From NCBI GenBank assembly GCA_016839765.1, contig JAEOTP010000015.1, forward strand, positions 32,001 through 96,000: a stretch of 64,000 nt of DNA. The letters run 5' to 3'. Every line of letters starts with the position of its first letter. The stretch's first letter is position 1. Both the position numbers and the translations under genes were made by a program. Origin of the DNA: Promethearchaeota archaeon (GTDB lineage Archaea; Asgardarchaeota; Lokiarchaeia; Sigyniarchaeales; SOKP01). Shown here piece after piece: positions 1-64,000 of the stretch. The notes beneath the pieces were generated by a model, which was not told the DNA's origin, ran no database searches, and saw only the letters and a program-made list of their open reading frames with translations.

Positions 1-264
1 AGATAATTTTAAACCTTTTTCCAATAATGCTTCTCGTATCATTACATAACGTTCATAGTAAGTCAATGGATTGGCTAAAGAAGTGCTTCGATGTGGATTC
101 GATTTATGGTCTTTAGTTAAGAAGGGATCAGGATTTGTAATCCCTACAATAAGGTGTTTACATAATTCTTTTCCTGCTAATAGATATTTCACATGGTCAT
201 TATGGAGTATCTGGAATCTTCCATGAATCACGCCAATATCGTAAACTGATTCCTTATCTTGCAT
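1..264 (-). CDS. Nicotinamide/nicotinate-nucleotide adenylyltransferase family protein (3' end outside window)
   Basis: Manual translation MQDKESVYDIGVIHGRFQILHNDHVKYLLAG...GITNPD...NPLTYYER: GRFQxxHxxH motif and NPxxxxER motif. Confidence 0.85.
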   Translation of the reverse strand, partial: MQDKESVYDIGVIHGRFQILHNDHVKYLLAGKELCKHLIVGITNPDPFLTKDHKSNPHRSTSLANPLTYYERYVMIREALLEKGLKLS

Positions 265-430
265 CTAATCATAAGAATTATTTTGTTTTAGCGTAAATCG
301 AATAATTCAAAAGATAATAATAATCTTTTTATTTAGAGGTTTCATAATCACTATTTTTTCAGGCTTTTACTATTTATAAATTCTGATATAATTTTTATTT
401 TATAACTGAGTGAGGTTTTCTGGTTTTTAA

Positions 431-1624
431 ATGTCAGCTAAAAATTCATTTTTTACGCTATATGGAGATTTCAACAAAAACAAAAGTAAAAATCAAGATA
501 CCACAATATTTATCCACGCAAGTGACATTCATTTGGGGAGTCATCAATATAGAAATGAATATCGAGCAGACGATTTTATTAGAGCTTTTCAAGAAATTTT
601 TTGTGTTTCAATAATTCATCATGCAGATTTTATACTATTAGGTGGGGATGTTTTTACATCTTTAGAAATGCTTCCTGGAAAGTTGACTAAGATTATAAAT
701 ATATTAACAGAATTCAAAGATTATACTGGTGGAACAATTCCTATTATAGCGATAGAAGGAAATCATGATATTCGGAAATTTTCAAGGGGAGTAAAGTTTT
801 CTAAGCGTGGACAGTCATGGTTGAAACTTTTACTTAATTTAGATTTACTTATTCTTCTTGATGGTAATATGGAGGCACCTCCAAATTCAATTTACTTACC
901 TTATGACTCTAAGCATAAAAAGGGAGGCAAAATCCAAATTAAAAATACCATCATTTATGGTAATCATTATCTTGGTGAAGATCCAGAGGAATATATTCCG
1001 AAGATAACAAAAGCAATAGAAAAAAAGGAGAATTTTTTTTACATTCTTTTACAACATTTTGGAATCGAAGGACAAATGAAAAATGTACCAGGAATTAATT
1101 ATAATAAATTGCTTTCATTAAGAGAAAAAGTTGATTATCTAGCTTTAGGACATTATCATTTACAATTTATCTTAGATGATTGGGTTTATAATCCCGGGTC
1201 TACCGAGGCAGCTTGTTCGGTTGATTCTAATTTTAAAAGAGGAGTCTTTATTGTTAAAATAACGGGAAAAAAACACTATGAAAAAAAAGTTTATTCTCTT
1301 AGATTAATTAATAGAAAAAATATCTGGAAAACCATTTATTTCCCTTATTCTTTTAAAAATAAAGAGGACATTAAAAATTACATAACTAAAAATCTAAAAG
1401 TAGAAATGAATAGATCAGGAGATGAACTTGATCTTTCAAATCCTGAAATACCTATGCTATATCTTGTATTAAAGGGCTGGAAACCATTATTAAAATATAA
1501 ATTGAATGAAAGAGATTTGAAAGCAGAAATCTTAAAATCTCTACGTGTAGTTGATGTAAAAATTTATCAAAAATTTTCTGATCCTATAAAAAATCTAAAT
1601 GACTTTCTTAATATTACATCATAA
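431..1624 (+). CDS. Mre11/SbcD-family metallophosphoesterase nuclease
   Basis: DIHLG, GGDVF, EGNHD, LGHYH, YNPGS motifs. Confidence 0.85.
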   Translation: MSAKNSFFTLYGDFNKNKSKNQDTTIFIHASDIHLGSHQYRNEYRADDFIRAFQEIFCVSIIHHADFILLGGDVFTSLEMLPGKLTKIINILTEFKDYTGGTIPIIAIEGNHDIRKFSRGVKFSKRGQSWLKLLLNLDLLILLDGNMEAPPNSIYLPYDSKHKKGGKIQIKNTIIYGNHYLGEDPEEYIPKITKAIEKKENFFYILLQHFGIEGQMKNVPGINYNKLLSLREKVDYLALGHYHLQFILDDWVYNPGSTEAACSVDSNFKRGVFIVKITGKKHYEKKVYSLRLINRKNIWKTIYFPYSFKNKEDIKNYITKNLKVEMNRSGDELDLSNPEIPMLYLVLKGWKPLLKYKLNERDLKAEILKSLRVVDVKIYQKFSDPIKNLNDFLNITS

Positions 1625-1692
1625 TTGATTGGATTTAGACTTAATAATATAAAATTAGATCTTTTTAAACAACAATAATTAAAAATTTAATT

Positions 1693-3309
1693 ATGGCATT
1701 AAAGGCTTTTCTTAAAAAAAATAAATTTTTCAGCATTATAACGTTAGTTTTTACTATTTGGATTTTATTTCTGATAATTTTAGCCATATTTAATAGGAGA
1801 AATGTGATATTTTGGGAAAATATCTCTAATACTGATGTTTCTTCGGAATACTTAAGTGTTTTACCTCCCTTAAGGTATATTTTAGAACCAATTGCTCAAT
1901 TATCATTTATTTTAGAAATGGAGTTCTCTTGGTTATTTATTGTTATCATAATATACCCCATTTTACGAATAATATATTTAATTTTAAGGAAAAAAGGAAT
2001 AATTCATTCTAAAAAACTTAGATTGATAAAAAACCCGTTAGTAGATGTCATTAGATTTTCTTATAAAGTTTTAATGCTAACCATATTGGTTATTGGGTTA
2101 ATAATTCTTGCAGGTTATTTAATTCAAGGATATTTTTTTGTTAGCAGGTATTTTATGATTCCTGTTCAAATTGGAGTTCATTTATGTATCATTCTTATTA
2201 TAATTAAGACGTTATATGTTTTAATTAAATTATTCCATCCTAGACTTCAGTGCAACTATTCCAAGAAAAGAAAAAAAAAAGTAAAAAAGAGAATTAAAAG
2301 AAGATCTTTAAAATCTATAAAAAGAGAATTTGTTTATTTAGTTGGAGTTTGTTCCTTACTTTTGGGTATCAATATTTTATTAATTTCAATACCCTTTCCT
2401 ACACATAGAATAGTACCTATCGTTCCTCTTGATGATGATGAATTTTTATTTGATTTTCATGTTCATACTACTTATTCAGATGGTTGGCTTACTCCAGAAG
2501 AGAGAGTTCTTTGGTATATAGAACAAGGAATTTCAGGTGCAGCATTTTCTGATCACGACAACATAAGAGGAGCGTCAGCGGCTCAAAATTTTGTCGAAGT
2601 GAATGGACTTCAATTTATAGTTTTCATGGCTGAGGAATGGACTGATAATGAAAACGGTATTCATATGAATTATTTTGGGATTGCAGAAGAATTAGTCCCA
2701 CTTCAATCTTATACTCCTGGAGGCCCTACAGCTAAGAATGCTCAAGATACTATAGCTTATGTAAAGGCTAATGGAGGATATATTACCGTAAATCATTATA
2801 ACGCCGATCCTAATCCAAATGGAGGAGTCGGTGTCCCATATAATTTGACTCAGTTAAGAGATTGGGGCGTCGATGGTTTTGAAATTATTAATGGTGGTAG
2901 TTATGGAGGTAAATATCAAGATATAAGAAATTTTACTCTCTCAAACAATTTAATATGCATAGGAGGAAGTGATATCCACACAAATGAACCATTAAACACG
3001 TTCATTAAGATAAAATTATCTGATCCAACGAATTTAACAATTACAAATATCTTTGAAACTATGAAAACAAATTCAACTCATGAAGTAATTGGTATAAAGT
3101 TAAATCCTAAAGCAGTTGATTTCCCTGGTGATCTAAATGATTTTGGGTTTTATGTAATTGAAGATTTTATCAATTATTTTCTAAATGTTGATGTGTACCA
3201 GTCATTATCATGGATCATATGGTCTGGAGCAGTATATATTATAATCTTTCTGTCTTATAGAAAAATTAAAAAAGTAGACATAGCTTTTTTAAAACGTAAA
3301 ATCTTATAA
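1693..3309 (+). CDS. Membrane-anchored PHP-domain phosphoesterase
   Basis: N-terminal TM helices; DFHVHTTYSDG, SDHD, NH, GGSDIH motifs; C-terminal TM helix. Confidence 0.8.
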   Translation: MALKAFLKKNKFFSIITLVFTIWILFLIILAIFNRRNVIFWENISNTDVSSEYLSVLPPLRYILEPIAQLSFILEMEFSWLFIVIIIYPILRIIYLILRKKGIIHSKKLRLIKNPLVDVIRFSYKVLMLTILVIGLIILAGYLIQGYFFVSRYFMIPVQIGVHLCIILIIIKTLYVLIKLFHPRLQCNYSKKRKKKVKKRIKRRSLKSIKREFVYLVGVCSLLLGINILLISIPFPTHRIVPIVPLDDDEFLFDFHVHTTYSDGWLTPEERVLWYIEQGISGAAFSDHDNIRGASAAQNFVEVNGLQFIVFMAEEWTDNENGIHMNYFGIAEELVPLQSYTPGGPTAKNAQDTIAYVKANGGYITVNHYNADPNPNGGVGVPYNLTQLRDWGVDGFEIINGGSYGGKYQDIRNFTLSNNLICIGGSDIHTNEPLNTFIKIKLSDPTNLTITNIFETMKTNSTHEVIGIKLNPKAVDFPGDLNDFGFYVIEDFINYFLNVDVYQSLSWIIWSGAVYIIIFLSYRKIKKVDIAFLKRKIL

Positions 3310-3331
3310 CTAATTTTATCTTTTTTTTTGT

Positions 3332-3787
3332 TTAAATATAGTAAAAAGTTTTGTCATCATCGTATTTATCTTTATCATCGTCATTCTCGTCATCATCGTC
3401 ATTTAGAAATTTTTTTGACAGTAATTTTAAAATTTCTTCTGGATCCATGTCAGGGTCAAAATCTTTTAAATCATTTAAGTTTATTGGGATTATCCCACCT
3501 TTTTTAAATGGAATCATACCTGCCTTTATTTCTTTTTCTATTTTTTGTTGCTTTCTAGCATTTAAAGCTAACTCTTTTTTCATTAATTCGCTTAACTGGT
3601 CGGCCACAAGTTCATCCAATTCTTCTGGTCTTAGATTTAGAAGTACTTCTTCGCTATAAAGTCTAGTAAGTCTTTTAATAGCCTTTAGTTTCTTATATTC
3701 GGGTATTTGGTTAATGGATTTCAAGCCTAAAAGGTTAATTATATTCAACCAATCCAGTTGATAAGTCCAAGGTTCTGTTTCTGACAT
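3332..3787 (-). CDS. Hypothetical protein with Asp-rich C-terminal tail
   Basis: 151-aa ORF with coding-like composition. Confidence 0.7.
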   Translation of the reverse strand: MSETEPWTYQLDWLNIINLLGLKSINQIPEYKKLKAIKRLTRLYSEEVLLNLRPEELDELVADQLSELMKKELALNARKQQKIEKEIKAGMIPFKKGGIIPINLNDLKDFDPDMDPEEILKLLSKKFLNDDDDENDDDKDKYDDDKTFYYI

Positions 3788-3954
3788 TTTATTATATAAA
3801 ATTAGTTATCAAATTTTGAAATTTTGGATGCTAGATAAATGTTTATCTTTTTCTTAAAGAAGAAAATTTATCGATATAAATTTATGGTTTGTAATCTATT
3901 AAATGTTTTCACCATTATGTTTTAAAATTATAAAGAAAAAATTTTTAATCTGCT

Positions 3955-4803
3955 TTAATTTTTGAAGAACTTCTGAAAATTTGCTACAATTAGTTCGGGT
4001 TTATCATGCATAACCCAATGAGAAGCATCTATCTTAACAACTATAAGATGCTTAACATATTCAGATAATCCATCTAAAACTTGAGGTAGTACCGCCTTAT
4101 CTTGCATACCATGAATGACTAAGGTTGGTAGGCTGATAATTCCTGTCCAATCATCAAAATTAAGATTTGCCCTATAATAATTGACACCACTTAATATTGC
4201 GTTCGGTTGAGACCAGGCATCTAAATATTTTTGTTTATCAGTTTCGGTAAAATCTTTTTTATTAATCAATCCTTCAAAAACGGCCCATTTTAACCACTTA
4301 TAATCATTTTCGTAAAGGAATTTTTCCCCATCTGGTTTAAGGAATTCAAAAATATAATAACTGGCTTTCTGTTGGTCCTTATCAGTTCTTAATTTTTCTT
4401 GCCAAATTTTTGGATGGGGGCCATTTAGTATTGCAAGCTTTTTAACCTTTTTTGGATATTTTTCAGCAAAAGCCCATGATATAAGTGCTCCCCAATCGTG
4501 TCCTGCGAGAAAAAAACTACCTAAATTTAATTTTTCGCTTAAAGCATGTATGTCATCAACTAAAAGTTCAATTCTATACTTCCGAATGCCTTTTGGTTTA
4601 TCTGATAAATTATATCCCCTTAAATCAGGAATTATCAGTTCAAAATAATCCTTAAGCTTAGGGATTATATTTTTCCAACCATACCAGAAATCAGGAAAAC
4701 CATGAAGTAATAATAGAGGTTCTCCAGATCCGATAAAGACTGTGTGTAGTTTAATACCATTTACAGATATATATTTTTCTTCTATCTCCTTTAACCAATC
4801 CAT
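3955..4803 (-). CDS. Alpha/beta hydrolase, epoxide hydrolase-like
   Basis: LLHGFPD, GHDWGA nucleophile elbow, SHW catalytic His. Confidence 0.9.
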   Translation of the reverse strand: MDWLKEIEEKYISVNGIKLHTVFIGSGEPLLLLHGFPDFWYGWKNIIPKLKDYFELIIPDLRGYNLSDKPKGIRKYRIELLVDDIHALSEKLNLGSFFLAGHDWGALISWAFAEKYPKKVKKLAILNGPHPKIWQEKLRTDKDQQKASYYIFEFLKPDGEKFLYENDYKWLKWAVFEGLINKKDFTETDKQKYLDAWSQPNAILSGVNYYRANLNFDDWTGIISLPTLVIHGMQDKAVLPQVLDGLSEYVKHLIVVKIDASHWVMHDKPELIVANFQKFFKN

Positions 4804-5037
4804 TTTAATCCTACAATATAAATGATTATTCTAATTTTGAATAGTCTTATTAATTAAAAAACAATCGGCTTATAATTCAAAAATTTTCGTTTAAAAATTG
4901 GACTCTATAAATAGAGATCAGAGACAACAGAGGTTGTCAATTCTTAAATAAAATATGTGATAAAGAATTTTAAAAAATAAAATTTTCAATAAAAAGTAAC
5001 ATTAAAATATAGTCAACAAAAAAAACTTTTAATTGTT

Positions 5038-5247
5038 CTATTCAAAATAATTTCTGAAAGATTCTTCAAAATCATCAACCGATTCACTATTCAATTCAGC
5101 AAATTTGTAGCGTCCCCGGGGTAGATTTTTCTTTTCCTTAAAATGTTTTTTAAAAGAACTCTCAAAATCACTTGCACTCATACTATTTTCTTCTGCGAAT
5201 TTAATTTCACCAAAATTTTTCAGATATTCTGGATCTGGTTTACTCAT
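5038..5247 (-). CDS. Small protein with two internal repeats
   Basis: KFAEENSMSASDFESSF / KFAELNSESVDDFEESF. Confidence 0.7.
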   Translation of the reverse strand: MSKPDPEYLKNFGEIKFAEENSMSASDFESSFKKHFKEKKNLPRGRYKFAELNSESVDDFEESFRNYFE

Positions 5248-5724
5248 TTTTTTTTCTTACCTCGTAACTTTTGTAAAATTTTTGTTCAAATAATTATTTA
5301 TATAATTAGAATACTAATGCATAATCATCTATTTAAACCTTTTCATACAATTAAACAATTAAAATTATTATAAATCTATATTCGGAAAAGATTCCCACTT
5401 ATATGTTATTGAATTTATTGAGAAATGAGTTATTTTTTTCAAATTGTAATAATTCTACTTGCTTATCTTCGAATATTAGATATATATTGATAAAATTAAT
5501 ATCTCAAAATAATAATTTCATTTCAAAATTTGAAGATTTTATAAAATTTTCATAAAGTGAATTTGGAGGTTTATACAATGATGTAATCAATTTCAATTAA
5601 TTTATTAACAAAATCCAAAATCATGAGAACAACCCAAAAACAATAAATATGAGAATATAAATTTATAATAAAAAACGTAATTATCAATGTTTTTGGAAAA
5701 TTCTTCTTGTTATAGGGGCTTAAG

Positions 5725-6672
5725 ATGAGTAGAAAAATAGAAGATAAAACTTATTTAAATTATTTATTGCAATCTCTAAATGTAGATGATTTGAAACAAA
5801 TATGTAGAGATTTCAATATCAAAGGATTTTCTAAATGGAAAAAAGTAGAAATAATTGAAAATATTCTGAGCTTTTTATCTGAAGAAGAACAGAAAGAATT
5901 AATTAAAGAAAAAGAATTAGATATTATCTCAGATTCGCTGGATCTTGCAATTAAGAAAATTAAAGGGATAGAAAGAGAAAAATTAAGCGCAATTAGGATA
6001 GCGAATGAAGAAGAACATTTAGTTGAGATTGATTTCGAAGGTTTTAATTGGAATAGTTCCTCTTATTTAGCTATTAATCCACAAAATATTGATAACCCAG
6101 AAAGAGATTGTGATTGCCGTATTGGAGCTAATATGGGATTTTGTAGCCATTTTTGGGTAGGATTTATTTTATCATTAAAACGAAACTATTTTCAATTAAA
6201 AGATTGGACATTGACAATTTTACCAGAAGATTTCGAAAAGAAAATTCAAAATATAGAAATCTCAGTTATTTTAGGTGAACAAGATAAAGCAGAAGTTTTA
6301 ACTTTGGTAGATACCAGTTCCGAGGATGCTGAATTAATAAAACATCTTGATCAAAGTATCACTGTTTATGAAGGGGAACTTGTTAAAATGGAAAAGAAAC
6401 AACAACAATTTCAAGATATTGTTACCAATTATTATTTGGGAGCATTGAATGACGTTCGATTTGGTCCAAGAATTCAAAAAAAAAGTGATTTTAAAGAGGA
6501 AGAGATTGAAACTATTGCCGAATTAAATATTCGAATAAGTGAAAAATTATTTGAAGAACTTAATTTAAGAGAAGGAGACAAAATAACTACAAATGGTAAA
6601 TTAACTAGAGATGATTTTTTAAAGTTATATGTTGTAAAGAATATCAGAAAAATCACTAAAATTAATGATTGA
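5725..6672 (+). CDS. SAP/Rho-N-like + SWIM zinc finger + probable OB-fold protein
   Basis: LNVDDLKQICRDFNIKGFSK; CDC-x8-CSH; beta-rich C-terminus. Confidence 0.6.
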   Translation: MSRKIEDKTYLNYLLQSLNVDDLKQICRDFNIKGFSKWKKVEIIENILSFLSEEEQKELIKEKELDIISDSLDLAIKKIKGIEREKLSAIRIANEEEHLVEIDFEGFNWNSSSYLAINPQNIDNPERDCDCRIGANMGFCSHFWVGFILSLKRNYFQLKDWTLTILPEDFEKKIQNIEISVILGEQDKAEVLTLVDTSSEDAELIKHLDQSITVYEGELVKMEKKQQQFQDIVTNYYLGALNDVRFGPRIQKKSDFKEEEIETIAELNIRISEKLFEELNLREGDKITTNGKLTRDDFLKLYVVKNIRKITKIND

Positions 6673-6781
6673 TCCTATAAAATAAATCAATATTAATTTT
6701 ATATTTATACAATATTAATAATATGAATTTTTATCGTTATGATTCTATTTTATGTTTGAATAATATTGTTGAAAAAAAATC

Positions 6782-8161
6782 ATGAAAAATATAAATTCTG
6801 GTTATATTGATGATTTTAATATGATCTTAGCGACAGATTTTTATCAATTAACTATGAGTGCTGCTTATTACCAGTATAATCTTGAAAATAATATTAATGA
6901 AAATGACGAAAAAGCCTCTTTTGAATTATTTATAAGGCAATATCCGAAAAATCGTAATTATTTAATTTTTGCTGGTTTAGAACAAGCGATATATTATTTA
7001 TTAAATGCCAGATTTACTGAAAGGACTATAGAATTTTTAAGAAAAAAAGAAGTATTCAAAAATTTAGATTCAAGTTTCTATGATGTTTATTTACCGAATT
7101 TTAAATTTAAGTTAAATGTCTGGTCGATGAAAGAAGGAGACTACTTTTTTCCAAATGAACCAATAATGAGAATCCAAGGACCAATGATTCATGCTCAACT
7201 TGCTGAAACCTTTTTACTTAACGTGATCAATTATCAAACATTAGTTGCATCTAAAGCATCAAGAGTAAGAAATATAGCCCCAAATAAAGTCTTACTTGAG
7301 TTTGGAACAAGAAGGTCCCATAGTCCGCTTGCTGGAGTGTATGCCGCTAGAGCTAGTTACATAGCTGGTTTTGATGGTACAAGTAATGTAATAGCTGATC
7401 TTGAACTTGGAATTAATTCAACAGGAACGATGGCTCATAGTTTCGTTCAAAGATTTAATAGTGAGATTGAAAGTTTTAACACGTATTATGATATTTACAA
7501 AGAAAATTCAATTTTTTTAATTGATACATATGACACTGAAGAAGGTGCTCGAAAATCCTGCAAATTCGGCAATAAAATTAGAGGGGTTAGAATTGACTCA
7601 GGTAATCTTATCGATCACGCCAAAAAAGTTCGAAATATCTTGGATAAGGAAGGCTGTGATAAAGTTTTAATCGTTGCAAGTTCAGATTTGAATGAATACA
7701 AAATAAAGGAAATTCTTGATAATAAGGCACCAATAGATGCTTTCGGCATAGGGACTGAATTAGCAACTTCAAGAGACGATCCTACAATTTCTGGGGTATA
7801 TAAACTAATAGAATATAATGATGCTCCAAAGATTAAAGTTAGCGAGGAAAAATTAACTTATCCTGGAATTAAACAAATAGATAGGATATTTGATAGAAGT
7901 GGAATATTTAAAGAAGACATATTAAGATTGGATGAGGAATTTGAAGTTCCTAATTCAAAACCATTATTAATACCTATAATGATGGATGGGAAATTAATTT
8001 ATGATTTGCCCAAGATAGATGAAATCCGCCAATACTACTTGAAAAATATGGAAACCCTACCCAAGGGGTATAAAGTATTGAAAGAGAACCATCTATTTAG
8101 GCTAAAAATTTCACAAAAATTAGAAAGTTTGACAGAATCATTGAAAGGAAAGTATGACTAA
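6782..8161 (+). CDS. pncB: Nicotinate phosphoribosyltransferase
   Basis: TDFYQLTM, EFGTRR, GTMAHS, LIDTYD, VRIDSG, FGIGT, GVYKL. Confidence 0.95.
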   Translation: MKNINSGYIDDFNMILATDFYQLTMSAAYYQYNLENNINENDEKASFELFIRQYPKNRNYLIFAGLEQAIYYLLNARFTERTIEFLRKKEVFKNLDSSFYDVYLPNFKFKLNVWSMKEGDYFFPNEPIMRIQGPMIHAQLAETFLLNVINYQTLVASKASRVRNIAPNKVLLEFGTRRSHSPLAGVYAARASYIAGFDGTSNVIADLELGINSTGTMAHSFVQRFNSEIESFNTYYDIYKENSIFLIDTYDTEEGARKSCKFGNKIRGVRIDSGNLIDHAKKVRNILDKEGCDKVLIVASSDLNEYKIKEILDNKAPIDAFGIGTELATSRDDPTISGVYKLIEYNDAPKIKVSEEKLTYPGIKQIDRIFDRSGIFKEDILRLDEEFEVPNSKPLLIPIMMDGKLIYDLPKIDEIRQYYLKNMETLPKGYKVLKENHLFRLKISQKLESLTESLKGKYD

Positions 8162-8299
8162 TTTAAATAATAAGAGTGATAATTTAAAAGAAAAATCATT
8201 GTTTAAGTTATTTTTTTTAAGAAGTATTTTTAATATCTGATTTACCCAATTATTTCATTAATTTAAATTTATGATTAAAGGTGAGAAACTAATAACTAG

Positions 8300-9242
8300 A
8301 TGAGAATCCTGTACAAAGTATAATCACACCGCCTTTTTGCTTATAATACTAGTAGGATTGCTTTTTTCAACACTATCTATTCCAGCTAAAGGACAAGAAT
8401 TGATATGGTATGATGATTTTTACGATATAAATCACATTGAATATTTTATTGAATTCTACCCAGATAGAAATGGATATTCGACAACGAAATATGCTATGGA
8501 ATTAAATAAAATCACCGAAGGAGATAATACTAATTTAATGGTTGATATATATTACAATGACTTAGATTTAACCTATACTAATGATGATTTCTTTTACACA
8601 ATATCTCTTAAAACCCGTGAAATATTAGATACAAGTGATAATATTTATGATATTTACTTTAATGGAACATATACAGAATTATTCTTGAATCTTTCGAATA
8701 TAGGAAATCCACAATTATTTCGAATAGATGAGAATGTTGTATTCACCGATTATTTAACAAGGGGTTTTTCATTAGGATTATTCAAAATAAATACCGAATT
8801 TAACTACATTGAAGAAGTAATATATAACGAGAATTTATTGCTTAATTTTACAACTTACCATTATTCGACAACATATACATGGAGTGGACTTGGGATAGCT
8901 TGAGATTCATTCGCATCTTGGATGTTAGAAGCTGATTATTTTTTCGATAAAATTACTGGTCTTTTAATAGCCGAAACTTTACATGTTCATCGATGGGACT
9001 ATAAAGATAATAAGCCACAATATGAGCAATACGATTATCATTCTTTTAACCGCAAATTAGCAATGGTTAATTCACAAATCATTTTGAAAGATTACCAAAA
9101 AATCGTAAAAGGAGATAATATTTACCTGCTAGAAAGCATATATTGGATAATATCTATAGGAATTATTGTTTCTATTACTATACTTTACGGTATTTTGAAG
9201 AGATCAAAAATTAACATAAAGACCAAGGAGAACCTACGATGA
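8300..9242 (+). pseudogene. Secreted, C-terminally anchored protein interrupted by an in-frame TGA (8901-8903); pseudogene or recoded gene
   Basis: ORFs 8337-8903 and 8922-9242 share a frame with only the TGA between them; signal-peptide-like N-terminus and C-terminal TM; ATG at 8300 is one base out of frame. Confidence 0.6.
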
Positions 9243-9386
9243 ATCTACTATAATAAATTATAGATAGTAGAAGAGTGAAAGGATGCACCTTTCAAACTCC
9301 TTATTATTAATACTAAATTAATTTTATAAATTAGTTCTGAATATTATCTATTATTCAAACTAAACAACTTTTAGAGGTAAAAGATA

Positions 9387-9677
9387 TTGAGTGAAAAACC
9401 AAAATTAGGTTATCGAATTATTGGAACAATAAAAAGTGTGAAAGGTACCTGTTCAGCAGGTCATAAAGTGGGGGATCAAATAGAATTGAGCGGGTATGGC
9501 TCCAATCCACAATTGTGTGGGTTTTTTTATCACGATATCTTCCCATATATAATAATGCTCCAATTTGGGGGAGGATTTCCTTCAGATTGGGGCGGAGATC
9601 CTGATGTTGTGGAGCTAACGTGTATAGATAAAGTAAATGCGGTGACAATAGAATTAAAAAGAATCAAGGAGGATTAA
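9387..9677 (+). CDS. TIGR04076-like small Cys protein
   Basis: VKGTCSAGHKVGD, LCGFFYHDIFPY, CxD pattern. Confidence 0.75.
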   Translation: MSEKPKLGYRIIGTIKSVKGTCSAGHKVGDQIELSGYGSNPQLCGFFYHDIFPYIIMLQFGGGFPSDWGGDPDVVELTCIDKVNAVTIELKRIKED

Positions 9678-9820
9678 ATAAAGTTTAATTAAATGAATAT
9701 TGATTTATTCAAATTTCCTTTTTACCTAATATTTAAACGAATGTTTTATTACAGATAACTTTTTAATCTTTCATCTCTGGATGATTATTAATACACTTAA
9801 TTTTTACTAGGGAGTGAGGT

Positions 9821-9994
9821 ATGTATATGGAAAAAAAATTAGATATACCACAAAATTTACATATTCTTTCTTGTCCATTCTTTAAGGGCTGTAATCTTCC
9901 AAAAAGTAGATGCAGTTTTCCTGAATATAAAGTATGTCCTGATTACCAATCTAAATTGAATGCTTTAAGACAGGAATCAAAAGTATTATATTAA
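9821..9994 (+). CDS. 57-aa four-cysteine protein (not in ORF track)
   Basis: MYMEKKLDIPQNLHILSCPFFKGCNLPKSRCSFPEYKVCPDYQSKLNALRQESKVLY, preceded by SD-like GGAGTGAGGT. Confidence 0.65.
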   Translation: MYMEKKLDIPQNLHILSCPFFKGCNLPKSRCSFPEYKVCPDYQSKLNALRQESKVLY

Positions 9995-10149
9995 AGATTT
10001 CCTAAGTTCTTCTTATTGAAATTAAATCTTTAAAGAATTCTTATATTTACTTAATAAGTTAGGTTTTGTTGTAATTAAAATACAATTTTTAACTAAAGGA
10101 ATATTTTATTTATTGATTTTTTAATTAGGAACTTGTTTTATTCTAAGGC

Positions 10150-11628
10150 GTGTTAAGCTTGAATGATAATAATATTGTTGATATATTTCTGAATCCTAAA
10201 TCTGTGGCGGTTATTGGAGCTTCAAAAAACATGTTAAAGGGAGGTTATCGTATTTTAAGTAATCTCGTGCTAAATAACTTCAATGGAAAAATATTTCCAG
10301 TTAATCCTAATGCGACTGGTAAATTATATGGTTTAGAATTTAAAAAGTCAGTGTTAGACATTGAAGAAGAAGTTGATATTGCTATATTTTATGTTCCAAA
10401 TCAATTAATTCCAAAATTATTAGAAGAATGTGTTAAAAAAGGCATAAAAGGAGCAATTATTGAAACTTCTGGATTTGAGGAAGTTGGTGAGAAAGGCCTT
10501 GAATTAAGTGACCAAATTTTAGAAATAACTGATACTTTTTCTAAAATAAGAATTGTTGGGCCTAATTGTATGGGCCTTACTAGAATCGATTCTGATAGTA
10601 ATAAAGAAAATAAAAGCGGCTTTTTTACTTCCTTTTTAGTATTTAATGAATATAAAAGAGGAAATATTGCTATTATAAGTCAATCAGGTATGTTAAATGG
10701 GGGATATTTTACCCATGTTGTCACCAAGTATCCAAATCTTGGTTTTAGATATATATGCTCTATTGGAAATAAAATGGATTTAAGTGAAATAGAATTTTTA
10801 GATTATTTCTTAAATGATACTGATATAAATGTTATTGCAATGTATCTTGAATCGTTTAAAGACCCTCGAAAATTCATTAATTTATGTAAAAAGGCAAAAA
10901 GTATGCCAGATAAAACAATCATTTTAGTTAAGGGAGGTTTAACTTCTCAAGGTCAGAGTTCTTCTTTAAGTCATACAGCCGCTCTTTCAGAAAACTTTAA
11001 GTTAACAGAAGGTGTGATTAAACAATCAGGAATTATTCAAGCTCGGAATTTTTTTGAATTATTTGAGTTTGCCAGGACTTTTTCTATGCTATATAAATCT
11101 AAGAAAATTTTACCAAAACGAGGATATCTTGCACAAGTTTTTGGATCAGGAGGAGCAGGAACAATTTCTGCCGATCTTACAATGCAGTATGGTTTAAAAC
11201 TTCCAATTTTGGGAGAGAAAGCATATTCTGCTCTTGTAGAATTATTTCCTCCATGGATGCCCCCAAATAAATTTGCATTTGTAGATATTTGGCCAGCTAT
11301 GGAAAAAGCTATGACTAATAGTAAAAATCCTCGGGATGTTATTCGATCTGTTTATAATATTTTATTAGAGGAACCTGAAATAGAAGGGATTTTTAACATG
11401 CTATTTTGCTCAAAGCAATTTAGAGCTGTAAATGATGTGAATAATCTGATTGATATAATATCCACCTATCCTAAACCTGTTTTTCTGTATTTGGTTGGAG
11501 AATTTGAAGAAACTCGTCAGATTTCTCAGCAACTAGGTAAAAATAATATACCTAGCTTTTCAAATTTAGAGGACATGGTAAAGAATTTCCAAATACTAAT
11601 TCAAGAATCAAAAAATAAAAGCAACTAG
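10150..11628 (+). CDS. ADP-forming acyl-CoA synthetase alpha subunit
   Basis: PKSVAVIGAS, GPNCMG, SQSG, GNKMD, SHT phospho-His. Confidence 0.88.
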   Translation: MLSLNDNNIVDIFLNPKSVAVIGASKNMLKGGYRILSNLVLNNFNGKIFPVNPNATGKLYGLEFKKSVLDIEEEVDIAIFYVPNQLIPKLLEECVKKGIKGAIIETSGFEEVGEKGLELSDQILEITDTFSKIRIVGPNCMGLTRIDSDSNKENKSGFFTSFLVFNEYKRGNIAIISQSGMLNGGYFTHVVTKYPNLGFRYICSIGNKMDLSEIEFLDYFLNDTDINVIAMYLESFKDPRKFINLCKKAKSMPDKTIILVKGGLTSQGQSSSLSHTAALSENFKLTEGVIKQSGIIQARNFFELFEFARTFSMLYKSKKILPKRGYLAQVFGSGGAGTISADLTMQYGLKLPILGEKAYSALVELFPPWMPPNKFAFVDIWPAMEKAMTNSKNPRDVIRSVYNILLEEPEIEGIFNMLFCSKQFRAVNDVNNLIDIISTYPKPVFLYLVGEFEETRQISQQLGKNNIPSFSNLEDMVKNFQILIQESKNKSN

Positions 11629-11673
11629 CTTTTCTAGAAACAAATTAATTCTATAAAAAATTATTTACCTACT

Positions 11674-12906
11674 ATGAATCTTGAAAATACTTCTTTTTAT
11701 AACTTTATAATAGTTGGAGCTGGACCAGCGGGTTTGACTGCTGGAATAGTAGCTGCTAGGAAAGGATTTTCAACAATCATATTAGAAAAAGGAAAAATTG
11801 CAGGACCAAAACCGAGAGGGGAAGGAATGGCTCATATGCCTATAGTAGACAAAATATTAGGAAAAGATTTTCTTCCTTCAATTGGATTGAAATCTAATGG
11901 TGGACGAGTTTGGCACTCCCCTGGTGATTTAAAATCCAGTACTACATATCGGGATTATCCTCACTATTTCTTTGAATGGCGTACATTCATTGATCGATTC
12001 GTAGGGGCGGCTAATGAATTAAAGGTTCCAGTCTTACTGAATAGTGAAGTAATTGAGCCTATTGAAAGAAAAAATGTAACTATAGGTGTGAAATACAGAG
12101 ATAAAGAAGGAAATGTCAAGGAAATCTATGGAAATGCGATTTTAGATTGTAGTGGTTATGAAGGAGTTATTGGAAAGAAATATGGAATATCTTATAATGA
12201 GATGAATTGCCCTATAATTAAATGTCTTATTAGTAATGCAAACTATGATCTAGAAGAACATCCTGATTTGGAATACTTCTTTATAGGTAATGGTGATTTA
12301 GATTATTCCCCAAACTTTCCTCCAAGTGTTGCTTATTTCTTCCCTTTAGATAATAAAAAAGCTGAAGTAGGTTTGATGTTGAGAATGGCACAAGTTCCCA
12401 ATATGAAAACAGTTAAAATTCCTAACGAAAATGAAATAATGAAAGTTTGGGATTCCATTAAAGCCTCATATCCAAGCTTTAGTGAATTTTTTAAAGGCGC
12501 TAATATTGATTATGAAGAACCAACCCAATTACCAAACGTTAAAATGGCAGAAATCTTTGTGCCAAATCCAGGAGTGGTGTTGATAGGTGATAGTGCAGGA
12601 TTTGTAAATCCATTTGGTTCGTCTGGACTCTACTTTTCTATGGAAATGGGTAACTTTTGGGTTAATATAATCTCAGAAAAATTGAAAAATACCAATAATG
12701 ACATAAAATACAACGAAATCTTATGGAATACTAAAAATATCAATGAATTCAATAGTAAATTTGAAAATTTTGAAGTATTTAAACAGGTACAGCATATGTA
12801 CAATCTGATTGGAGCATTTGAATATAAGATTTTCAATAGATTACGTACAGCAGAGAAAATTAATAGAAAATGGGACTATATTAAATCACTCTTAAAACAA
12901 GCATAA
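11674..12906 (+). CDS. Geranylgeranyl reductase-family FAD oxidoreductase
   Basis: GAGPAG; IGDSAGFVNPFGSSG. Confidence 0.8.
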   Translation: MNLENTSFYNFIIVGAGPAGLTAGIVAARKGFSTIILEKGKIAGPKPRGEGMAHMPIVDKILGKDFLPSIGLKSNGGRVWHSPGDLKSSTTYRDYPHYFFEWRTFIDRFVGAANELKVPVLLNSEVIEPIERKNVTIGVKYRDKEGNVKEIYGNAILDCSGYEGVIGKKYGISYNEMNCPIIKCLISNANYDLEEHPDLEYFFIGNGDLDYSPNFPPSVAYFFPLDNKKAEVGLMLRMAQVPNMKTVKIPNENEIMKVWDSIKASYPSFSEFFKGANIDYEEPTQLPNVKMAEIFVPNPGVVLIGDSAGFVNPFGSSGLYFSMEMGNFWVNIISEKLKNTNNDIKYNEILWNTKNINEFNSKFENFEVFKQVQHMYNLIGAFEYKIFNRLRTAEKINRKWDYIKSLLKQA

Positions 12907-13121
12907 TCTCATTGGGTTAAAAATAGTTCAAAAATATCATTTCTTCACAGAAGAAAGGGTGAAAGTATGATTTTTAACAATTAATAAATAATACTAATAA
13001 GAGTATGAACTATTGAGATTGTTAATTGTAGTAATTGTAGTAAAATCTTTAAATAATTTGAAACTTAATTTTGTTTAATTACTTATTTGAATAAAACACT
13101 TAAAATTGGAGAAAATTTAGA

Positions 13122-14885
13122 ATGTACCATTTAGATGGAACAGACGTTTTAGAGGCAAAATATTACAGAAAGACTTTTAGTATATGCCCAGAATGCATGG
13201 AAAGAATTCCAGCTGAAGTTTACGAAGATGATAATGAAGAGATCTGGATGAAAAAAAATTGTCTGGAACATGGCGATTTTAAAGACAAAATAAGCTCTTC
13301 CGCAAAATATTACAAATGGACTCACCATGCCATGAAAGATAAAGACGGAAACATCGTATGGCAATTCGATAAGGATGGAGAAGCTAATCCTGCTGATTGT
13401 GCACCAGAAGATCCACGAGGTTGTCCTTATAACTGTGGACTCTGTCCAGAACATAAATCTACATGCGCATTGGCTTTAATCGATTTAACTAATCGCTGTA
13501 ATTTTAACTGTAATTTCTGTTATGCTAATGTGGAAAAAGCTGGTTATTTAATTGAACCGACATTAGAAGAAATCGGACGAATTATGGACCATTTTAGAAA
13601 TAAACCACTTCCTGCCGTTGCCATCATGTTCACCGGAGGAGAACCAACCGTAAGAAAAGACTTCCCTGAAATCTGCAAGATGGCAAAGGACAAAGGATTT
13701 AAAGAGGTCATTGTAGCCACAAACGGATATGGATTCCAACGTAAGAAAGGCGGACTAGAATTTACTAAAAAATGTTGGGAAATGGGTTTAGATACCTTGT
13801 ATTTCCAATTTGATGGAATTAATGATATTACCTATGAAAAAACTCGTGGAATTAAAAATCTTATGGCATATAAGCAAAGAGTCATAGATAACTGTCGAAA
13901 GGCAGGTCTTAGTTCCGTTGTTTTAGTCGCAACGATTGCCAAGGGTGTTACTGACATTGAGATTGGAAATATAATACAATATTCGATTGATAACATTGAC
14001 ATTGTGCGAGGTATTACTTTCCAACCGGTTTCGCTATGTGGACGGATTACAGCAGAAGAGATGGATGATCTTCGAATAACAAATGCAGATGTTTTAAAAG
14101 CAATTGAGGAACAAACTGGTGGAAAGATCAGCATGGAAAATGCATGGTATCCGCTGACAACTATAGTGGAGTTCGGCAGACTCATCGCATATTTAGCTGA
14201 AGTTGAGCCTATTGAATTTACTTGCCACCCTGATTGCGGATTTGCTACTTACATGGCGATAGATCCCGATACACATGAAATGGTTCCAATTATGGACTAT
14301 TTCGATCCGTTGAAAGTTATTGATTTTGCTAATAAATTCTGGGAAAAAATCAAACATAAAGAAAAACAGGAGATTAAATTCTTTGAAAATTTTATGGGTG
14401 ATTTTGGAAAAACACTTGATAAAGGCTTGAATTTTCTTGATAAAACTCAGCTTCGCGCCAGATTTCTTTTAGGAATATTACAATACATGAAAAAACCAGG
14501 AAAACTTATGGAGATGTTTGGTAGATTAATAATGAATGGGGATTGGGAGAGTATTAGCTCATTCAGCCATGGAACGCTCTTACTTTCAAGTATGCACTTC
14601 CAAGATGCATATAATATGGATCTCGAAAGGACAAAAAGATGTATTGTACATTTTGGAGTAGCTATGCCAGATGGAACTGTAAACGAGATTTCATTTTGTA
14701 CTATGAATACACTGCATCGTCCCAATATAGAGAAACAAGTCGCTAAAAAAATTACACAAAAAGTTAGAGACGAATTTGATACTGCAGTTGGTCAAGCCAG
14801 AAAGGACATTGAACAGGAAGTAGAGCTAGAAGTTGCTCAAAATGGTGGTATTGATAGAAATGAACTAGAAGAGGAGGAGGAATAA
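13122..14885 (+). CDS. tes: Radical SAM tetraether lipid synthase (Tes/GDGT-MAS family)
   Basis: SICPEC...CLEHG, CPYNCGLCPEH, CNFNCNFC, HPDCG, MHFQDAYNMD..R..RC..H, FCxxN. Confidence 0.85.
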   Translation: MYHLDGTDVLEAKYYRKTFSICPECMERIPAEVYEDDNEEIWMKKNCLEHGDFKDKISSSAKYYKWTHHAMKDKDGNIVWQFDKDGEANPADCAPEDPRGCPYNCGLCPEHKSTCALALIDLTNRCNFNCNFCYANVEKAGYLIEPTLEEIGRIMDHFRNKPLPAVAIMFTGGEPTVRKDFPEICKMAKDKGFKEVIVATNGYGFQRKKGGLEFTKKCWEMGLDTLYFQFDGINDITYEKTRGIKNLMAYKQRVIDNCRKAGLSSVVLVATIAKGVTDIEIGNIIQYSIDNIDIVRGITFQPVSLCGRITAEEMDDLRITNADVLKAIEEQTGGKISMENAWYPLTTIVEFGRLIAYLAEVEPIEFTCHPDCGFATYMAIDPDTHEMVPIMDYFDPLKVIDFANKFWEKIKHKEKQEIKFFENFMGDFGKTLDKGLNFLDKTQLRARFLLGILQYMKKPGKLMEMFGRLIMNGDWESISSFSHGTLLLSSMHFQDAYNMDLERTKRCIVHFGVAMPDGTVNEISFCTMNTLHRPNIEKQVAKKITQKVRDEFDTAVGQARKDIEQEVELEVAQNGGIDRNELEEEEE

Positions 14886-15173
14886 ATGCCGGAAGAAATA
14901 ATAGAAACAAAAGATGGGCTTAAACTTCGTAAACTGGCTGAATTGAAAACTTCAGCGGAAAAAGATTACGAAGATGCAATGCTTAGTCGAGTAGAATACT
15001 TCAAGAAGAAAAATGAAGAAAAAAGCGGGTTTAATAGTACTTTGCAGAACACTTTCTTTAAAGCTTTCAGTACTGCTTTAGATCTTAAGGTAAACATAGA
15101 TAAGGCCTTAGGAGAGGAAAATTTGAAGAAGATTCGTGATGTAATAGACAATATCCTCTTATTTGGCTTATAA
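14886..15173 (+). CDS. Hypothetical protein abutting tes
   Basis: ATG directly follows the tes stop (TAAATG). Confidence 0.7.
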   Translation: MPEEIIETKDGLKLRKLAELKTSAEKDYEDAMLSRVEYFKKKNEEKSGFNSTLQNTFFKAFSTALDLKVNIDKALGEENLKKIRDVIDNILLFGL

Positions 15174-15331
15174 ATTATTTTTTGAAACTTTTTTTATTTT
15201 ATTTTGATTTTTCTTTTAAACCATAATAGGAATATTTTTAATTTTATAGGATTGTTAAATTATTAAAAAAGGGGATAAACTTTCCACTTTATTTATAATT
15301 TTTAAACTAACCTATTAATGATTATAATAAT

Positions 15332-15826
15332 ATGTCTATGAATGTAATACTATATGGAGATTTGAAACATAAGGAGCAGCAAAAGACCAATAAAGACAGC
15401 AGTCCTTTAAAAATTAATATTTCAAATAGAGAAATAAATACTGTATATGATCTTTTAGATAATCTTAACATAGGAGAGAATAAAATAAGTCATATCTTCG
15501 TTAATCATAATTATTGTGGTCCTGGAAAAGAAATTAAAGAAGGAGATAGAGTTGCCTTATTTCCAAAAAGAATGGCTTTAATGTTTGTAGAAATTCCTCA
15601 ATCAAATTCAATTGAGGTTAGAGTTAAGCTTTCTGCTGATTTAAGAAAATATGGACCAGAGGAGTCTATAATAGCCATACCAGAAGGTAGCAATCTACTA
15701 AAAATATTTAAAAAATACAATATCACTAAAGAAGAAAGAAATTTAACAACATTGATAAATGGAATTGCTTGTCATGACAAACAATATATTTTAAGAAGTG
15801 GAGATGTTGTTGCATTTAAAATATAA
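15332..15826 (+). CDS. Tandem MoaD/ThiS (beta-grasp) domain protein lacking C-terminal GG
   Basis: Two units ending IKEGDRVALFP and LRSGDVVAF. Confidence 0.7.
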   Translation: MSMNVILYGDLKHKEQQKTNKDSSPLKINISNREINTVYDLLDNLNIGENKISHIFVNHNYCGPGKEIKEGDRVALFPKRMALMFVEIPQSNSIEVRVKLSADLRKYGPEESIIAIPEGSNLLKIFKKYNITKEERNLTTLINGIACHDKQYILRSGDVVAFKI

Positions 15827-15914
15827 TTCTTCTTTTGAGATTTTTTAGTATTTATCAAATTATAATTCAATTTTCCAAAGTTATTTTTGAGATAGTAATT
15901 TAAATTAGATTAAG

Positions 15915-16997
15915 ATGATTTTTAACTTCTTTACCTTATCTATTACACTTTTATTTATTGTAAATGCGTTCGCTCAATTATATTATGCAATCAAGTTAAG
16001 AAAGAATTTTTCGGAAAAACATAATATAATTAATTCAGTACTAGTATTTTTGCTTTGGATTCTTGCGGGAATATTATATCCTTTTTTTTATATAAGAGAT
16101 GATGTGTATACCAGATGGTTTCAATCATTATCAATGCAAATAATATGTATATACGCTCCGCTTCTTATTCTTTTTATATTATTTTATCAACGTCGCTTCG
16201 TTATTAAGAATAACAAGGAACTAATACATGAAAGGTCAATTGAAAATTTTTTAGAAAAAATGGATTCTGTTTATAAAGGTAAATCTGAAAATAAGAATTA
16301 TCCGTTAATCACCGATTTACATAGAAAAGCGTTTCATTTGATACCAGTCGTGGTAATTATTTTTTTGTGGTTATTTGCTGTTAAAATATGGGATGGAATA
16401 TGGGACGCAGATCTTTTTTGGGGCATAACTGGAGAGGAATACGCTATTTTTTTGATTGTAACTGTCGGATATACAGGTATACTGATATTTGCAGCATTAG
16501 ATTACGTCCGTTTATCCTACATATTTGAAAGTAGGAATATTTATCATCTAATGCCAAGTTCTATTTCAAATATCTTAGCAAAAACGTTAAAACCTAATGA
16601 AATATATGAATTTACTAAACCTGTCGCTTTAGTTTTGTCTTTTGTTCCTATTTTTTTCCTTCCTATAAGTATTTTTTCAGCAACAGCATTAATCTCTACT
16701 TTAGGTGATGGCGCAGCTTCTATTTTTGGGATACGATTTGGAAAAAAAACCTTTCCTAAAGGAAGTAAAAAAACTATAATCGGATATCTGGCTGGCTTTT
16801 TATCATCTCTAGGTTGCTCTATCATTGTGTTTTTAATTTTTGAGCCATTTATGCCTATAATTAAATTGAGCATTATTTCACTTAGTGGAGCTTTAACATT
16901 TTTGACTATAGATTTGTTAAATTTAAAAATAGATGATAATATTACCAATCCAATATTTTGTGGATTAATAATGTTCCTAGTTTTTCTTTATATTTAG
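15915..16997 (+). CDS. Dolichol/phytol kinase-family membrane protein (CTP-dependent)
   Basis: RKAFH, GDGAASIFGIRFGK, KKTIIG, IDDN. Confidence 0.85.
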   Translation: MIFNFFTLSITLLFIVNAFAQLYYAIKLRKNFSEKHNIINSVLVFLLWILAGILYPFFYIRDDVYTRWFQSLSMQIICIYAPLLILFILFYQRRFVIKNNKELIHERSIENFLEKMDSVYKGKSENKNYPLITDLHRKAFHLIPVVVIIFLWLFAVKIWDGIWDADLFWGITGEEYAIFLIVTVGYTGILIFAALDYVRLSYIFESRNIYHLMPSSISNILAKTLKPNEIYEFTKPVALVLSFVPIFFLPISIFSATALISTLGDGAASIFGIRFGKKTFPKGSKKTIIGYLAGFLSSLGCSIIVFLIFEPFMPIIKLSIISLSGALTFLTIDLLNLKIDDNITNPIFCGLIMFLVFLYI

Positions 16998-17021
16998 AAA
17001 TGACAGTTAGAATTTAATAGG

Positions 17022-19982
17022 CTAAAAAAAAGCATCTAACTTCTTAGTTTCAATCTCTTTTTTTGATCTTTTTTGATACCCTTTATATATAATCTCTTCA
17101 AATTCAATATTCAAAGCGTCCAATACCTGTTCTAGTGCTGATTGTAAAAGATCTCTATATTTTGACACATCTAAATCCTGAAATTTTGCTAATTCCAGAA
17201 CCTTCGCTCCAGTCTTGTCATTGCTTTTAATAAAACTTATTGTTTCCCCCTTTTGATACTTTTTTCCAGTGGCTTTATGATGTTCTTTAGCTGCTCTTAC
17301 ATGTTGAGGAATTACCTTATCATATCTACTAATATCTTTCTGTATACTAATATTAATAGTGTAATCTTCTAAGTTAAATGCATCAGGTTTACCTATTTTA
17401 TTTCTATTATCCTTTATAATTTCAATTATTCTCTTTCTTGCTTTCTTAAATTCCTGATCATTAGTTACATTTTTTAAGATATCCAATATCTCATTGAAAA
17501 CCTTTTTGATAAAATCCGGAGTATTTTTCTTTTTAGCCACTAATCCTTTTATATCAATATATTTCGTATCCTTATATATACCTACATAATTTTTTTTTCT
17601 CTGAGAAAGTGCTAAGAATTGGTATGTTTTTTCCTCTTCTAAATCTAAATCTAACTCTTTTTTGCTCCATTCAGATATTTCTTTCATTTGTTGTTTCGTT
17701 GGGTTCGCTAAAAACACCGAGTCTGTATCGCCATATAATACTTCTACTCCTAATTCCTCTGCTTTTTTAATAGTCTGTTTGATTGAATATTGACCTATCC
17801 CAGTAGTACTTTCAGCAACTGGTAAGCAAAACAATGGAAAGTTTTGACTACCAAAAACTCCATAGGACCCATTTATAAATACTTTAAGAGCTTGTTGAAT
17901 TGTTTGATAATAGCTCCTCTGTTTGGGAGAAGTATTTTTATCGCTTGATTTAGGTTTGAAAAATTTCACTCTAATGTCTCGGAAAAATCCTACAACATAC
18001 GCAAATATTCCCATCTTATGTGTACATATATGATAAGGTGTTCCTTTCACAAAATTATTTTTATCATCTTCATGAGGACAGAGTACAGTTTCATAAGAAA
18101 GATTAGATTCTTTAATAATAGAAGGATATAGGCTGGCAAAATCCATAACAACAACATTATAATGAATTCCGGGTACAGGTGGAACAACATAAGCTCCAAG
18201 AAATTTTTCATCATCAAATTTAGACATTAAGGCTCCACCTTTTTTTAATTCTGAGATCTCTGATCGCCTTGGAATGAGATATTCCTTTCTGCGGTGTTCA
18301 AAATAGAAGATACTCTGGATCCAAGTTGAAATTTGACGTCTAACCATTTCATGAATTGGCAATTTAGTTATCCTACACAATAAAATGATTAAATTCCACA
18401 CTAATGAATTATTGAACTGTGTCAATTCCAATGTTAAAATGGAATCTTTTAGATTGTACCACGTGAGAATATCATATTCCATTTCATAAATTTCTTCTTC
18501 ATGCTCGTATTTTTTTCTACCTAATAATGCTGCACTTATCGCATTTAGCGAAGCACTTTCATATGCTCCACCAAATGCATAACCAGAAATACTTCTATTA
18601 AAGAAAAAGTTAAATAAATCAATATGGACTCCCTTTCTGAGATCGCAATCTGATTTTGAAAGTAATCCATATCCTCTTTTTACATGTATAGGATTTAAAT
18701 CTCTATCAATTTTTAATTTGTCTGCTCGATGAGACATATAATTCAGATCAAAATTATCTCCATTAAAGGTAATTATTATCGGATATTCCCATAAAATCCT
18801 GAAAGTCTCCTCTAATAACTCCTTTTCATCTTTAAAATAGAAAAGTTGAGCATCAGAAGGAAAATCTTTATGAACTTTCCGATATGAGAAGCCCTCCCTT
18901 TCTAAAACATAAACAAACTTGAGTCCATCATTTGAAACAAATGAAACGCTAATTATCTCTTGTTTTGCGAGTTGAGGATCAGGTATAATAAAATCTTCTG
19001 GTCCTAAATTAACTTCAATGTCCATTGCTAAACGCTTCACATCGGGTATTGGTGTAAGGAAAATATTCAAAAATTTCTCAGAAAATTCTTGTATCTCTGG
19101 AGATTCATCTTTAAAAACATTTCTAAGTTCGCTAGCCATTGTTTTTGATTCTTCTGAATCTTCTTCAAAACTTATTTTCTCAATTTTTCCATTCTTAATT
19201 TTATAAATTAGTCCAGGAATTAATTGTATATCGTATATATAATTCAAGTGGTATCTAATATCTGCCTCCCAGGCTTTAATATCATTTTTACCTAAAATAT
19301 TTTTTATATTTAAACCTGAACCACCAATATTTGTAGGAGTTTTACCATAGATTTTTGAAATCTCGATTTCTTTATCACTGATCAAATCATAACGCTTTAT
19401 TTCCTCAAATCGCTTAAATCCGTCGTACTCCGTTATTTTCTTTTGTATTACATGCTCATTAATTCTTTCTTCATAGTATAAATTTTTTAATTCCGATATT
19501 GGCTCCTTACTTAAACAGTATGGTTCATGGCCAGTTGTATCAATCCAGATCCTTATTTCATCTGAATCTAGATCATAAAATTTACAATAAGCTTTATTTT
19601 GCCCACCATCATAATCAACGTCGAGCAATAATCCTCTTTCTAGATTTTGAATAAGTTCTCCTTTTTTATTCAGATAGCGTATATATTTTGAGGAAACTGA
19701 TTCACGAAATATTTTTTCCACCTTTATATTACCCTTTTTCAATCCAAAGGGTTCGGGATTTCCTTTAAAGAATAATTTCTGAGGAATTGATTTTAATTGA
19801 GACTCTTGTATTAAAATCTCTTTTTCTTCTTCAATATCATCTTTTTCAATTATTTTTTCTTCTAATGAGTCTTGTTCATAAGTTCCTTTTTCTACCTTCG
19901 GTTTATCATCAACAAATGAAATAAGAGACTTTTGCTTTTGATCTGGGGTTTTTTCCTTATCAGATTTTTTGGAGCTTGGCAA
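17022..19982 (-). CDS. polB1: Family B DNA polymerase, PolB1 type
   Basis: Exo motifs DIE, FNGDNFD, YNLKD; polymerase motifs DFASLYPS, KVFINGSYG, YGDTDS. Confidence 0.92.
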   Translation of the reverse strand: MPSSKKSDKEKTPDQKQKSLISFVDDKPKVEKGTYEQDSLEEKIIEKDDIEEEKEILIQESQLKSIPQKLFFKGNPEPFGLKKGNIKVEKIFRESVSSKYIRYLNKKGELIQNLERGLLLDVDYDGGQNKAYCKFYDLDSDEIRIWIDTTGHEPYCLSKEPISELKNLYYEERINEHVIQKKITEYDGFKRFEEIKRYDLISDKEIEISKIYGKTPTNIGGSGLNIKNILGKNDIKAWEADIRYHLNYIYDIQLIPGLIYKIKNGKIEKISFEEDSEESKTMASELRNVFKDESPEIQEFSEKFLNIFLTPIPDVKRLAMDIEVNLGPEDFIIPDPQLAKQEIISVSFVSNDGLKFVYVLEREGFSYRKVHKDFPSDAQLFYFKDEKELLEETFRILWEYPIIITFNGDNFDLNYMSHRADKLKIDRDLNPIHVKRGYGLLSKSDCDLRKGVHIDLFNFFFNRSISGYAFGGAYESASLNAISAALLGRKKYEHEEEIYEMEYDILTWYNLKDSILTLELTQFNNSLVWNLIILLCRITKLPIHEMVRRQISTWIQSIFYFEHRRKEYLIPRRSEISELKKGGALMSKFDDEKFLGAYVVPPVPGIHYNVVVMDFASLYPSIIKESNLSYETVLCPHEDDKNNFVKGTPYHICTHKMGIFAYVVGFFRDIRVKFFKPKSSDKNTSPKQRSYYQTIQQALKVFINGSYGVFGSQNFPLFCLPVAESTTGIGQYSIKQTIKKAEELGVEVLYGDTDSVFLANPTKQQMKEISEWSKKELDLDLEEEKTYQFLALSQRKKNYVGIYKDTKYIDIKGLVAKKKNTPDFIKKVFNEILDILKNVTNDQEFKKARKRIIEIIKDNRNKIGKPDAFNLEDYTINISIQKDISRYDKVIPQHVRAAKEHHKATGKKYQKGETISFIKSNDKTGAKVLELAKFQDLDVSKYRDLLQSALEQVLDALNIEFEEIIYKGYQKRSKKEIETKKLDAFF

Positions 19983-20197
19983 AATAATTACCTTTTAAAA
20001 ATTAAATTTAACTTTCTAATTAATAATATTATAATATTCATTATAATCTCAACTATTTTTAATTTAATAACCATATATAAGGATAGGGACTAATAAAAAC
20101 CATTAATAAAGTGAATAACATTCAAAGAAATTCTAATTAATAATAATAATGTAACTAATTTATTGAAAAATAAGAAGCATTATTTTATCTTTGAAAT

Positions 20198-20545
20198 TTA
20201 TTGACTCGTTCTATTTTCTTTAATAATCTTCTTTATCTCTTCTAAAAGGAGTTGTTTTTCAGCAATAAACCAATGTAATTTTGATTTTTCAGGGTGTTCT
20301 TGATGAATTGTTTCAGCAAGCTTTCTAATTTCTTCCTCAAGGGGTTTAATAACTTCTCCATTCACATCATCCCTAATTAACAACACCAAATTATCAGTTT
20401 CGAGGGGTTTAATATCATATCCATTCTTTACATTTTTATTTATTGTAACACATAATTCGGCAAGAAACCAAACGCTTTTTTCATAACCTTCATGTGATTT
20501 ATATCTTTGAAACGCCAATACTTCTACATCTTCTTTTGTGAACAA
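20198..20545 (-). CDS. Hypothetical protein with two copies of a DUF2934-like helical motif
   Basis: VEVLAFQRY...VWFLAE and IRKLAETIH...HWFIAEKQL. Confidence 0.6.
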   Translation of the reverse strand: MFTKEDVEVLAFQRYKSHEGYEKSVWFLAELCVTINKNVKNGYDIKPLETDNLVLLIRDDVNGEVIKPLEEEIRKLAETIHQEHPEKSKLHWFIAEKQLLLEEIKKIIKENRTSQ

Positions 20546-20716
20546 TTTTTTTTAAACAACTCCTTCATTAAATAATTTAAACGTTAATCTTATTATCAAA
20601 AAAGAAAGTTTTACATTTAATTATTTGTATTGAGATTTATAAGCTGTTAAAACCACAAAATTAAAAATTCATTGTATTTTAATAGTATTATTAGAGTATA
20701 ATTATTTTCAAATTAA

Positions 20717-20847
20717 GCCTCCGTGGCTTAGTGGTAGAGCAGCAGACTGTGAATGATTAAAGCTTTCTCTCTGCACTTGTAATCTGCCGGTCGTGGGTTC
20801 AAGTATTCAGAGCGTTTGGTTCTGAGTTGAAATTCCCACCGGGGGCT
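20717..20847 (+). tRNA. tRNA-Thr(UGU) with two introns: 20748-20776 at 32/33 and 20804-20833 at 59/60
   Basis: Acceptor GCCTCCG/CGGGGGC, U73; spliced anticodon arm GCAGA-CTTGTAA-TCTGC; spliced T arm GTGGG-TTCAAGT-CCCAC; BHB/BHL geometry at both introns; no encoded CCA. Confidence 0.9.
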
Positions 20848-20955
20848 TTCTTAATTTACTACTCCTTCTAACCAAATATTTTAAAGAAAGCCTTAAATCA
20901 AGTAATATTATAAATCTTTAAGTTAATATTTAGATCAAACCTTTAAATCTCGAAA

Positions 20956-22539
20956 ATGAACAAAATTAACCAAATAATTTTATGCATTATTGATGATGTA
21001 AGTTCAGATCATTTTTTTAACTTAATAAATAAAGGTCGTCTTCTAAATTTTAAAAAATTAATGAAAAGTGGAATTTTTTCAACAAGTTGTATAACTGATT
21101 TTCCAGCGATAACATTTCCAACTCAAGTCTCAATAATTACTGGAACCTATACTGGTGATTATCGAAATGAGTTATGTCACGGTGTTCCAATGTATGATTG
21201 GATGGAACGGAGTGTCTCACCTCCGATGTTACGTTCATATGGTACTTATGGTTCTGACGAACGAGTTCAAATTTATAAAATAAATGAAGACATTGGAAAT
21301 AAATGCCAAACTATATTTGAAATGGTTGACGAGGGAAATTCCGCTAGTATAGCTCAATTTATCAATAGAGGCACCAAATATTTCTTCCCAGAGAGAAAAA
21401 CAAAACTAATGATGTACTATCTCTTCATAAAATATTACAAAAACATTAAAGAAATGATGATAAGAGCAAATACAATTATTGTAAAGGAACTTCTAAAGAC
21501 TTTTAAAACTCCAAGGAAATTTTTTGAAAACCAAGAACCCCCAATTATCTCACTGTTATGGTTTGTTTCATCTGATTTATTAATGCATAGTTTTGGTTAT
21601 GATTCAAAAATTTATGAATTAAATCTTCGACATATTGATAAAGTAATGGGATATTTGATTGAAGAACTCGATAAATTAGGATATTTGGATGATACAGTAT
21701 TAGCTATAACCTCCGATCATGGAAATTACAAGGCAAATAAGATTGGAAATATGGGCTTATTTCTTAGAAGTAAAGGATTAACGCAATATCATCCTCGTAA
21801 AAATATTAAAGGAAATATGGATCTAGCCGAATTTGGAGGATTAGGGTTTTTTTATTTTAAATCGAATAATCCAATTTCAAAGAAAATTTGGAAGTATCCA
21901 AACTTGGAGAGTTTTAAAGTATATGGCCCAAAGAAGGTAAATTTATTTCAAGAATTATTTAAGATTGATGGTACTGAATTGATGTATTATAAAGATGATG
22001 AAAATTCGACAGATAAAGGTATGATTTATTTAAAGAGGAAAAATCCTGAAACAAATAAAATTGAATCTGGATATATTGAATATCGGGGAAATTCTAAAGA
22101 TCTTAAAACAAAATATGTATCTGAAAATCAAAATAATGATATTTTTGGATATTCTGATGATGCGCTCGCATTTAAATTGTTGGATAACAAATTTCATTCA
22201 ATTCAAGAATGGCTAGATGTTACTTATCATGCTAACTATCCAATATATCCGGATCTATTAATAAGACATTTTAAAAATCCTCGAAGTGCAGATATTATCA
22301 TTAGCACTAAAGGTAAAATTGCTTATAACATTAAACATGGTCGAGAGAGGCGTAGTAGTTATTATTTGCATGACATTGGTTTAAGGAGGAGCGCTGTTGT
22401 ACCTCTAATAATAGCAGGGCCTGATGAGATCCCCCAAAGAGAAATATCTCATTGTAAAATAACTGATATTGTACCTACATTATTAAAATTGTTAGGAAAA
22501 ACTCCTCATAAAAGTGTTGTAGGAAAAACTCTAATTTAA
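20956..22539 (+). CDS. Alkaline phosphatase superfamily nucleotide pyrophosphatase/phosphodiesterase
   Basis: IIDD, PAITFP, DLLMH, TSDHG, VPLI, DIVPT. Confidence 0.85.
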   Translation: MNKINQIILCIIDDVSSDHFFNLINKGRLLNFKKLMKSGIFSTSCITDFPAITFPTQVSIITGTYTGDYRNELCHGVPMYDWMERSVSPPMLRSYGTYGSDERVQIYKINEDIGNKCQTIFEMVDEGNSASIAQFINRGTKYFFPERKTKLMMYYLFIKYYKNIKEMMIRANTIIVKELLKTFKTPRKFFENQEPPIISLLWFVSSDLLMHSFGYDSKIYELNLRHIDKVMGYLIEELDKLGYLDDTVLAITSDHGNYKANKIGNMGLFLRSKGLTQYHPRKNIKGNMDLAEFGGLGFFYFKSNNPISKKIWKYPNLESFKVYGPKKVNLFQELFKIDGTELMYYKDDENSTDKGMIYLKRKNPETNKIESGYIEYRGNSKDLKTKYVSENQNNDIFGYSDDALAFKLLDNKFHSIQEWLDVTYHANYPIYPDLLIRHFKNPRSADIIISTKGKIAYNIKHGRERRSSYYLHDIGLRRSAVVPLIIAGPDEIPQREISHCKITDIVPTLLKLLGKTPHKSVVGKTLI

Positions 22540-22593
22540 GAACTATCTGAAATTATGTATTCTAATCTAAAAGCTTAAAAAAATAAGCTAACA

Positions 22594-23550
22594 TTGAACA
22601 ACGAAATTTTAATTACTGGTACAGATGGATTTATCGGTTCATATTTAAAGAGCTATTTTTTAGATAATCAATATAGGGTATATGGAACTGTTTACAATCT
22701 GAGAGAACCTAATGATTATGAAGTAAAAATTGACTTTCGAAAAAAGCAAGATTTTGAAAAATTACCAAATAAAACTTTTGATATTATTATACATACCGTT
22801 GGAATAGTGGATCAAACTGTTCCAAAAAAGTTAATAATGTCCGTTAATGCTAAAGGTACAAAATATATTTGTAATTGGGCTCTAAAGCATAAATGTAAAC
22901 ATTTTATATTCGTTAGCTCTGTTTCTGCATATGGTTTTAAACTGTTAGGGGAAAATCGTTCTGAAAAGAAAACAAGGAGAACCTTTGGAATTTTAAGTCT
23001 ACCTTATATGAAATCCAAAGCAAACGCAGAACGATATATTGAAAAAAGTGGGTTATATTATACTATATTAAGACTTCCTCCTGTTTTAGGTAAAGGTGAT
23101 ACTTATCTCTCTCCTGCAATTATTCCTAAACTACTTCAAGGCACCTTTTTCTTTTGTGGTAAAAAGGATCGAAAATTTTCTACTCTTAACATAAAGAATC
23201 TAGGTCCAATTCTTACCAAAATAATCCAAGATGATCCATATTGTGAGGTATTTAATTGTACTGATTTCGAAATTACTTGGAGTGAATTAATAGAAGAATA
23301 TGCAAAACGGTTAGAGATTGACTTAATTAAGCAATATAAACCTTTATTGAGCTGCTTGAAAAGGTGGAGTGATAAACAATATTTACTGATATTAGGTTTT
23401 GCTCGATTTGGATGTCATTATTCAAATGATAAATTAATAAATAGATATAACTTTATCCCTATATACTCATGGAAAGATGGAATAAAAGAAGCAGTTGATG
23501 GTTATAAAACTAAAAAAGAAGATTGGAAAAAAAATTCCGTCTTATTGTAA
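22594..23550 (+). CDS. NAD-dependent epimerase/dehydratase (extended SDR)
   Basis: ITGTDGFIG, SS, YMKSK. Confidence 0.88.
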   Translation: MNNEILITGTDGFIGSYLKSYFLDNQYRVYGTVYNLREPNDYEVKIDFRKKQDFEKLPNKTFDIIIHTVGIVDQTVPKKLIMSVNAKGTKYICNWALKHKCKHFIFVSSVSAYGFKLLGENRSEKKTRRTFGILSLPYMKSKANAERYIEKSGLYYTILRLPPVLGKGDTYLSPAIIPKLLQGTFFFCGKKDRKFSTLNIKNLGPILTKIIQDDPYCEVFNCTDFEITWSELIEEYAKRLEIDLIKQYKPLLSCLKRWSDKQYLLILGFARFGCHYSNDKLINRYNFIPIYSWKDGIKEAVDGYKTKKEDWKKNSVLL

Positions 23551-23663
23551 TTAACTAAAAGCTAATGATTATAAAGATATAATTATATTATTAATATTGT
23601 TTCAATAAGCTAGCTTACCTAATTAAGTTTCAATTTCTTAATAACAGGACTGATATTTTAATA

Positions 23664-24275
23664 ATGGTTGAGTTGAATAAATTCATAGAAGAGTTAAAAA
23701 GTTCACGAAATATTGTTCGGATAACGGTAGTAGGAGATGGTGCGGTAGGGAAAACAACTTTAGTCCGAGCACTTCTTCGAAAAACTAAAAATTGTTCTGG
23801 AAATCATTCAAATATTAATTTAATAGAGGAAAAGGAAATTAAGCGTACTCCCTTCATAGAGATAGAATCTTGGACATATAAAGATTTGATAATTCAGTGC
23901 TATGATTTAGCAGGCCAAAGAATTCCAGGTGCTCATCCTTTAGATATTTTACAAAGTCAAGTTATTAGTTCAATAGATATTTTCATTTTTGTTTTCTCAG
24001 TTGATAGATATAAGTCTTTTGAAAACCTTAATAATTGGAGGACATTAATGAATTTAAATAACATGAGAAGGGATAATAACGGATTAATACTTGTTGGAAA
24101 CAAAATAGACTTAGAGAGAAATGTATCAAGAGGACTAGTACAATTAATTGCTGGGGAAGACAGATACTTTCATTCATATGTAGAAACAAGTGCAACAAAG
24201 GAAATTGGAATTGAAGAATTATTAGATGAAATTGTTAATGTTGGAAAAAAAATCTTAACATTTTACAGCTCTTAA
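23664..24275 (+). CDS. Ras-superfamily small GTPase
   Basis: GDGAVGKT, T(G2), DLAGQ, NKID, SAT. Confidence 0.92.
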   Translation: MVELNKFIEELKSSRNIVRITVVGDGAVGKTTLVRALLRKTKNCSGNHSNINLIEEKEIKRTPFIEIESWTYKDLIIQCYDLAGQRIPGAHPLDILQSQVISSIDIFIFVFSVDRYKSFENLNNWRTLMNLNNMRRDNNGLILVGNKIDLERNVSRGLVQLIAGEDRYFHSYVETSATKEIGIEELLDEIVNVGKKILTFYSS

Positions 24276-24286
24276 TTGATAATTGT

Positions 24287-26506
24287 ATGACTATTATAAA
24301 TTGTAAACTCTGTAATGAAAAGATTAGTTTTGACCTTCATAATGCAGGAACTTACTTACATATAACTGAGTCAGGAAATCCTATGATTGGAAAATTATAC
24401 ACAGTCCGCGTAGGACATCAAACTAATTCAGGATCATTACATATAAATGTTGTTGTTATCGATCAAAGAGGTGAATATCGTGCTCATAAAGATTACTATG
24501 AAGATAAACAACTTAAGGATAAAACAGCTGATATATGGGAAAAAATAATACATCAAATTCCAATAGAAATTCGAGCCTATTTATCCTTAGCAAATAATGA
24601 GGAAAAAAAAATTATCTCCTCAATTCCTGAACCATTTACTAAATCTGCTAATGAATGGTATGATGTTTTAATAAGATTAAAAAATGAAAATCCAAATAAT
24701 CAGTTGCTCAGCCTTCTTTCTGTTAAATGGGGTTTTATTATAGGTAAAGGAAAGCAGCTTTTACAGGATACTTATAATCCTAATTCCTGGAGTTATCCTA
24801 TCTATATACGCTTACAAGCAAGATTTGCTCCTAGACCAGAATTAGTTGGAATAGCAAAAAACATGAACATACCTTCTGCTCCCCCTTTAATGCAATTAGA
24901 AGAAGCGATCGCTAGAGCTGAAACTTATTTGCGTTTAAATGAATATAATCTTATAAAAGAATTATATAATGACTCTTTGAGAAAATGGGGAAATGAAACT
25001 TCTATTGAAATGAAAACTGGGTTAATGCTTATTCAAGGATATTATGGTTTTGGGTTCTACTTCCTTGGGGATATCAATAAAGGACTTGAATTAATAGAAC
25101 CAGCTTTTAATTTCGGACAAATAATTGAAAACCGTGAAGTAATCAGCATTACTGGAAATTTTTATGCTGCAGTGCTCCAATCCAGTGGAGAATTAGAAAA
25201 AACTTTACAGACTTACAATATTGTTCTAGATGTTAGTGAAGATATGGGTGATGAAAGAACTAAAGCTGTAATCTCAACAAATATGTCCATTGTTGAGTCA
25301 AAACAAGGATTATATGATAAAGCATTAAAACGTCAAAGAGCTATTTTAGAGTCACCAGTAGTTAAAGATGAATTTTTCTTAAAAATTTCGCTCCAAAGCA
25401 TTATCGCTGAGACGCTCTTTATAGCTGAGCATTATGATGAGTCAAAAGAGTTATGTCAAGCAATACTTCTTGAGAAAAATATGCCAACTAATTACAAATT
25501 TGATACCCTTTCCACCTTAAAAAAAATTGCCGGAAAGACTGATTCACCCGAATTATTGGAGTTTGTCACCAATAATCTACCGGATGATAAAGAATTTTTA
25601 GAAACACCTGTATATAAGATTTTTAATTATGATTTACAAGCAATTAATGCAAAATTACACGAAAACTGGCATGAATTAATTGAGTGTTTAAAGAACGAAC
25701 GAGATATTATGTTTAAGAATAAATTGGTAGAAGATGCGAGTGATATTGAAATTAGACTTGCTGATGGATATTTTAAACAATATCAAAAATCTGATAAGCT
25801 TGAATATCTCAATCATGCATATAGCCATTTAGACTTAGCTAAAATTATTGCTATAGAGCAACAAAATTATCTAGATCATTGTAGATTGGTAATGCTTAAA
25901 GGATTTCTAGCTTCAAAAAGTAAGTTATCTGAACAAGCAGAAATGAATTTTAAAGAAGCTTTGAAAATCGCTCGGGTATATAAATTAACTCATTTAGAAA
26001 GTCAAATTATCCAGCAATTAGATTTACTAAAAAAAGGTAGTATTGAAAAGTCTGCAGGTTCATTTTTACGGAAATTATTCAATAGATTAACCTTCAGAAA
26101 AGTTGAAGAGTCAAAACCAAAACAAAAAAGCATAATCTATGCAGTATCCATAGGAGCCCAAGATTCTACTTGGATGATGATTTTACAAAATGAAAAAGAT
26201 GGTAATCCGGAACATACTAATTATCTTTTAGGATTCCGTGATTTATGGAATCATTTAGGAACAGATAACATTCAGCAACAAGTAAATTATTTTACAGTCA
26301 GTAAGGGAGCTGTTTTAATCGAGAAGTCACTAAATTTTCAATTAATTGCTCTAAGCAATAAATTAGATTATTTAACTAGATTAACACTTCAGAATCTATT
26401 ACCTAAGATAGAAAATTTCTCTTATAAAAATATTCCCGAAAAGTTGACAGAACACGTGCATGAACTGATTAATAGCACTTTAACTAATTTTTTCAAAGTC
26501 AAGTAA
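24287..26506 (+). CDS. TPR-like helical repeat protein with N-terminal CxxC domain
   Basis: CKLC at N-terminus; repeated helical units with TPR-like A/Y/G pattern; 11 nt downstream of the GTPase. Confidence 0.65.
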   Translation: MTIINCKLCNEKISFDLHNAGTYLHITESGNPMIGKLYTVRVGHQTNSGSLHINVVVIDQRGEYRAHKDYYEDKQLKDKTADIWEKIIHQIPIEIRAYLSLANNEEKKIISSIPEPFTKSANEWYDVLIRLKNENPNNQLLSLLSVKWGFIIGKGKQLLQDTYNPNSWSYPIYIRLQARFAPRPELVGIAKNMNIPSAPPLMQLEEAIARAETYLRLNEYNLIKELYNDSLRKWGNETSIEMKTGLMLIQGYYGFGFYFLGDINKGLELIEPAFNFGQIIENREVISITGNFYAAVLQSSGELEKTLQTYNIVLDVSEDMGDERTKAVISTNMSIVESKQGLYDKALKRQRAILESPVVKDEFFLKISLQSIIAETLFIAEHYDESKELCQAILLEKNMPTNYKFDTLSTLKKIAGKTDSPELLEFVTNNLPDDKEFLETPVYKIFNYDLQAINAKLHENWHELIECLKNERDIMFKNKLVEDASDIEIRLADGYFKQYQKSDKLEYLNHAYSHLDLAKIIAIEQQNYLDHCRLVMLKGFLASKSKLSEQAEMNFKEALKIARVYKLTHLESQIIQQLDLLKKGSIEKSAGSFLRKLFNRLTFRKVEESKPKQKSIIYAVSIGAQDSTWMMILQNEKDGNPEHTNYLLGFRDLWNHLGTDNIQQQVNYFTVSKGAVLIEKSLNFQLIALSNKLDYLTRLTLQNLLPKIENFSYKNIPEKLTEHVHELINSTLTNFFKVK

Positions 26507-26524
26507 AGATTAATATTTACTTTT

Positions 26525-26965
26525 GTGAAGCGTATGGAACCTAAATTTATGTCAAAAGTATTAAAAATTAAAGATAAAACCAGAATAAAAGTTCGTTTTA
26601 ATGACACGGATGCAATGGGTATCGTACATTTTAAAAATTATTTAGTATATTTTGACGATGGTTTTGTCAGTTTTATGAATAACTTACTTGCTCCTAAAAG
26701 AATAGAGGACACTGTTCATGAAGGATTTGTATTTGGTGTTAAAAAAGTTGATATTACTTATCAAGGTTCTGTAGGATTTGGGGATTATGTAATAGTTGAG
26801 ACCCAAATAACAGAAATGGGGAATTCTTCTGTTACATTTCATCATAAGATTTTTAGGGAATCCGATAATAAATTAATTGCAACAATTAATTGCGTAAGGC
26901 TAGTTATGGAGCTTCGAACTAATAAATTAGTAAAAGTTAATGATTTTTTTACTAAATATCTTTAA
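26525..26965 (+). CDS. Acyl-CoA thioesterase (4HBT/YbgC hotdog fold)
   Basis: VRFNDTDAMGIVHFKNY. Confidence 0.9.
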   Translation: MKRMEPKFMSKVLKIKDKTRIKVRFNDTDAMGIVHFKNYLVYFDDGFVSFMNNLLAPKRIEDTVHEGFVFGVKKVDITYQGSVGFGDYVIVETQITEMGNSSVTFHHKIFRESDNKLIATINCVRLVMELRTNKLVKVNDFFTKYL

Positions 26966-27040
26966 TTTTTAATAAGATTATACATTCAAATGATCATTCT
27001 ATTTGATTATATTTTATAAAGAGTAAAGAAGGTTAAGAAT

Positions 27041-28054
27041 ATGGATTCTAATATTGCAGCAGCCAATGCTCTTCAATATGTTTTAGAAGCTAAACCAGGG
27101 GAAACTATACTAATAATTTCCGATGATATAAAAAAAGAAGTAGGACAAGCTTTCGCAAGTGGAGCAATTGATTTAGGGCTGTGGACTCGTTTAGTTATTT
27201 TAGAAACGGAAGATGAATTATTTAGAACAGAAATACCTGCTAATCTATTAGAAATGCTAAACTCACCTTATAAACCAGATATTTTTATCAATATTTTTAG
27301 AGATACCAGTAAAGAAACACCTTTTCGAATTAAGATAGTTCAATTAGAGACTCGAAAGAAGCTTTCACGAGCGGGACACTGTCCAGGTATAACTATGGAT
27401 ATGTTAACAAAAGGAGCTTTATCATTAAAAAAGGAAGAATATATTAAAATGCAAAATAATGCTAGAAGGTTATTAACCGTACTACAAGATGTAGAATCAG
27501 CGAAAGTAAAAGCACCAAATGGTTCCAATTTCGAGTTAAGTGTTAAAAATAGAACTTGGTTCTCAGATACATATATTGATTGGAAATTAATGAAATGGAT
27601 GAATTTACCTGTTGGGGAAGTTCTTATAGGACCTATTGAAACCTCAATGCAAGGAACTCTAGTATGTGATCTAGCAATTGGTGGAATAGGTCCAATAGAA
27701 AAAAAAATTACGTTAGAGGTTAAGGACGGTCGTGTTGAGAGTGTTGTAAGTGAAGATAAAGAAGTTCTCAACAATGTTAAAGAAACACAAGCAATTGATG
27801 AGATGGCAAAATATGTAGGAGAATTTGCCTTTGGACTTAACCCTAAAGCCAGATTAGTCGAACAATTTCTCGAAGCTGAAAAAATAGATAATGCGATACA
27901 TGTTGCGTTTGGCAACAATATGGATTACCCAGGCATAGTAGCAAATAATTCAGCACAACATCAAGACTTTTTGGTTGATAACCCAACAGTAGAAATATTT
28001 TACACAAATGGTCGTTCTCGTATAGTGATGGATAAAGGAAAATTAATTATATAA
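27041..28054 (+). CDS. M29-family aminopeptidase
   Basis: NLPVGEV, GEFAFGLN, EAEK, HVAFGNN, HQD. Confidence 0.88.
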   Translation: MDSNIAAANALQYVLEAKPGETILIISDDIKKEVGQAFASGAIDLGLWTRLVILETEDELFRTEIPANLLEMLNSPYKPDIFINIFRDTSKETPFRIKIVQLETRKKLSRAGHCPGITMDMLTKGALSLKKEEYIKMQNNARRLLTVLQDVESAKVKAPNGSNFELSVKNRTWFSDTYIDWKLMKWMNLPVGEVLIGPIETSMQGTLVCDLAIGGIGPIEKKITLEVKDGRVESVVSEDKEVLNNVKETQAIDEMAKYVGEFAFGLNPKARLVEQFLEAEKIDNAIHVAFGNNMDYPGIVANNSAQHQDFLVDNPTVEIFYTNGRSRIVMDKGKLII

Positions 28055-28082
28055 TTAATTTTTACAATATTTCTATTTTTTA

Positions 28083-29183
28083 TCATGTAATTTGAATAGG
28101 GGGTATAAATACATCTCTTGGACCGGTTCTTTTTAGTTTAATGGCATTTTCAGGACAAAAATGAGCACACACTCCACACCCTATACATTTTTTTTGATTT
28201 ACTTTTGCTGTTGAATTACTTAACTCAATTGTTTCCATAGGACATTTTTCTACACAAGTTCCACATCCTAGACAATATTCTTCATTAATTACAGCTAAAT
28301 ATGATGATATTGTATGTAAAGGCGCAATTCCTTGGTAATACATTCGAAACGGGCCACAACAACATTTGCAGCAGTTACATATTGCTTCTAAACCTCGATT
28401 TGTATCCAAATGAACATGAAATACTTTGTGAACTAAACCATAATCCTCAGCTTCTCTAAAGATTTTTAAAGCATCCTCTTTCGAGATGGGTTTCCCAAAA
28501 TTATGTTCTATAACAAATTGAGCACTTTTATCTAAAAAAAAGCAATTTTGTTTCGGTGCGTTTAATTTACATGGATCATCTACCAACTCTTTTTCTTGCC
28601 GACAGTAACAATTTGCTAAAGCAATATCATCATAATCATTGATAATTTGTTCTATTTCTTCATAAGGCATAATACCCTCACCAGCTACCTCTATTTGTTT
28701 TTCTACTGGAATAATTCGATCTAGTGCTGGAGTATTCTTAAATTGTTCAACAATACGATCATAATTCTTCTGAGTTCCTTCTCTCAATTCCTTAAATAAT
28801 TTTTCAAAAAAATATGCCTTTTTTTTATCTTTTTCTGTTGAAGTTCCCCTAAGAAATTGATATTCAAAAATTCCAGGCCACATTGGCATTAAACGATAAA
28901 CCATAATGCCTGTTCTTCTACTGGGAACTCCAACAATTACACCATTGTCCATTAAGCTATTTAATATTTTATTTAATGAGTCATCATCTAAATCGCTTTT
29001 TTGTTTAATCTCGTTAATATTTAGTGAAGGTTTTTTAAAAATTAAAATAAAATTAGCTTGTTCTTCTGACATTAAAGTTTTTATTAACTCTATTATTGTA
29101 GGTGTTATTGGTATAGGCATTTGTCCTGCTTTAGCAATAGTTCTTGCTGCTCGATACCAGAGTTTTTCTATTTTTTCAGTCAT
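28083..29183 (-). CDS. 4Fe-4S dicluster protein with N-terminal wHTH-like region
   Basis: CYCR, ICNCCKCCC, two CxxCxxCxxxCP motifs. Confidence 0.85.
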   Translation of the reverse strand: MTEKIEKLWYRAARTIAKAGQMPIPITPTIIELIKTLMSEEQANFILIFKKPSLNINEIKQKSDLDDDSLNKILNSLMDNGVIVGVPSRRTGIMVYRLMPMWPGIFEYQFLRGTSTEKDKKKAYFFEKLFKELREGTQKNYDRIVEQFKNTPALDRIIPVEKQIEVAGEGIMPYEEIEQIINDYDDIALANCYCRQEKELVDDPCKLNAPKQNCFFLDKSAQFVIEHNFGKPISKEDALKIFREAEDYGLVHKVFHVHLDTNRGLEAICNCCKCCCGPFRMYYQGIAPLHTISSYLAVINEEYCLGCGTCVEKCPMETIELSNSTAKVNQKKCIGCGVCAHFCPENAIKLKRTGPRDVFIPPIQIT

Positions 29184-29290
29184 AATTTAAAATGAAGCCA
29201 GAATATTTTATCCCAAAATTAATGTATAGAAAAAACTAACATTATTTAATTATATTGCGCTGTTTATGAAAAAGAAATTAATGACTGTTT

Positions 29291-29716
29291 TCAAAGAGGT
29301 TCTCTGACTAGATAATATATTTTTTCAGAATTGCATTTAGGACAATTCACTTTCTTATCCTTTGAAGCGGATTCGTCCTCCCATTCTTCATTGCAATTTA
29401 AACAACCATACCCTATAAATCCTTTTTTAACATCAATATTTCCCCCATAAACTTTAATGGCTTTTCCCTCCATTATAGCTTGCGTTACCTTTTGATGAGC
29501 GCTTTCTAATATTCTAGAAAAAGTAGGTTGAGACACTCCCATTTTATTTGCAGAATCTTGTTGATTTAAATCGATATAGTGTTTTAAACGCAATGCTTCG
29601 AATTCTGCTACAGTTAGAATTATTTGATCTTCAGCTAATGGGCCCTCTATTGCTCTTCGAAAATATTGATTATCTGGTGGACTTTTCACCATACGCATTC
29701 TTGTTCGACGACCCAT
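29291..29716 (-). CDS. DUF134-family DNA-binding protein with C-terminal Zn ribbon
   Basis: EFEALRLKH, AxxMGVSQPTFSRIL, CxxC...CPKC; start more likely at MGRR than at 29761. Confidence 0.85.
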   Translation of the reverse strand: MGRRTRMRMVKSPPDNQYFRRAIEGPLAEDQIILTVAEFEALRLKHYIDLNQQDSANKMGVSQPTFSRILESAHQKVTQAIMEGKAIKVYGGNIDVKKGFIGYGCLNCNEEWEDESASKDKKVNCPKCNSEKIYYLVREPL

Positions 29717-29970
29717 AGTCAACACTGAAATAATTAAGTTATATTTGAAATATTTATTCAAAATTTTTATAATTATTTATTCACATTATAAATTTTAATT
29801 ATGGGGTTATATGTTATAAATGAATTGAATTTTTAATGTGAGATATCGATTAGATCAAATTCTTTATTTTTTTTAATTTTTAAATTAATTTTAAAAAATA
29901 TATTACCTACATTGATATTATTATCATATATTTATAAAAATCAAAAAAAGGGTGTTCTAAAGTTAGATAT

Positions 29971-31065
29971 ATTGAATATCAAATAATTATTGGAGATACT
30001 CCACCTGGAATAATAACTGAGGATATTCGGGAAATTGGTACTCCAGAAAAGGGTAAGGTTTTTGAGGAGCAAATTGAAGAAGTAGAGAGGGAAGCAAAAT
30101 TATTTCCTAAAGGTGTAATTCACCATCTTTCAACTGAAGCCTACGTTTGGAACTTTTCTCTAGTGTATCAAGCTCGTAGTTTTGATGTAATTAAATGGAA
30201 AACTGCCTTTTCTTGGAAAGAGGCTATGGATGAAAAAGAAATGAAAAAATATGAAATTGAAAAAGGCTTGTTCATCGGTGTAGTTGCTGGAATATTCTTT
30301 TTTTTAATAGATGAAAATATTGATAGAAATTACATTCAATTAGCAGAAATGATTGACATTTTCATTCAAAAAACCAATCAGGAGGCACCATTTTTAGTCT
30401 ATGGGCTTTTAGAAAGTAAAAAAAAAGTTACTGAATTAAAAACTAATAAAGAAATGCTCAAAAATCTAGCGGATATAAAAACTTTGGTATCTAAATATGG
30501 TGGTGAATTTAAGCTAGAGAATTTAAAAGAAATTAAAATAAATTTACCATCCTTGATCAGAGAATATTCCCATTATATATTAACAACCTTTAAATCTTCT
30601 GCAACGAATTATAAAAATCTTAAACTTAATCAAGTATATTTCTTAGACTATGAAGATTTAACCGCATTAAGAGAGATTGAACTTTCATTAAGTCAACAAT
30701 TAAAAGCTGGAGAGACTGTAGATGAATTGTTAGCTGAATTGTTCTTTAAATATCTAAAGCAGTATCAAGAAAAAATTGAACCTGTTATAGAAGAACCGGT
30801 AGCTCAAGAAGTTGAAAAACCTGTTCCTAAAAGAGCTCAAATAATTAAGGTAATTATCGAAGAAATTAAAAAAGGAATAAGAAGACAATGTCCTGAATGC
30901 CTTAATAATGACAGAAATAAAATTAGAGAAGTTTTAGATAAAGATAATATAATAATGGAAAACCCAAACATTTACGGGTTTAAATATATCTGCGGAATGT
31001 GTGGTTGTGAATTTACTAAAACAGATATGATAAAAAAGGTAAAAGAAGAACAAAAAACTTCTTAG
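29971..31065 (+). CDS. Probable degenerate GTPase-fold protein with C-terminal Zn ribbon; start uncertain
   Basis: Frame open from 29938, coding-like upstream of the tracked GTG at 30163; CPEC...CGMCG at C-terminus. Confidence 0.6.
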   Translation: MEYQIIIGDTPPGIITEDIREIGTPEKGKVFEEQIEEVEREAKLFPKGVIHHLSTEAYVWNFSLVYQARSFDVIKWKTAFSWKEAMDEKEMKKYEIEKGLFIGVVAGIFFFLIDENIDRNYIQLAEMIDIFIQKTNQEAPFLVYGLLESKKKVTELKTNKEMLKNLADIKTLVSKYGGEFKLENLKEIKINLPSLIREYSHYILTTFKSSATNYKNLKLNQVYFLDYEDLTALREIELSLSQQLKAGETVDELLAELFFKYLKQYQEKIEPVIEEPVAQEVEKPVPKRAQIIKVIIEEIKKGIRRQCPECLNNDRNKIREVLDKDNIIMENPNIYGFKYICGMCGCEFTKTDMIKKVKEEQKTS

Positions 31066-31125
31066 TTAATGAATTTTTATATTTTTTGAATTATTTAACC
31101 AAATTATTAACTTATTTTTCAACGG

Positions 31126-32310
31126 GTGTATATAATTAAAATAGAGTATGCAAATCGATTAGGGAGATTGCCTAAATATATTTTTGCTGCTATTGAAGAG
31201 CTAAAAGAACAGAAAAAAAAAGAAGGAATGGATTTAATTTCTCTCGGTATAGGAGATCCTGATTTACCAACTCCAAATGTAATTATTGAAGAATTAATTA
31301 AACAAGTTAAATTACCTGAAAACCAAAATTATCCCTCCAGTATGGGTGAGCAAGAATTTAGAGAGGCAATAGCAAAATGGAATAAAATAAGATATGGAAT
31401 AAATTTAAACCCCTCTACAGAAGTTTCTCATGTCTTGGGAGGTAAAGAAGGAGTAGCAAACATTGCAAGAGCTTTTATTAACCCAGGAGATCTCGTATTA
31501 TGCCCTAATCCTGGATATCCTGTTTATGAAAATGGTGCTACAAAATTATGCGATGGAGAGCCATATTTAATGCCATTAAAAAAAGAAAATAATTTCTTAC
31601 CAGAAATTGAAGCAATTGATAAAGAAGTCCTTAAGAAAGCTAAATTGATATATTTAAATTACCCTAATAATCCTACTGGTGCGATAGTTCCTAGAGATTA
31701 TTTAAAAAAAATGATTGATTTTGCTGAAGATTATAATTTTATCATAGTTTATGACAATCCATATTCAGAATTCACCTATGGTAATTATATTGCCCCCTCT
31801 ATATTGCAATTTAGTTTAGATCACGTAGAAATCAACAGCGCATCCAAAATGTTTAATATGACAGGTTTTCGATGCGGTTGGATAGCTGGAAATGCTGAAA
31901 TAATTGAGGGCCTAAGAAAAGTTAAATCTCAAATTGATTCAGGGGGTTCAATTTTTATTCAAAAAGCACTAATTAAGGGTCTCAATGAATATACTTCGCA
32001 AAAAAAACCAGAAATAGTCGCAGAAACTATGCGAATTTATGAAAAAAGGCGAGATGTATTAGTTAATGGTTTAAATAAAATGGGGTGGAAAACTGAGAAA
32101 CCAAAAGCAACTTTTTATATCTGGACTCAAATTCCCGAGGGGGAAGAAAATAGTATGGAATTCACTAAAAAACTAATAAATGTGGGCGTTATTATCACAC
32201 CTGGTATTGGATTTGGAAGATATGGAGAGAGATTTGTTAGATTTGCATTAACAAAATCTGTCGAAAGAATAAATGAAGCTTTAGAAAGGATTGAAAAAAT
32301 AATTAATTAA
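31126..32310 (+). CDS. dapL: LL-diaminopimelate aminotransferase-like class I PLP aminotransferase
   Basis: LPKYIF, LGIGDPD, LNYPNNPTG, DNPY, SASKMFNMTGFRCG. Confidence 0.8.
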   Translation: MYIIKIEYANRLGRLPKYIFAAIEELKEQKKKEGMDLISLGIGDPDLPTPNVIIEELIKQVKLPENQNYPSSMGEQEFREAIAKWNKIRYGINLNPSTEVSHVLGGKEGVANIARAFINPGDLVLCPNPGYPVYENGATKLCDGEPYLMPLKKENNFLPEIEAIDKEVLKKAKLIYLNYPNNPTGAIVPRDYLKKMIDFAEDYNFIIVYDNPYSEFTYGNYIAPSILQFSLDHVEINSASKMFNMTGFRCGWIAGNAEIIEGLRKVKSQIDSGGSIFIQKALIKGLNEYTSQKKPEIVAETMRIYEKRRDVLVNGLNKMGWKTEKPKATFYIWTQIPEGEENSMEFTKKLINVGVIITPGIGFGRYGERFVRFALTKSVERINEALERIEKIIN

Positions 32311-32332
32311 AAAAGAAAGATTATATAATTAC

Positions 32333-32557
32333 CTATTTTGAATTTTTTCCATATTTACGCCAAAGATACCCCATCTTTCTCTGATCTTCGCTTTCTATTT
32401 TGCCTTGCGGAGAATTAGAGTAATCTAAAACCATTATAACAGGGGCTTTATCTGAATCCCAATCTTTATAATAATCTAATATCATTTCAGGATCTAGGTT
32501 CTCTGCTAATTTTTTTTTCGTTTTTTTCCACCTCTTTTTTATTAATTGAGTTATCAC
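32333..32557 (-). CDS. Small hypothetical protein (start uncertain)
   Basis: ORF with coding-like C-terminal part; SD-like GAGGTG lies inside the tracked 5' end. Confidence 0.55.
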   Translation of the reverse strand: MITQLIKKRWKKTKKKLAENLDPEMILDYYKDWDSDKAPVIMVLDYSNSPQGKIESEDQRKMGYLWRKYGKNSK

Positions 32558-32559
32558 GC

Positions 32560-32770
32560 AGAGGAATCAATCCTTAACCTACCATTTTCTTAAAATTTCA
32601 TGGAATATTATGTTGAGAGAACAAATCCCTAAAAGTTAAAAGAAAAGGGTAAGAAGAAGGATTTATTCTCTCTTCATAATACTACAACTGGGATAAAAGC
32701 TCTCTTATAGCCTTCCCGTGGTAATGTAGTATTATGATGTGAAAATACCATTTTTAGTATGATAGATTGT
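32560..32770 (-). ncRNA. Candidate structured leader or sRNA
   Basis: 13-bp stem 32674-32686/32725-32737; 14-bp stem 32615-32628/32659-32672; G-U pairs favour minus strand; TATA-like box 32793-32800. Confidence 0.55.
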
Positions 32771-32916
32771 TATTAAAAATAACAGGCGTAAACTTATAAA
32801 TTTACCCATTTCATTCCCATTTGTCAAGATATTAGGGCTCATAGTTTCTCTATTTTTGTCAAAACAATTATAAAGTAATTCTTTAAGGTAGTTATTATTT
32901 AAAATCATGATAATTT

Positions 32917-34236
32917 ATGAAGAAAAAAATAGTTCTAATAGGAGCTGGTTCAACTTCTTTTGGGCCTTCAATGTTTACCGATTTATATTTAAGCAAAATT
33001 TTAGATGGTTCTACAATAATACTCCATGATATTGATAAAGAAAAATTAGAAATCATATATGAATTACTTACGATTGAAAATGAAGTGAGGAATAATAAAT
33101 TCATAATTGAACGTACAAAGAATAGAAGAAAAGCTTTAAAGGATGCAGATTTCATAATTAATTCTATTGAAGTTGGTAATCGAATAGAACTTTGGAGGCA
33201 AGATTATAAAATACCTAGAAATTATGGCTCTACACAAGTTTTAGGAGAGAATGGGGGTCCAGGGGGCATGTTTCACTCATTTAGAGTAATTCCTCCAATT
33301 ATTGAGATTGTAAAGGATGTAGAAAAAATCTGTCCAAATGCATTTTTCATTAATTTTTCTAATCCAATGTCCAGAGTATGTTTAGCTATTAAAAGGAGTA
33401 CTAATCTCAATTTTATAGGACTTTGTCACGAAATCCATTCTCTTGAACATCATATTCCACTCATATTTAATAATAAGCTTGGAGATATTAGAATGATTGT
33501 TGCAGGATTAAATCATTTTGGTTTCTTATTATCTCTTGAAGACTTAAATTCTGGTAAGAATTTATTGCCAAAATTTAATGCTAAAGCTATGGATTACTTT
33601 AAAAACCATGAAGATCGATTTGAATTTTCAGAGCTAACATTTAAAGTATTTGAAAAATTTGGATATTTTCCCCACGCAGGTGATAATCATATGGGTGAAT
33701 ATCTCCAATTTGCTGAAGAATTTACAAAAAAACAAGATATGATTGATTGGATTGACCGAACTGATGATGAAAATCAGGGTATTTATCAGCGAGTATTGAG
33801 ATATTACAAGCGACTTATAAAAGGAAGATATCCGAAAAAAGGGATGCTATCTCGAAGCCCATCTGGAGAAAGAGCTATACCCATAATAGAAGCTTTATTA
33901 ACGGATGCAAATTCTTATGAAAATTCAGTTAATATTCCAAATGACGCCCTTATTGAAAATTTGCCGCGAGACTTAGTTATTGAAGTACCTGTACGGGTTG
34001 ACAAAAATGGAGTTCATGGTATTAAAATAGGTTCAATGCCAAGAAATATTGCGGCATTATTGCGCATAGAGGCTACGATTCAAGATCTATGTGTTGAAGC
34101 TATATTGCAAAAATCACGAGATTTAGCAATTACCGCCTTAGCGCTAGATCCTAATGTAGGTAGTTTCAAAAGAGCAGAAAAAATTTTTGAAGAAATGACA
34201 GAGCTTCAAAAAGATTACTTACCTACTTTCAAATGA
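32917..34236 (+). CDS. Glycoside hydrolase family 4 (alpha-galactosidase/glucosidase)
   Basis: IGAGSTSF, GPGG, NFSNP, GLCH, AGLNH. Confidence 0.92.
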   Translation: MKKKIVLIGAGSTSFGPSMFTDLYLSKILDGSTIILHDIDKEKLEIIYELLTIENEVRNNKFIIERTKNRRKALKDADFIINSIEVGNRIELWRQDYKIPRNYGSTQVLGENGGPGGMFHSFRVIPPIIEIVKDVEKICPNAFFINFSNPMSRVCLAIKRSTNLNFIGLCHEIHSLEHHIPLIFNNKLGDIRMIVAGLNHFGFLLSLEDLNSGKNLLPKFNAKAMDYFKNHEDRFEFSELTFKVFEKFGYFPHAGDNHMGEYLQFAEEFTKKQDMIDWIDRTDDENQGIYQRVLRYYKRLIKGRYPKKGMLSRSPSGERAIPIIEALLTDANSYENSVNIPNDALIENLPRDLVIEVPVRVDKNGVHGIKIGSMPRNIAALLRIEATIQDLCVEAILQKSRDLAITALALDPNVGSFKRAEKIFEEMTELQKDYLPTFK

Positions 34237-34447
34237 ATGACTAAAATTCATATTTCTATTTTTTCAAAATAGAAATTTTATTAAAACGATTATAGGGAAT
34301 TTAGGAAAAATAGTAGTAAATTATATATTTTAGTTGTAAAAATGTATGAATTACTAGCAAAATTGTATGAAATATTTATAAGACAAATTTATATTAATAT
34401 ATACTTAAAGGTATTAATATATTAAGTGATTTGACTTTTATTAGCTC

Positions 34448-37400
34448 ATGGAATCCAAAAATATTAAAAAATCTAGTGAAAGAATTGAAAAAGCTACCAC
34501 ATTTCTCACAAGGTTGTGGTGGTTTTTTCTTTTTCTAATCGGGATTCCTTTAGTAATTGCTACTGTTAGCTATTTTATTATCCAATATATCATAAAAGAT
34601 GTTTATTTTTCTATAGGGCTTGCTGTAATTGTATATATGTTTTCAATTTTCTTTTTCTATAAAAGTTTTGACCAATATCGAAAAAAACCTCTTTTTATTA
34701 ACAATCAAAACAACCTTTCTGCCAGAATTCACATACTTTTTATAGTTAGCATCCTATCTTTAGTGGTTACCCCTATTTTCATTTTGGTTGCACCGCAGGG
34801 ATACTATTTTGAATTATTTCCTTTAATTTCGTTCTGCCTTTTATATAACATTATTTATTACTATTATTACTTTCAACCTGTAGAATATTTTGATGTATCT
34901 GAATCAAGATTCAAGCGTAAACTTAGTTTCAAATCAACTTTAAAACAATTTCATAATATAGTGATTTTGATAAATTTCATTATCCATGTATTTTTTTTGA
35001 TTTATACTTATTATACTAAGTTATTATGGCTAATATTGGTAACTTTAGTTACCAATATATTTTTTTATATCTTTACCCTACTATCTACAATTAAGCTAAA
35101 GAAAAAGATAAGGGATGCTATCGAGAAAGGAGTACTATTTCAAGAATATATAATCAAATTTAAGCAAAAATTTTCTGTATCAATTATCAGTCTTTCTTTT
35201 TTATTATTAATACAATTACCATTTGATATCCTTCTTTTTAATACTTTATCTGGTGTTGTTTATACCAATTTAGATTATATATTATTTGCGTTTGGAGCTA
35301 TAATTTTCATTTTCTTATATTTAAAACTAAGGATTTATATTTCAATACATTACAAAAGAAATCTATTGATATTAAATGGGAATAAATTAAATAATTCAAA
35401 TCAAGAACCTTCAGATTTCTTAATTAAATATCAGAAATGGAACATGATATTATCAATATTTTTCATTGTCTTTACCTCTTTATTTTCTTTAGGAATTAAT
35501 TTCCCAATTATAATTGTAATCAGCATTCCAGTAATCATTATTTCTACTTATTTTGAGCAAAAAGCAAATTATTGCCCAAAGAAATATAGTCGATATGTAT
35601 ATCTTTTAAGTAGTGTAATATTATTGGGATTTGGTATTTTTTGGATTTTACCCTCCTTTTTCGATACTCTGAGTTTAGAGATTCAATTAATTATATTTCT
35701 TGTGAGTTTCTATTTGGATTTACAAATTTTTATTCAATATGACTATTTTGATAGGAATAAAATTATATTTATACAACACCTATTAGCTTTTACTTGTTTC
35801 TTAGTAATTACTTACTCATTTTATCCAATTATTTCATCAATTTATTTTGATTTTCTTATTGAACCCTTATTGATTAATATCGTCAATATCCTTTTCTATG
35901 CATTATTATCTCTCTTAGCATTATTAGGAACATTCTATTATTTATATTTTCGATATTTTAGGAAAAACCAATGGAAGAGTTTCAATCTAATTTTAAATAT
36001 CACTATAATCTCTATTGAAATCCTTTTATTTGCTCTTATAAGTTTGAAGATTTTCATTTCTATGGATGTGATTGCATTTATTAACTATGTTTTAGTTTTT
36101 ACTATTCTTTTACCATTAATTTTTGATTTATTTATCGGATTTAACTATATTCTTGGAATAAATACTGCTAAAAAAAGCTTCAAACAATTATATTCTTCTA
36201 GTTGGATTTTAGTTTTAATGATTTTTACTTTTATTTTTTACTTTACTTTTAATAATTTTATATTCCTAATTGCTGATTTATTATATCTCTCTGCTCTTTC
36301 TCAGATTTTATTAAAATTTGGAGAAGAAATTGACCAAATTTCTCACGAAACTTTTAGTAAGGTTATGAAATTTAATTCCGTTTTTATTATTATAGAGATT
36401 TCTTGCTTAATTTTTTCAATATCGTATATAAATTTCGCTTTTATCGGAATTATCAATAATATTTTACTCTCTTGCTATATTACATTGATTTTTAATGCAT
36501 TTTTGTGTAATATTCTAAAAGAAAAACTGTTTTCAAAATCAATAGTAGTATTAATTAATGAAATTTGTTTATTATTTACTACAGGACTCACTTTTTATTA
36601 TCTATATCAATATACTTTCGGATCTTATTATATTTATGTTCTACCAATCCTGTTTTCCAGCCTTTTCTTTTTCCTCCCAATATATTATACCAAATCCTTA
36701 AAAAAGTATCCAAATTTGATAAAAAATATTACCACCGTAGCCAGTATAGTATTTTCTATTTCTTTATCCCTCATACCCACAATCTTGAGCTTGGAATTTG
36801 TAAGATTAGGTAAATATGTTGATTTAATTACCATTTTCAATTTAACAGCTTTCATTATTTATGGAATTTTACTTTTTATTATAGCTTTCTCGCGCAAGCT
36901 GAAAATTAGGGAAAAAAGAATAAAATTAGTATTAATAATACAGATATTAATCGAATTTATTTTGGCAGTAACAGCAGTATTTTATTACGTGAGTATTGCT
37001 TTAAAGGGTACCCTTTTTGAGTATTCAGTTCCTTTAGTAGCCACCTCAGCATTTCTTTTTATTCCTTTTATATTCTTATATAAAAAGCAATTTATTGGTA
37101 TCAAAATAAATAAATTGCTTCTTTTTTCTAATTTTATTTTTCTCTGGGGTAGTATAATATCAATTCCATCCATTTATAGTATAGAATTTTTCAGATTGGG
37201 TAATTATTTGGAATTTTACTATATGTTAATAATAATTATCGTATTATTCTATGGATTTTTGAAATTTTTATATCCTTTATCTAAATACATCGAAATTAAA
37301 GATAAATTTAATTATATAATATACACATTACAAATTTTCACTTGGTTTATTATTACTATTGCTATTTCTTTAATTATTCCTTTTAACTTTTTAATCCAAT

Positions 37401-40400
37401 CGCTTAATTGGTTAAATACTTTAGTAGTATGCAGTACATTTTTATTATTTTTTGGATTAAATATTATTAATCTCCCTCAGATAGAAAATTTCAAACAGAT
37501 AGTTTTTGAAAATAAAAAAAGCAAGTTAGATTTTTATAAAATTTATAAAATTTATGAATATTACAAAAATATAATATATTTTGGGTTAATTTTCTCAGTT
37601 TCTTCCTTAATATATTCATTAATTCAATCTTTGAATTTACCCTACCTAATTTTTCAGTCTAGCAATAGTTTGATGACAATTTCTTTTGATTTAGGTATTT
37701 TTTCAGGTATTTCTCTAATTATATTTCATCTGAGTAATTTACTTATTGAAATTGAATTTAGGAAAACAAAAGAAATAATTGAAACACTTTTATGGTTAGC
37801 TATAAAATTCAATCTACTATTAATTATATCATTATTCCCTTTTCAGATCTCAATTATTAATAGGATTTTTTTAATAATTTTAATATTTACCGTATTAAGT
37901 CCAATTACGATTAAATTTTTTAGAAATCACTTTATCATTTTAGAAGAAACTTATTTAAACACTAAAAAAATTATAGGAATCTTATTTTTTATTTCATTAT
38001 TAGGTTTTTTTCTTGATTTTTTGTGGAATATTTATATAAGTGTACCATATTTTTGGAGTAATACTTATGTTTTACTTTCTCTAATCATTAGTATAGCTTT
38101 ATTATTTTCTAACTATTATTTTTCAGTTTTTAATGATTATATCGAGAAAAAATCTGAGCTTAATATTTATGGACTCTACTTTCAATCTTTTCTAATTTTT
38201 ATAATTTTATTATTCATGAATATAGGCCCCTCTTTAGTTCTTTTAGTGATCATTTTTATAATCCTCTATCGGAAAAGGATTAGGAATATATACTTACGTT
38301 TAGTCAACTACCTGGTAGGTAGCTATGTGTGTTTGATAGTAGTGAATATATTTATAATTAGTTTCGATCTACTATCTACATTTATATATATTCATCCTGG
38401 ATTTTATGTATGTGTTTATATATTATCATTTATTTTAATATTATTCATATCAATTATTCTAAATATCAAGAAGATCAATGTTTTAGAAGAATATTTATTA
38501 GATTTATTAATTCCTAGTTTAATTTTTACGTCAATATTAATTTTTAATCTCATTCCTCTTTTTTATAATATAACAGTTTCTGTTGCAATTCTCTTACTTT
38601 TATTAAGTATCTTCTTTTATCGTCAAGAAGATAAAAGGTATATATGGTTTATTCGCCCTTGTGCCTTATTATTTTTATTTGACCTAATAAGTATTAGCTC
38701 TTATTTCATAATATTTAGCTTACCTCTTTATTATGAATACAATCTGATTCTAAGCTCTACACTTACCTTTAGCATAATAGGTTTTTGTTTTGCCTTGTTT
38801 TTTCATGATTTACGAGGTAAACTAAAAAGGAGATTAATTTCCATTATTCTTATATTAAGTGTAGCTAGTTCTTTCACATTTTCTTATCTTCTCTTAAAAA
38901 TTTCGTTCTCTCTCACTCTATCTGATATTTATCCATGGATTATTGCTGGAAATATTGCTATTATTCTTTCATATATTGCCATTGGAATTTATCAATGGAA
39001 AATATCATGGGCAATTTGGAAAGCAGGCTATTGGATTTGGATATTTACCCCTATAATTAATTATTTAATAATTGCTGAATCTTTTACTGAAATTAATATC
39101 TATACCAATGCTCTGAATTTTTTTGGGATACCTATTTATGGCTCACATTTGATTGCTTTTGTTATTTGTTTATTAATATCTTTACCTTTCTGGTATACTT
39201 GGATAAAAGAACATTTTAACCAAGTCTTATTTATCATTTGGGGATTAAGTTTATTTTTGATCTATTGGTTTAGTCAAAATGCATTTTTTGGATCTACCTT
39301 TTTAATTAATTTATCATTTGTAGGAATATCTATAATCTTTTTAATGCCTATTTTTTATAGGTTAAGACTCTGGAAAATACTTTCGATTTTGTGGCTAGCT
39401 TTTACTAGTATTTTAACAATTTTCGTTTCCTATCTATTTTTAGAAACTAAATTGGGATTAGACATGATCATATCAATGGATTTAATTCTAATCGGATTTC
39501 TATTTATAATTTTCTCTTTCTTTCCAAATATAAGGGCATTAAAAAATATTGTACTAATTATCGCTTATTCTATCGCAATAACTGGTATCTTTCTAACAAT
39601 ATTGAATTTAATTTTTTCAATTACTTACAACCTGCCTGTGTCAATCAATATGTCTTTCATTATAATAGCATTTAGTCTATTTACTTCTCGAATATTGAAA
39701 TTAAATCGAAAATTATTCAATTTTTTAATTTCTACAATTTTAACTATTAACTTTTCACTTTTAACATTCTTTACTTTTAGTTTAATTCCAAATTTTGAGC
39801 TATTCGCTCTATTTTTCGCTATAAGCGTTTGTGGAGGCTCCCTTCTAATATTTAATCGCTATAGGATGATTTCCCCTATTAAAAAGATTATACCATTAAT
39901 GATTCTTTCTACTGGTGTTGCATTAACATTGTCTTCCTTAATTTATATTTTTATACCGAATTCCTTTTTTATTGTATCTGCCACATTTATTGCTGTAATT
40001 CTATTATTAAATTACCCTACTTTAGAGTATATTCGCCATATATTATTGTATTTAGTTCCAATACCTTTCTGTTTGGTTATTTTACACTTTTTGTCATTAA
40101 TAGGACTATTTCAACCATTATTAAATTTAATTTTAATTGGATTGATTTTATATACCTCAATTTTTCAAATTTTTACTTATTTGAAATATGGTACGGTTAA
40201 GATAGTTAATCTTTTGTCTTTTATATTGAATTCAACCTATCTTTCATTATTAATTACAATTCTTAGTCCTGTTACGATTTTATATCAAATTCTCGAATTT
40301 TGTATAATTTGGTCAATTTTAATAATATTTTGTATTAACTATCTTGAAAGGGCAGGTCAGGAACTTGTTAAAGAAAAAACTATTTCGACTTTTTTAAGAA

Positions 40401-42964
40401 TTAGTAGCTTAATCACAGTATTGCTTTATTTTGAAATAGCTGTTCTAATTTTTGTGGTATTAAATGAGTTCTTGGTATTAGAAATTACGATAAATATTGT
40501 AGCATTCTTTGGAACTTTATTTCTATTATCATTTCTAGATATTATTTTATTGAAAAGAGTGAATAAGAAAATAATTTACCCAATTAACATTCTCAGCTAC
40601 TTATTTATTTCAATTAGCTTTTTTATCTTTTTCAATCAATTTTTAGCTATAAATGTGCAATTAATCTTCTTAAATCTAATAATATTATTCACACTGCAGT
40701 TCTATACCGTTTATATTATTTTTGCTTTCTTAAAACAATATGAGAGTTTTGATAAGGATAAATTAAGTACTTATCGCAAAATTATTCAAACAATTCAAGT
40801 AAATATTATATTTTTCATTATGGGTTTATTTGGATCCTCTTATTTCACAACACTTATCTTAGATAGTGAACCGATTCTTAGTGGGCTGCCTTCAATTTTC
40901 CTATTCTTAATGATATTTACTTTCATACTTTTTACTCTTAATCATATAGTTAGGAATAAATTTAGGCAACACATTTTATTTGGATACTATATCATATTTT
41001 TCATTAATTTCGCATTCTTTTGGGTCTCTTTTATAATTATTTTTAATCTGATTAACACGCTTTCCATTAGTCTATTATTATTTACTATTACAATATTAAT
41101 TTCTTATCTTGTTTATTCAGTTGGTAATATTTACAAGGAAAAAGTAAAAATAGGGCAAATTAATAAAATATATTCATTAATCATCTTCTTTCTTTACTTA
41201 GAGATTTCAATAATCCTCTTTGGATTATCTTATATATATCTTAATATATTTGAAAGCATTCTTATTTCACAAATAGCCTTATTTTTGATTTCCATAATGG
41301 AAAGGTATATAATACGAAAAGTTAAAACTACTATAGTTTTTATCCTCCATACAATAAGTTATTTTAATATTAGCTGGTCTCTCTTTGTTGTTATATTTCA
41401 ATTTACTCAAAATATTTTTGATTTAAATCTAATTTTCTTTATTCTTATGCAGTTTTATACAAATAATTCGTATTTTATTACTAGATCTAAATTTAATTTA
41501 TCTAAAGAACCTGATTTTAAGAAGTGGAAGCTAATTAGACAGAAAGTAATTGGATCTTGTTTTTATTTAACTTTATTATTATATATTCTAAATTATTTAA
41601 TACTCGTTATTACCGAAATTCAATTAATTATTTTAATTTTAGGCGTAATAATTCATGGATTAATGTATATTGATAAGTTTATCTTTAAATTCTTAGCTGA
41701 ACTTTCAAAGTATGTAATAATTTTCTCAATTTTCTTGATATTAGGCACCTCATTTTTATATTCTTTAGGTTGGGTTTTTATTTTTTCATTTCAAATAATC
41801 CCCTTAATAATTCTTTTAGTTTTACTCGAAATAACATATCTCATAAAATTATTTGAATTATGGGACGTTAAAAAAGTCAACTTTTCTAAAATTAGAAATC
41901 CCTTGATAAATTTGTACTATATGAACTTTTTAATATGGCCGTTTTTTTATTTAGGCTTCGAAATTTTTAATATCTTAGCTATAATGTTGATCTTTTCAAT
42001 TATCTTGATATTTTTATCTGTAATAGATATACGTATCAATACAATTAATCAAAAATTAAGAATAACAATATTAAAGACTGGTTATATTATGTTTGTCTCA
42101 TTATTATCTTTAGAAATATTTTTCTTTCTGGAATTTGTAATTCAACCAAATCTTCTATTCAATTTTTCAGTATCAGGATTATTTTTCCTCATTACAATTG
42201 GATTCATAATAAAGCCATTCAAAAGACATAGAGCTCTTTCATTCTTTTATTGGTTATCTATTTTTTCACTGATAAGTCTAATAATATATTTTGCTTATTT
42301 AAGTGGTTGGAGTTTCACAGTATTGCTAGTGGGCATTGTATTATATCCTTTCATATTTATGCTTGAAGAATTAAAAGAATTATTTAACCATTTGTTAGAA
42401 TACCTTCATAAGTTTATTTTAAAGATTAAACGCATTATATCTTTTGTTTATAGAAAATTTATTAATTTCCTTAAAAATAACTTTAGAATAATCCAGATAA
42501 TACTCTCTATATTTATTGGAGCAATAACAGGTATAACTTTCTCAGATATGGTATTAAACATCTTAGATCTATATCATGCAACACTGCTATCTCTTGCTAC
42601 CTTTGGAATTGCTTATGCTATTACAGATTACGTCTGGTATCATACGTACGTTAAAAAATTAGGTGATATTAAACAGATATTTAGGCAAAAATTAAAAATC
42701 TTTATTATAATATGGATAAGTTTTTCCAGCTTTATTTTTGCTTTAATATTACCTATAATAGAATCTATTCTGTATCAAATTTTCCTTATTTTAATACCAT
42801 TTTGGGGATTAGGTGCGATATTAATCTGGGTCGTAAATAGAAAAGAAGCTAAAGAAAAAATTTCAGTTAAAGTGAGATTTTTTATTACCTTATCTACAAT
42901 AATCTTATTTATTGTGTGGATAGGTATTATATTGCTTTGGTACTTTACTGAGGTTCAAACTTAA
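34448..42964 (+). CDS. Giant (2838 aa) polytopic membrane protein of unknown function
   Basis: Uninterrupted 8.5-kb ORF; hydrophobic ~20-aa segments separated by short Lys-rich loops throughout. Confidence 0.8.
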   Translation: MESKNIKKSSERIEKATTFLTRLWWFFLFLIGIPLVIATVSYFIIQYIIKDVYFSIGLAVIVYMFSIFFFYKSFDQYRKKPLFINNQNNLSARIHILFIVSILSLVVTPIFILVAPQGYYFELFPLISFCLLYNIIYYYYYFQPVEYFDVSESRFKRKLSFKSTLKQFHNIVILINFIIHVFFLIYTYYTKLLWLILVTLVTNIFFYIFTLLSTIKLKKKIRDAIEKGVLFQEYIIKFKQKFSVSIISLSFLLLIQLPFDILLFNTLSGVVYTNLDYILFAFGAIIFIFLYLKLRIYISIHYKRNLLILNGNKLNNSNQEPSDFLIKYQKWNMILSIFFIVFTSLFSLGINFPIIIVISIPVIIISTYFEQKANYCPKKYSRYVYLLSSVILLGFGIFWILPSFFDTLSLEIQLIIFLVSFYLDLQIFIQYDYFDRNKIIFIQHLLAFTCFLVITYSFYPIISSIYFDFLIEPLLINIVNILFYALLSLLALLGTFYYLYFRYFRKNQWKSFNLILNITIISIEILLFALISLKIFISMDVIAFINYVLVFTILLPLIFDLFIGFNYILGINTAKKSFKQLYSSSWILVLMIFTFIFYFTFNNFIFLIADLLYLSALSQILLKFGEEIDQISHETFSKVMKFNSVFIIIEISCLIFSISYINFAFIGIINNILLSCYITLIFNAFLCNILKEKLFSKSIVVLINEICLLFTTGLTFYYLYQYTFGSYYIYVLPILFSSLFFFLPIYYTKSLKKYPNLIKNITTVASIVFSISLSLIPTILSLEFVRLGKYVDLITIFNLTAFIIYGILLFIIAFSRKLKIREKRIKLVLIIQILIEFILAVTAVFYYVSIALKGTLFEYSVPLVATSAFLFIPFIFLYKKQFIGIKINKLLLFSNFIFLWGSIISIPSIYSIEFFRLGNYLEFYYMLIIIIVLFYGFLKFLYPLSKYIEIKDKFNYIIYTLQIFTWFIITIAISLIIPFNFLIQSLNWLNTLVVCSTFLLFFGLNIINLPQIENFKQIVFENKKSKLDFYKIYKIYEYYKNIIYFGLIFSVSSLIYSLIQSLNLPYLIFQSSNSLMTISFDLGIFSGISLIIFHLSNLLIEIEFRKTKEIIETLLWLAIKFNLLLIISLFPFQISIINRIFLIILIFTVLSPITIKFFRNHFIILEETYLNTKKIIGILFFISLLGFFLDFLWNIYISVPYFWSNTYVLLSLIISIALLFSNYYFSVFNDYIEKKSELNIYGLYFQSFLIFIILLFMNIGPSLVLLVIIFIILYRKRIRNIYLRLVNYLVGSYVCLIVVNIFIISFDLLSTFIYIHPGFYVCVYILSFILILFISIILNIKKINVLEEYLLDLLIPSLIFTSILIFNLIPLFYNITVSVAILLLLLSIFFYRQEDKRYIWFIRPCALLFLFDLISISSYFIIFSLPLYYEYNLILSSTLTFSIIGFCFALFFHDLRGKLKRRLISIILILSVASSFTFSYLLLKISFSLTLSDIYPWIIAGNIAIILSYIAIGIYQWKISWAIWKAGYWIWIFTPIINYLIIAESFTEINIYTNALNFFGIPIYGSHLIAFVICLLISLPFWYTWIKEHFNQVLFIIWGLSLFLIYWFSQNAFFGSTFLINLSFVGISIIFLMPIFYRLRLWKILSILWLAFTSILTIFVSYLFLETKLGLDMIISMDLILIGFLFIIFSFFPNIRALKNIVLIIAYSIAITGIFLTILNLIFSITYNLPVSINMSFIIIAFSLFTSRILKLNRKLFNFLISTILTINFSLLTFFTFSLIPNFELFALFFAISVCGGSLLIFNRYRMISPIKKIIPLMILSTGVALTLSSLIYIFIPNSFFIVSATFIAVILLLNYPTLEYIRHILLYLVPIPFCLVILHFLSLIGLFQPLLNLILIGLILYTSIFQIFTYLKYGTVKIVNLLSFILNSTYLSLLITILSPVTILYQILEFCIIWSILIIFCINYLERAGQELVKEKTISTFLRISSLITVLLYFEIAVLIFVVLNEFLVLEITINIVAFFGTLFLLSFLDIILLKRVNKKIIYPINILSYLFISISFFIFFNQFLAINVQLIFLNLIILFTLQFYTVYIIFAFLKQYESFDKDKLSTYRKIIQTIQVNIIFFIMGLFGSSYFTTLILDSEPILSGLPSIFLFLMIFTFILFTLNHIVRNKFRQHILFGYYIIFFINFAFFWVSFIIIFNLINTLSISLLLFTITILISYLVYSVGNIYKEKVKIGQINKIYSLIIFFLYLEISIILFGLSYIYLNIFESILISQIALFLISIMERYIIRKVKTTIVFILHTISYFNISWSLFVVIFQFTQNIFDLNLIFFILMQFYTNNSYFITRSKFNLSKEPDFKKWKLIRQKVIGSCFYLTLLLYILNYLILVITEIQLIILILGVIIHGLMYIDKFIFKFLAELSKYVIIFSIFLILGTSFLYSLGWVFIFSFQIIPLIILLVLLEITYLIKLFELWDVKKVNFSKIRNPLINLYYMNFLIWPFFYLGFEIFNILAIMLIFSIILIFLSVIDIRINTINQKLRITILKTGYIMFVSLLSLEIFFFLEFVIQPNLLFNFSVSGLFFLITIGFIIKPFKRHRALSFFYWLSIFSLISLIIYFAYLSGWSFTVLLVGIVLYPFIFMLEELKELFNHLLEYLHKFILKIKRIISFVYRKFINFLKNNFRIIQIILSIFIGAITGITFSDMVLNILDLYHATLLSLATFGIAYAITDYVWYHTYVKKLGDIKQIFRQKLKIFIIIWISFSSFIFALILPIIESILYQIFLILIPFWGLGAILIWVVNRKEAKEKISVKVRFFITLSTIILFIVWIGIILLWYFTEVQT

Positions 42965-42999
42965 GAAGGTTTTTGTATAAAAAATTAAAAATAATGAAA

Positions 43000-43161
43000 T
43001 TATAGATTTTTCTTTTTCCAATCCCTTAAAAAATCTTTAAATTCCCCATCCTTTATGCCAATAGAATTTTTTTTAGGTTTTTCAGTAACAGAATTATGAT
43101 TGGGAGCATTTTTCTTAAAATTTAATGTCCAATCATAATAAGAGACTGCTTTTGATGACAT
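43000..43161 (-). CDS. 53-aa hypothetical protein (not in ORF track)
   Basis: MSSKAVSYYDWTLNFKKNAPNHNSVTEKPKKNSIGIKDGEFKDFLRDWKKKNL. Confidence 0.45.
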   Translation of the reverse strand: MSSKAVSYYDWTLNFKKNAPNHNSVTEKPKKNSIGIKDGEFKDFLRDWKKKNL

Positions 43162-43318
43162 AATTTTAGATCTCTATTTTAATAAAATAAATTACAACAG
43201 AGTGCCAGATTTCTAAAAAAATTGATAGTTACAATATTAATAAAAATAATATAAAAAGCCTAAATAGGATGTTGAATTGATATTTTATACTTTTCAAGTA
43301 TTTTAACTGTGATTTATT

Positions 43319-43864
43319 ATGGGAGAAGAACAAGATAATACGAAAATAAATGTAAAAGATTGGATAATCATTAGTACTACTATGATAGGAGCAGTTTTAA
43401 CTATTCTTGCTCTAATTTGGCAACTTAAACCCTCTTATGGGATTATTACGGTTACTTTTCTGTTATTACTTTCATTTATATTATTTGTTAACTCGGTATC
43501 AGCAAATTCTAAAGCAAATTTTGAAATTAGGGCAAAAAAGATTCCAGAAAAACAAATATATAGGTTTGTATCCTTTGCTGAATATACATTTGGCCTTGGT
43601 TTTACTTTTGTTATAACTGCATTTTCTCTGCTTGGTTACAAATATTTTATAGATTTCGTAGGACGCACTTTAATCGCATTGGTTTTACCAATTTCTTTTA
43701 TGGTAACAGCTTGGTTTATGATTTTTATATATAACACAATAAATTATTCTGGAAAGCCATTTAAGAGTATTAGAAGCTTAAAACGAAATTTATGGATAAT
43801 ACTAGAATTAAGCAGTTTAGCCTTTATAATATTGGATTTCTTTGAAATTATTTTAATTCCATAA
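43319..43864 (+). CDS. Small membrane protein (~5 TM)
   Basis: Hydrophobic segments. Confidence 0.75.
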   Translation: MGEEQDNTKINVKDWIIISTTMIGAVLTILALIWQLKPSYGIITVTFLLLLSFILFVNSVSANSKANFEIRAKKIPEKQIYRFVSFAEYTFGLGFTFVITAFSLLGYKYFIDFVGRTLIALVLPISFMVTAWFMIFIYNTINYSGKPFKSIRSLKRNLWIILELSSLAFIILDFFEIILIP

Positions 43865-43883
43865 ACTTTTTTTTATTATTAAT

Positions 43884-44006
43884 CTAAATAACAACAGAAT
43901 AAACTCGTTTTGGTCTACCTGCTTTCTCACCTTTTATAATTTCTTCCTTAATTAATCCCTGATTAATTAATAAGTCAAGAATTTCTCTTAATTTTGCGCC
44001 TCCAAT
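43884..44006 (-). pseudogene. C-terminal remnant of a winged-helix regulator
   Basis: IGGAKLREILDLLINQGLIKEEIIKGEKAGRPKRVYSVVI*, with an in-frame TAA immediately upstream. Confidence 0.5.
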
Positions 44007-44070
44007 TTAAATTAAATTGCCTTTTGTCAGCTCTTTTCTCAATTTAAATATTGTCTGAAAAAAGGAAATC

Positions 44071-44138
44071 TTTAAATATCCTATATACGTTATATCAGTC
44101 ACTGGTAGTCCAGTAACTGGTAGTCCAATAACCGATAT
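44071..44138 (+). promoter_or_regulatory. TATA box followed by three 15-nt-period palindromic operator-like sites
   Basis: TTTAAATA at 44071-44078; TCAGTCACTGG, CCAGTAACTGG, CCAATAACCGA upstream of the PadR gene. Confidence 0.7.
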
Positions 44139-44182
44139 TAATACTAGTTATTAAAACAATTATCTATGAGTTTGAGTTAAAC

Positions 44183-44761
44183 ATGGTTGAAAATTATCAC
44201 AAAAATTTTGAAAAAGTGATGAAAAAAAACTTTACCAATATTTTTGTTCTTTCTATCCTTGAAAATAGTCCTTCTCATGGTTATAAAATAGGGAATGAAA
44301 TTGAAAAGCGCACCTTAGGAATGTGGAATCCGTCTGCATCGACACTATATTGGATATTAAATAACTTAAGGGAAAAAAAATTTATAAAACTCCTTGAAGA
44401 AGATAAAAATAAGAAAGTTTATGAAATTACAGACACAGGCAGAGAAACTTTAAAATTAATGAAATTAACTCAACGAAAGATAAGAAAAACTTATCGTCGT
44501 TTCCTTTCAACATCCATAACAAATGGGGGTTCAGTTGATCCAGAGGAGCTTGAGCACTTTGATGATGTTCCATCAATCCAAATGTTACCGACCGCACTAA
44601 AACCAGATAAATTTAAGGAATTAACTCTTAATGAAAGATTCCAGCTTCTAGAAGCTCAAAGAGCATCAATTATAGAAAATCGAGATCGAATGAATGATTA
44701 TATCAAGGACTTCGATGAAACAATCTTAAAAGTCAAAAGAGAATTGGAAAAAGAGGGGTAG
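44183..44761 (+). CDS. PadR-family transcriptional regulator
   Basis: PSHGYKI, PSASTLY, KKVYEITDTG. Confidence 0.9.
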   Translation: MVENYHKNFEKVMKKNFTNIFVLSILENSPSHGYKIGNEIEKRTLGMWNPSASTLYWILNNLREKKFIKLLEEDKNKKVYEITDTGRETLKLMKLTQRKIRKTYRRFLSTSITNGGSVDPEELEHFDDVPSIQMLPTALKPDKFKELTLNERFQLLEAQRASIIENRDRMNDYIKDFDETILKVKRELEKEG

Positions 44762-44811
44762 AGATCTCAACCAGGAAAATTTAGAAAAATAAAAAATAGA
44801 AGAGAGTTGAT

Positions 44812-45789
44812 ATGAAATTGAGTATTGACCAAAATAAAAAAAGAATATTTTTTCTTACTTTTCTTATCTCTTATAAATGTACAAATGAATGTAAGCATTG
44901 TGCAATTCCAGGTTCTCCAAATCAAGACGACATTTCAATGGAATTAGGGGATGTAAAAAGATATTTGGATGATATTACCTCTAATTATATAGTTGATGAA
45001 GTCGGTTTTTTTGGAGGAGAGCCACTACTTAACTTTAATTTACTAGTGAGCCTCATTGAAGAAGTGAAAAAATTTAATATTCCAAAGATTGGATTACCCA
45101 CCAATGGCTATTGGGGAAAAAATGATTTAACTGCAAAGAAATACGCTCTAAAATTAAAAGAAGCGGGGTTGAATCAAATTGGTTTTAGCGTTGACGCATT
45201 TCATCAAGAATTTATTCCACTCGATGTAGTGAGACGAGCAATAAAAGCTGCTCATGAAGTTGGAATTGAATGGATAGGTTTGGTATCCCAAATTCTAGGA
45301 CCTGAAAATGAAAATAATCAATTTAATGAACAAACCAAAAACATTACTGATATCCTTTCAAAAGAGTTTGAGTTTTGCGAAGTAATAAAAAGTGAGTTAC
45401 AAGTAAGAGGTCGAGCAGCAAACCAACTTACAGAATATTTCCCAATGATGACAATACCTTCAGATAGGTGTCTTATTTTTAAGGTTCCGATGTTTATGAT
45501 TGATCCCAATGGATGGGTTTTTCATCAATTATGTCATGGAATTTGTATCGGGAATGCCAATACAAATTCCTTATCCGAAATAATAAGTGATTTTAACTAT
45601 AGAAAACATCCGATAATAGGTAAGTTAGTAGCGAAAGGAGGACCTAAAAATCTTCTTGACATTGCGATTGAAAAAGGATATGAGCCACTAAATGGGTATG
45701 CAGACAAATGTCATCTTTGTTTTAGTGCACGGAATTTTCTCCGTCCTTTTTATCCAAATATCCTCGAACCTTCAAATTTGTACTTCTAA
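44812..45789 (+). CDS. Radical SAM protein
   Basis: CTNECKHC, GGEP, TNGYW, SVDAFH, C-terminal CHLC. Confidence 0.9.
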   Translation: MKLSIDQNKKRIFFLTFLISYKCTNECKHCAIPGSPNQDDISMELGDVKRYLDDITSNYIVDEVGFFGGEPLLNFNLLVSLIEEVKKFNIPKIGLPTNGYWGKNDLTAKKYALKLKEAGLNQIGFSVDAFHQEFIPLDVVRRAIKAAHEVGIEWIGLVSQILGPENENNQFNEQTKNITDILSKEFEFCEVIKSELQVRGRAANQLTEYFPMMTIPSDRCLIFKVPMFMIDPNGWVFHQLCHGICIGNANTNSLSEIISDFNYRKHPIIGKLVAKGGPKNLLDIAIEKGYEPLNGYADKCHLCFSARNFLRPFYPNILEPSNLYF

Positions 45790-45930
45790 ACCTATAAAGT
45801 TAGAGAAATTATAATTTCTTAATAATCCAAGAAGAACAAATCCAAAAAATATGAAAACTATAATATAACAAGCTTTTATTTAACTCTTTTTTTTTATTAC
45901 ATTATTAATTTAAATTTGTCAAAAAGGTGA

Positions 45931-46269
45931 ATGAATATTCAAGAATTTAATAAATCAAGAAAAATAATAATGGATAAAATGAAAGAGAAAGACCAATTTT
46001 TTAAGGATTTTGGTAAGCTTGATGATAGGGCATTCTCAGATGGTTTTATCCCTAAAAAATATAAAGAATTAACTATGATTTCTATATCAATTGTTACAAA
46101 ATGTAAGGAATGTATCTCCTACCACATTCAAGAGAGTGTTAATAGGGATTCTAGCCCTTCAGAAATAGTAGACGCAATAAAAATGGGGATGATGGCAGGT
46201 GGTTCCACAACCTATCCATATGTAAGACATGCGTTTAACACCTTAATTGAATTAAAAGTATTAGAATAA
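45931..46269 (+). CDS. Carboxymuconolactone decarboxylase/AhpD-family protein
   Basis: KYKEL...CKECISYH. Confidence 0.88.
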   Translation: MNIQEFNKSRKIIMDKMKEKDQFFKDFGKLDDRAFSDGFIPKKYKELTMISISIVTKCKECISYHIQESVNRDSSPSEIVDAIKMGMMAGGSTTYPYVRHAFNTLIELKVLE

Positions 46270-46324
46270 TCGTAAGGGTAAATGCCTTATTTTTATATAA
46301 AATAAATTTAGGGGTTAAAATTTT

Positions 46325-46712
46325 AAAAGAGAAAAGGTTCGAGAAGCTACAATGACAACCAAAAGGTCTTCGCGACAACCAAAAGATTGTTATTGTGTGG
46401 TAATGTCTTCCTTTCCTAGGATGGGAAAGCTCAATATATTACTAATACTTCAAATCAAAATACGGTATGGAAAGAATCATCATCCGTAAGAATAATCGCT
46501 TACTCCTATGAACGATATTATCGTTTGATAACTTCACCAATTCGTTAGAATAGGCCAGATTAATATCAAATACAAACCAAAAGGCTGATATTTTTAATTC
46601 CGATCGTGTTTATAACGCACAATCACCTTTCATATCGCTATTGATTATCTGTGGACCAATGCATTGAGGTTACATTACCTCTTCTCGACGTTCACATCAA
46701 AGATGTGAACAA
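46325..46712 (-). ncRNA. Candidate ~390-nt structured non-coding RNA
   Basis: Nested long-range stems, internal hairpins, TATA-like box at 46731-46740, 3' pyrimidine tract, no ORF of 60 aa or more. Confidence 0.6.
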
Positions 46713-46877
46713 TTATAATTGTGATAAGTTTATATTTAAATAAACCTATTAACGGGTTATTAAAGAAAAATGTCGCTAGATCTAAACTATATTTTTTTTA
46801 AGTCGGAATTCAACTTTACTTTCTTAATCAGGATTATGTTGTCAAAAAAGACATTAACTAAATCTATCTTTAAATTT

Positions 46878-49286
46878 TTATCCAATAAAACAAGATAAAT
46901 TTCTTTGGTTAGATTTTTTCTTATAATCTCGCTTTAACAATTCCTCAAGTTCAGGAAATTTGAAAGGAAAAATATTTTCGAAAGCTCTCTTTAATAATTC
47001 AACGTACTTCTTTTGATCGTATTGATGTATCTTTTCATCATAGAGATCAGAGAGAATAACCTTCCGTTCAGGGAAATCAGGATCGGCCTCTGCATTAAGA
47101 ATAATATATCGTACATTTTTTCCAGGGGTTGCGATAATACCAGAATCTTCTAATTGTCTGGCAGCTACAGCTTGATAGGAGTTTACTTTATATGCTGATG
47201 GCTTACGAGAGATTCTTTGTTTGATTGTAAGCTCTTGGCGAGATATTTTCCCGGAATAGACTCTATCAGTATATTCATAGAGTTTTCTTTTTGCCCTTGG
47301 AATCCTTTTTATAAACTCATCAACGGTTTGAGCGCCTTTGAATACATCAATAAAGGCACATTGGGCATCTTTCACAATAGTGGGCATATCTCTGCGCCGA
47401 ACTTCGATACCCCTAACTTTAATCTCTCCTGTACTTTTTATGCCCCAATAATGACTAAGAGCAGGAATATCTGGTTCAGCTCTAGAGGGAAGAAATACAA
47501 TAATATTATATCTACCTTCCCAGCTCATTGGAATGCTTGTATGTTCCGATATTCTATCTGCAATTTTTTTAGTAATATCCTCAAATTCCTCTGGTGATTT
47601 TCCCTTTGTATCTTGAAGCCATATGGAATCAACAATACCATGAATGATTTTGCAACTGTATGCTTCGGCAATTTCAGCTGCACGCATAAGAAATTCGCGT
47701 GCAAATGCACAAACGGTTTGATGAGCTTCAATTTTACCGAAGCGGGCATTTTTAAATCCTAAATATCCAAAACTTACAACAAGCACCCATTTTAAGGCAA
47801 TATCGGTAAATTTATAGCGAAGATTTCCTGTTTTTCGAACATATTCCTTATATTGCAACCTTTTTCTTAGAGGAAGTTTTATTGATTTTGAGATTATTCC
47901 TTCTCTTTTTGAGCAGATATGAAAATCCAATCCTGGTACTTTCATCCCTGTTCCATCATCTTTGCAGCATTTACAATTGAGAGTTTCAGAAGAAATATTA
48001 TAATTGGCCATTATGGATGGATACATTGAAGAGAAATCTAACTCTACGACATTATCAAAAACACCAATTATCGGTTCAAAGATGTGACCCCCACGATCAC
48101 TTCTTATTAAATCCATTGCTGAATTAAATCCCTCAGGACTTTTTTTGAATGGAGCAATCAAATGATCAAGTTTATAAGCATTGTAGTATTGAATCGACTG
48201 TAGTGCGCCTCCAATTGTTATTCGAGATAATCTTTGTAATGATACTCGCGAAATACGGGCAACTTCAACAACACCCGGGATATTTCCTTCTGTAAAATGA
48301 AGGCTTGCATATGAGGCAGTATCTAAATGGAGCCTCCCAGCAAAATATACTTGCGTTTTCGAACGATGGAATATGATTCCGTATGACATATAATGATTTG
48401 CCCCTCCTGAGAGATTAAAAATGCATTTTTCCAATGGTATTCGATCTCGAGAAAAATAAAGCTTCCTTGATACACCATGTATTGAAGCTCGCGCTGCTAG
48501 ATATGGAAACATGAATTCATCCCCATTTTGTGTGAGAATTATATCAGGATCAAGTTTTTCGATGGCTTTACTTAATAGTTCTAAATTTTCCGCTTCATCT
48601 CTTCGACTTATAACATATGTTCGTTTTTTATACCCATCTGCGCGCGGAACATTGTTCTCATCATTTTCAACCATGCTAATCTCAATATGATCAATCGGAT
48701 CATTGTAATACGGCCTTATTCCTTGATGTTTTACTTTGACATCAATCCATACAGCCTTTAGAGGAGGTAAATCATAGAATAGTTTTTCATTGTCATCTTT
48801 CAACTCTAGCGAGACAAGCCTTGTTATACTGCCCTTTCTATTCCGATACTTTTCAACTCTCACTCTAAACTGAGAGAAAGACATTGGAAACAAGTCATTA
48901 ACGTAGTAATACATTTGAGCAATAGGAAGATCGGTATTATACAAAGTAAATAGATCGATTTCATCAATTTCTTGAATTGCTTTCTTAAATACTGAAGGCT
49001 TTATCGCTGAAACTCCAAGAATTTTTGTCTTTTTATGATCCTCGAGGCGAACATATTTCTCACAAATTCTCACTTTATTGACGTTGTGATTTTGTTGAAG
49101 GATATGTTTTAACCTTTCAAGATCATTACCTACGCTTATCTTTGGTACTGCAAAGAACTCTGGATGGAATATTTCATAAATTTTCAGAACCTTTTGCTCT
49201 TTGGTAGGTTTTACCCAAAGAATTACTCCATCTCTAAATGTAGAAACATCTAAAAGCCAGCCATCAAATTTTTTTCTTGAATTCAA
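46878..49286 (-). CDS. polB2: Family B DNA polymerase, PolB2 type
   Basis: DFSSMYPS, CKCC, LKWVLVVSFGYLGF, motif C GIVDS instead of GDTDS, degenerate exonuclease. Confidence 0.9.
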   Translation of the reverse strand: MNSRKKFDGWLLDVSTFRDGVILWVKPTKEQKVLKIYEIFHPEFFAVPKISVGNDLERLKHILQQNHNVNKVRICEKYVRLEDHKKTKILGVSAIKPSVFKKAIQEIDEIDLFTLYNTDLPIAQMYYYVNDLFPMSFSQFRVRVEKYRNRKGSITRLVSLELKDDNEKLFYDLPPLKAVWIDVKVKHQGIRPYYNDPIDHIEISMVENDENNVPRADGYKKRTYVISRRDEAENLELLSKAIEKLDPDIILTQNGDEFMFPYLAARASIHGVSRKLYFSRDRIPLEKCIFNLSGGANHYMSYGIIFHRSKTQVYFAGRLHLDTASYASLHFTEGNIPGVVEVARISRVSLQRLSRITIGGALQSIQYYNAYKLDHLIAPFKKSPEGFNSAMDLIRSDRGGHIFEPIIGVFDNVVELDFSSMYPSIMANYNISSETLNCKCCKDDGTGMKVPGLDFHICSKREGIISKSIKLPLRKRLQYKEYVRKTGNLRYKFTDIALKWVLVVSFGYLGFKNARFGKIEAHQTVCAFAREFLMRAAEIAEAYSCKIIHGIVDSIWLQDTKGKSPEEFEDITKKIADRISEHTSIPMSWEGRYNIIVFLPSRAEPDIPALSHYWGIKSTGEIKVRGIEVRRRDMPTIVKDAQCAFIDVFKGAQTVDEFIKRIPRAKRKLYEYTDRVYSGKISRQELTIKQRISRKPSAYKVNSYQAVAARQLEDSGIIATPGKNVRYIILNAEADPDFPERKVILSDLYDEKIHQYDQKKYVELLKRAFENIFPFKFPELEELLKRDYKKKSNQRNLSCFIG

Positions 49287-49561
49287 CTTTCAATCTTATT
49301 ACTTATTTCTTCCTCTAATTCTGTTATTCTACTCTCCAAAAGCTCAATCTTTTTCTCTTGTTCTATGGCGAAGGAAATAAAAAGAATCTCTGAAAGGATA
49401 GGGCGTCCAGCTAAGCTGCCAGCATCAGCATGGATTCGTGCATAATTCATCAGTTTGTCAAAAAATCTTCGCTCTTCTGGTCGAAGAGCACGTTTGAAAT
49501 CTTTCCAACTCTCAATTTCGTGTTCAAGTGCAGGTCGGAATGAAGGTACAGTTCTACCCAT
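49283..49561 (-). CDS. Small PolB2-associated helical protein
   Basis: MGRTVPSFR N-terminus; stop overlaps the polB2 start (TTGA). Confidence 0.8.
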   Translation of the reverse strand: MGRTVPSFRPALEHEIESWKDFKRALRPEERRFFDKLMNYARIHADAGSLAGRPILSEILFISFAIEQEKKIELLESRITELEEEISNKIES

Positions 49562-49761
49562 TTTTTTTTAACCAAAACTTTGTTTTAAATCCCTAGAAGT
49601 GAAGGAATTCGGATAATTAAAAAGAAGATACATCAAGTGTTTTCTGATTTTTAACTTAACTGTTAAAATGAGAAGAATTAAATGATATATAGATCTTCTT
49701 TACATGATAATGCGGCAAAACTTCTAAAAAGAAAGTAATAAATAGTTTGTTAATATCTAAT

Positions 49762-50250
49762 TTATCCTAATTCTGCACCGCACGCCCCACAAAATTTTTC
49801 TATTCCCCTCAGTGGCGTTCCACAATGTGGGCAATATTCCTTTTGTTCACCGACGGTAGGTTCCGATTCTGTTGGTTGTGGTTCCGTAGGAGGTTGTGCT
49901 TCAAGTTCTTTACTAGAAATTTCATTATAAACAGAATTCCAAATTTTATAGAAGGGCAGTTTATTTTTATGAGTGGGACAAGAGCATCTGATTAAGCTCC
50001 AAGGCCCTTTTACTTTCACATAATCTGCTATAGCTTCTTGTCCGCATTTATAACAACGAAAAACAGCATCACGAATATACGGCATAAATTCGTCTTTTTT
50101 CATTAAAGGAACTACATATTTTCGTCCTCCATGTGTTGGACATCTTTGTTTTATTAGGATTTGAGATCCAGTAACTTTTAAAAGAAATATGGCACCTATA
50201 GTTCCACAATGAGGACAACTAAACATTTTACTATAATCTTGTTGAGTCAT
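49762..50250 (-). CDS. Multi zinc-ribbon protein
   Basis: CPHC..CPTH, CYKC..CPTH, CPHC..CGAC. Confidence 0.8.
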   Translation of the reverse strand: MTQQDYSKMFSCPHCGTIGAIFLLKVTGSQILIKQRCPTHGGRKYVVPLMKKDEFMPYIRDAVFRCYKCGQEAIADYVKVKGPWSLIRCSCPTHKNKLPFYKIWNSVYNEISSKELEAQPPTEPQPTESEPTVGEQKEYCPHCGTPLRGIEKFCGACGAELG

Positions 50251-50403
50251 TAAATTTCCTCTCTAATATTAATTTTTTATGAAAAATGAGATATTAATCA
50301 CTTAAATTTTTATTGTTTTAAAATCGAAGATAAAATTTTGAAAAATTGAAAAATTTTTTATAAAATTTGATACAATTAACTACTAAAGTAAATCTGGAAA
50401 AAA

Positions 50404-50838
50404 ATGAATGGGAGATATTGTTATATGTCTGTTTATCGCGAGCCACATGCTCCGTGCGGGATTTTCTGCCCTCAATGCCCTGGAGTAAAAATTTTCAATT
50501 GCAAAGGCTGTAGAGAGCAAAAAGGTCAAATAAAGGATTTTCCTGTATGTAAAACCTATGAATGTGTTACAAGCAGGGGCTTTACTTTCTGCTATGAATG
50601 TGAAGATTTTCCGTGTGAAAAGTTACAACCTATAGTTAATTTTGAGATATTTTTACCTCATAATTCAAAGATTTATAATTTACTTATGATAAAAAAGTTA
50701 GGAATTTCAAAATGGAATGAAGTTTGTGAAGAAAAATCGGATTTATACTATAAAGGGCGAAAAATTCACTATGGCGGTGATCCTTTAACTCTTGAGGAAA
50801 AAGACCCAAATATGTATAAAAAGAAGAATAATAAATAA
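50404..50838 (+). CDS. DUF3795-like Cys-rich protein
   Basis: APCGIFCPQC, CKGCR, FCYECEDFPC. Confidence 0.8.
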   Translation: MNGRYCYMSVYREPHAPCGIFCPQCPGVKIFNCKGCREQKGQIKDFPVCKTYECVTSRGFTFCYECEDFPCEKLQPIVNFEIFLPHNSKIYNLLMIKKLGISKWNEVCEEKSDLYYKGRKIHYGGDPLTLEEKDPNMYKKKNNK

Positions 50839-50865
50839 GTTTGGGGGAATAGTGAGGATTTTATC

Positions 50866-51660
50866 TTAAGAGAACCAACAATCTAAAGTTTTAGTTCTTG
50901 TAGCATTTGCAAGACTCTTCTTAGGTTTTCGAGGTCTCCATTTCAAAAGGCGTCTTTCTGGTAAAAATGGATGCTGAACAATAATATATTCTACATATCG
51001 TTCCTCATCATTTATAAGTACCAATACATTTCCAAAATGGGATAAAATTTTCCCTCCTTTAGGGCGAAATGAGCTGCATTCGTTTAAAGGAGCAGTTATT
51101 ACTATTAATGGTTTAGTTTTTTGAAGTATCTTTTTGATACCATTTATAGCTTTTAACAAATCTTCAAAGGTTTGTTTTTCATAACTTTGAAACAATGTAG
51201 TAATCCCTGAGATTAAAACAACTTTAACTTGTTTGAGTTTAGAAAGTCTGTGTTCTAAAAGCTCGATCATTTGATCCCAGGTAAAGGCTCGGGCAATCAA
51301 GATATTTTCTAAAACTAAGCGAGGCGATAAATTTTGGGAAACCGCGAATTTGCTCACATTATAAGGATTGAAGCGATTATTTCCATCAATAAAAGCTACC
51401 TTTACTTCTTCTCCTCCTAAACCCCCGTATGCATATGATTTCTGTGATATGACCGCTGTTGTTAGCAGAATGTTAGTAGTCACTTTTTTATCCCCGTAAA
51501 GGAGATAAACTAGATTTTTATGAAACCCCTCTCCTCCCAATAACTCATCTAGCGTTGAATCTCCACTTGAAACGAGTGGAATTTCCCGATTTTTCCTGTA
51601 AAAATTGAACCCCGAATTAAATGAATGAAATGACATCAGATGCAATATTTTTTTCTTCAA
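50866..51660 (-). CDS. Inactive RadA/RecA-fold protein (PolB2 cassette component)
   Basis: SGDSTLDELLGG, FIDGNNRFNPY, IARAFT; Walker A degenerate (YGDKKVTT). Confidence 0.85.
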   Translation of the reverse strand: MKKKILHLMSFHSFNSGFNFYRKNREIPLVSSGDSTLDELLGGEGFHKNLVYLLYGDKKVTTNILLTTAVISQKSYAYGGLGGEEVKVAFIDGNNRFNPYNVSKFAVSQNLSPRLVLENILIARAFTWDQMIELLEHRLSKLKQVKVVLISGITTLFQSYEKQTFEDLLKAINGIKKILQKTKPLIVITAPLNECSSFRPKGGKILSHFGNVLVLINDEERYVEYIIVQHPFLPERRLLKWRPRKPKKSLANATRTKTLDCWFS

Positions 51661-51948
51661 AAAAAAGTTGGGTTACTCCGACAATTTTCTAAATTCTACT
51701 TTTTTGTTTTGATTTAAATGGAAAGGATTGCATTTGCTAGAAACTTGATTATTATTAAAAGAAAAAATGGTATAGAGACAGAGAGAGGTCATTAAAAGTA
51801 AAAATTATTATTTTTGATGAAAAATTTCTATTTAATTTTTAAAATGCGAAATAAAAAGGTGTTAAAAGTTTTTAACTGAGGGTAACAATAATAATATTTA
51901 GCACTTCTTGATCATTTAAATTTTATATTTTAAAGGTGTGAAATCAAA

Positions 51949-53676
51949 ATGGAAATAAAAATGGAAAGTCCTTATTCGAGTAGATTCTGGAAAAAAAGTT
52001 GGGATCCTGGATTGGATGATATTGATCCTAAGGAATTTGAAACAACATATCCTGCAATGATAAGAGAAGCGTTTAAAGAGTTTCCAGACAAAATGGCTTT
52101 AGAGTTTCTAGGAGTTGAATTGACTTTTAGAGAATTAGACGAATATTCCAATCAATTTGCTAATATGCTAATAGATCATGGTTTTAAGAAAGGCGACGTC
52201 GTGGGTATAAATTTACCTAATACACCCCAATATATAATTGCTTTAGTTGGAACACTAAAAGCAGGTTGTATTATTTCGGGGGTATCACCGCTACTTTCTG
52301 CAGTTCAGATCCAATATCAAATTAATGATTTGGGATCGGGAGGAAAGCAAGTTGCATTGATAACTCTTGATGCCATCTTTGCAGGACATATTATTAAAAT
52401 TGCTAATAAAATGCCCCAATTAAAATTGGTAATTACTACTAATGTAGCAAGCTTTTTACCTAAAATTAAACAAGTTTTGGGTAAAGCTTTAGGGAAAGTT
52501 CCCAAAGGAAAGGTTACTCCTTTAGAAGGCAAAACTGTCCTTGATCTTCATAAAGATGTCTTTGGAAAATATTCTACTGATCCTGTGAATGTTGATATAA
52601 AAACTGATGACATTGGATGGATTCAATACACTGGCGGAACTACGGGGCCCCCAAAGGGTGCAGTATTAACCCATAGAAATTGTATTTCCAATATGAAAAG
52701 TATAATTGCGTGGCTTCAATGGGAACGGGGTAAAGGCATTTTATGTAGTGGTTTTCCTTACTTTCACATTGCAGGTTTAACAGTTTGTGAAAGCTCTCTT
52801 TGCGCTGGATTTGGGCAATTAGTAATTCCAAATCCAAGAGACACTGATCATATAATAAAAGTGATGAAAAAATATCACCCAACAAATTTAGTAAACGTTC
52901 CCTCATTATATCAACTGCTTATAAAGAATCCTAAATTTAGAGAAATAGACCATTCAGAGTTAGGAACTTGTATTTCAGCAGCATCTCCTTTCCCTAAGGA
53001 ATCTCAAATTAAACTAGAGAGTATTATTGGAGAGAGAAAGCTGTTAGAGCTTTATGGAATGACTGAATTATCACCTGTTGTAACAATGAACCCTTCCTTA
53101 GGTAGGAAAAAATTAGGTACTGTTGGAGTACCATTTTTGAACGTAGAACTTAAAATTGTTGACCCTGATACAGGAGAAGAAGTTGCATTAGGAGAACCTG
53201 GAGAAATATGTGTTCGCGGGCCTTTAGTGATGCGAGAGTACTATAATAAGCCTGAAGAGACTAAGAAAGCAATCGATGTTGACGGTTACATGCATACTGG
53301 TGATGTCGGATTTATGGATAAGGATGGTTTTATTAAAATCGTTGATCGTACTAAGGACATGTTAATTGTCGGTGGTTTTAAGGTTTTCTCCTCTAAAGTT
53401 GAAGATACTTTATCGAAACATCCAGCAATTGGCATGATCGCCCTTATTGGAGAGCCAAACCCTGATCGCCCTGGTTCTGAGATAGTAAATGCTCATATAC
53501 AGATTGATCCTGCATATCCTTATGATGGTGATGAAGGCAAACTAAAACAAGATATTCTAGCATTTGCCAAGGAACATTGTGCTCCGTATGAGGTGCCAAA
53601 AAAAATTCATATTTTGACAGACATTCCATTAACAGCAATAGGAAAAATTGATAAGAAAGTTCTGCGTCAACAGTAA
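51949..53676 (+). CDS. Long-chain fatty acid-CoA ligase
   Basis: YTGGTTGPPKG, YGMTE, TGD, GKIDKK. Confidence 0.92.
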   Translation: MEIKMESPYSSRFWKKSWDPGLDDIDPKEFETTYPAMIREAFKEFPDKMALEFLGVELTFRELDEYSNQFANMLIDHGFKKGDVVGINLPNTPQYIIALVGTLKAGCIISGVSPLLSAVQIQYQINDLGSGGKQVALITLDAIFAGHIIKIANKMPQLKLVITTNVASFLPKIKQVLGKALGKVPKGKVTPLEGKTVLDLHKDVFGKYSTDPVNVDIKTDDIGWIQYTGGTTGPPKGAVLTHRNCISNMKSIIAWLQWERGKGILCSGFPYFHIAGLTVCESSLCAGFGQLVIPNPRDTDHIIKVMKKYHPTNLVNVPSLYQLLIKNPKFREIDHSELGTCISAASPFPKESQIKLESIIGERKLLELYGMTELSPVVTMNPSLGRKKLGTVGVPFLNVELKIVDPDTGEEVALGEPGEICVRGPLVMREYYNKPEETKKAIDVDGYMHTGDVGFMDKDGFIKIVDRTKDMLIVGGFKVFSSKVEDTLSKHPAIGMIALIGEPNPDRPGSEIVNAHIQIDPAYPYDGDEGKLKQDILAFAKEHCAPYEVPKKIHILTDIPLTAIGKIDKKVLRQQ

Positions 53677-53853
53677 GAGCTACTAACTACTATAATATCA
53701 ATTTTTTTAAATCAAATTTTATATTTTTTTTTACTATTAAGTAAAATTTTTAATCATTTTAATAAACATTTTTAATGGAATACAGCCTAAATAATATCAA
53801 ATTAAAATTCGGAAAAATAATAATATAATCAAAAATATAAACGTGAATTTAAA

Positions 53854-55572
53854 ATGGAAAGTCCCTATACAAGTCGTTTCTGGAAAAAGAATTGGGATGA
53901 GAATCTCTCGGATTTAGATCCTAATATATTTGAGACCTCATATACTGAAGCAATTAAAGATACTATTGACAAATTCTCAGATAAAATGGCTTTTGCATAT
54001 CAAGGATTAGAAATCAGCTTTGGCGAAGTAGATACATATTCAAATCAATTTGCTAATATGTTAATTGAGAATGGTTTTAAAAGAGGAGATGTCGTTGGAA
54101 TTAATTTAGCAAATATTCCTGAATATGCTTATGCCCTTATTGGAACATTAAAGGCAGGATGCATTGTTTCAGGGGTAAGTCCATTAATGTCAGATGTACA
54201 AATGCACTATCAAATAAATGATTTAGGATCTGGAGGAAAAAATGTAGCTTTAGTAACTCTTGATGCAATTTTCGAACATAGATTAAAAAAAATAGCTGAC
54301 AAATTACCTCAACTTAAAGTTGTTATAGCCACCAGTGTTATTGGTTCATTTGATAAAGAATCACGAGAAAAAGTAAGAGCTGTTAGGGAAATACCTTATG
54401 GCGAAGTTACTCCCTTAGAAGGCAAAGTTGTTTTGGATTTTCAAGATGATGTTTTAGCGAAATATTCTTCTGATCCTCCTAATGTTGATGTTTCCCCAGA
54501 TGATATCGCATTCATTCAATATACAGGAGGAACAACCGGTCCTCCTAAAGGAGCTGTGTTAACTCACAGGAATTGTGTATCAGATTTACTTATTGTACAA
54601 AGATGGCTTAACTGGCAGAAAGGTAGGGGTGTTGCATTATCTGGTTTTCCCTTTTTTCACATTGCAGGAACTTTCTTCTTAGAAAATTGTATTTATCTAG
54701 GTTGGAGTCAAGTTTTAATTGCTAATCCTCGCGATGCATTACATATATGCAATGAAATAAAAAAATACCAACCAACTGCCTTAGTAAATGTACCATCTTT
54801 ATATCAAATTTTAATAAATTTCCGTAAATTCAAGAGATTAGATCATTCTAAGCTAGAAGTCTGTATTTCTGCTGCCTCTCCATTTCCTGTAGAATCCCAA
54901 AAAGCCTTGGAAAGTATAGTTGGTGAAAGAAAGTTATTGGAAGTTTATGGCATGACTGAATGCTCACCCTTAACAACCATGAACCCAATGTGGGGCAAAA
55001 GAAAATTAGGATCAATCGGCTTACCATTATTAAATACAGAATTAAAACTGATTAATCCTGAAACTGGTGATGAAGTACCTCTAGGAGAGGCTGGTGAAAT
55101 ATGTGTTAGAGGCCCTATGGTAATGAAAGGATATCATAATAAACCCGAAGAGACTAAAAAAGCCATTGATGAAGAAGGTTTTATGCATACTGGAGATATA
55201 GCAGTGATGGATGAAAATGGATATTTAAAAATAGTCGACCGAACAAAAGATATGATTATAGTCAGCGGTTTTAAGGTTTTTTCTGCTAAAGTAGAAGATA
55301 CTTTATCCAAACACCCTGCAATAGGCATGATTGCTTTAATTGGTGAACCTAATCCGGATCGCCCTGGTTCTGAAATTGTAAATGCCTATATTCAAGTCGA
55401 TCCAGAATATACTTATGATGAAGATGAAGAAAAATTAAAAGAAAGTATTCTCGCCTTTGCTAAGGAACATTGTGCTCCGTATGAAGTACCTAAGAAAATT
55501 CATATTAAGAAAGATCTCCCATTAACAGTAGTAGGCAAAATTGATAAGAAAATTTTAAGAGCGGAAAAGTAA
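53854..55572 (+). CDS. Long-chain fatty acid-CoA ligase (tandem paralog)
   Basis: Same ANL motifs; colinear with the upstream paralog. Confidence 0.92.
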   Translation: MESPYTSRFWKKNWDENLSDLDPNIFETSYTEAIKDTIDKFSDKMAFAYQGLEISFGEVDTYSNQFANMLIENGFKRGDVVGINLANIPEYAYALIGTLKAGCIVSGVSPLMSDVQMHYQINDLGSGGKNVALVTLDAIFEHRLKKIADKLPQLKVVIATSVIGSFDKESREKVRAVREIPYGEVTPLEGKVVLDFQDDVLAKYSSDPPNVDVSPDDIAFIQYTGGTTGPPKGAVLTHRNCVSDLLIVQRWLNWQKGRGVALSGFPFFHIAGTFFLENCIYLGWSQVLIANPRDALHICNEIKKYQPTALVNVPSLYQILINFRKFKRLDHSKLEVCISAASPFPVESQKALESIVGERKLLEVYGMTECSPLTTMNPMWGKRKLGSIGLPLLNTELKLINPETGDEVPLGEAGEICVRGPMVMKGYHNKPEETKKAIDEEGFMHTGDIAVMDENGYLKIVDRTKDMIIVSGFKVFSAKVEDTLSKHPAIGMIALIGEPNPDRPGSEIVNAYIQVDPEYTYDEDEEKLKESILAFAKEHCAPYEVPKKIHIKKDLPLTVVGKIDKKILRAEK

Positions 55573-55634
55573 AGTCTTTTCTTTTTAAAATATATTCATT
55601 TTTTTTTCTTTTTATTGATAAAAATTAAATATTT

Positions 55635-56414
55635 TTAATTCGATACTTTAAGGTTCTTTTCAACAATTTCAATTATTCTGGGAAGGATGTCTCCAATTTT
55701 TTCATGGATGACTATCTCAGCATAATCGTCCATATCAGTTTGCTGAATATTAATAATGGCTAATTTTGCCCCAGCAGATAAAGCTTTACGGGGATAAAAA
55801 GCAACTGGATATATTAAAAGACTACTTCCTAGTACAATTAAAAGATCACATGCTTCAATCATCTCATCCGCTCGCATAAGAGTCTCAGAATGTAATGGTT
55901 CTCCAAAAAAAATCGCATTAGGTTTTAATAACCCCCCACAAACTTCACAAGAAGGTGAATAAAATCCTTTTAATACTTGATTGATCATTGTAGTGATTGG
56001 ATATACTTCTTTACACCTCATACATATTGCTTCATTTACAGTTCCATGAAGTTCTACAATATTGTTTGTATGTGCTTTATGATGAAGCCCATCAATATTT
56101 TGCGTTAGTATTCCTTCTAACTTTCCTAATTTTTGAAGTTTTGTTAATGCTCTATGTCCTTTATTAGGTTTTGCCCTAAATATATTCATTCCCATCTCTA
56201 ACATGAATTTAAGATTCTTTTGAGTATCAGATACATAGGAGTGAATACTTGCAAACTCATTTGGGTCTACTTTTTCCCATAAACCAGTACCAGGGCTTCG
56301 AAAATCGGCAATTCCAGATTCAGTACTCATTCCTGCACCAGTTAAAACTACAATGTTTTTAGCAGCAATAATGAGTTGAGCAAATTTCCTAATATCTTCA
56401 TCTAAATCATTCAT
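55635..56414 (-). CDS. cobB: Sir2/CobB NAD-dependent deacylase
   Basis: TGAGMSTESGIADFR, TQNIDGLH, ELHG, two CxxC, FFGE. Confidence 0.93.
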   Translation of the reverse strand: MNDLDEDIRKFAQLIIAAKNIVVLTGAGMSTESGIADFRSPGTGLWEKVDPNEFASIHSYVSDTQKNLKFMLEMGMNIFRAKPNKGHRALTKLQKLGKLEGILTQNIDGLHHKAHTNNIVELHGTVNEAICMRCKEVYPITTMINQVLKGFYSPSCEVCGGLLKPNAIFFGEPLHSETLMRADEMIEACDLLIVLGSSLLIYPVAFYPRKALSAGAKLAIINIQQTDMDDYAEIVIHEKIGDILPRIIEIVEKNLKVSN

Positions 56415-56606
56415 CTATTTATTTTCCCCTAATTCATTTTAAAATTACGAAAAAAATAGAAAAAATATTTAATATTATTATTTTTATTTATTGATTATAA
56501 TATATATTATTATAATTCATCAAGTTATAACTTAATTATTATTTAAGCAATATATCTATTAGTTTTAAAGGGGAATTAAGAAAAATTTAAGAGGAATTAT
56601 TCGGAA

Positions 56607-57167
56607 ATGGTGAACGGGCAAATTTCATCGATAAAATCTTATATATATAAAATCTGTGTTGTTGGGAATGGAGGTGTAGGTAAAACTTCTTTGGTTTTAC
56701 GCTATTGTGAGAATACTTTCAAAGAGAATTATATCATGACCATTGGGTCTAATTTCTCAACTAAAACTGTTGACTTACAAGATTACCCGCAGTTCCAAGT
56801 CAAGTTACAGATTTGGGACCTCGCTGGACAGAAGCATTTCAGCTTTGTGCGCCCCCCATTTTATCGTGGAGCTACAGGGATTATTTATGTATTCGATTTG
56901 ACGCGTAGATCATCATTTTCCGATTTAATTGAATGGAAAGCTGAAGTAGAAAAAGTAGTCACTCAAAAACCTACTTTATTAATTGGAAATAAACTTGATT
57001 TAGCCAATGAAGGTAATAGAGAAGTTTCAGAACAAGAAGGAGATTCTTTAAAATCTGAAATGGGTGCAAGAAGATATTTCGAAACCAGTGCTAAACAAGG
57101 AAACTCCATTGAAGGAGTATTTAAGCTTTTAACCTTAGAAATTTTGAAAACATCTGGCAAAATTTAA
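56607..57167 (+). CDS. Rab-like small GTPase
   Basis: GNGGVGKT, TIG, KLQIWDLAGQ, FYRGA, GNKLD, ETSAK; no prenylation Cys. Confidence 0.93.
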   Translation: MVNGQISSIKSYIYKICVVGNGGVGKTSLVLRYCENTFKENYIMTIGSNFSTKTVDLQDYPQFQVKLQIWDLAGQKHFSFVRPPFYRGATGIIYVFDLTRRSSFSDLIEWKAEVEKVVTQKPTLLIGNKLDLANEGNREVSEQEGDSLKSEMGARRYFETSAKQGNSIEGVFKLLTLEILKTSGKI

Positions 57168-57250
57168 TTTTTAATGTTCTATAATCATTAAATTAAAATT
57201 GAGTATTATATTTTTAAAATTAATTATTTAAATAATTTTAGGTTTATATT

Positions 57251-57967
57251 ATGTTTGGCGGAGGTCAAGTTAAATATGATCGCGCGCTTACTGTTTTTAG
57301 TCCAGAGGGGCGCTTATTCCAGGTAGAATATGCTCTAGAAGCAGTTAGGCGTGGAACTCTTGCTGTAGCTGTGAAATCTAAAGAGGGTGTGTGCCTTGCA
57401 GCTCAAATTAAGATACCATCTAATTTAATGGATGCAGATTCGATTGATAAATTATTTCAAGTTGATGAGCATATTGGAGTAGCTATTTCAGGATTACATG
57501 CCGATTCTCGAATGTTAATTAATTATGCTCGTGTACAAGCACAGTCTTTTCGTTTAACTTATGATGAGCCTGTTCGGCTTAATATGCTGGTAAAGACCTT
57601 AGCAGATATCAAGCAACAGTATACACAATTTGGAGGTATAAGACCATTCGGATGCGCTCTTTTCTTTATTGCTATTGATGCTGGAGGTACTCAGATTTAT
57701 ACAACCTCTCCAAGTGGAATTTATCGTGCATTCAAGTCCTATGCATTAGGAAGTGGAGAATCAACAGCAAGGGAATACCTCACTCAGAACTATAAGGAAG
57801 GATTAACTTTTGATGAAGTGGTAAAATTAACGCTTAATACTTTAAAGGAATCTATCGATGAAGAAGCTACAAAAGAAAATATTCGAGTAGCTTACGTTAA
57901 ATCAGAAGATAATACATTTCACATGTGCTCTAAAGAAGAGGTTGAGAAATTTTTACTCGAATTATAA
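57251..57967 (+). CDS. psmA: Proteasome alpha subunit
   Basis: YDRALTVFSPEGRLFQVEYA, RPFG. Confidence 0.96.
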   Translation: MFGGGQVKYDRALTVFSPEGRLFQVEYALEAVRRGTLAVAVKSKEGVCLAAQIKIPSNLMDADSIDKLFQVDEHIGVAISGLHADSRMLINYARVQAQSFRLTYDEPVRLNMLVKTLADIKQQYTQFGGIRPFGCALFFIAIDAGGTQIYTTSPSGIYRAFKSYALGSGESTAREYLTQNYKEGLTFDEVVKLTLNTLKESIDEEATKENIRVAYVKSEDNTFHMCSKEEVEKFLLEL

Positions 57968-58011
57968 AAAAAAAATTTAAATTTAAGTATTTAAAAAAAT
58001 ACCTAAATATT

Positions 58012-58509
58012 CTATTCTACTGATTCCGACTGGAGATTCATAAACGACATATATACGTTATATACTGATATTATTCCAATTGTAGATTCATAAAATATTT
58101 CGTCATCGATTATTAACGTCCATTTGTAGTAGATTACTATACTTCCTTTTGAAGTATTTAAAAACCCAGTTAATGTAATACCTTGTCCAAAATAGAGGAT
58201 AGTGTCTACTAATGTAAAATTCACACCAGTAAAACCCCCTTCGATATAGGTAGAGTTTTCAATCGGATACATATTCGGTGGTAAAATTAAGCTAAAATTA
58301 ACATTATGAGTAGTAAGCGTATAAACAGATAGATTTACTTTCACATTTAATCCTGGGGCAGAGAAATTAGTATCTAAGTTTTGTAATTGAATGATAAATT
58401 CAGCAGGATCATCTGGGTAAGTCATTAGTGATTCGATGTCGAATTCATATGAAATTGATATATTTGAAGGTGGAACTACGCCTGAAATGTTCAGATTATT
58501 ATAAGCAAT
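58012..58509 (-). pseudogene. Orphan 3' fragment of the UPF0182 gene
   Basis: IAYNNLNISGVVPPSNISISYEFDIESLMTYPDDP... aligns with the C-terminus of 58782-61745. Confidence 0.85.
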
Positions 58510-58742
58510 TAGGAAGCGGGGAAGCTACTGCCAGAGAATACTTAATCGCAAATTATAAGGAAAGAATGTCCTTTGAAGACCTAGTTAAATTAGCATTAAA
58601 GGCTTTAAAAGAATCTATTGATGAGGAAGCCGCTAAAGAGAATATTCGGTTAGCTTATATTAAATCAGAGGATAAAGCGTTTCATATGTGCTCGAAAGAA
58701 GAAGTTGAGCAATTCTTAACCGAATTAGAAAAAAAAGTTTAG
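58509..58742 (+). pseudogene. Orphan 3' fragment of psmA
   Basis: LGSGEATAREYL...HMCSKEEVEQFL aligns with the PsmA C-terminus. Confidence 0.88.
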
Positions 58743-58781
58743 ATTTTAATTAAAGTCTTTTTTTATCTATACCTTAAGACT

Positions 58782-61745
58782 TTATACGTGTACATCAATT
58801 GTTCCAACCGGAGATTCAAAAAAGAGATCTCCATTAACTTTTAAAGTCCACTTATAAATGATAACTATTAGTTCCTTTGAAGAATTTAAGAATCCAGTAA
58901 GAGTAAGACCTTGTCCAAAGTAGAGAGTTGTATCTATAATAGTAAAATTAATTCCGCTATAAGCCCCCAATGTAAAGGAAGAGTTTGTAACTGAATAAGT
59001 TGGAGGTAATATTAAACTGAAATTAGCATTATGACTTGTTAAGGTGTAAACTAATAGGTTCACTGTGACATTTAATCCTGGAGCTGAAAAGTTAGTATTT
59101 AAATTTAGTAATTTGATGGTAAATTTCGCTGGATCTGTTGGGTATATCATTTCTGATTCCATGTCGAATTCATATGAAATTGATATATTTGAAGGTGGAA
59201 CTACGCCCGAAATATTCAGATTATTATAAGCAATCTCAACATTACTACCATAACCAACATTTCTAATAAACGCTTCTACAAAACCTACTAGTTTTAATTG
59301 TTGTAGGTCTCCTGCTGTACTATAAGTGGGTATATAATAATATAGGGAACCACCGAGTGGATATAAAAGGATATTCCCGTTTCTGGCACCTGATATTAAA
59401 GTTATTTCTTGCGTTGCTTCAGAAAGATATGTCTCATTCGCAGTTTTTGGGCCAATTAGAGTTTTAACACTTGCATCATAAAATATTGCTTCGCCAAAAT
59501 GAACTCCGTGCCTAATAACATACATACCAGCAAGTACAATTGCTGAACGTCCCTTATACTCTACCAAATCCAATCCAATATACTCAATACCCTCGCCTAA
59601 ATCAGTTTCAATATAAAATAAGTCCCCGTTTACAGGTCTTTCATGGAAATCATCCTCTCTTCTCCATGTTGTTGGATTTTCAACATGATAAATATAATTA
59701 GCTTCTAATTGTAATTCAAATAAATCTTCAGGATATCTTAATTGCTTTTTTAACCAGTTAGGGGCGTCTTGCCAATTATATTTACCAATAGAGGTATAAA
59801 TCCTCCAAAGTGGATAGGTAGGATCATTAGCAGCATTCAAAACAGGGTTTTTATAGAATTCTAATTCTCCAGTTTTCACATCTATTAAGCATACACCTAG
59901 AAATCTTAAGATAGGATATTTTGCATAAGAACCTAATTTAATATGTGTATAAATCGAAACTGCATAGTACATCTCTCCCGCGGCTATATTAAAAACTAAA
60001 TAAGGATCATTATCAATTTTAAGATTTGGAAAGAGAATATTTTGTACTCGTGTTTTAACATTCCTATTATATAAATACTCATGTAATTCTTGAGTTGAAT
60101 AGGCCAATAAGCCCAAATTTATTGTTGTCCAAAAACCCTCTAACCCTGTAAGTGTTCCATCAGGCTCTCCTGTGTAAACAAAATCATTATTTTCTATTCC
60201 TTTGGACCATTCAGTTCCTAATAAAATGTTAGAGTCATAAGCTCCTAAGGCACCCTCTTCATAATAACCTTGAGTTTTTTCTAAAAATATTTTACTCTCG
60301 CTCTCACCAAAAAATATTGGATAATTCTCTGTTATATTGAAAGTGGTATAGACGTTCACTAAATCACCCGAAAAGGTATCCATCGCTAAAAATCCTTCAA
60401 CATGATCATATAATTCTGTATTTGTTTGTACTGGATCTCCTGTTATTTGAGAAAACCTGACTGTTTTAGGGGATACCCAATATTCAGTACCATTAATGTA
60501 TATAATATCAGAATCTGCTAACCCCTCAAAAGTAGACCCTATTGAAGCAGCTAAATAATCTACTGCAAAGTCTTGGTCAAATTGCCTGATCTTTGTTCTA
60601 ATCGTTGCATCATCAGTTATTGTAGATTCTGTGAAATTTTCAATTGGACGCTCTTCAAATATACTTAATCCCGCACATTCTCTTGTCCAATCTATCTCTC
60701 TACTAATTTTTTTATTCCACTGTTGTTCAATCCAAACATCAGTGTTATTTAAAGTTAATGCTGGTCCAACACTTATTAGTAAAGGAACGATTATAAAGAT
60801 TACAATTACGGCACCAATGACCATAATTTTTTTCCTTTTTTGCCTTGAAAGAATATAATTTTTAGTATCTTTAGAATATTTTCTTTTTCCATATATATAA
60901 AAAAGGATACCCAAAATATTTAGAACTATAAACGCAAACAAGACAGACCAAGATTGAATAAGATTTATTCCATCTAATGCTTGTGTTGGCAAGATAAAAA
61001 ACCAAATTCCAAAAAGCAAACCGATAATTATTAATGCATTTGCTAAAATGTAGAAGTCATTTCTACGAAGATAAAAATTTTTAACAATATTAAGACCTAT
61101 TCGAAAGATTAGAACACAAAATATAAAAATAATGATTGGAACGAGTAGTTTCCCATAGGTAAATATGGTTAAAAAATCTTTATTGGTTTCATTGAAAATT
61201 ACATTAAAAGCATCAAATATAATAGTGGGAGATAACTGTATTTCTCCATTTTCAATTAAATATGCTGTCCACGCAAAAGACTGATCACCAATATTAAGGG
61301 TAAAACCTAATAAGTAGAAAATTACAAATCCAACAGTCCACCAAAAAGCAAGCGACTTGATATAAGAAGGTTTACCAAATCGTAAGCGCGTACCAATTAC
61401 AGTAAGTAAAATTCTATCTGGAGGCAAACTCATTATAACACAACCAGTTAAAGCTCCAATCAAAGCTGTTTTATTGAAAAAGAAATTTGAAGACCAAAAA
61501 TTTAGAAAATGTATATCAACGAAATTGGCATTCGCCTTATTTCCATATAATTGAATTTGAAGATTTATTGGACCAATCCAAGCCGGCCAAAACCAGAAAA
61601 TAGTTAAAGCTATTAAAATTCCTACAATTAAGAGAGAAGCTATTAATATTTTTTTTATTTTTGGTTTTTTTTTGAAGGGGCGATACTTAAATCTAATATG
61701 ATTATCATCAAAATTATCTTCTAAACGTGAGGGAAAAAATCCCAT
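58782..61745 (-). CDS. UPF0182-family membrane protein
   Basis: N-terminal TM block; IFFGE, DNDPYLV, IDVKTG, LRYPEDLF, GNILLYP, YYIPTY. Confidence 0.8.
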   Translation of the reverse strand: MGFFPSRLEDNFDDNHIRFKYRPFKKKPKIKKILIASLLIVGILIALTIFWFWPAWIGPINLQIQLYGNKANANFVDIHFLNFWSSNFFFNKTALIGALTGCVIMSLPPDRILLTVIGTRLRFGKPSYIKSLAFWWTVGFVIFYLLGFTLNIGDQSFAWTAYLIENGEIQLSPTIIFDAFNVIFNETNKDFLTIFTYGKLLVPIIIFIFCVLIFRIGLNIVKNFYLRRNDFYILANALIIIGLLFGIWFFILPTQALDGINLIQSWSVLFAFIVLNILGILFYIYGKRKYSKDTKNYILSRQKRKKIMVIGAVIVIFIIVPLLISVGPALTLNNTDVWIEQQWNKKISREIDWTRECAGLSIFEERPIENFTESTITDDATIRTKIRQFDQDFAVDYLAASIGSTFEGLADSDIIYINGTEYWVSPKTVRFSQITGDPVQTNTELYDHVEGFLAMDTFSGDLVNVYTTFNITENYPIFFGESESKIFLEKTQGYYEEGALGAYDSNILLGTEWSKGIENNDFVYTGEPDGTLTGLEGFWTTINLGLLAYSTQELHEYLYNRNVKTRVQNILFPNLKIDNDPYLVFNIAAGEMYYAVSIYTHIKLGSYAKYPILRFLGVCLIDVKTGELEFYKNPVLNAANDPTYPLWRIYTSIGKYNWQDAPNWLKKQLRYPEDLFELQLEANYIYHVENPTTWRREDDFHERPVNGDLFYIETDLGEGIEYIGLDLVEYKGRSAIVLAGMYVIRHGVHFGEAIFYDASVKTLIGPKTANETYLSEATQEITLISGARNGNILLYPLGGSLYYYIPTYSTAGDLQQLKLVGFVEAFIRNVGYGSNVEIAYNNLNISGVVPPSNISISYEFDMESEMIYPTDPAKFTIKLLNLNTNFSAPGLNVTVNLLVYTLTSHNANFSLILPPTYSVTNSSFTLGAYSGINFTIIDTTLYFGQGLTLTGFLNSSKELIVIIYKWTLKVNGDLFFESPVGTIDVHV

Positions 61746-61878
61746 AATATCACCAAATAGTTAGTACTTTATTACTTAAAATTAAAAATATAAATTTATT
61801 TTAGATTATAAAATGCTTTAATAATTAAGATAATTACCATTATTAAGGATTTTTGTTATAAGAAATGAAGTGAATTAA

Positions 61879-62274
61879 ATGGGGAAAAAAAAGAAAATTC
61901 GCGAGGAATTTGACGAAATCTTTAAGAGTGGCAACGAAAAGGCTATCAAAAAAATGTTAGACAAATTTCCGTGGTTACTCGATGAAGTATCTACTGAAAT
62001 GAACAAATTAATGGAAGATCAACACCAAGTCATTTCTGCTTTAGGTGTAATGGAAGATGAGCTTGGTGGTTCGGTCCCTATTGATGAAATCGTATTTTCT
62101 CTAAGAGTTGATTTTGATATTCGTATGTCTGAAGAAAATGTATTGAAAATTTTAACTGAAATTGAAGAGCTTGGATTAGTAAAAAAAGATGTAAATGGTT
62201 GGTTATTAACAAATGAGGGAGGAAAAATTTGCGATGATTATCTTAATAAAAATATTCATAAATTAGAGCTCTAA
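61879..62274 (+). CDS. Hypothetical protein with winged-helix-like C-terminus
   Basis: LTEIEELGLV...WLLTNEG. Confidence 0.65.
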   Translation: MGKKKKIREEFDEIFKSGNEKAIKKMLDKFPWLLDEVSTEMNKLMEDQHQVISALGVMEDELGGSVPIDEIVFSLRVDFDIRMSEENVLKILTEIEELGLVKKDVNGWLLTNEGGKICDDYLNKNIHKLEL

Positions 62275-62426
62275 TGAAATTTGATATTTTCCTTAAGAAG
62301 AATAAATATAAATCTAATTTTAAAATGAGTTTTTAAATGGGTATTGAATTATATTATTTAATTTGGATATAATAATTATTTTATGAGAATTTTGCGATAT
62401 TCTTTTCAAACAGATTTTTAAATTTG

Positions 62427-64000
62427 ATGGTTAACATGAATAATCAAAACAAAGATAAGGATTCAAAAGAAAAGCTTGATGCAAATGATGATGAAATTCG
62501 GGAAAGTGATTTTGATACATTTTTTGCTGATTTAGATAATATAGAAGAGGAAATATCATCTGAAGCATATGAATTAGTAGTACACGCATTATCCTTAATT
62601 GAGGGGCATTACTATGACGATGCAATAGAAGTTTTACGTCAAGCAATTGGTTTATACAGTCAGATTAATAAAAATGCTGAAATAGAAGCCCTCAATAAAA
62701 AAATTTCTGAGATATATGTATTAAAAGAGGAATATTTTCGGGAAACTGAGACGGAAACAATCATTGAAGTATTTGAAAAAGAGGATGATAAGAAAGAATT
62801 CTTCAATAAAGCTTATGAGATAATAGAAAAGGGTAAAGAGTTTATGAATCTGGAAAAATTTGAGGACGCACTTGACAAATATGATGAAGCAATTGAAATA
62901 TTTCAAAAAATAAATAATAATGATGAAATTGAGAAGGTAAATAAATTCATTGAGGAATGCTACAATAAAAAAGCTGAATATCTTAAAAGGTCTAAAAAAG
63001 AACCCGTCCTTATACAAGAAACTATAAGAATCAAAGCCCAAACTGAATTGAGTGAAGAAGAATTAAAGCAACAAAGAATTATGGCATTTGAAGAAGCTAA
63101 AAGACGAGAAGAAGAAATATCGAATAAAGCCTTCGAAATACTAGGTAAAGCTTCTGAACTTGCTAAAATCCACCAATACGATCAAGCAATTAACTTATAT
63201 TTACGAGGTTCGACATTATTTGAGGATATTAGCTGGTTAAATGAATCTAAAAAGGTAAGAAATACAATTGAACAATTAGAAAAACAAAAAGCTAAATTTA
63301 ATGCAGAAATGGAAGTAAGAAAAGCCCAAGAAGAGAAAATACTTGAAGAACAAAAAGCAGCAGAAATGATTGAAAAAGCTCAAATTGAAGAACAAATCAG
63401 ATTTCAAGCTCAAGCAGAAAAATTAGCAGATATAGAAAAAAGGAAAAGGGAAGAGGAACTATTTAAAAATCAGATTACGGAAATGATCGATAATGCGGAG
63501 AATTTAGCTAGAGAATATGATTTAGCAATGAAGAAAGCAATTAAAAAAGGTTATTTATTAGAAAATTGCGTGTATCCAGAGGTTATGGCTATCTATGAAG
63601 AAGTAAAGAAAAAGGTAGCCGAGAAGGGTTGGATAGATCAGATAAAAATTTATACTAATCAAATAAGACACTACGAAGACTTATTAGATAAAGATAAAAA
63701 ATTACGTCAAATTGAGGCTCAGAAACTTGAAAAACAAAGGCAATATGAAGATTTACACAAAATTAAAAAAGAAGAAAGAATTTCAGACTTAGATAATGAT
63801 AGATTAAAAATATTAGAACAACAACGACGATTGGAAGATGAAGAAGAAGAATTTAGAAAAATGGTTGATCAAATGATCAATAATGCGGAAAAGTTAGCGC
63901 GGGAATATGATATTAGCTTTAAAAAAGGTATAAAGAAAGGGAATTTAAATTTTGAGTCAAAATATCCCGAGATTATAGAAAACTATACCCAAGCTAGAAA
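62427..64000 (+). CDS. Large TPR-like/coiled-coil repeat protein (runs off window end; not in ORF track)
   Basis: MVNMNNQNKDKDSKE...YDDAIEVLRQAIGLY...; E/K/Q-rich; motif MIxNAExLAREYD repeated at 63483 and 63873. Confidence 0.85.
   Translation, partial: MVNMNNQNKDKDSKEKLDANDDEIRESDFDTFFADLDNIEEEISSEAYELVVHALSLIEGHYYDDAIEVLRQAIGLYSQINKNAEIEALNKKISEIYVLKEEYFRETETETIIEVFEKEDDKKEFFNKAYEIIEKGKEFMNLEKFEDALDKYDEAIEIFQKINNNDEIEKVNKFIEECYNKKAEYLKRSKKEPVLIQETIRIKAQTELSEEELKQQRIMAFEEAKRREEEISNKAFEILGKASELAKIHQYDQAINLYLRGSTLFEDISWLNESKKVRNTIEQLEKQKAKFNAEMEVRKAQEEKILEEQKAAEMIEKAQIEEQIRFQAQAEKLADIEKRKREEELFKNQITEMIDNAENLAREYDLAMKKAIKKGYLLENCVYPEVMAIYEEVKKKVAEKGWIDQIKIYTNQIRHYEDLLDKDKKLRQIEAQKLEKQRQYEDLHKIKKEERISDLDNDRLKILEQQRRLEDEEEEFRKMVDQMINNAEKLAREYDISFKKGIKKGNLNFESKYPEIIENYTQAR

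Follow-up and report, generated by a model that had tools for sequence, protein, structure and literature searches.

A predicted family of large, modular non-coding RNAs in Promethearchaeia (Loki-type Asgard archaea)

The stretch of DNA analysed here (in the following: the window; 64,000 nucleotides from a contig of a Promethearchaeota archaeon) contains a gap of 608 bp between a gene of the CMD family (45931-46269, plus strand) and a gene for a family-B polymerase (46878-49286, minus strand). The initial annotation had described this spacer as free of ORFs of 60 aa or more, and had proposed that it encodes an independently transcribed large non-coding RNA of an unknown class on the minus strand. 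An ORF check found no ORF of at least 60 aa in 46270-46877, and the proposal itself is supported, as promoter, fold and T-run are kept in homologs and there is no match to Rfam. We conclude that the locus from 46710 to approximately 46330 on the minus strand very probably encodes a non-coding RNA of ~380 nt as a stand-alone gene, present in a single copy. The CMD-family gene lies downstream of this gene, in convergent orientation. A few kb away from the locus there is also a giant ORF of 2838 aa (34448-42964, plus strand). The predicted features of the RNA gene are collected in Table 1.

Table 1. Predicted features of the RNA gene, its promoter and its terminator, with positions in the window
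Feature	Position	Strand	Remarks
Extended conserved promoter	46733..46802	-	same blocks with the same spacing in ~48 members
Promoter block CTTAAAAAAAA	46802-46792	-	
Promoter block TAGCGACA	46778-46771	-	
Promoter block TAATAACCCG	46762-46753	-	
Promoter block TTAATAG	46752-46746	-	
TATA box TTTAAATA	46740-46733	-	22 nt before the first base of the 5' hairpin
Predicted mature or primary transcript, type-A member, ~378-385 nt	46326..46710	-	TATA-hairpin spacing, U-run 46325-46337, MFE z-score, homolog alignments
5'-terminal hairpin GUUCACAUC-UUU-GAUGUGAAC, perfect 9 bp	46690..46710	-	begins at the predicted start; 2 compensatory pairs in the family (helix 1)
P1, 5' strand UCGAGAAG, closing helix	46681..46688	-	partner 46339-46346; 99.5% of cells pair
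P2, 5' strand GGUAAUGU	46672..46679	-	partner 46399-46406; compensatory changes in 3 of 7 pairs (helix 3)
P3, 5' strand CUCAAUG.AUUG	46657..46668	-	partner 46430-46441; 5 compensatory pairs in the 27-sequence second-genus alignment
Type-A core, six-way junction	46464..46641	-	domain of covariance model R1; 20 compensatory pairs in helices 4-11
Core J stem	46626-46634/46466-46474	-	
Core hairpin H1	46601-46625	-	
Core hairpin H2	46562-46600	-	
Core hairpin H3	46534-46557	-	
Core hairpin H4, GUUAUC-AAAC-GAUAAC	46517-46532	-	near-invariant
Core hairpin H5	46479-46516	-	
P3, 3' strand	46430..46441	-	partner 46657-46668
Side hairpin He, CUUUCC...GGAAAG	46411..46429	-	MFE fold; second-genus equivalent with 3 compensatory pairs
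P2, 3' strand ACAUUACC	46399..46406	-	partner 46672-46679; fold and alignment
Side hairpin Hf, long, on the 3' side before P1'	46349..46396	-	pair 326-373 changes from AU to GC; second-genus equivalent covaries
P1, 3' strand CUUCUCGA	46339..46346	-	partner 46681-46688
Oligo-U terminator, tail CCTTTTCTCTTTT / CCUUUUCUCUUUU, directly after P1'	46325..46337	-	C-rich and then U-rich tail in all members

The start of the gene is marked by an elaborate upstream region. Over the family, its layout is CWTAAAAAA - ~17 nt - CGAC(A)AAA - ~6 nt - TAATAAYCCC TTAATAG - 5 nt - TTTAAATA - 22 nt - hairpin (~48 members). With the usual archaeal spacing between TATA box and start, transcription would begin at about G46710, and thus the RNA would begin with the 5' hairpin itself. 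In the 3.3-Mb genome there is a single occurrence of the composite promoter motif; the genes for RNase P RNA and SRP RNA do not carry it. Note that the conserved region, with four blocks besides the TATA box, extends ~90 nt before the start, a length that is unusual among archaeal promoters and suggests that a dedicated transcription factor is involved. That the gene is transcribed we infer from these conserved signals, and their conservation supports it well.

The nested long-range stems described in the initial annotation, namely TCGAGAAG (46339-46346/46681-46688), GGTAATGT (46399-46406/46672-46679) and CTCAAT (46430-46435/46663-46668), are present, and the inner hairpins, the minus-strand TATA box, the perfect hairpin of 9 bp and the T-run tail likewise lie where it had placed them. 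Both the MFE fold and RNAalifold on the homologs recovered the nested P1, P2 and P3 helices together with the inner hairpins. We compared the folding energy with that of dinucleotide shuffles. On the minus strand the MFE is -111.3 kcal/mol, as compared to -85.2 +/- 5.3 kcal/mol for the shuffled sequences (z = -4.92), and none of the 100 shuffles was as good; since the value is beyond the range of the shuffles, the fold is more than what is expected by chance. The corresponding z-score for the plus strand is -3.21. A motif that occurs three times in the RNA, CUUUUGGUU, was considered and rejected: its loop letters vary in the homologs (UUAC, UUCC, GUGA, AUUA), so that these are merely small hairpins.

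A BLAST search found full-length relatives with 77-97% identity in five species of the same genus, and two relatives of ~670 nt with an insertion of ~315 nt after P3. We also built a covariance model, R1, on the central domain (the type-A core); it matches exactly one place per genome in 39 of the 135 genomes of the taxonomic family, with scores from 59 to 197 bits. In an alignment of 27 type-A sequences (75 pairs in 11 helices), 96.6% of the cells form standard pairs, and 26 of the 75 pairs show changes on both sides; none of 500 shuffles reached these values of pairing and compensation. When the partners were slid by one to three columns as a control, pairing fell to 35-47%. The covariation in homologs which the initial annotation had named as a check is therefore present. 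When RNAalifold was run on the second genus by itself, every helix came out, P3, He and Hf among them, and 37 of 114 pairs showed compensatory changes. P1, a helix of 7-8 bp (CGAGAAG/CUUCUCG), has an invariant sequence in type A, type B and the multi-unit forms.

The alignment also speaks for the strand. The initial annotation had called the G-U evidence mixed, and this does not hold once homologs are used, as we count 231 cells with G-U and 28 with A-C. If the structure is read on the opposite strand, pairing reaches only 86.6%. The excess of G-U together with the orientation of promoter and terminator places the RNA on the minus strand of the window.

A naive all-against-all covariation scan for pseudoknots gave mostly phylogenetic noise, from which one isolated long-range pair stood out. 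It is found in the type-A sequences of the second genus (columns 242-243/354-355: UA 19, AU 4, GC 4, UG 2; 100% paired), is absent from the clade of the window, and joins the linker after H5 to the nucleotide just 5' of P1'. Such a pair suggests a tertiary contact in the second genus between the core junction and the junction of P1 and Hf.

Next, we consider how widely the RNA is distributed. As a query for the family we used the motif GAAYRTYGAGAAGNRGTA, which comprises the end of the 5' hairpin, P1 and the start of P2. It matches 48 of the 135 genomes, as compared to 2 for a reversed control; one match, in a third genus, has no promoter and is spurious. When matches of the motif and of R1 are combined, members are found in ~52 of the 135 genomes, all in one family of Promethearchaeia and in two of its 13 genera, that is, in 16 of 42 genomes of the genus of the window and in 36 of 54 genomes of the second genus. 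The order has three further families, and in their 19 genomes no members were found. In part, this patchy distribution could be due to homologs that are too diverged for our probes. A scan of metagenomes with an 18-mer gave 40 loci, only five of which are real members, all on genomic contigs. Peptides of the small ORFs inside the RNA were not found in the protein collection, and full-text searches of the literature did not turn up any account of the RNA.

Throughout the family, one finds the promoter, the 5' hairpin, the helices P1 (invariant), P2 and P3, and a pair of side hairpins. The window has each of these: the promoter blocks, the 5' hairpin (UUGUUCA..UGAAC), P1, P2 and P3, the two side hairpins, and in addition the C/U-rich tail. 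What varies is the interior, and with it the length, which ranges from ~270 to ~740 nt over one-unit, nested and three-unit forms. Type A, to which the window belongs, has the core with the six-way junction and 355-385 nt. Type B, of 270-300 nt, has an unrelated core module that is rich in UUCG and GNRA hairpins. In the nested form, known from two species, B-like modules lie inside a type-A RNA (~670 nt), and in the three-unit form, present at six loci, three complete units follow one another in tandem in what is predicted to be one transcript of ~740 nt. Taken together, the comparison strongly indicates that Promethearchaeia (Loki-type Asgard archaea) have an undescribed RNA family which is modular and variable in size, with a constant base and an exchangeable core.

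The three-unit variants come from the same genus and from one bin of the second genus (L076, L078, L079, L080, L082, L074). Ahead of their internal units, where the 5' hairpin would be, there is a hairpin AUCAUG..CAUGAU; it could be an internal processing signal. The copy number is almost always one, and a few genomes have two genes. For example, in one genome of the second genus (G127, L064:1400-2300) we find two complete type-B genes in tandem, 512 nt apart. Both are equipped with a complete promoter and terminator of their own, and the arrangement is thus a recent duplication of the gene.

What could be the role of such an RNA? We lean towards the view that it is a trans-acting, compactly folded RNA, most likely within an RNP, which follows a modular plan of base and core, has an accessory role and does not work together with PolB2. 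In this view, it would form a stable folded particle, most likely with bound protein, that acts in trans and has both of its ends buried in structure. The invariant platform of 5' hairpin and P1 might be the handle for a protein or a processing enzyme; the actual work would be done by the core modules, whose duplication would raise valency. We call the RNA accessory and not essential, given that there are complete genomes of the same genus in which we did not find it. The idea of an RNP scaffold is our best guess from the architecture and from analogy with other large RNAs.

The closest analogues in kind are the ornate RNAs of bacteria, that is OLE (RF01071), GOLLD (RF01998), ROOL and raiA. 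Like these, the Asgard RNA is several hundred nucleotides long, has a multi-junction fold that is supported by covariation, and has stable tetraloops; like these, it has stand-alone genes with a patchy, lineage-restricted distribution, and the function of the known classes, too, was unknown at their discovery. However, it is a member of none of them. They are bacterial or phage-borne whereas the Asgard RNA is archaeal, and it has no match in sequence or structure to their models: Rfam 15 gave no match to any of the four at the locus (E <= 10) or in five relatives (E <= 1). Furthermore, a constant base with exchangeable cores and with tandem or nested units sets the Asgard RNA apart from them, and so does its promoter, which has an archaeal TATA box and a long stretch of conserved sequence upstream.

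To our knowledge, new large RNA classes with covariation support are rare, and OLE, ROOL, GOLLD and raiA have so far been bacterial or phage-borne. The family described here resides in the archaeal lineage that is closest to eukaryotes, and its building plan is unusual in combining a constant base with swappable, stackable cores and a dedicated, strongly conserved promoter. If the RNA is expressed and abundant, it would point to an RNP or an RNA-only machine of Asgard cells that is as yet unknown. Being small and well defined, the RNA lends itself to cryo-EM, pull-downs and tests of processing in vitro.

A second possibility concerns maturation and could be compatible with the trans-acting RNP. 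At the base of the window RNA, three BHB registers can be drawn. A BHB at this place might be cut by the tRNA-splicing endonuclease and the product ligated into a ring of ~336-340 nt, with the 5' hairpin and the U-tail being discarded. BHB-derived circular RNAs are known from archaea (rRNA intermediates, tRNA introns, the permuted SRP RNA of Thermoproteus), and in the Asgard RNA, too, a BHB-like motif can be drawn at the base. One of the registers, UCGA[GAA]GAGG.UAAUG ... CAUUG[UAG]CUUC.UCGA with the bulges at 46684-46682 and 46349-46347, is shown here as an example; the canonical arrangement of a 3-nt bulge, a 4-bp helix and a 3-nt bulge can be drawn. Similar drawings are possible in most of the 48 members checked, in ~33 of them at the base of P1, and a cut there would account for P1 being invariant while the other helices covary.

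On the other hand, the BHB conformers have energies of -86.7 and -90.9 kcal/mol as compared to -108.4 kcal/mol for the MFE fold, and are thus less stable by 17-22 kcal/mol than the fold that covariation supports. They disrupt P2 and Hf, both of which are backed by compensatory changes. The register varies between subfamilies, and runs of purines and pyrimidines permit several registers by chance; the motif is not conserved in all subfamilies, as none of the type-B members of the second genus shows it. Strong conservation would also be unexpected for a 5' hairpin that is discarded. Altogether, we regard excision of a ring as unlikely.

Circularisation is also an optional part of a bolder proposal, which we consider something of a long shot: an Asgard-specific new class of RNA particle, in which an abundant, possibly circularised modular scaffold docks a dedicated protein or processing machine with its base and builds a multivalent RNP or RNA-only assembly with its cores, and in which the layout of the gene foreshadows that of eukaryotic Pol III type-3 genes. 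Eukaryotic genes of this type, such as those for 7SK and U6, have a hairpin at the 5' end of the RNA, a 3' oligo-U and gene-external promoter blocks. The Asgard gene resembles them in its 5'-end hairpin, its 3' oligo-U and the blocks upstream of the TATA box, but this is a resemblance only, and there is no similarity to 7SK or U6 in sequence or by model. As termination at oligo-T and a TATA box are generic for archaeal RNA polymerase, the likeness may be trivial.

Instead of an RNP, the RNA could be a protein-free, self-assembling or catalytic large RNA, comparable to the cages of ROOL and GOLLD or to a new ribozyme, with the duplication of modules tuning the assembly. The ornate multi-junction architecture, the variable number of units, the frequent UUCG and GNRA tetraloops in the relatives and the covarying long-range pair of the second genus are all in line with this idea. 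Against it, we see no match to any model of a ribozyme or ornate RNA, and we were not able to find a conserved candidate active site. We think the protein-free variant rather improbable.

The neighbour that invites a functional interpretation is the polymerase upstream (46878-49286). It is a PolB2-like family-B polymerase in which Exo I reads DVK, the aspartate of Exo II is lost, and motif C is HGIVDS, as compared to YIDTDG in Pfu-type enzymes (YxDTDS/G). Orthologues are present in 80 species, with 56-97% (mostly 72-97%) aa identity. PolB2 is thus under selection, although it appears to be catalytically impaired. Several contigs with orthologues at 72-97% identity (L145, L206, L139-L141, L171) are titled Nanopelagicaceae bacterium, Nitrosopumilaceae archaeon, Odinarchaeota, Hermodarchaeota, Hodarchaeota or Thorarchaeota; these are likely mis-binned contigs or inconsistent public labels.

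The degenerate exonuclease motifs and HGIVDS make a non-canonical role of PolB2 conceivable, and the RNA gene lies directly downstream of PolB2, co-oriented, in 23 of the 48 family loci, in both genera. One could take this to mean that the RNA is a cofactor of the inactivated polymerase, such as a template, primer, guide or chaperone, and that both form one functional cassette. Such a partnership would predict that the two genes occur together and side by side, and this is not what we see. Among 75 PolB2 loci with enough flanking sequence, 20 carry the RNA and 55 do not. In five complete genomes of the same genus PolB2 is present, yet no RNA gene follows. Where the second genus has type A, the RNA gene follows an unrelated small ORF and is ~500 kb away from PolB2 on a closed chromosome, and at the PolB2 site the entire cassette (~480 bp) is cleanly missing. 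The RNA has its own promoter. Finally, genes further downstream are syntenic too, so that the adjacency is ordinary inherited gene order.

The cofactor reading is largely refuted by this phyletic uncoupling, and we consider it very unlikely; as judged from gene order, the link to PolB2 is one of inherited position and not of partnership. The initial annotation had rightly been cautious in calling a functional link speculative. The adjacency is a tempting functional clue, yet it is only gene order. The other neighbours do not offer a better one: they are heterogeneous (CMD, GyrI-like, NMO, gelsolin, zinc ribbon and unknowns), and the small ORF upstream of the second-genus type-A genes occurs in 84 of 135 genomes, whether or not these have the RNA. 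We therefore rejected neighbour genes as an indication of function.

Equally remote is the idea that the RNA is a mobile or selfish cassette, for example a MITE-like or satellite element, or the remnant of one. It would fit with the patchy distribution, with the clean presence/absence polymorphism of the whole cassette, with its relocation in one clade and with the tandem duplicate genes of one genome (L064). However, there is one copy per genome. In the 3.3-Mb assembly we find a single full copy; the sole other BLAST match is a 41-nt stretch inside an ORF of 660 aa, which is a chance match. Since the element is single-copy, it is not a MITE. Dispersed copies with target-site features had been named in the initial annotation as signs of a MITE, and we found neither dispersed copies nor terminal inverted repeats or target-site duplications at the boundary between filled and empty sites. 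No transposase adjoins the gene. Five motif matches in viral contigs of IMG/VR are all due to chance, as they lack the promoter and have a GC content of 33-64%. The strong structural covariation, in turn, points to selection on the RNA fold.

The least credible explanation, to which we give next to no weight, is that the RNA is a diverged housekeeping RNA (RNase P/MRP, SRP/7S, C/D or H/ACA sRNA) or a cis-regulatory 3' UTR or leader. The likeness is to archaeal RNase P and SRP RNA, which also have 300-400 nt, paired 5' and 3' ends, a closed multi-helix core, and a single-copy gene with its own promoter. Nevertheless, a search of the whole window with Rfam 15 gave no match at the gathering score. 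At E <= 10, the region 46200-46900 shows only noise from snoPyro_CD (14.8 bits, E = 3) and nothing at E <= 1, and for five other members of the family there is only noise at E <= 1. The locus thus matches no Rfam family, and neither the archaeal RNase P RNA model (RF00373) with its P4/CR-I-CR-V core nor the archaeal SRP RNA model (RF01857) with its helix 5/8 S-domain motifs finds a match there. The initial annotation had seen no signature of these two RNAs, and this is borne out: the RNase P RNA of the genome (C6:6091-6415, 126 bits at a gathering score of 84) and its candidate SRP RNA (C33:47569-47807, 72 bits) are on other contigs, and because both sit elsewhere we reject these identities. 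Moreover, the Asgard RNA is not found in many complete relatives and thus, unlike RNase P and SRP RNA, is neither universal nor essential.

A cis-regulatory leader or 3' UTR was rejected as well, given the conserved TATA box and upstream blocks of the gene itself, the U-run directly after P1' and the convergent CMD-family neighbour. For a C/D box sRNA, which is marked by a K-turn of conserved C (RUGAUGA) and D (CUGA) boxes, one could point to the weak snoPyro_CD match and to a C-box-like GGAUGAUGA at 46479-46487. However, the match is far below the gathering score of 45, and the RNA has ~380 nt as compared to the usual ~50-70 nt. The C-box-like motif is not kept in the homologs, where it becomes GGAUAAAGA or GAAUGAAGA.
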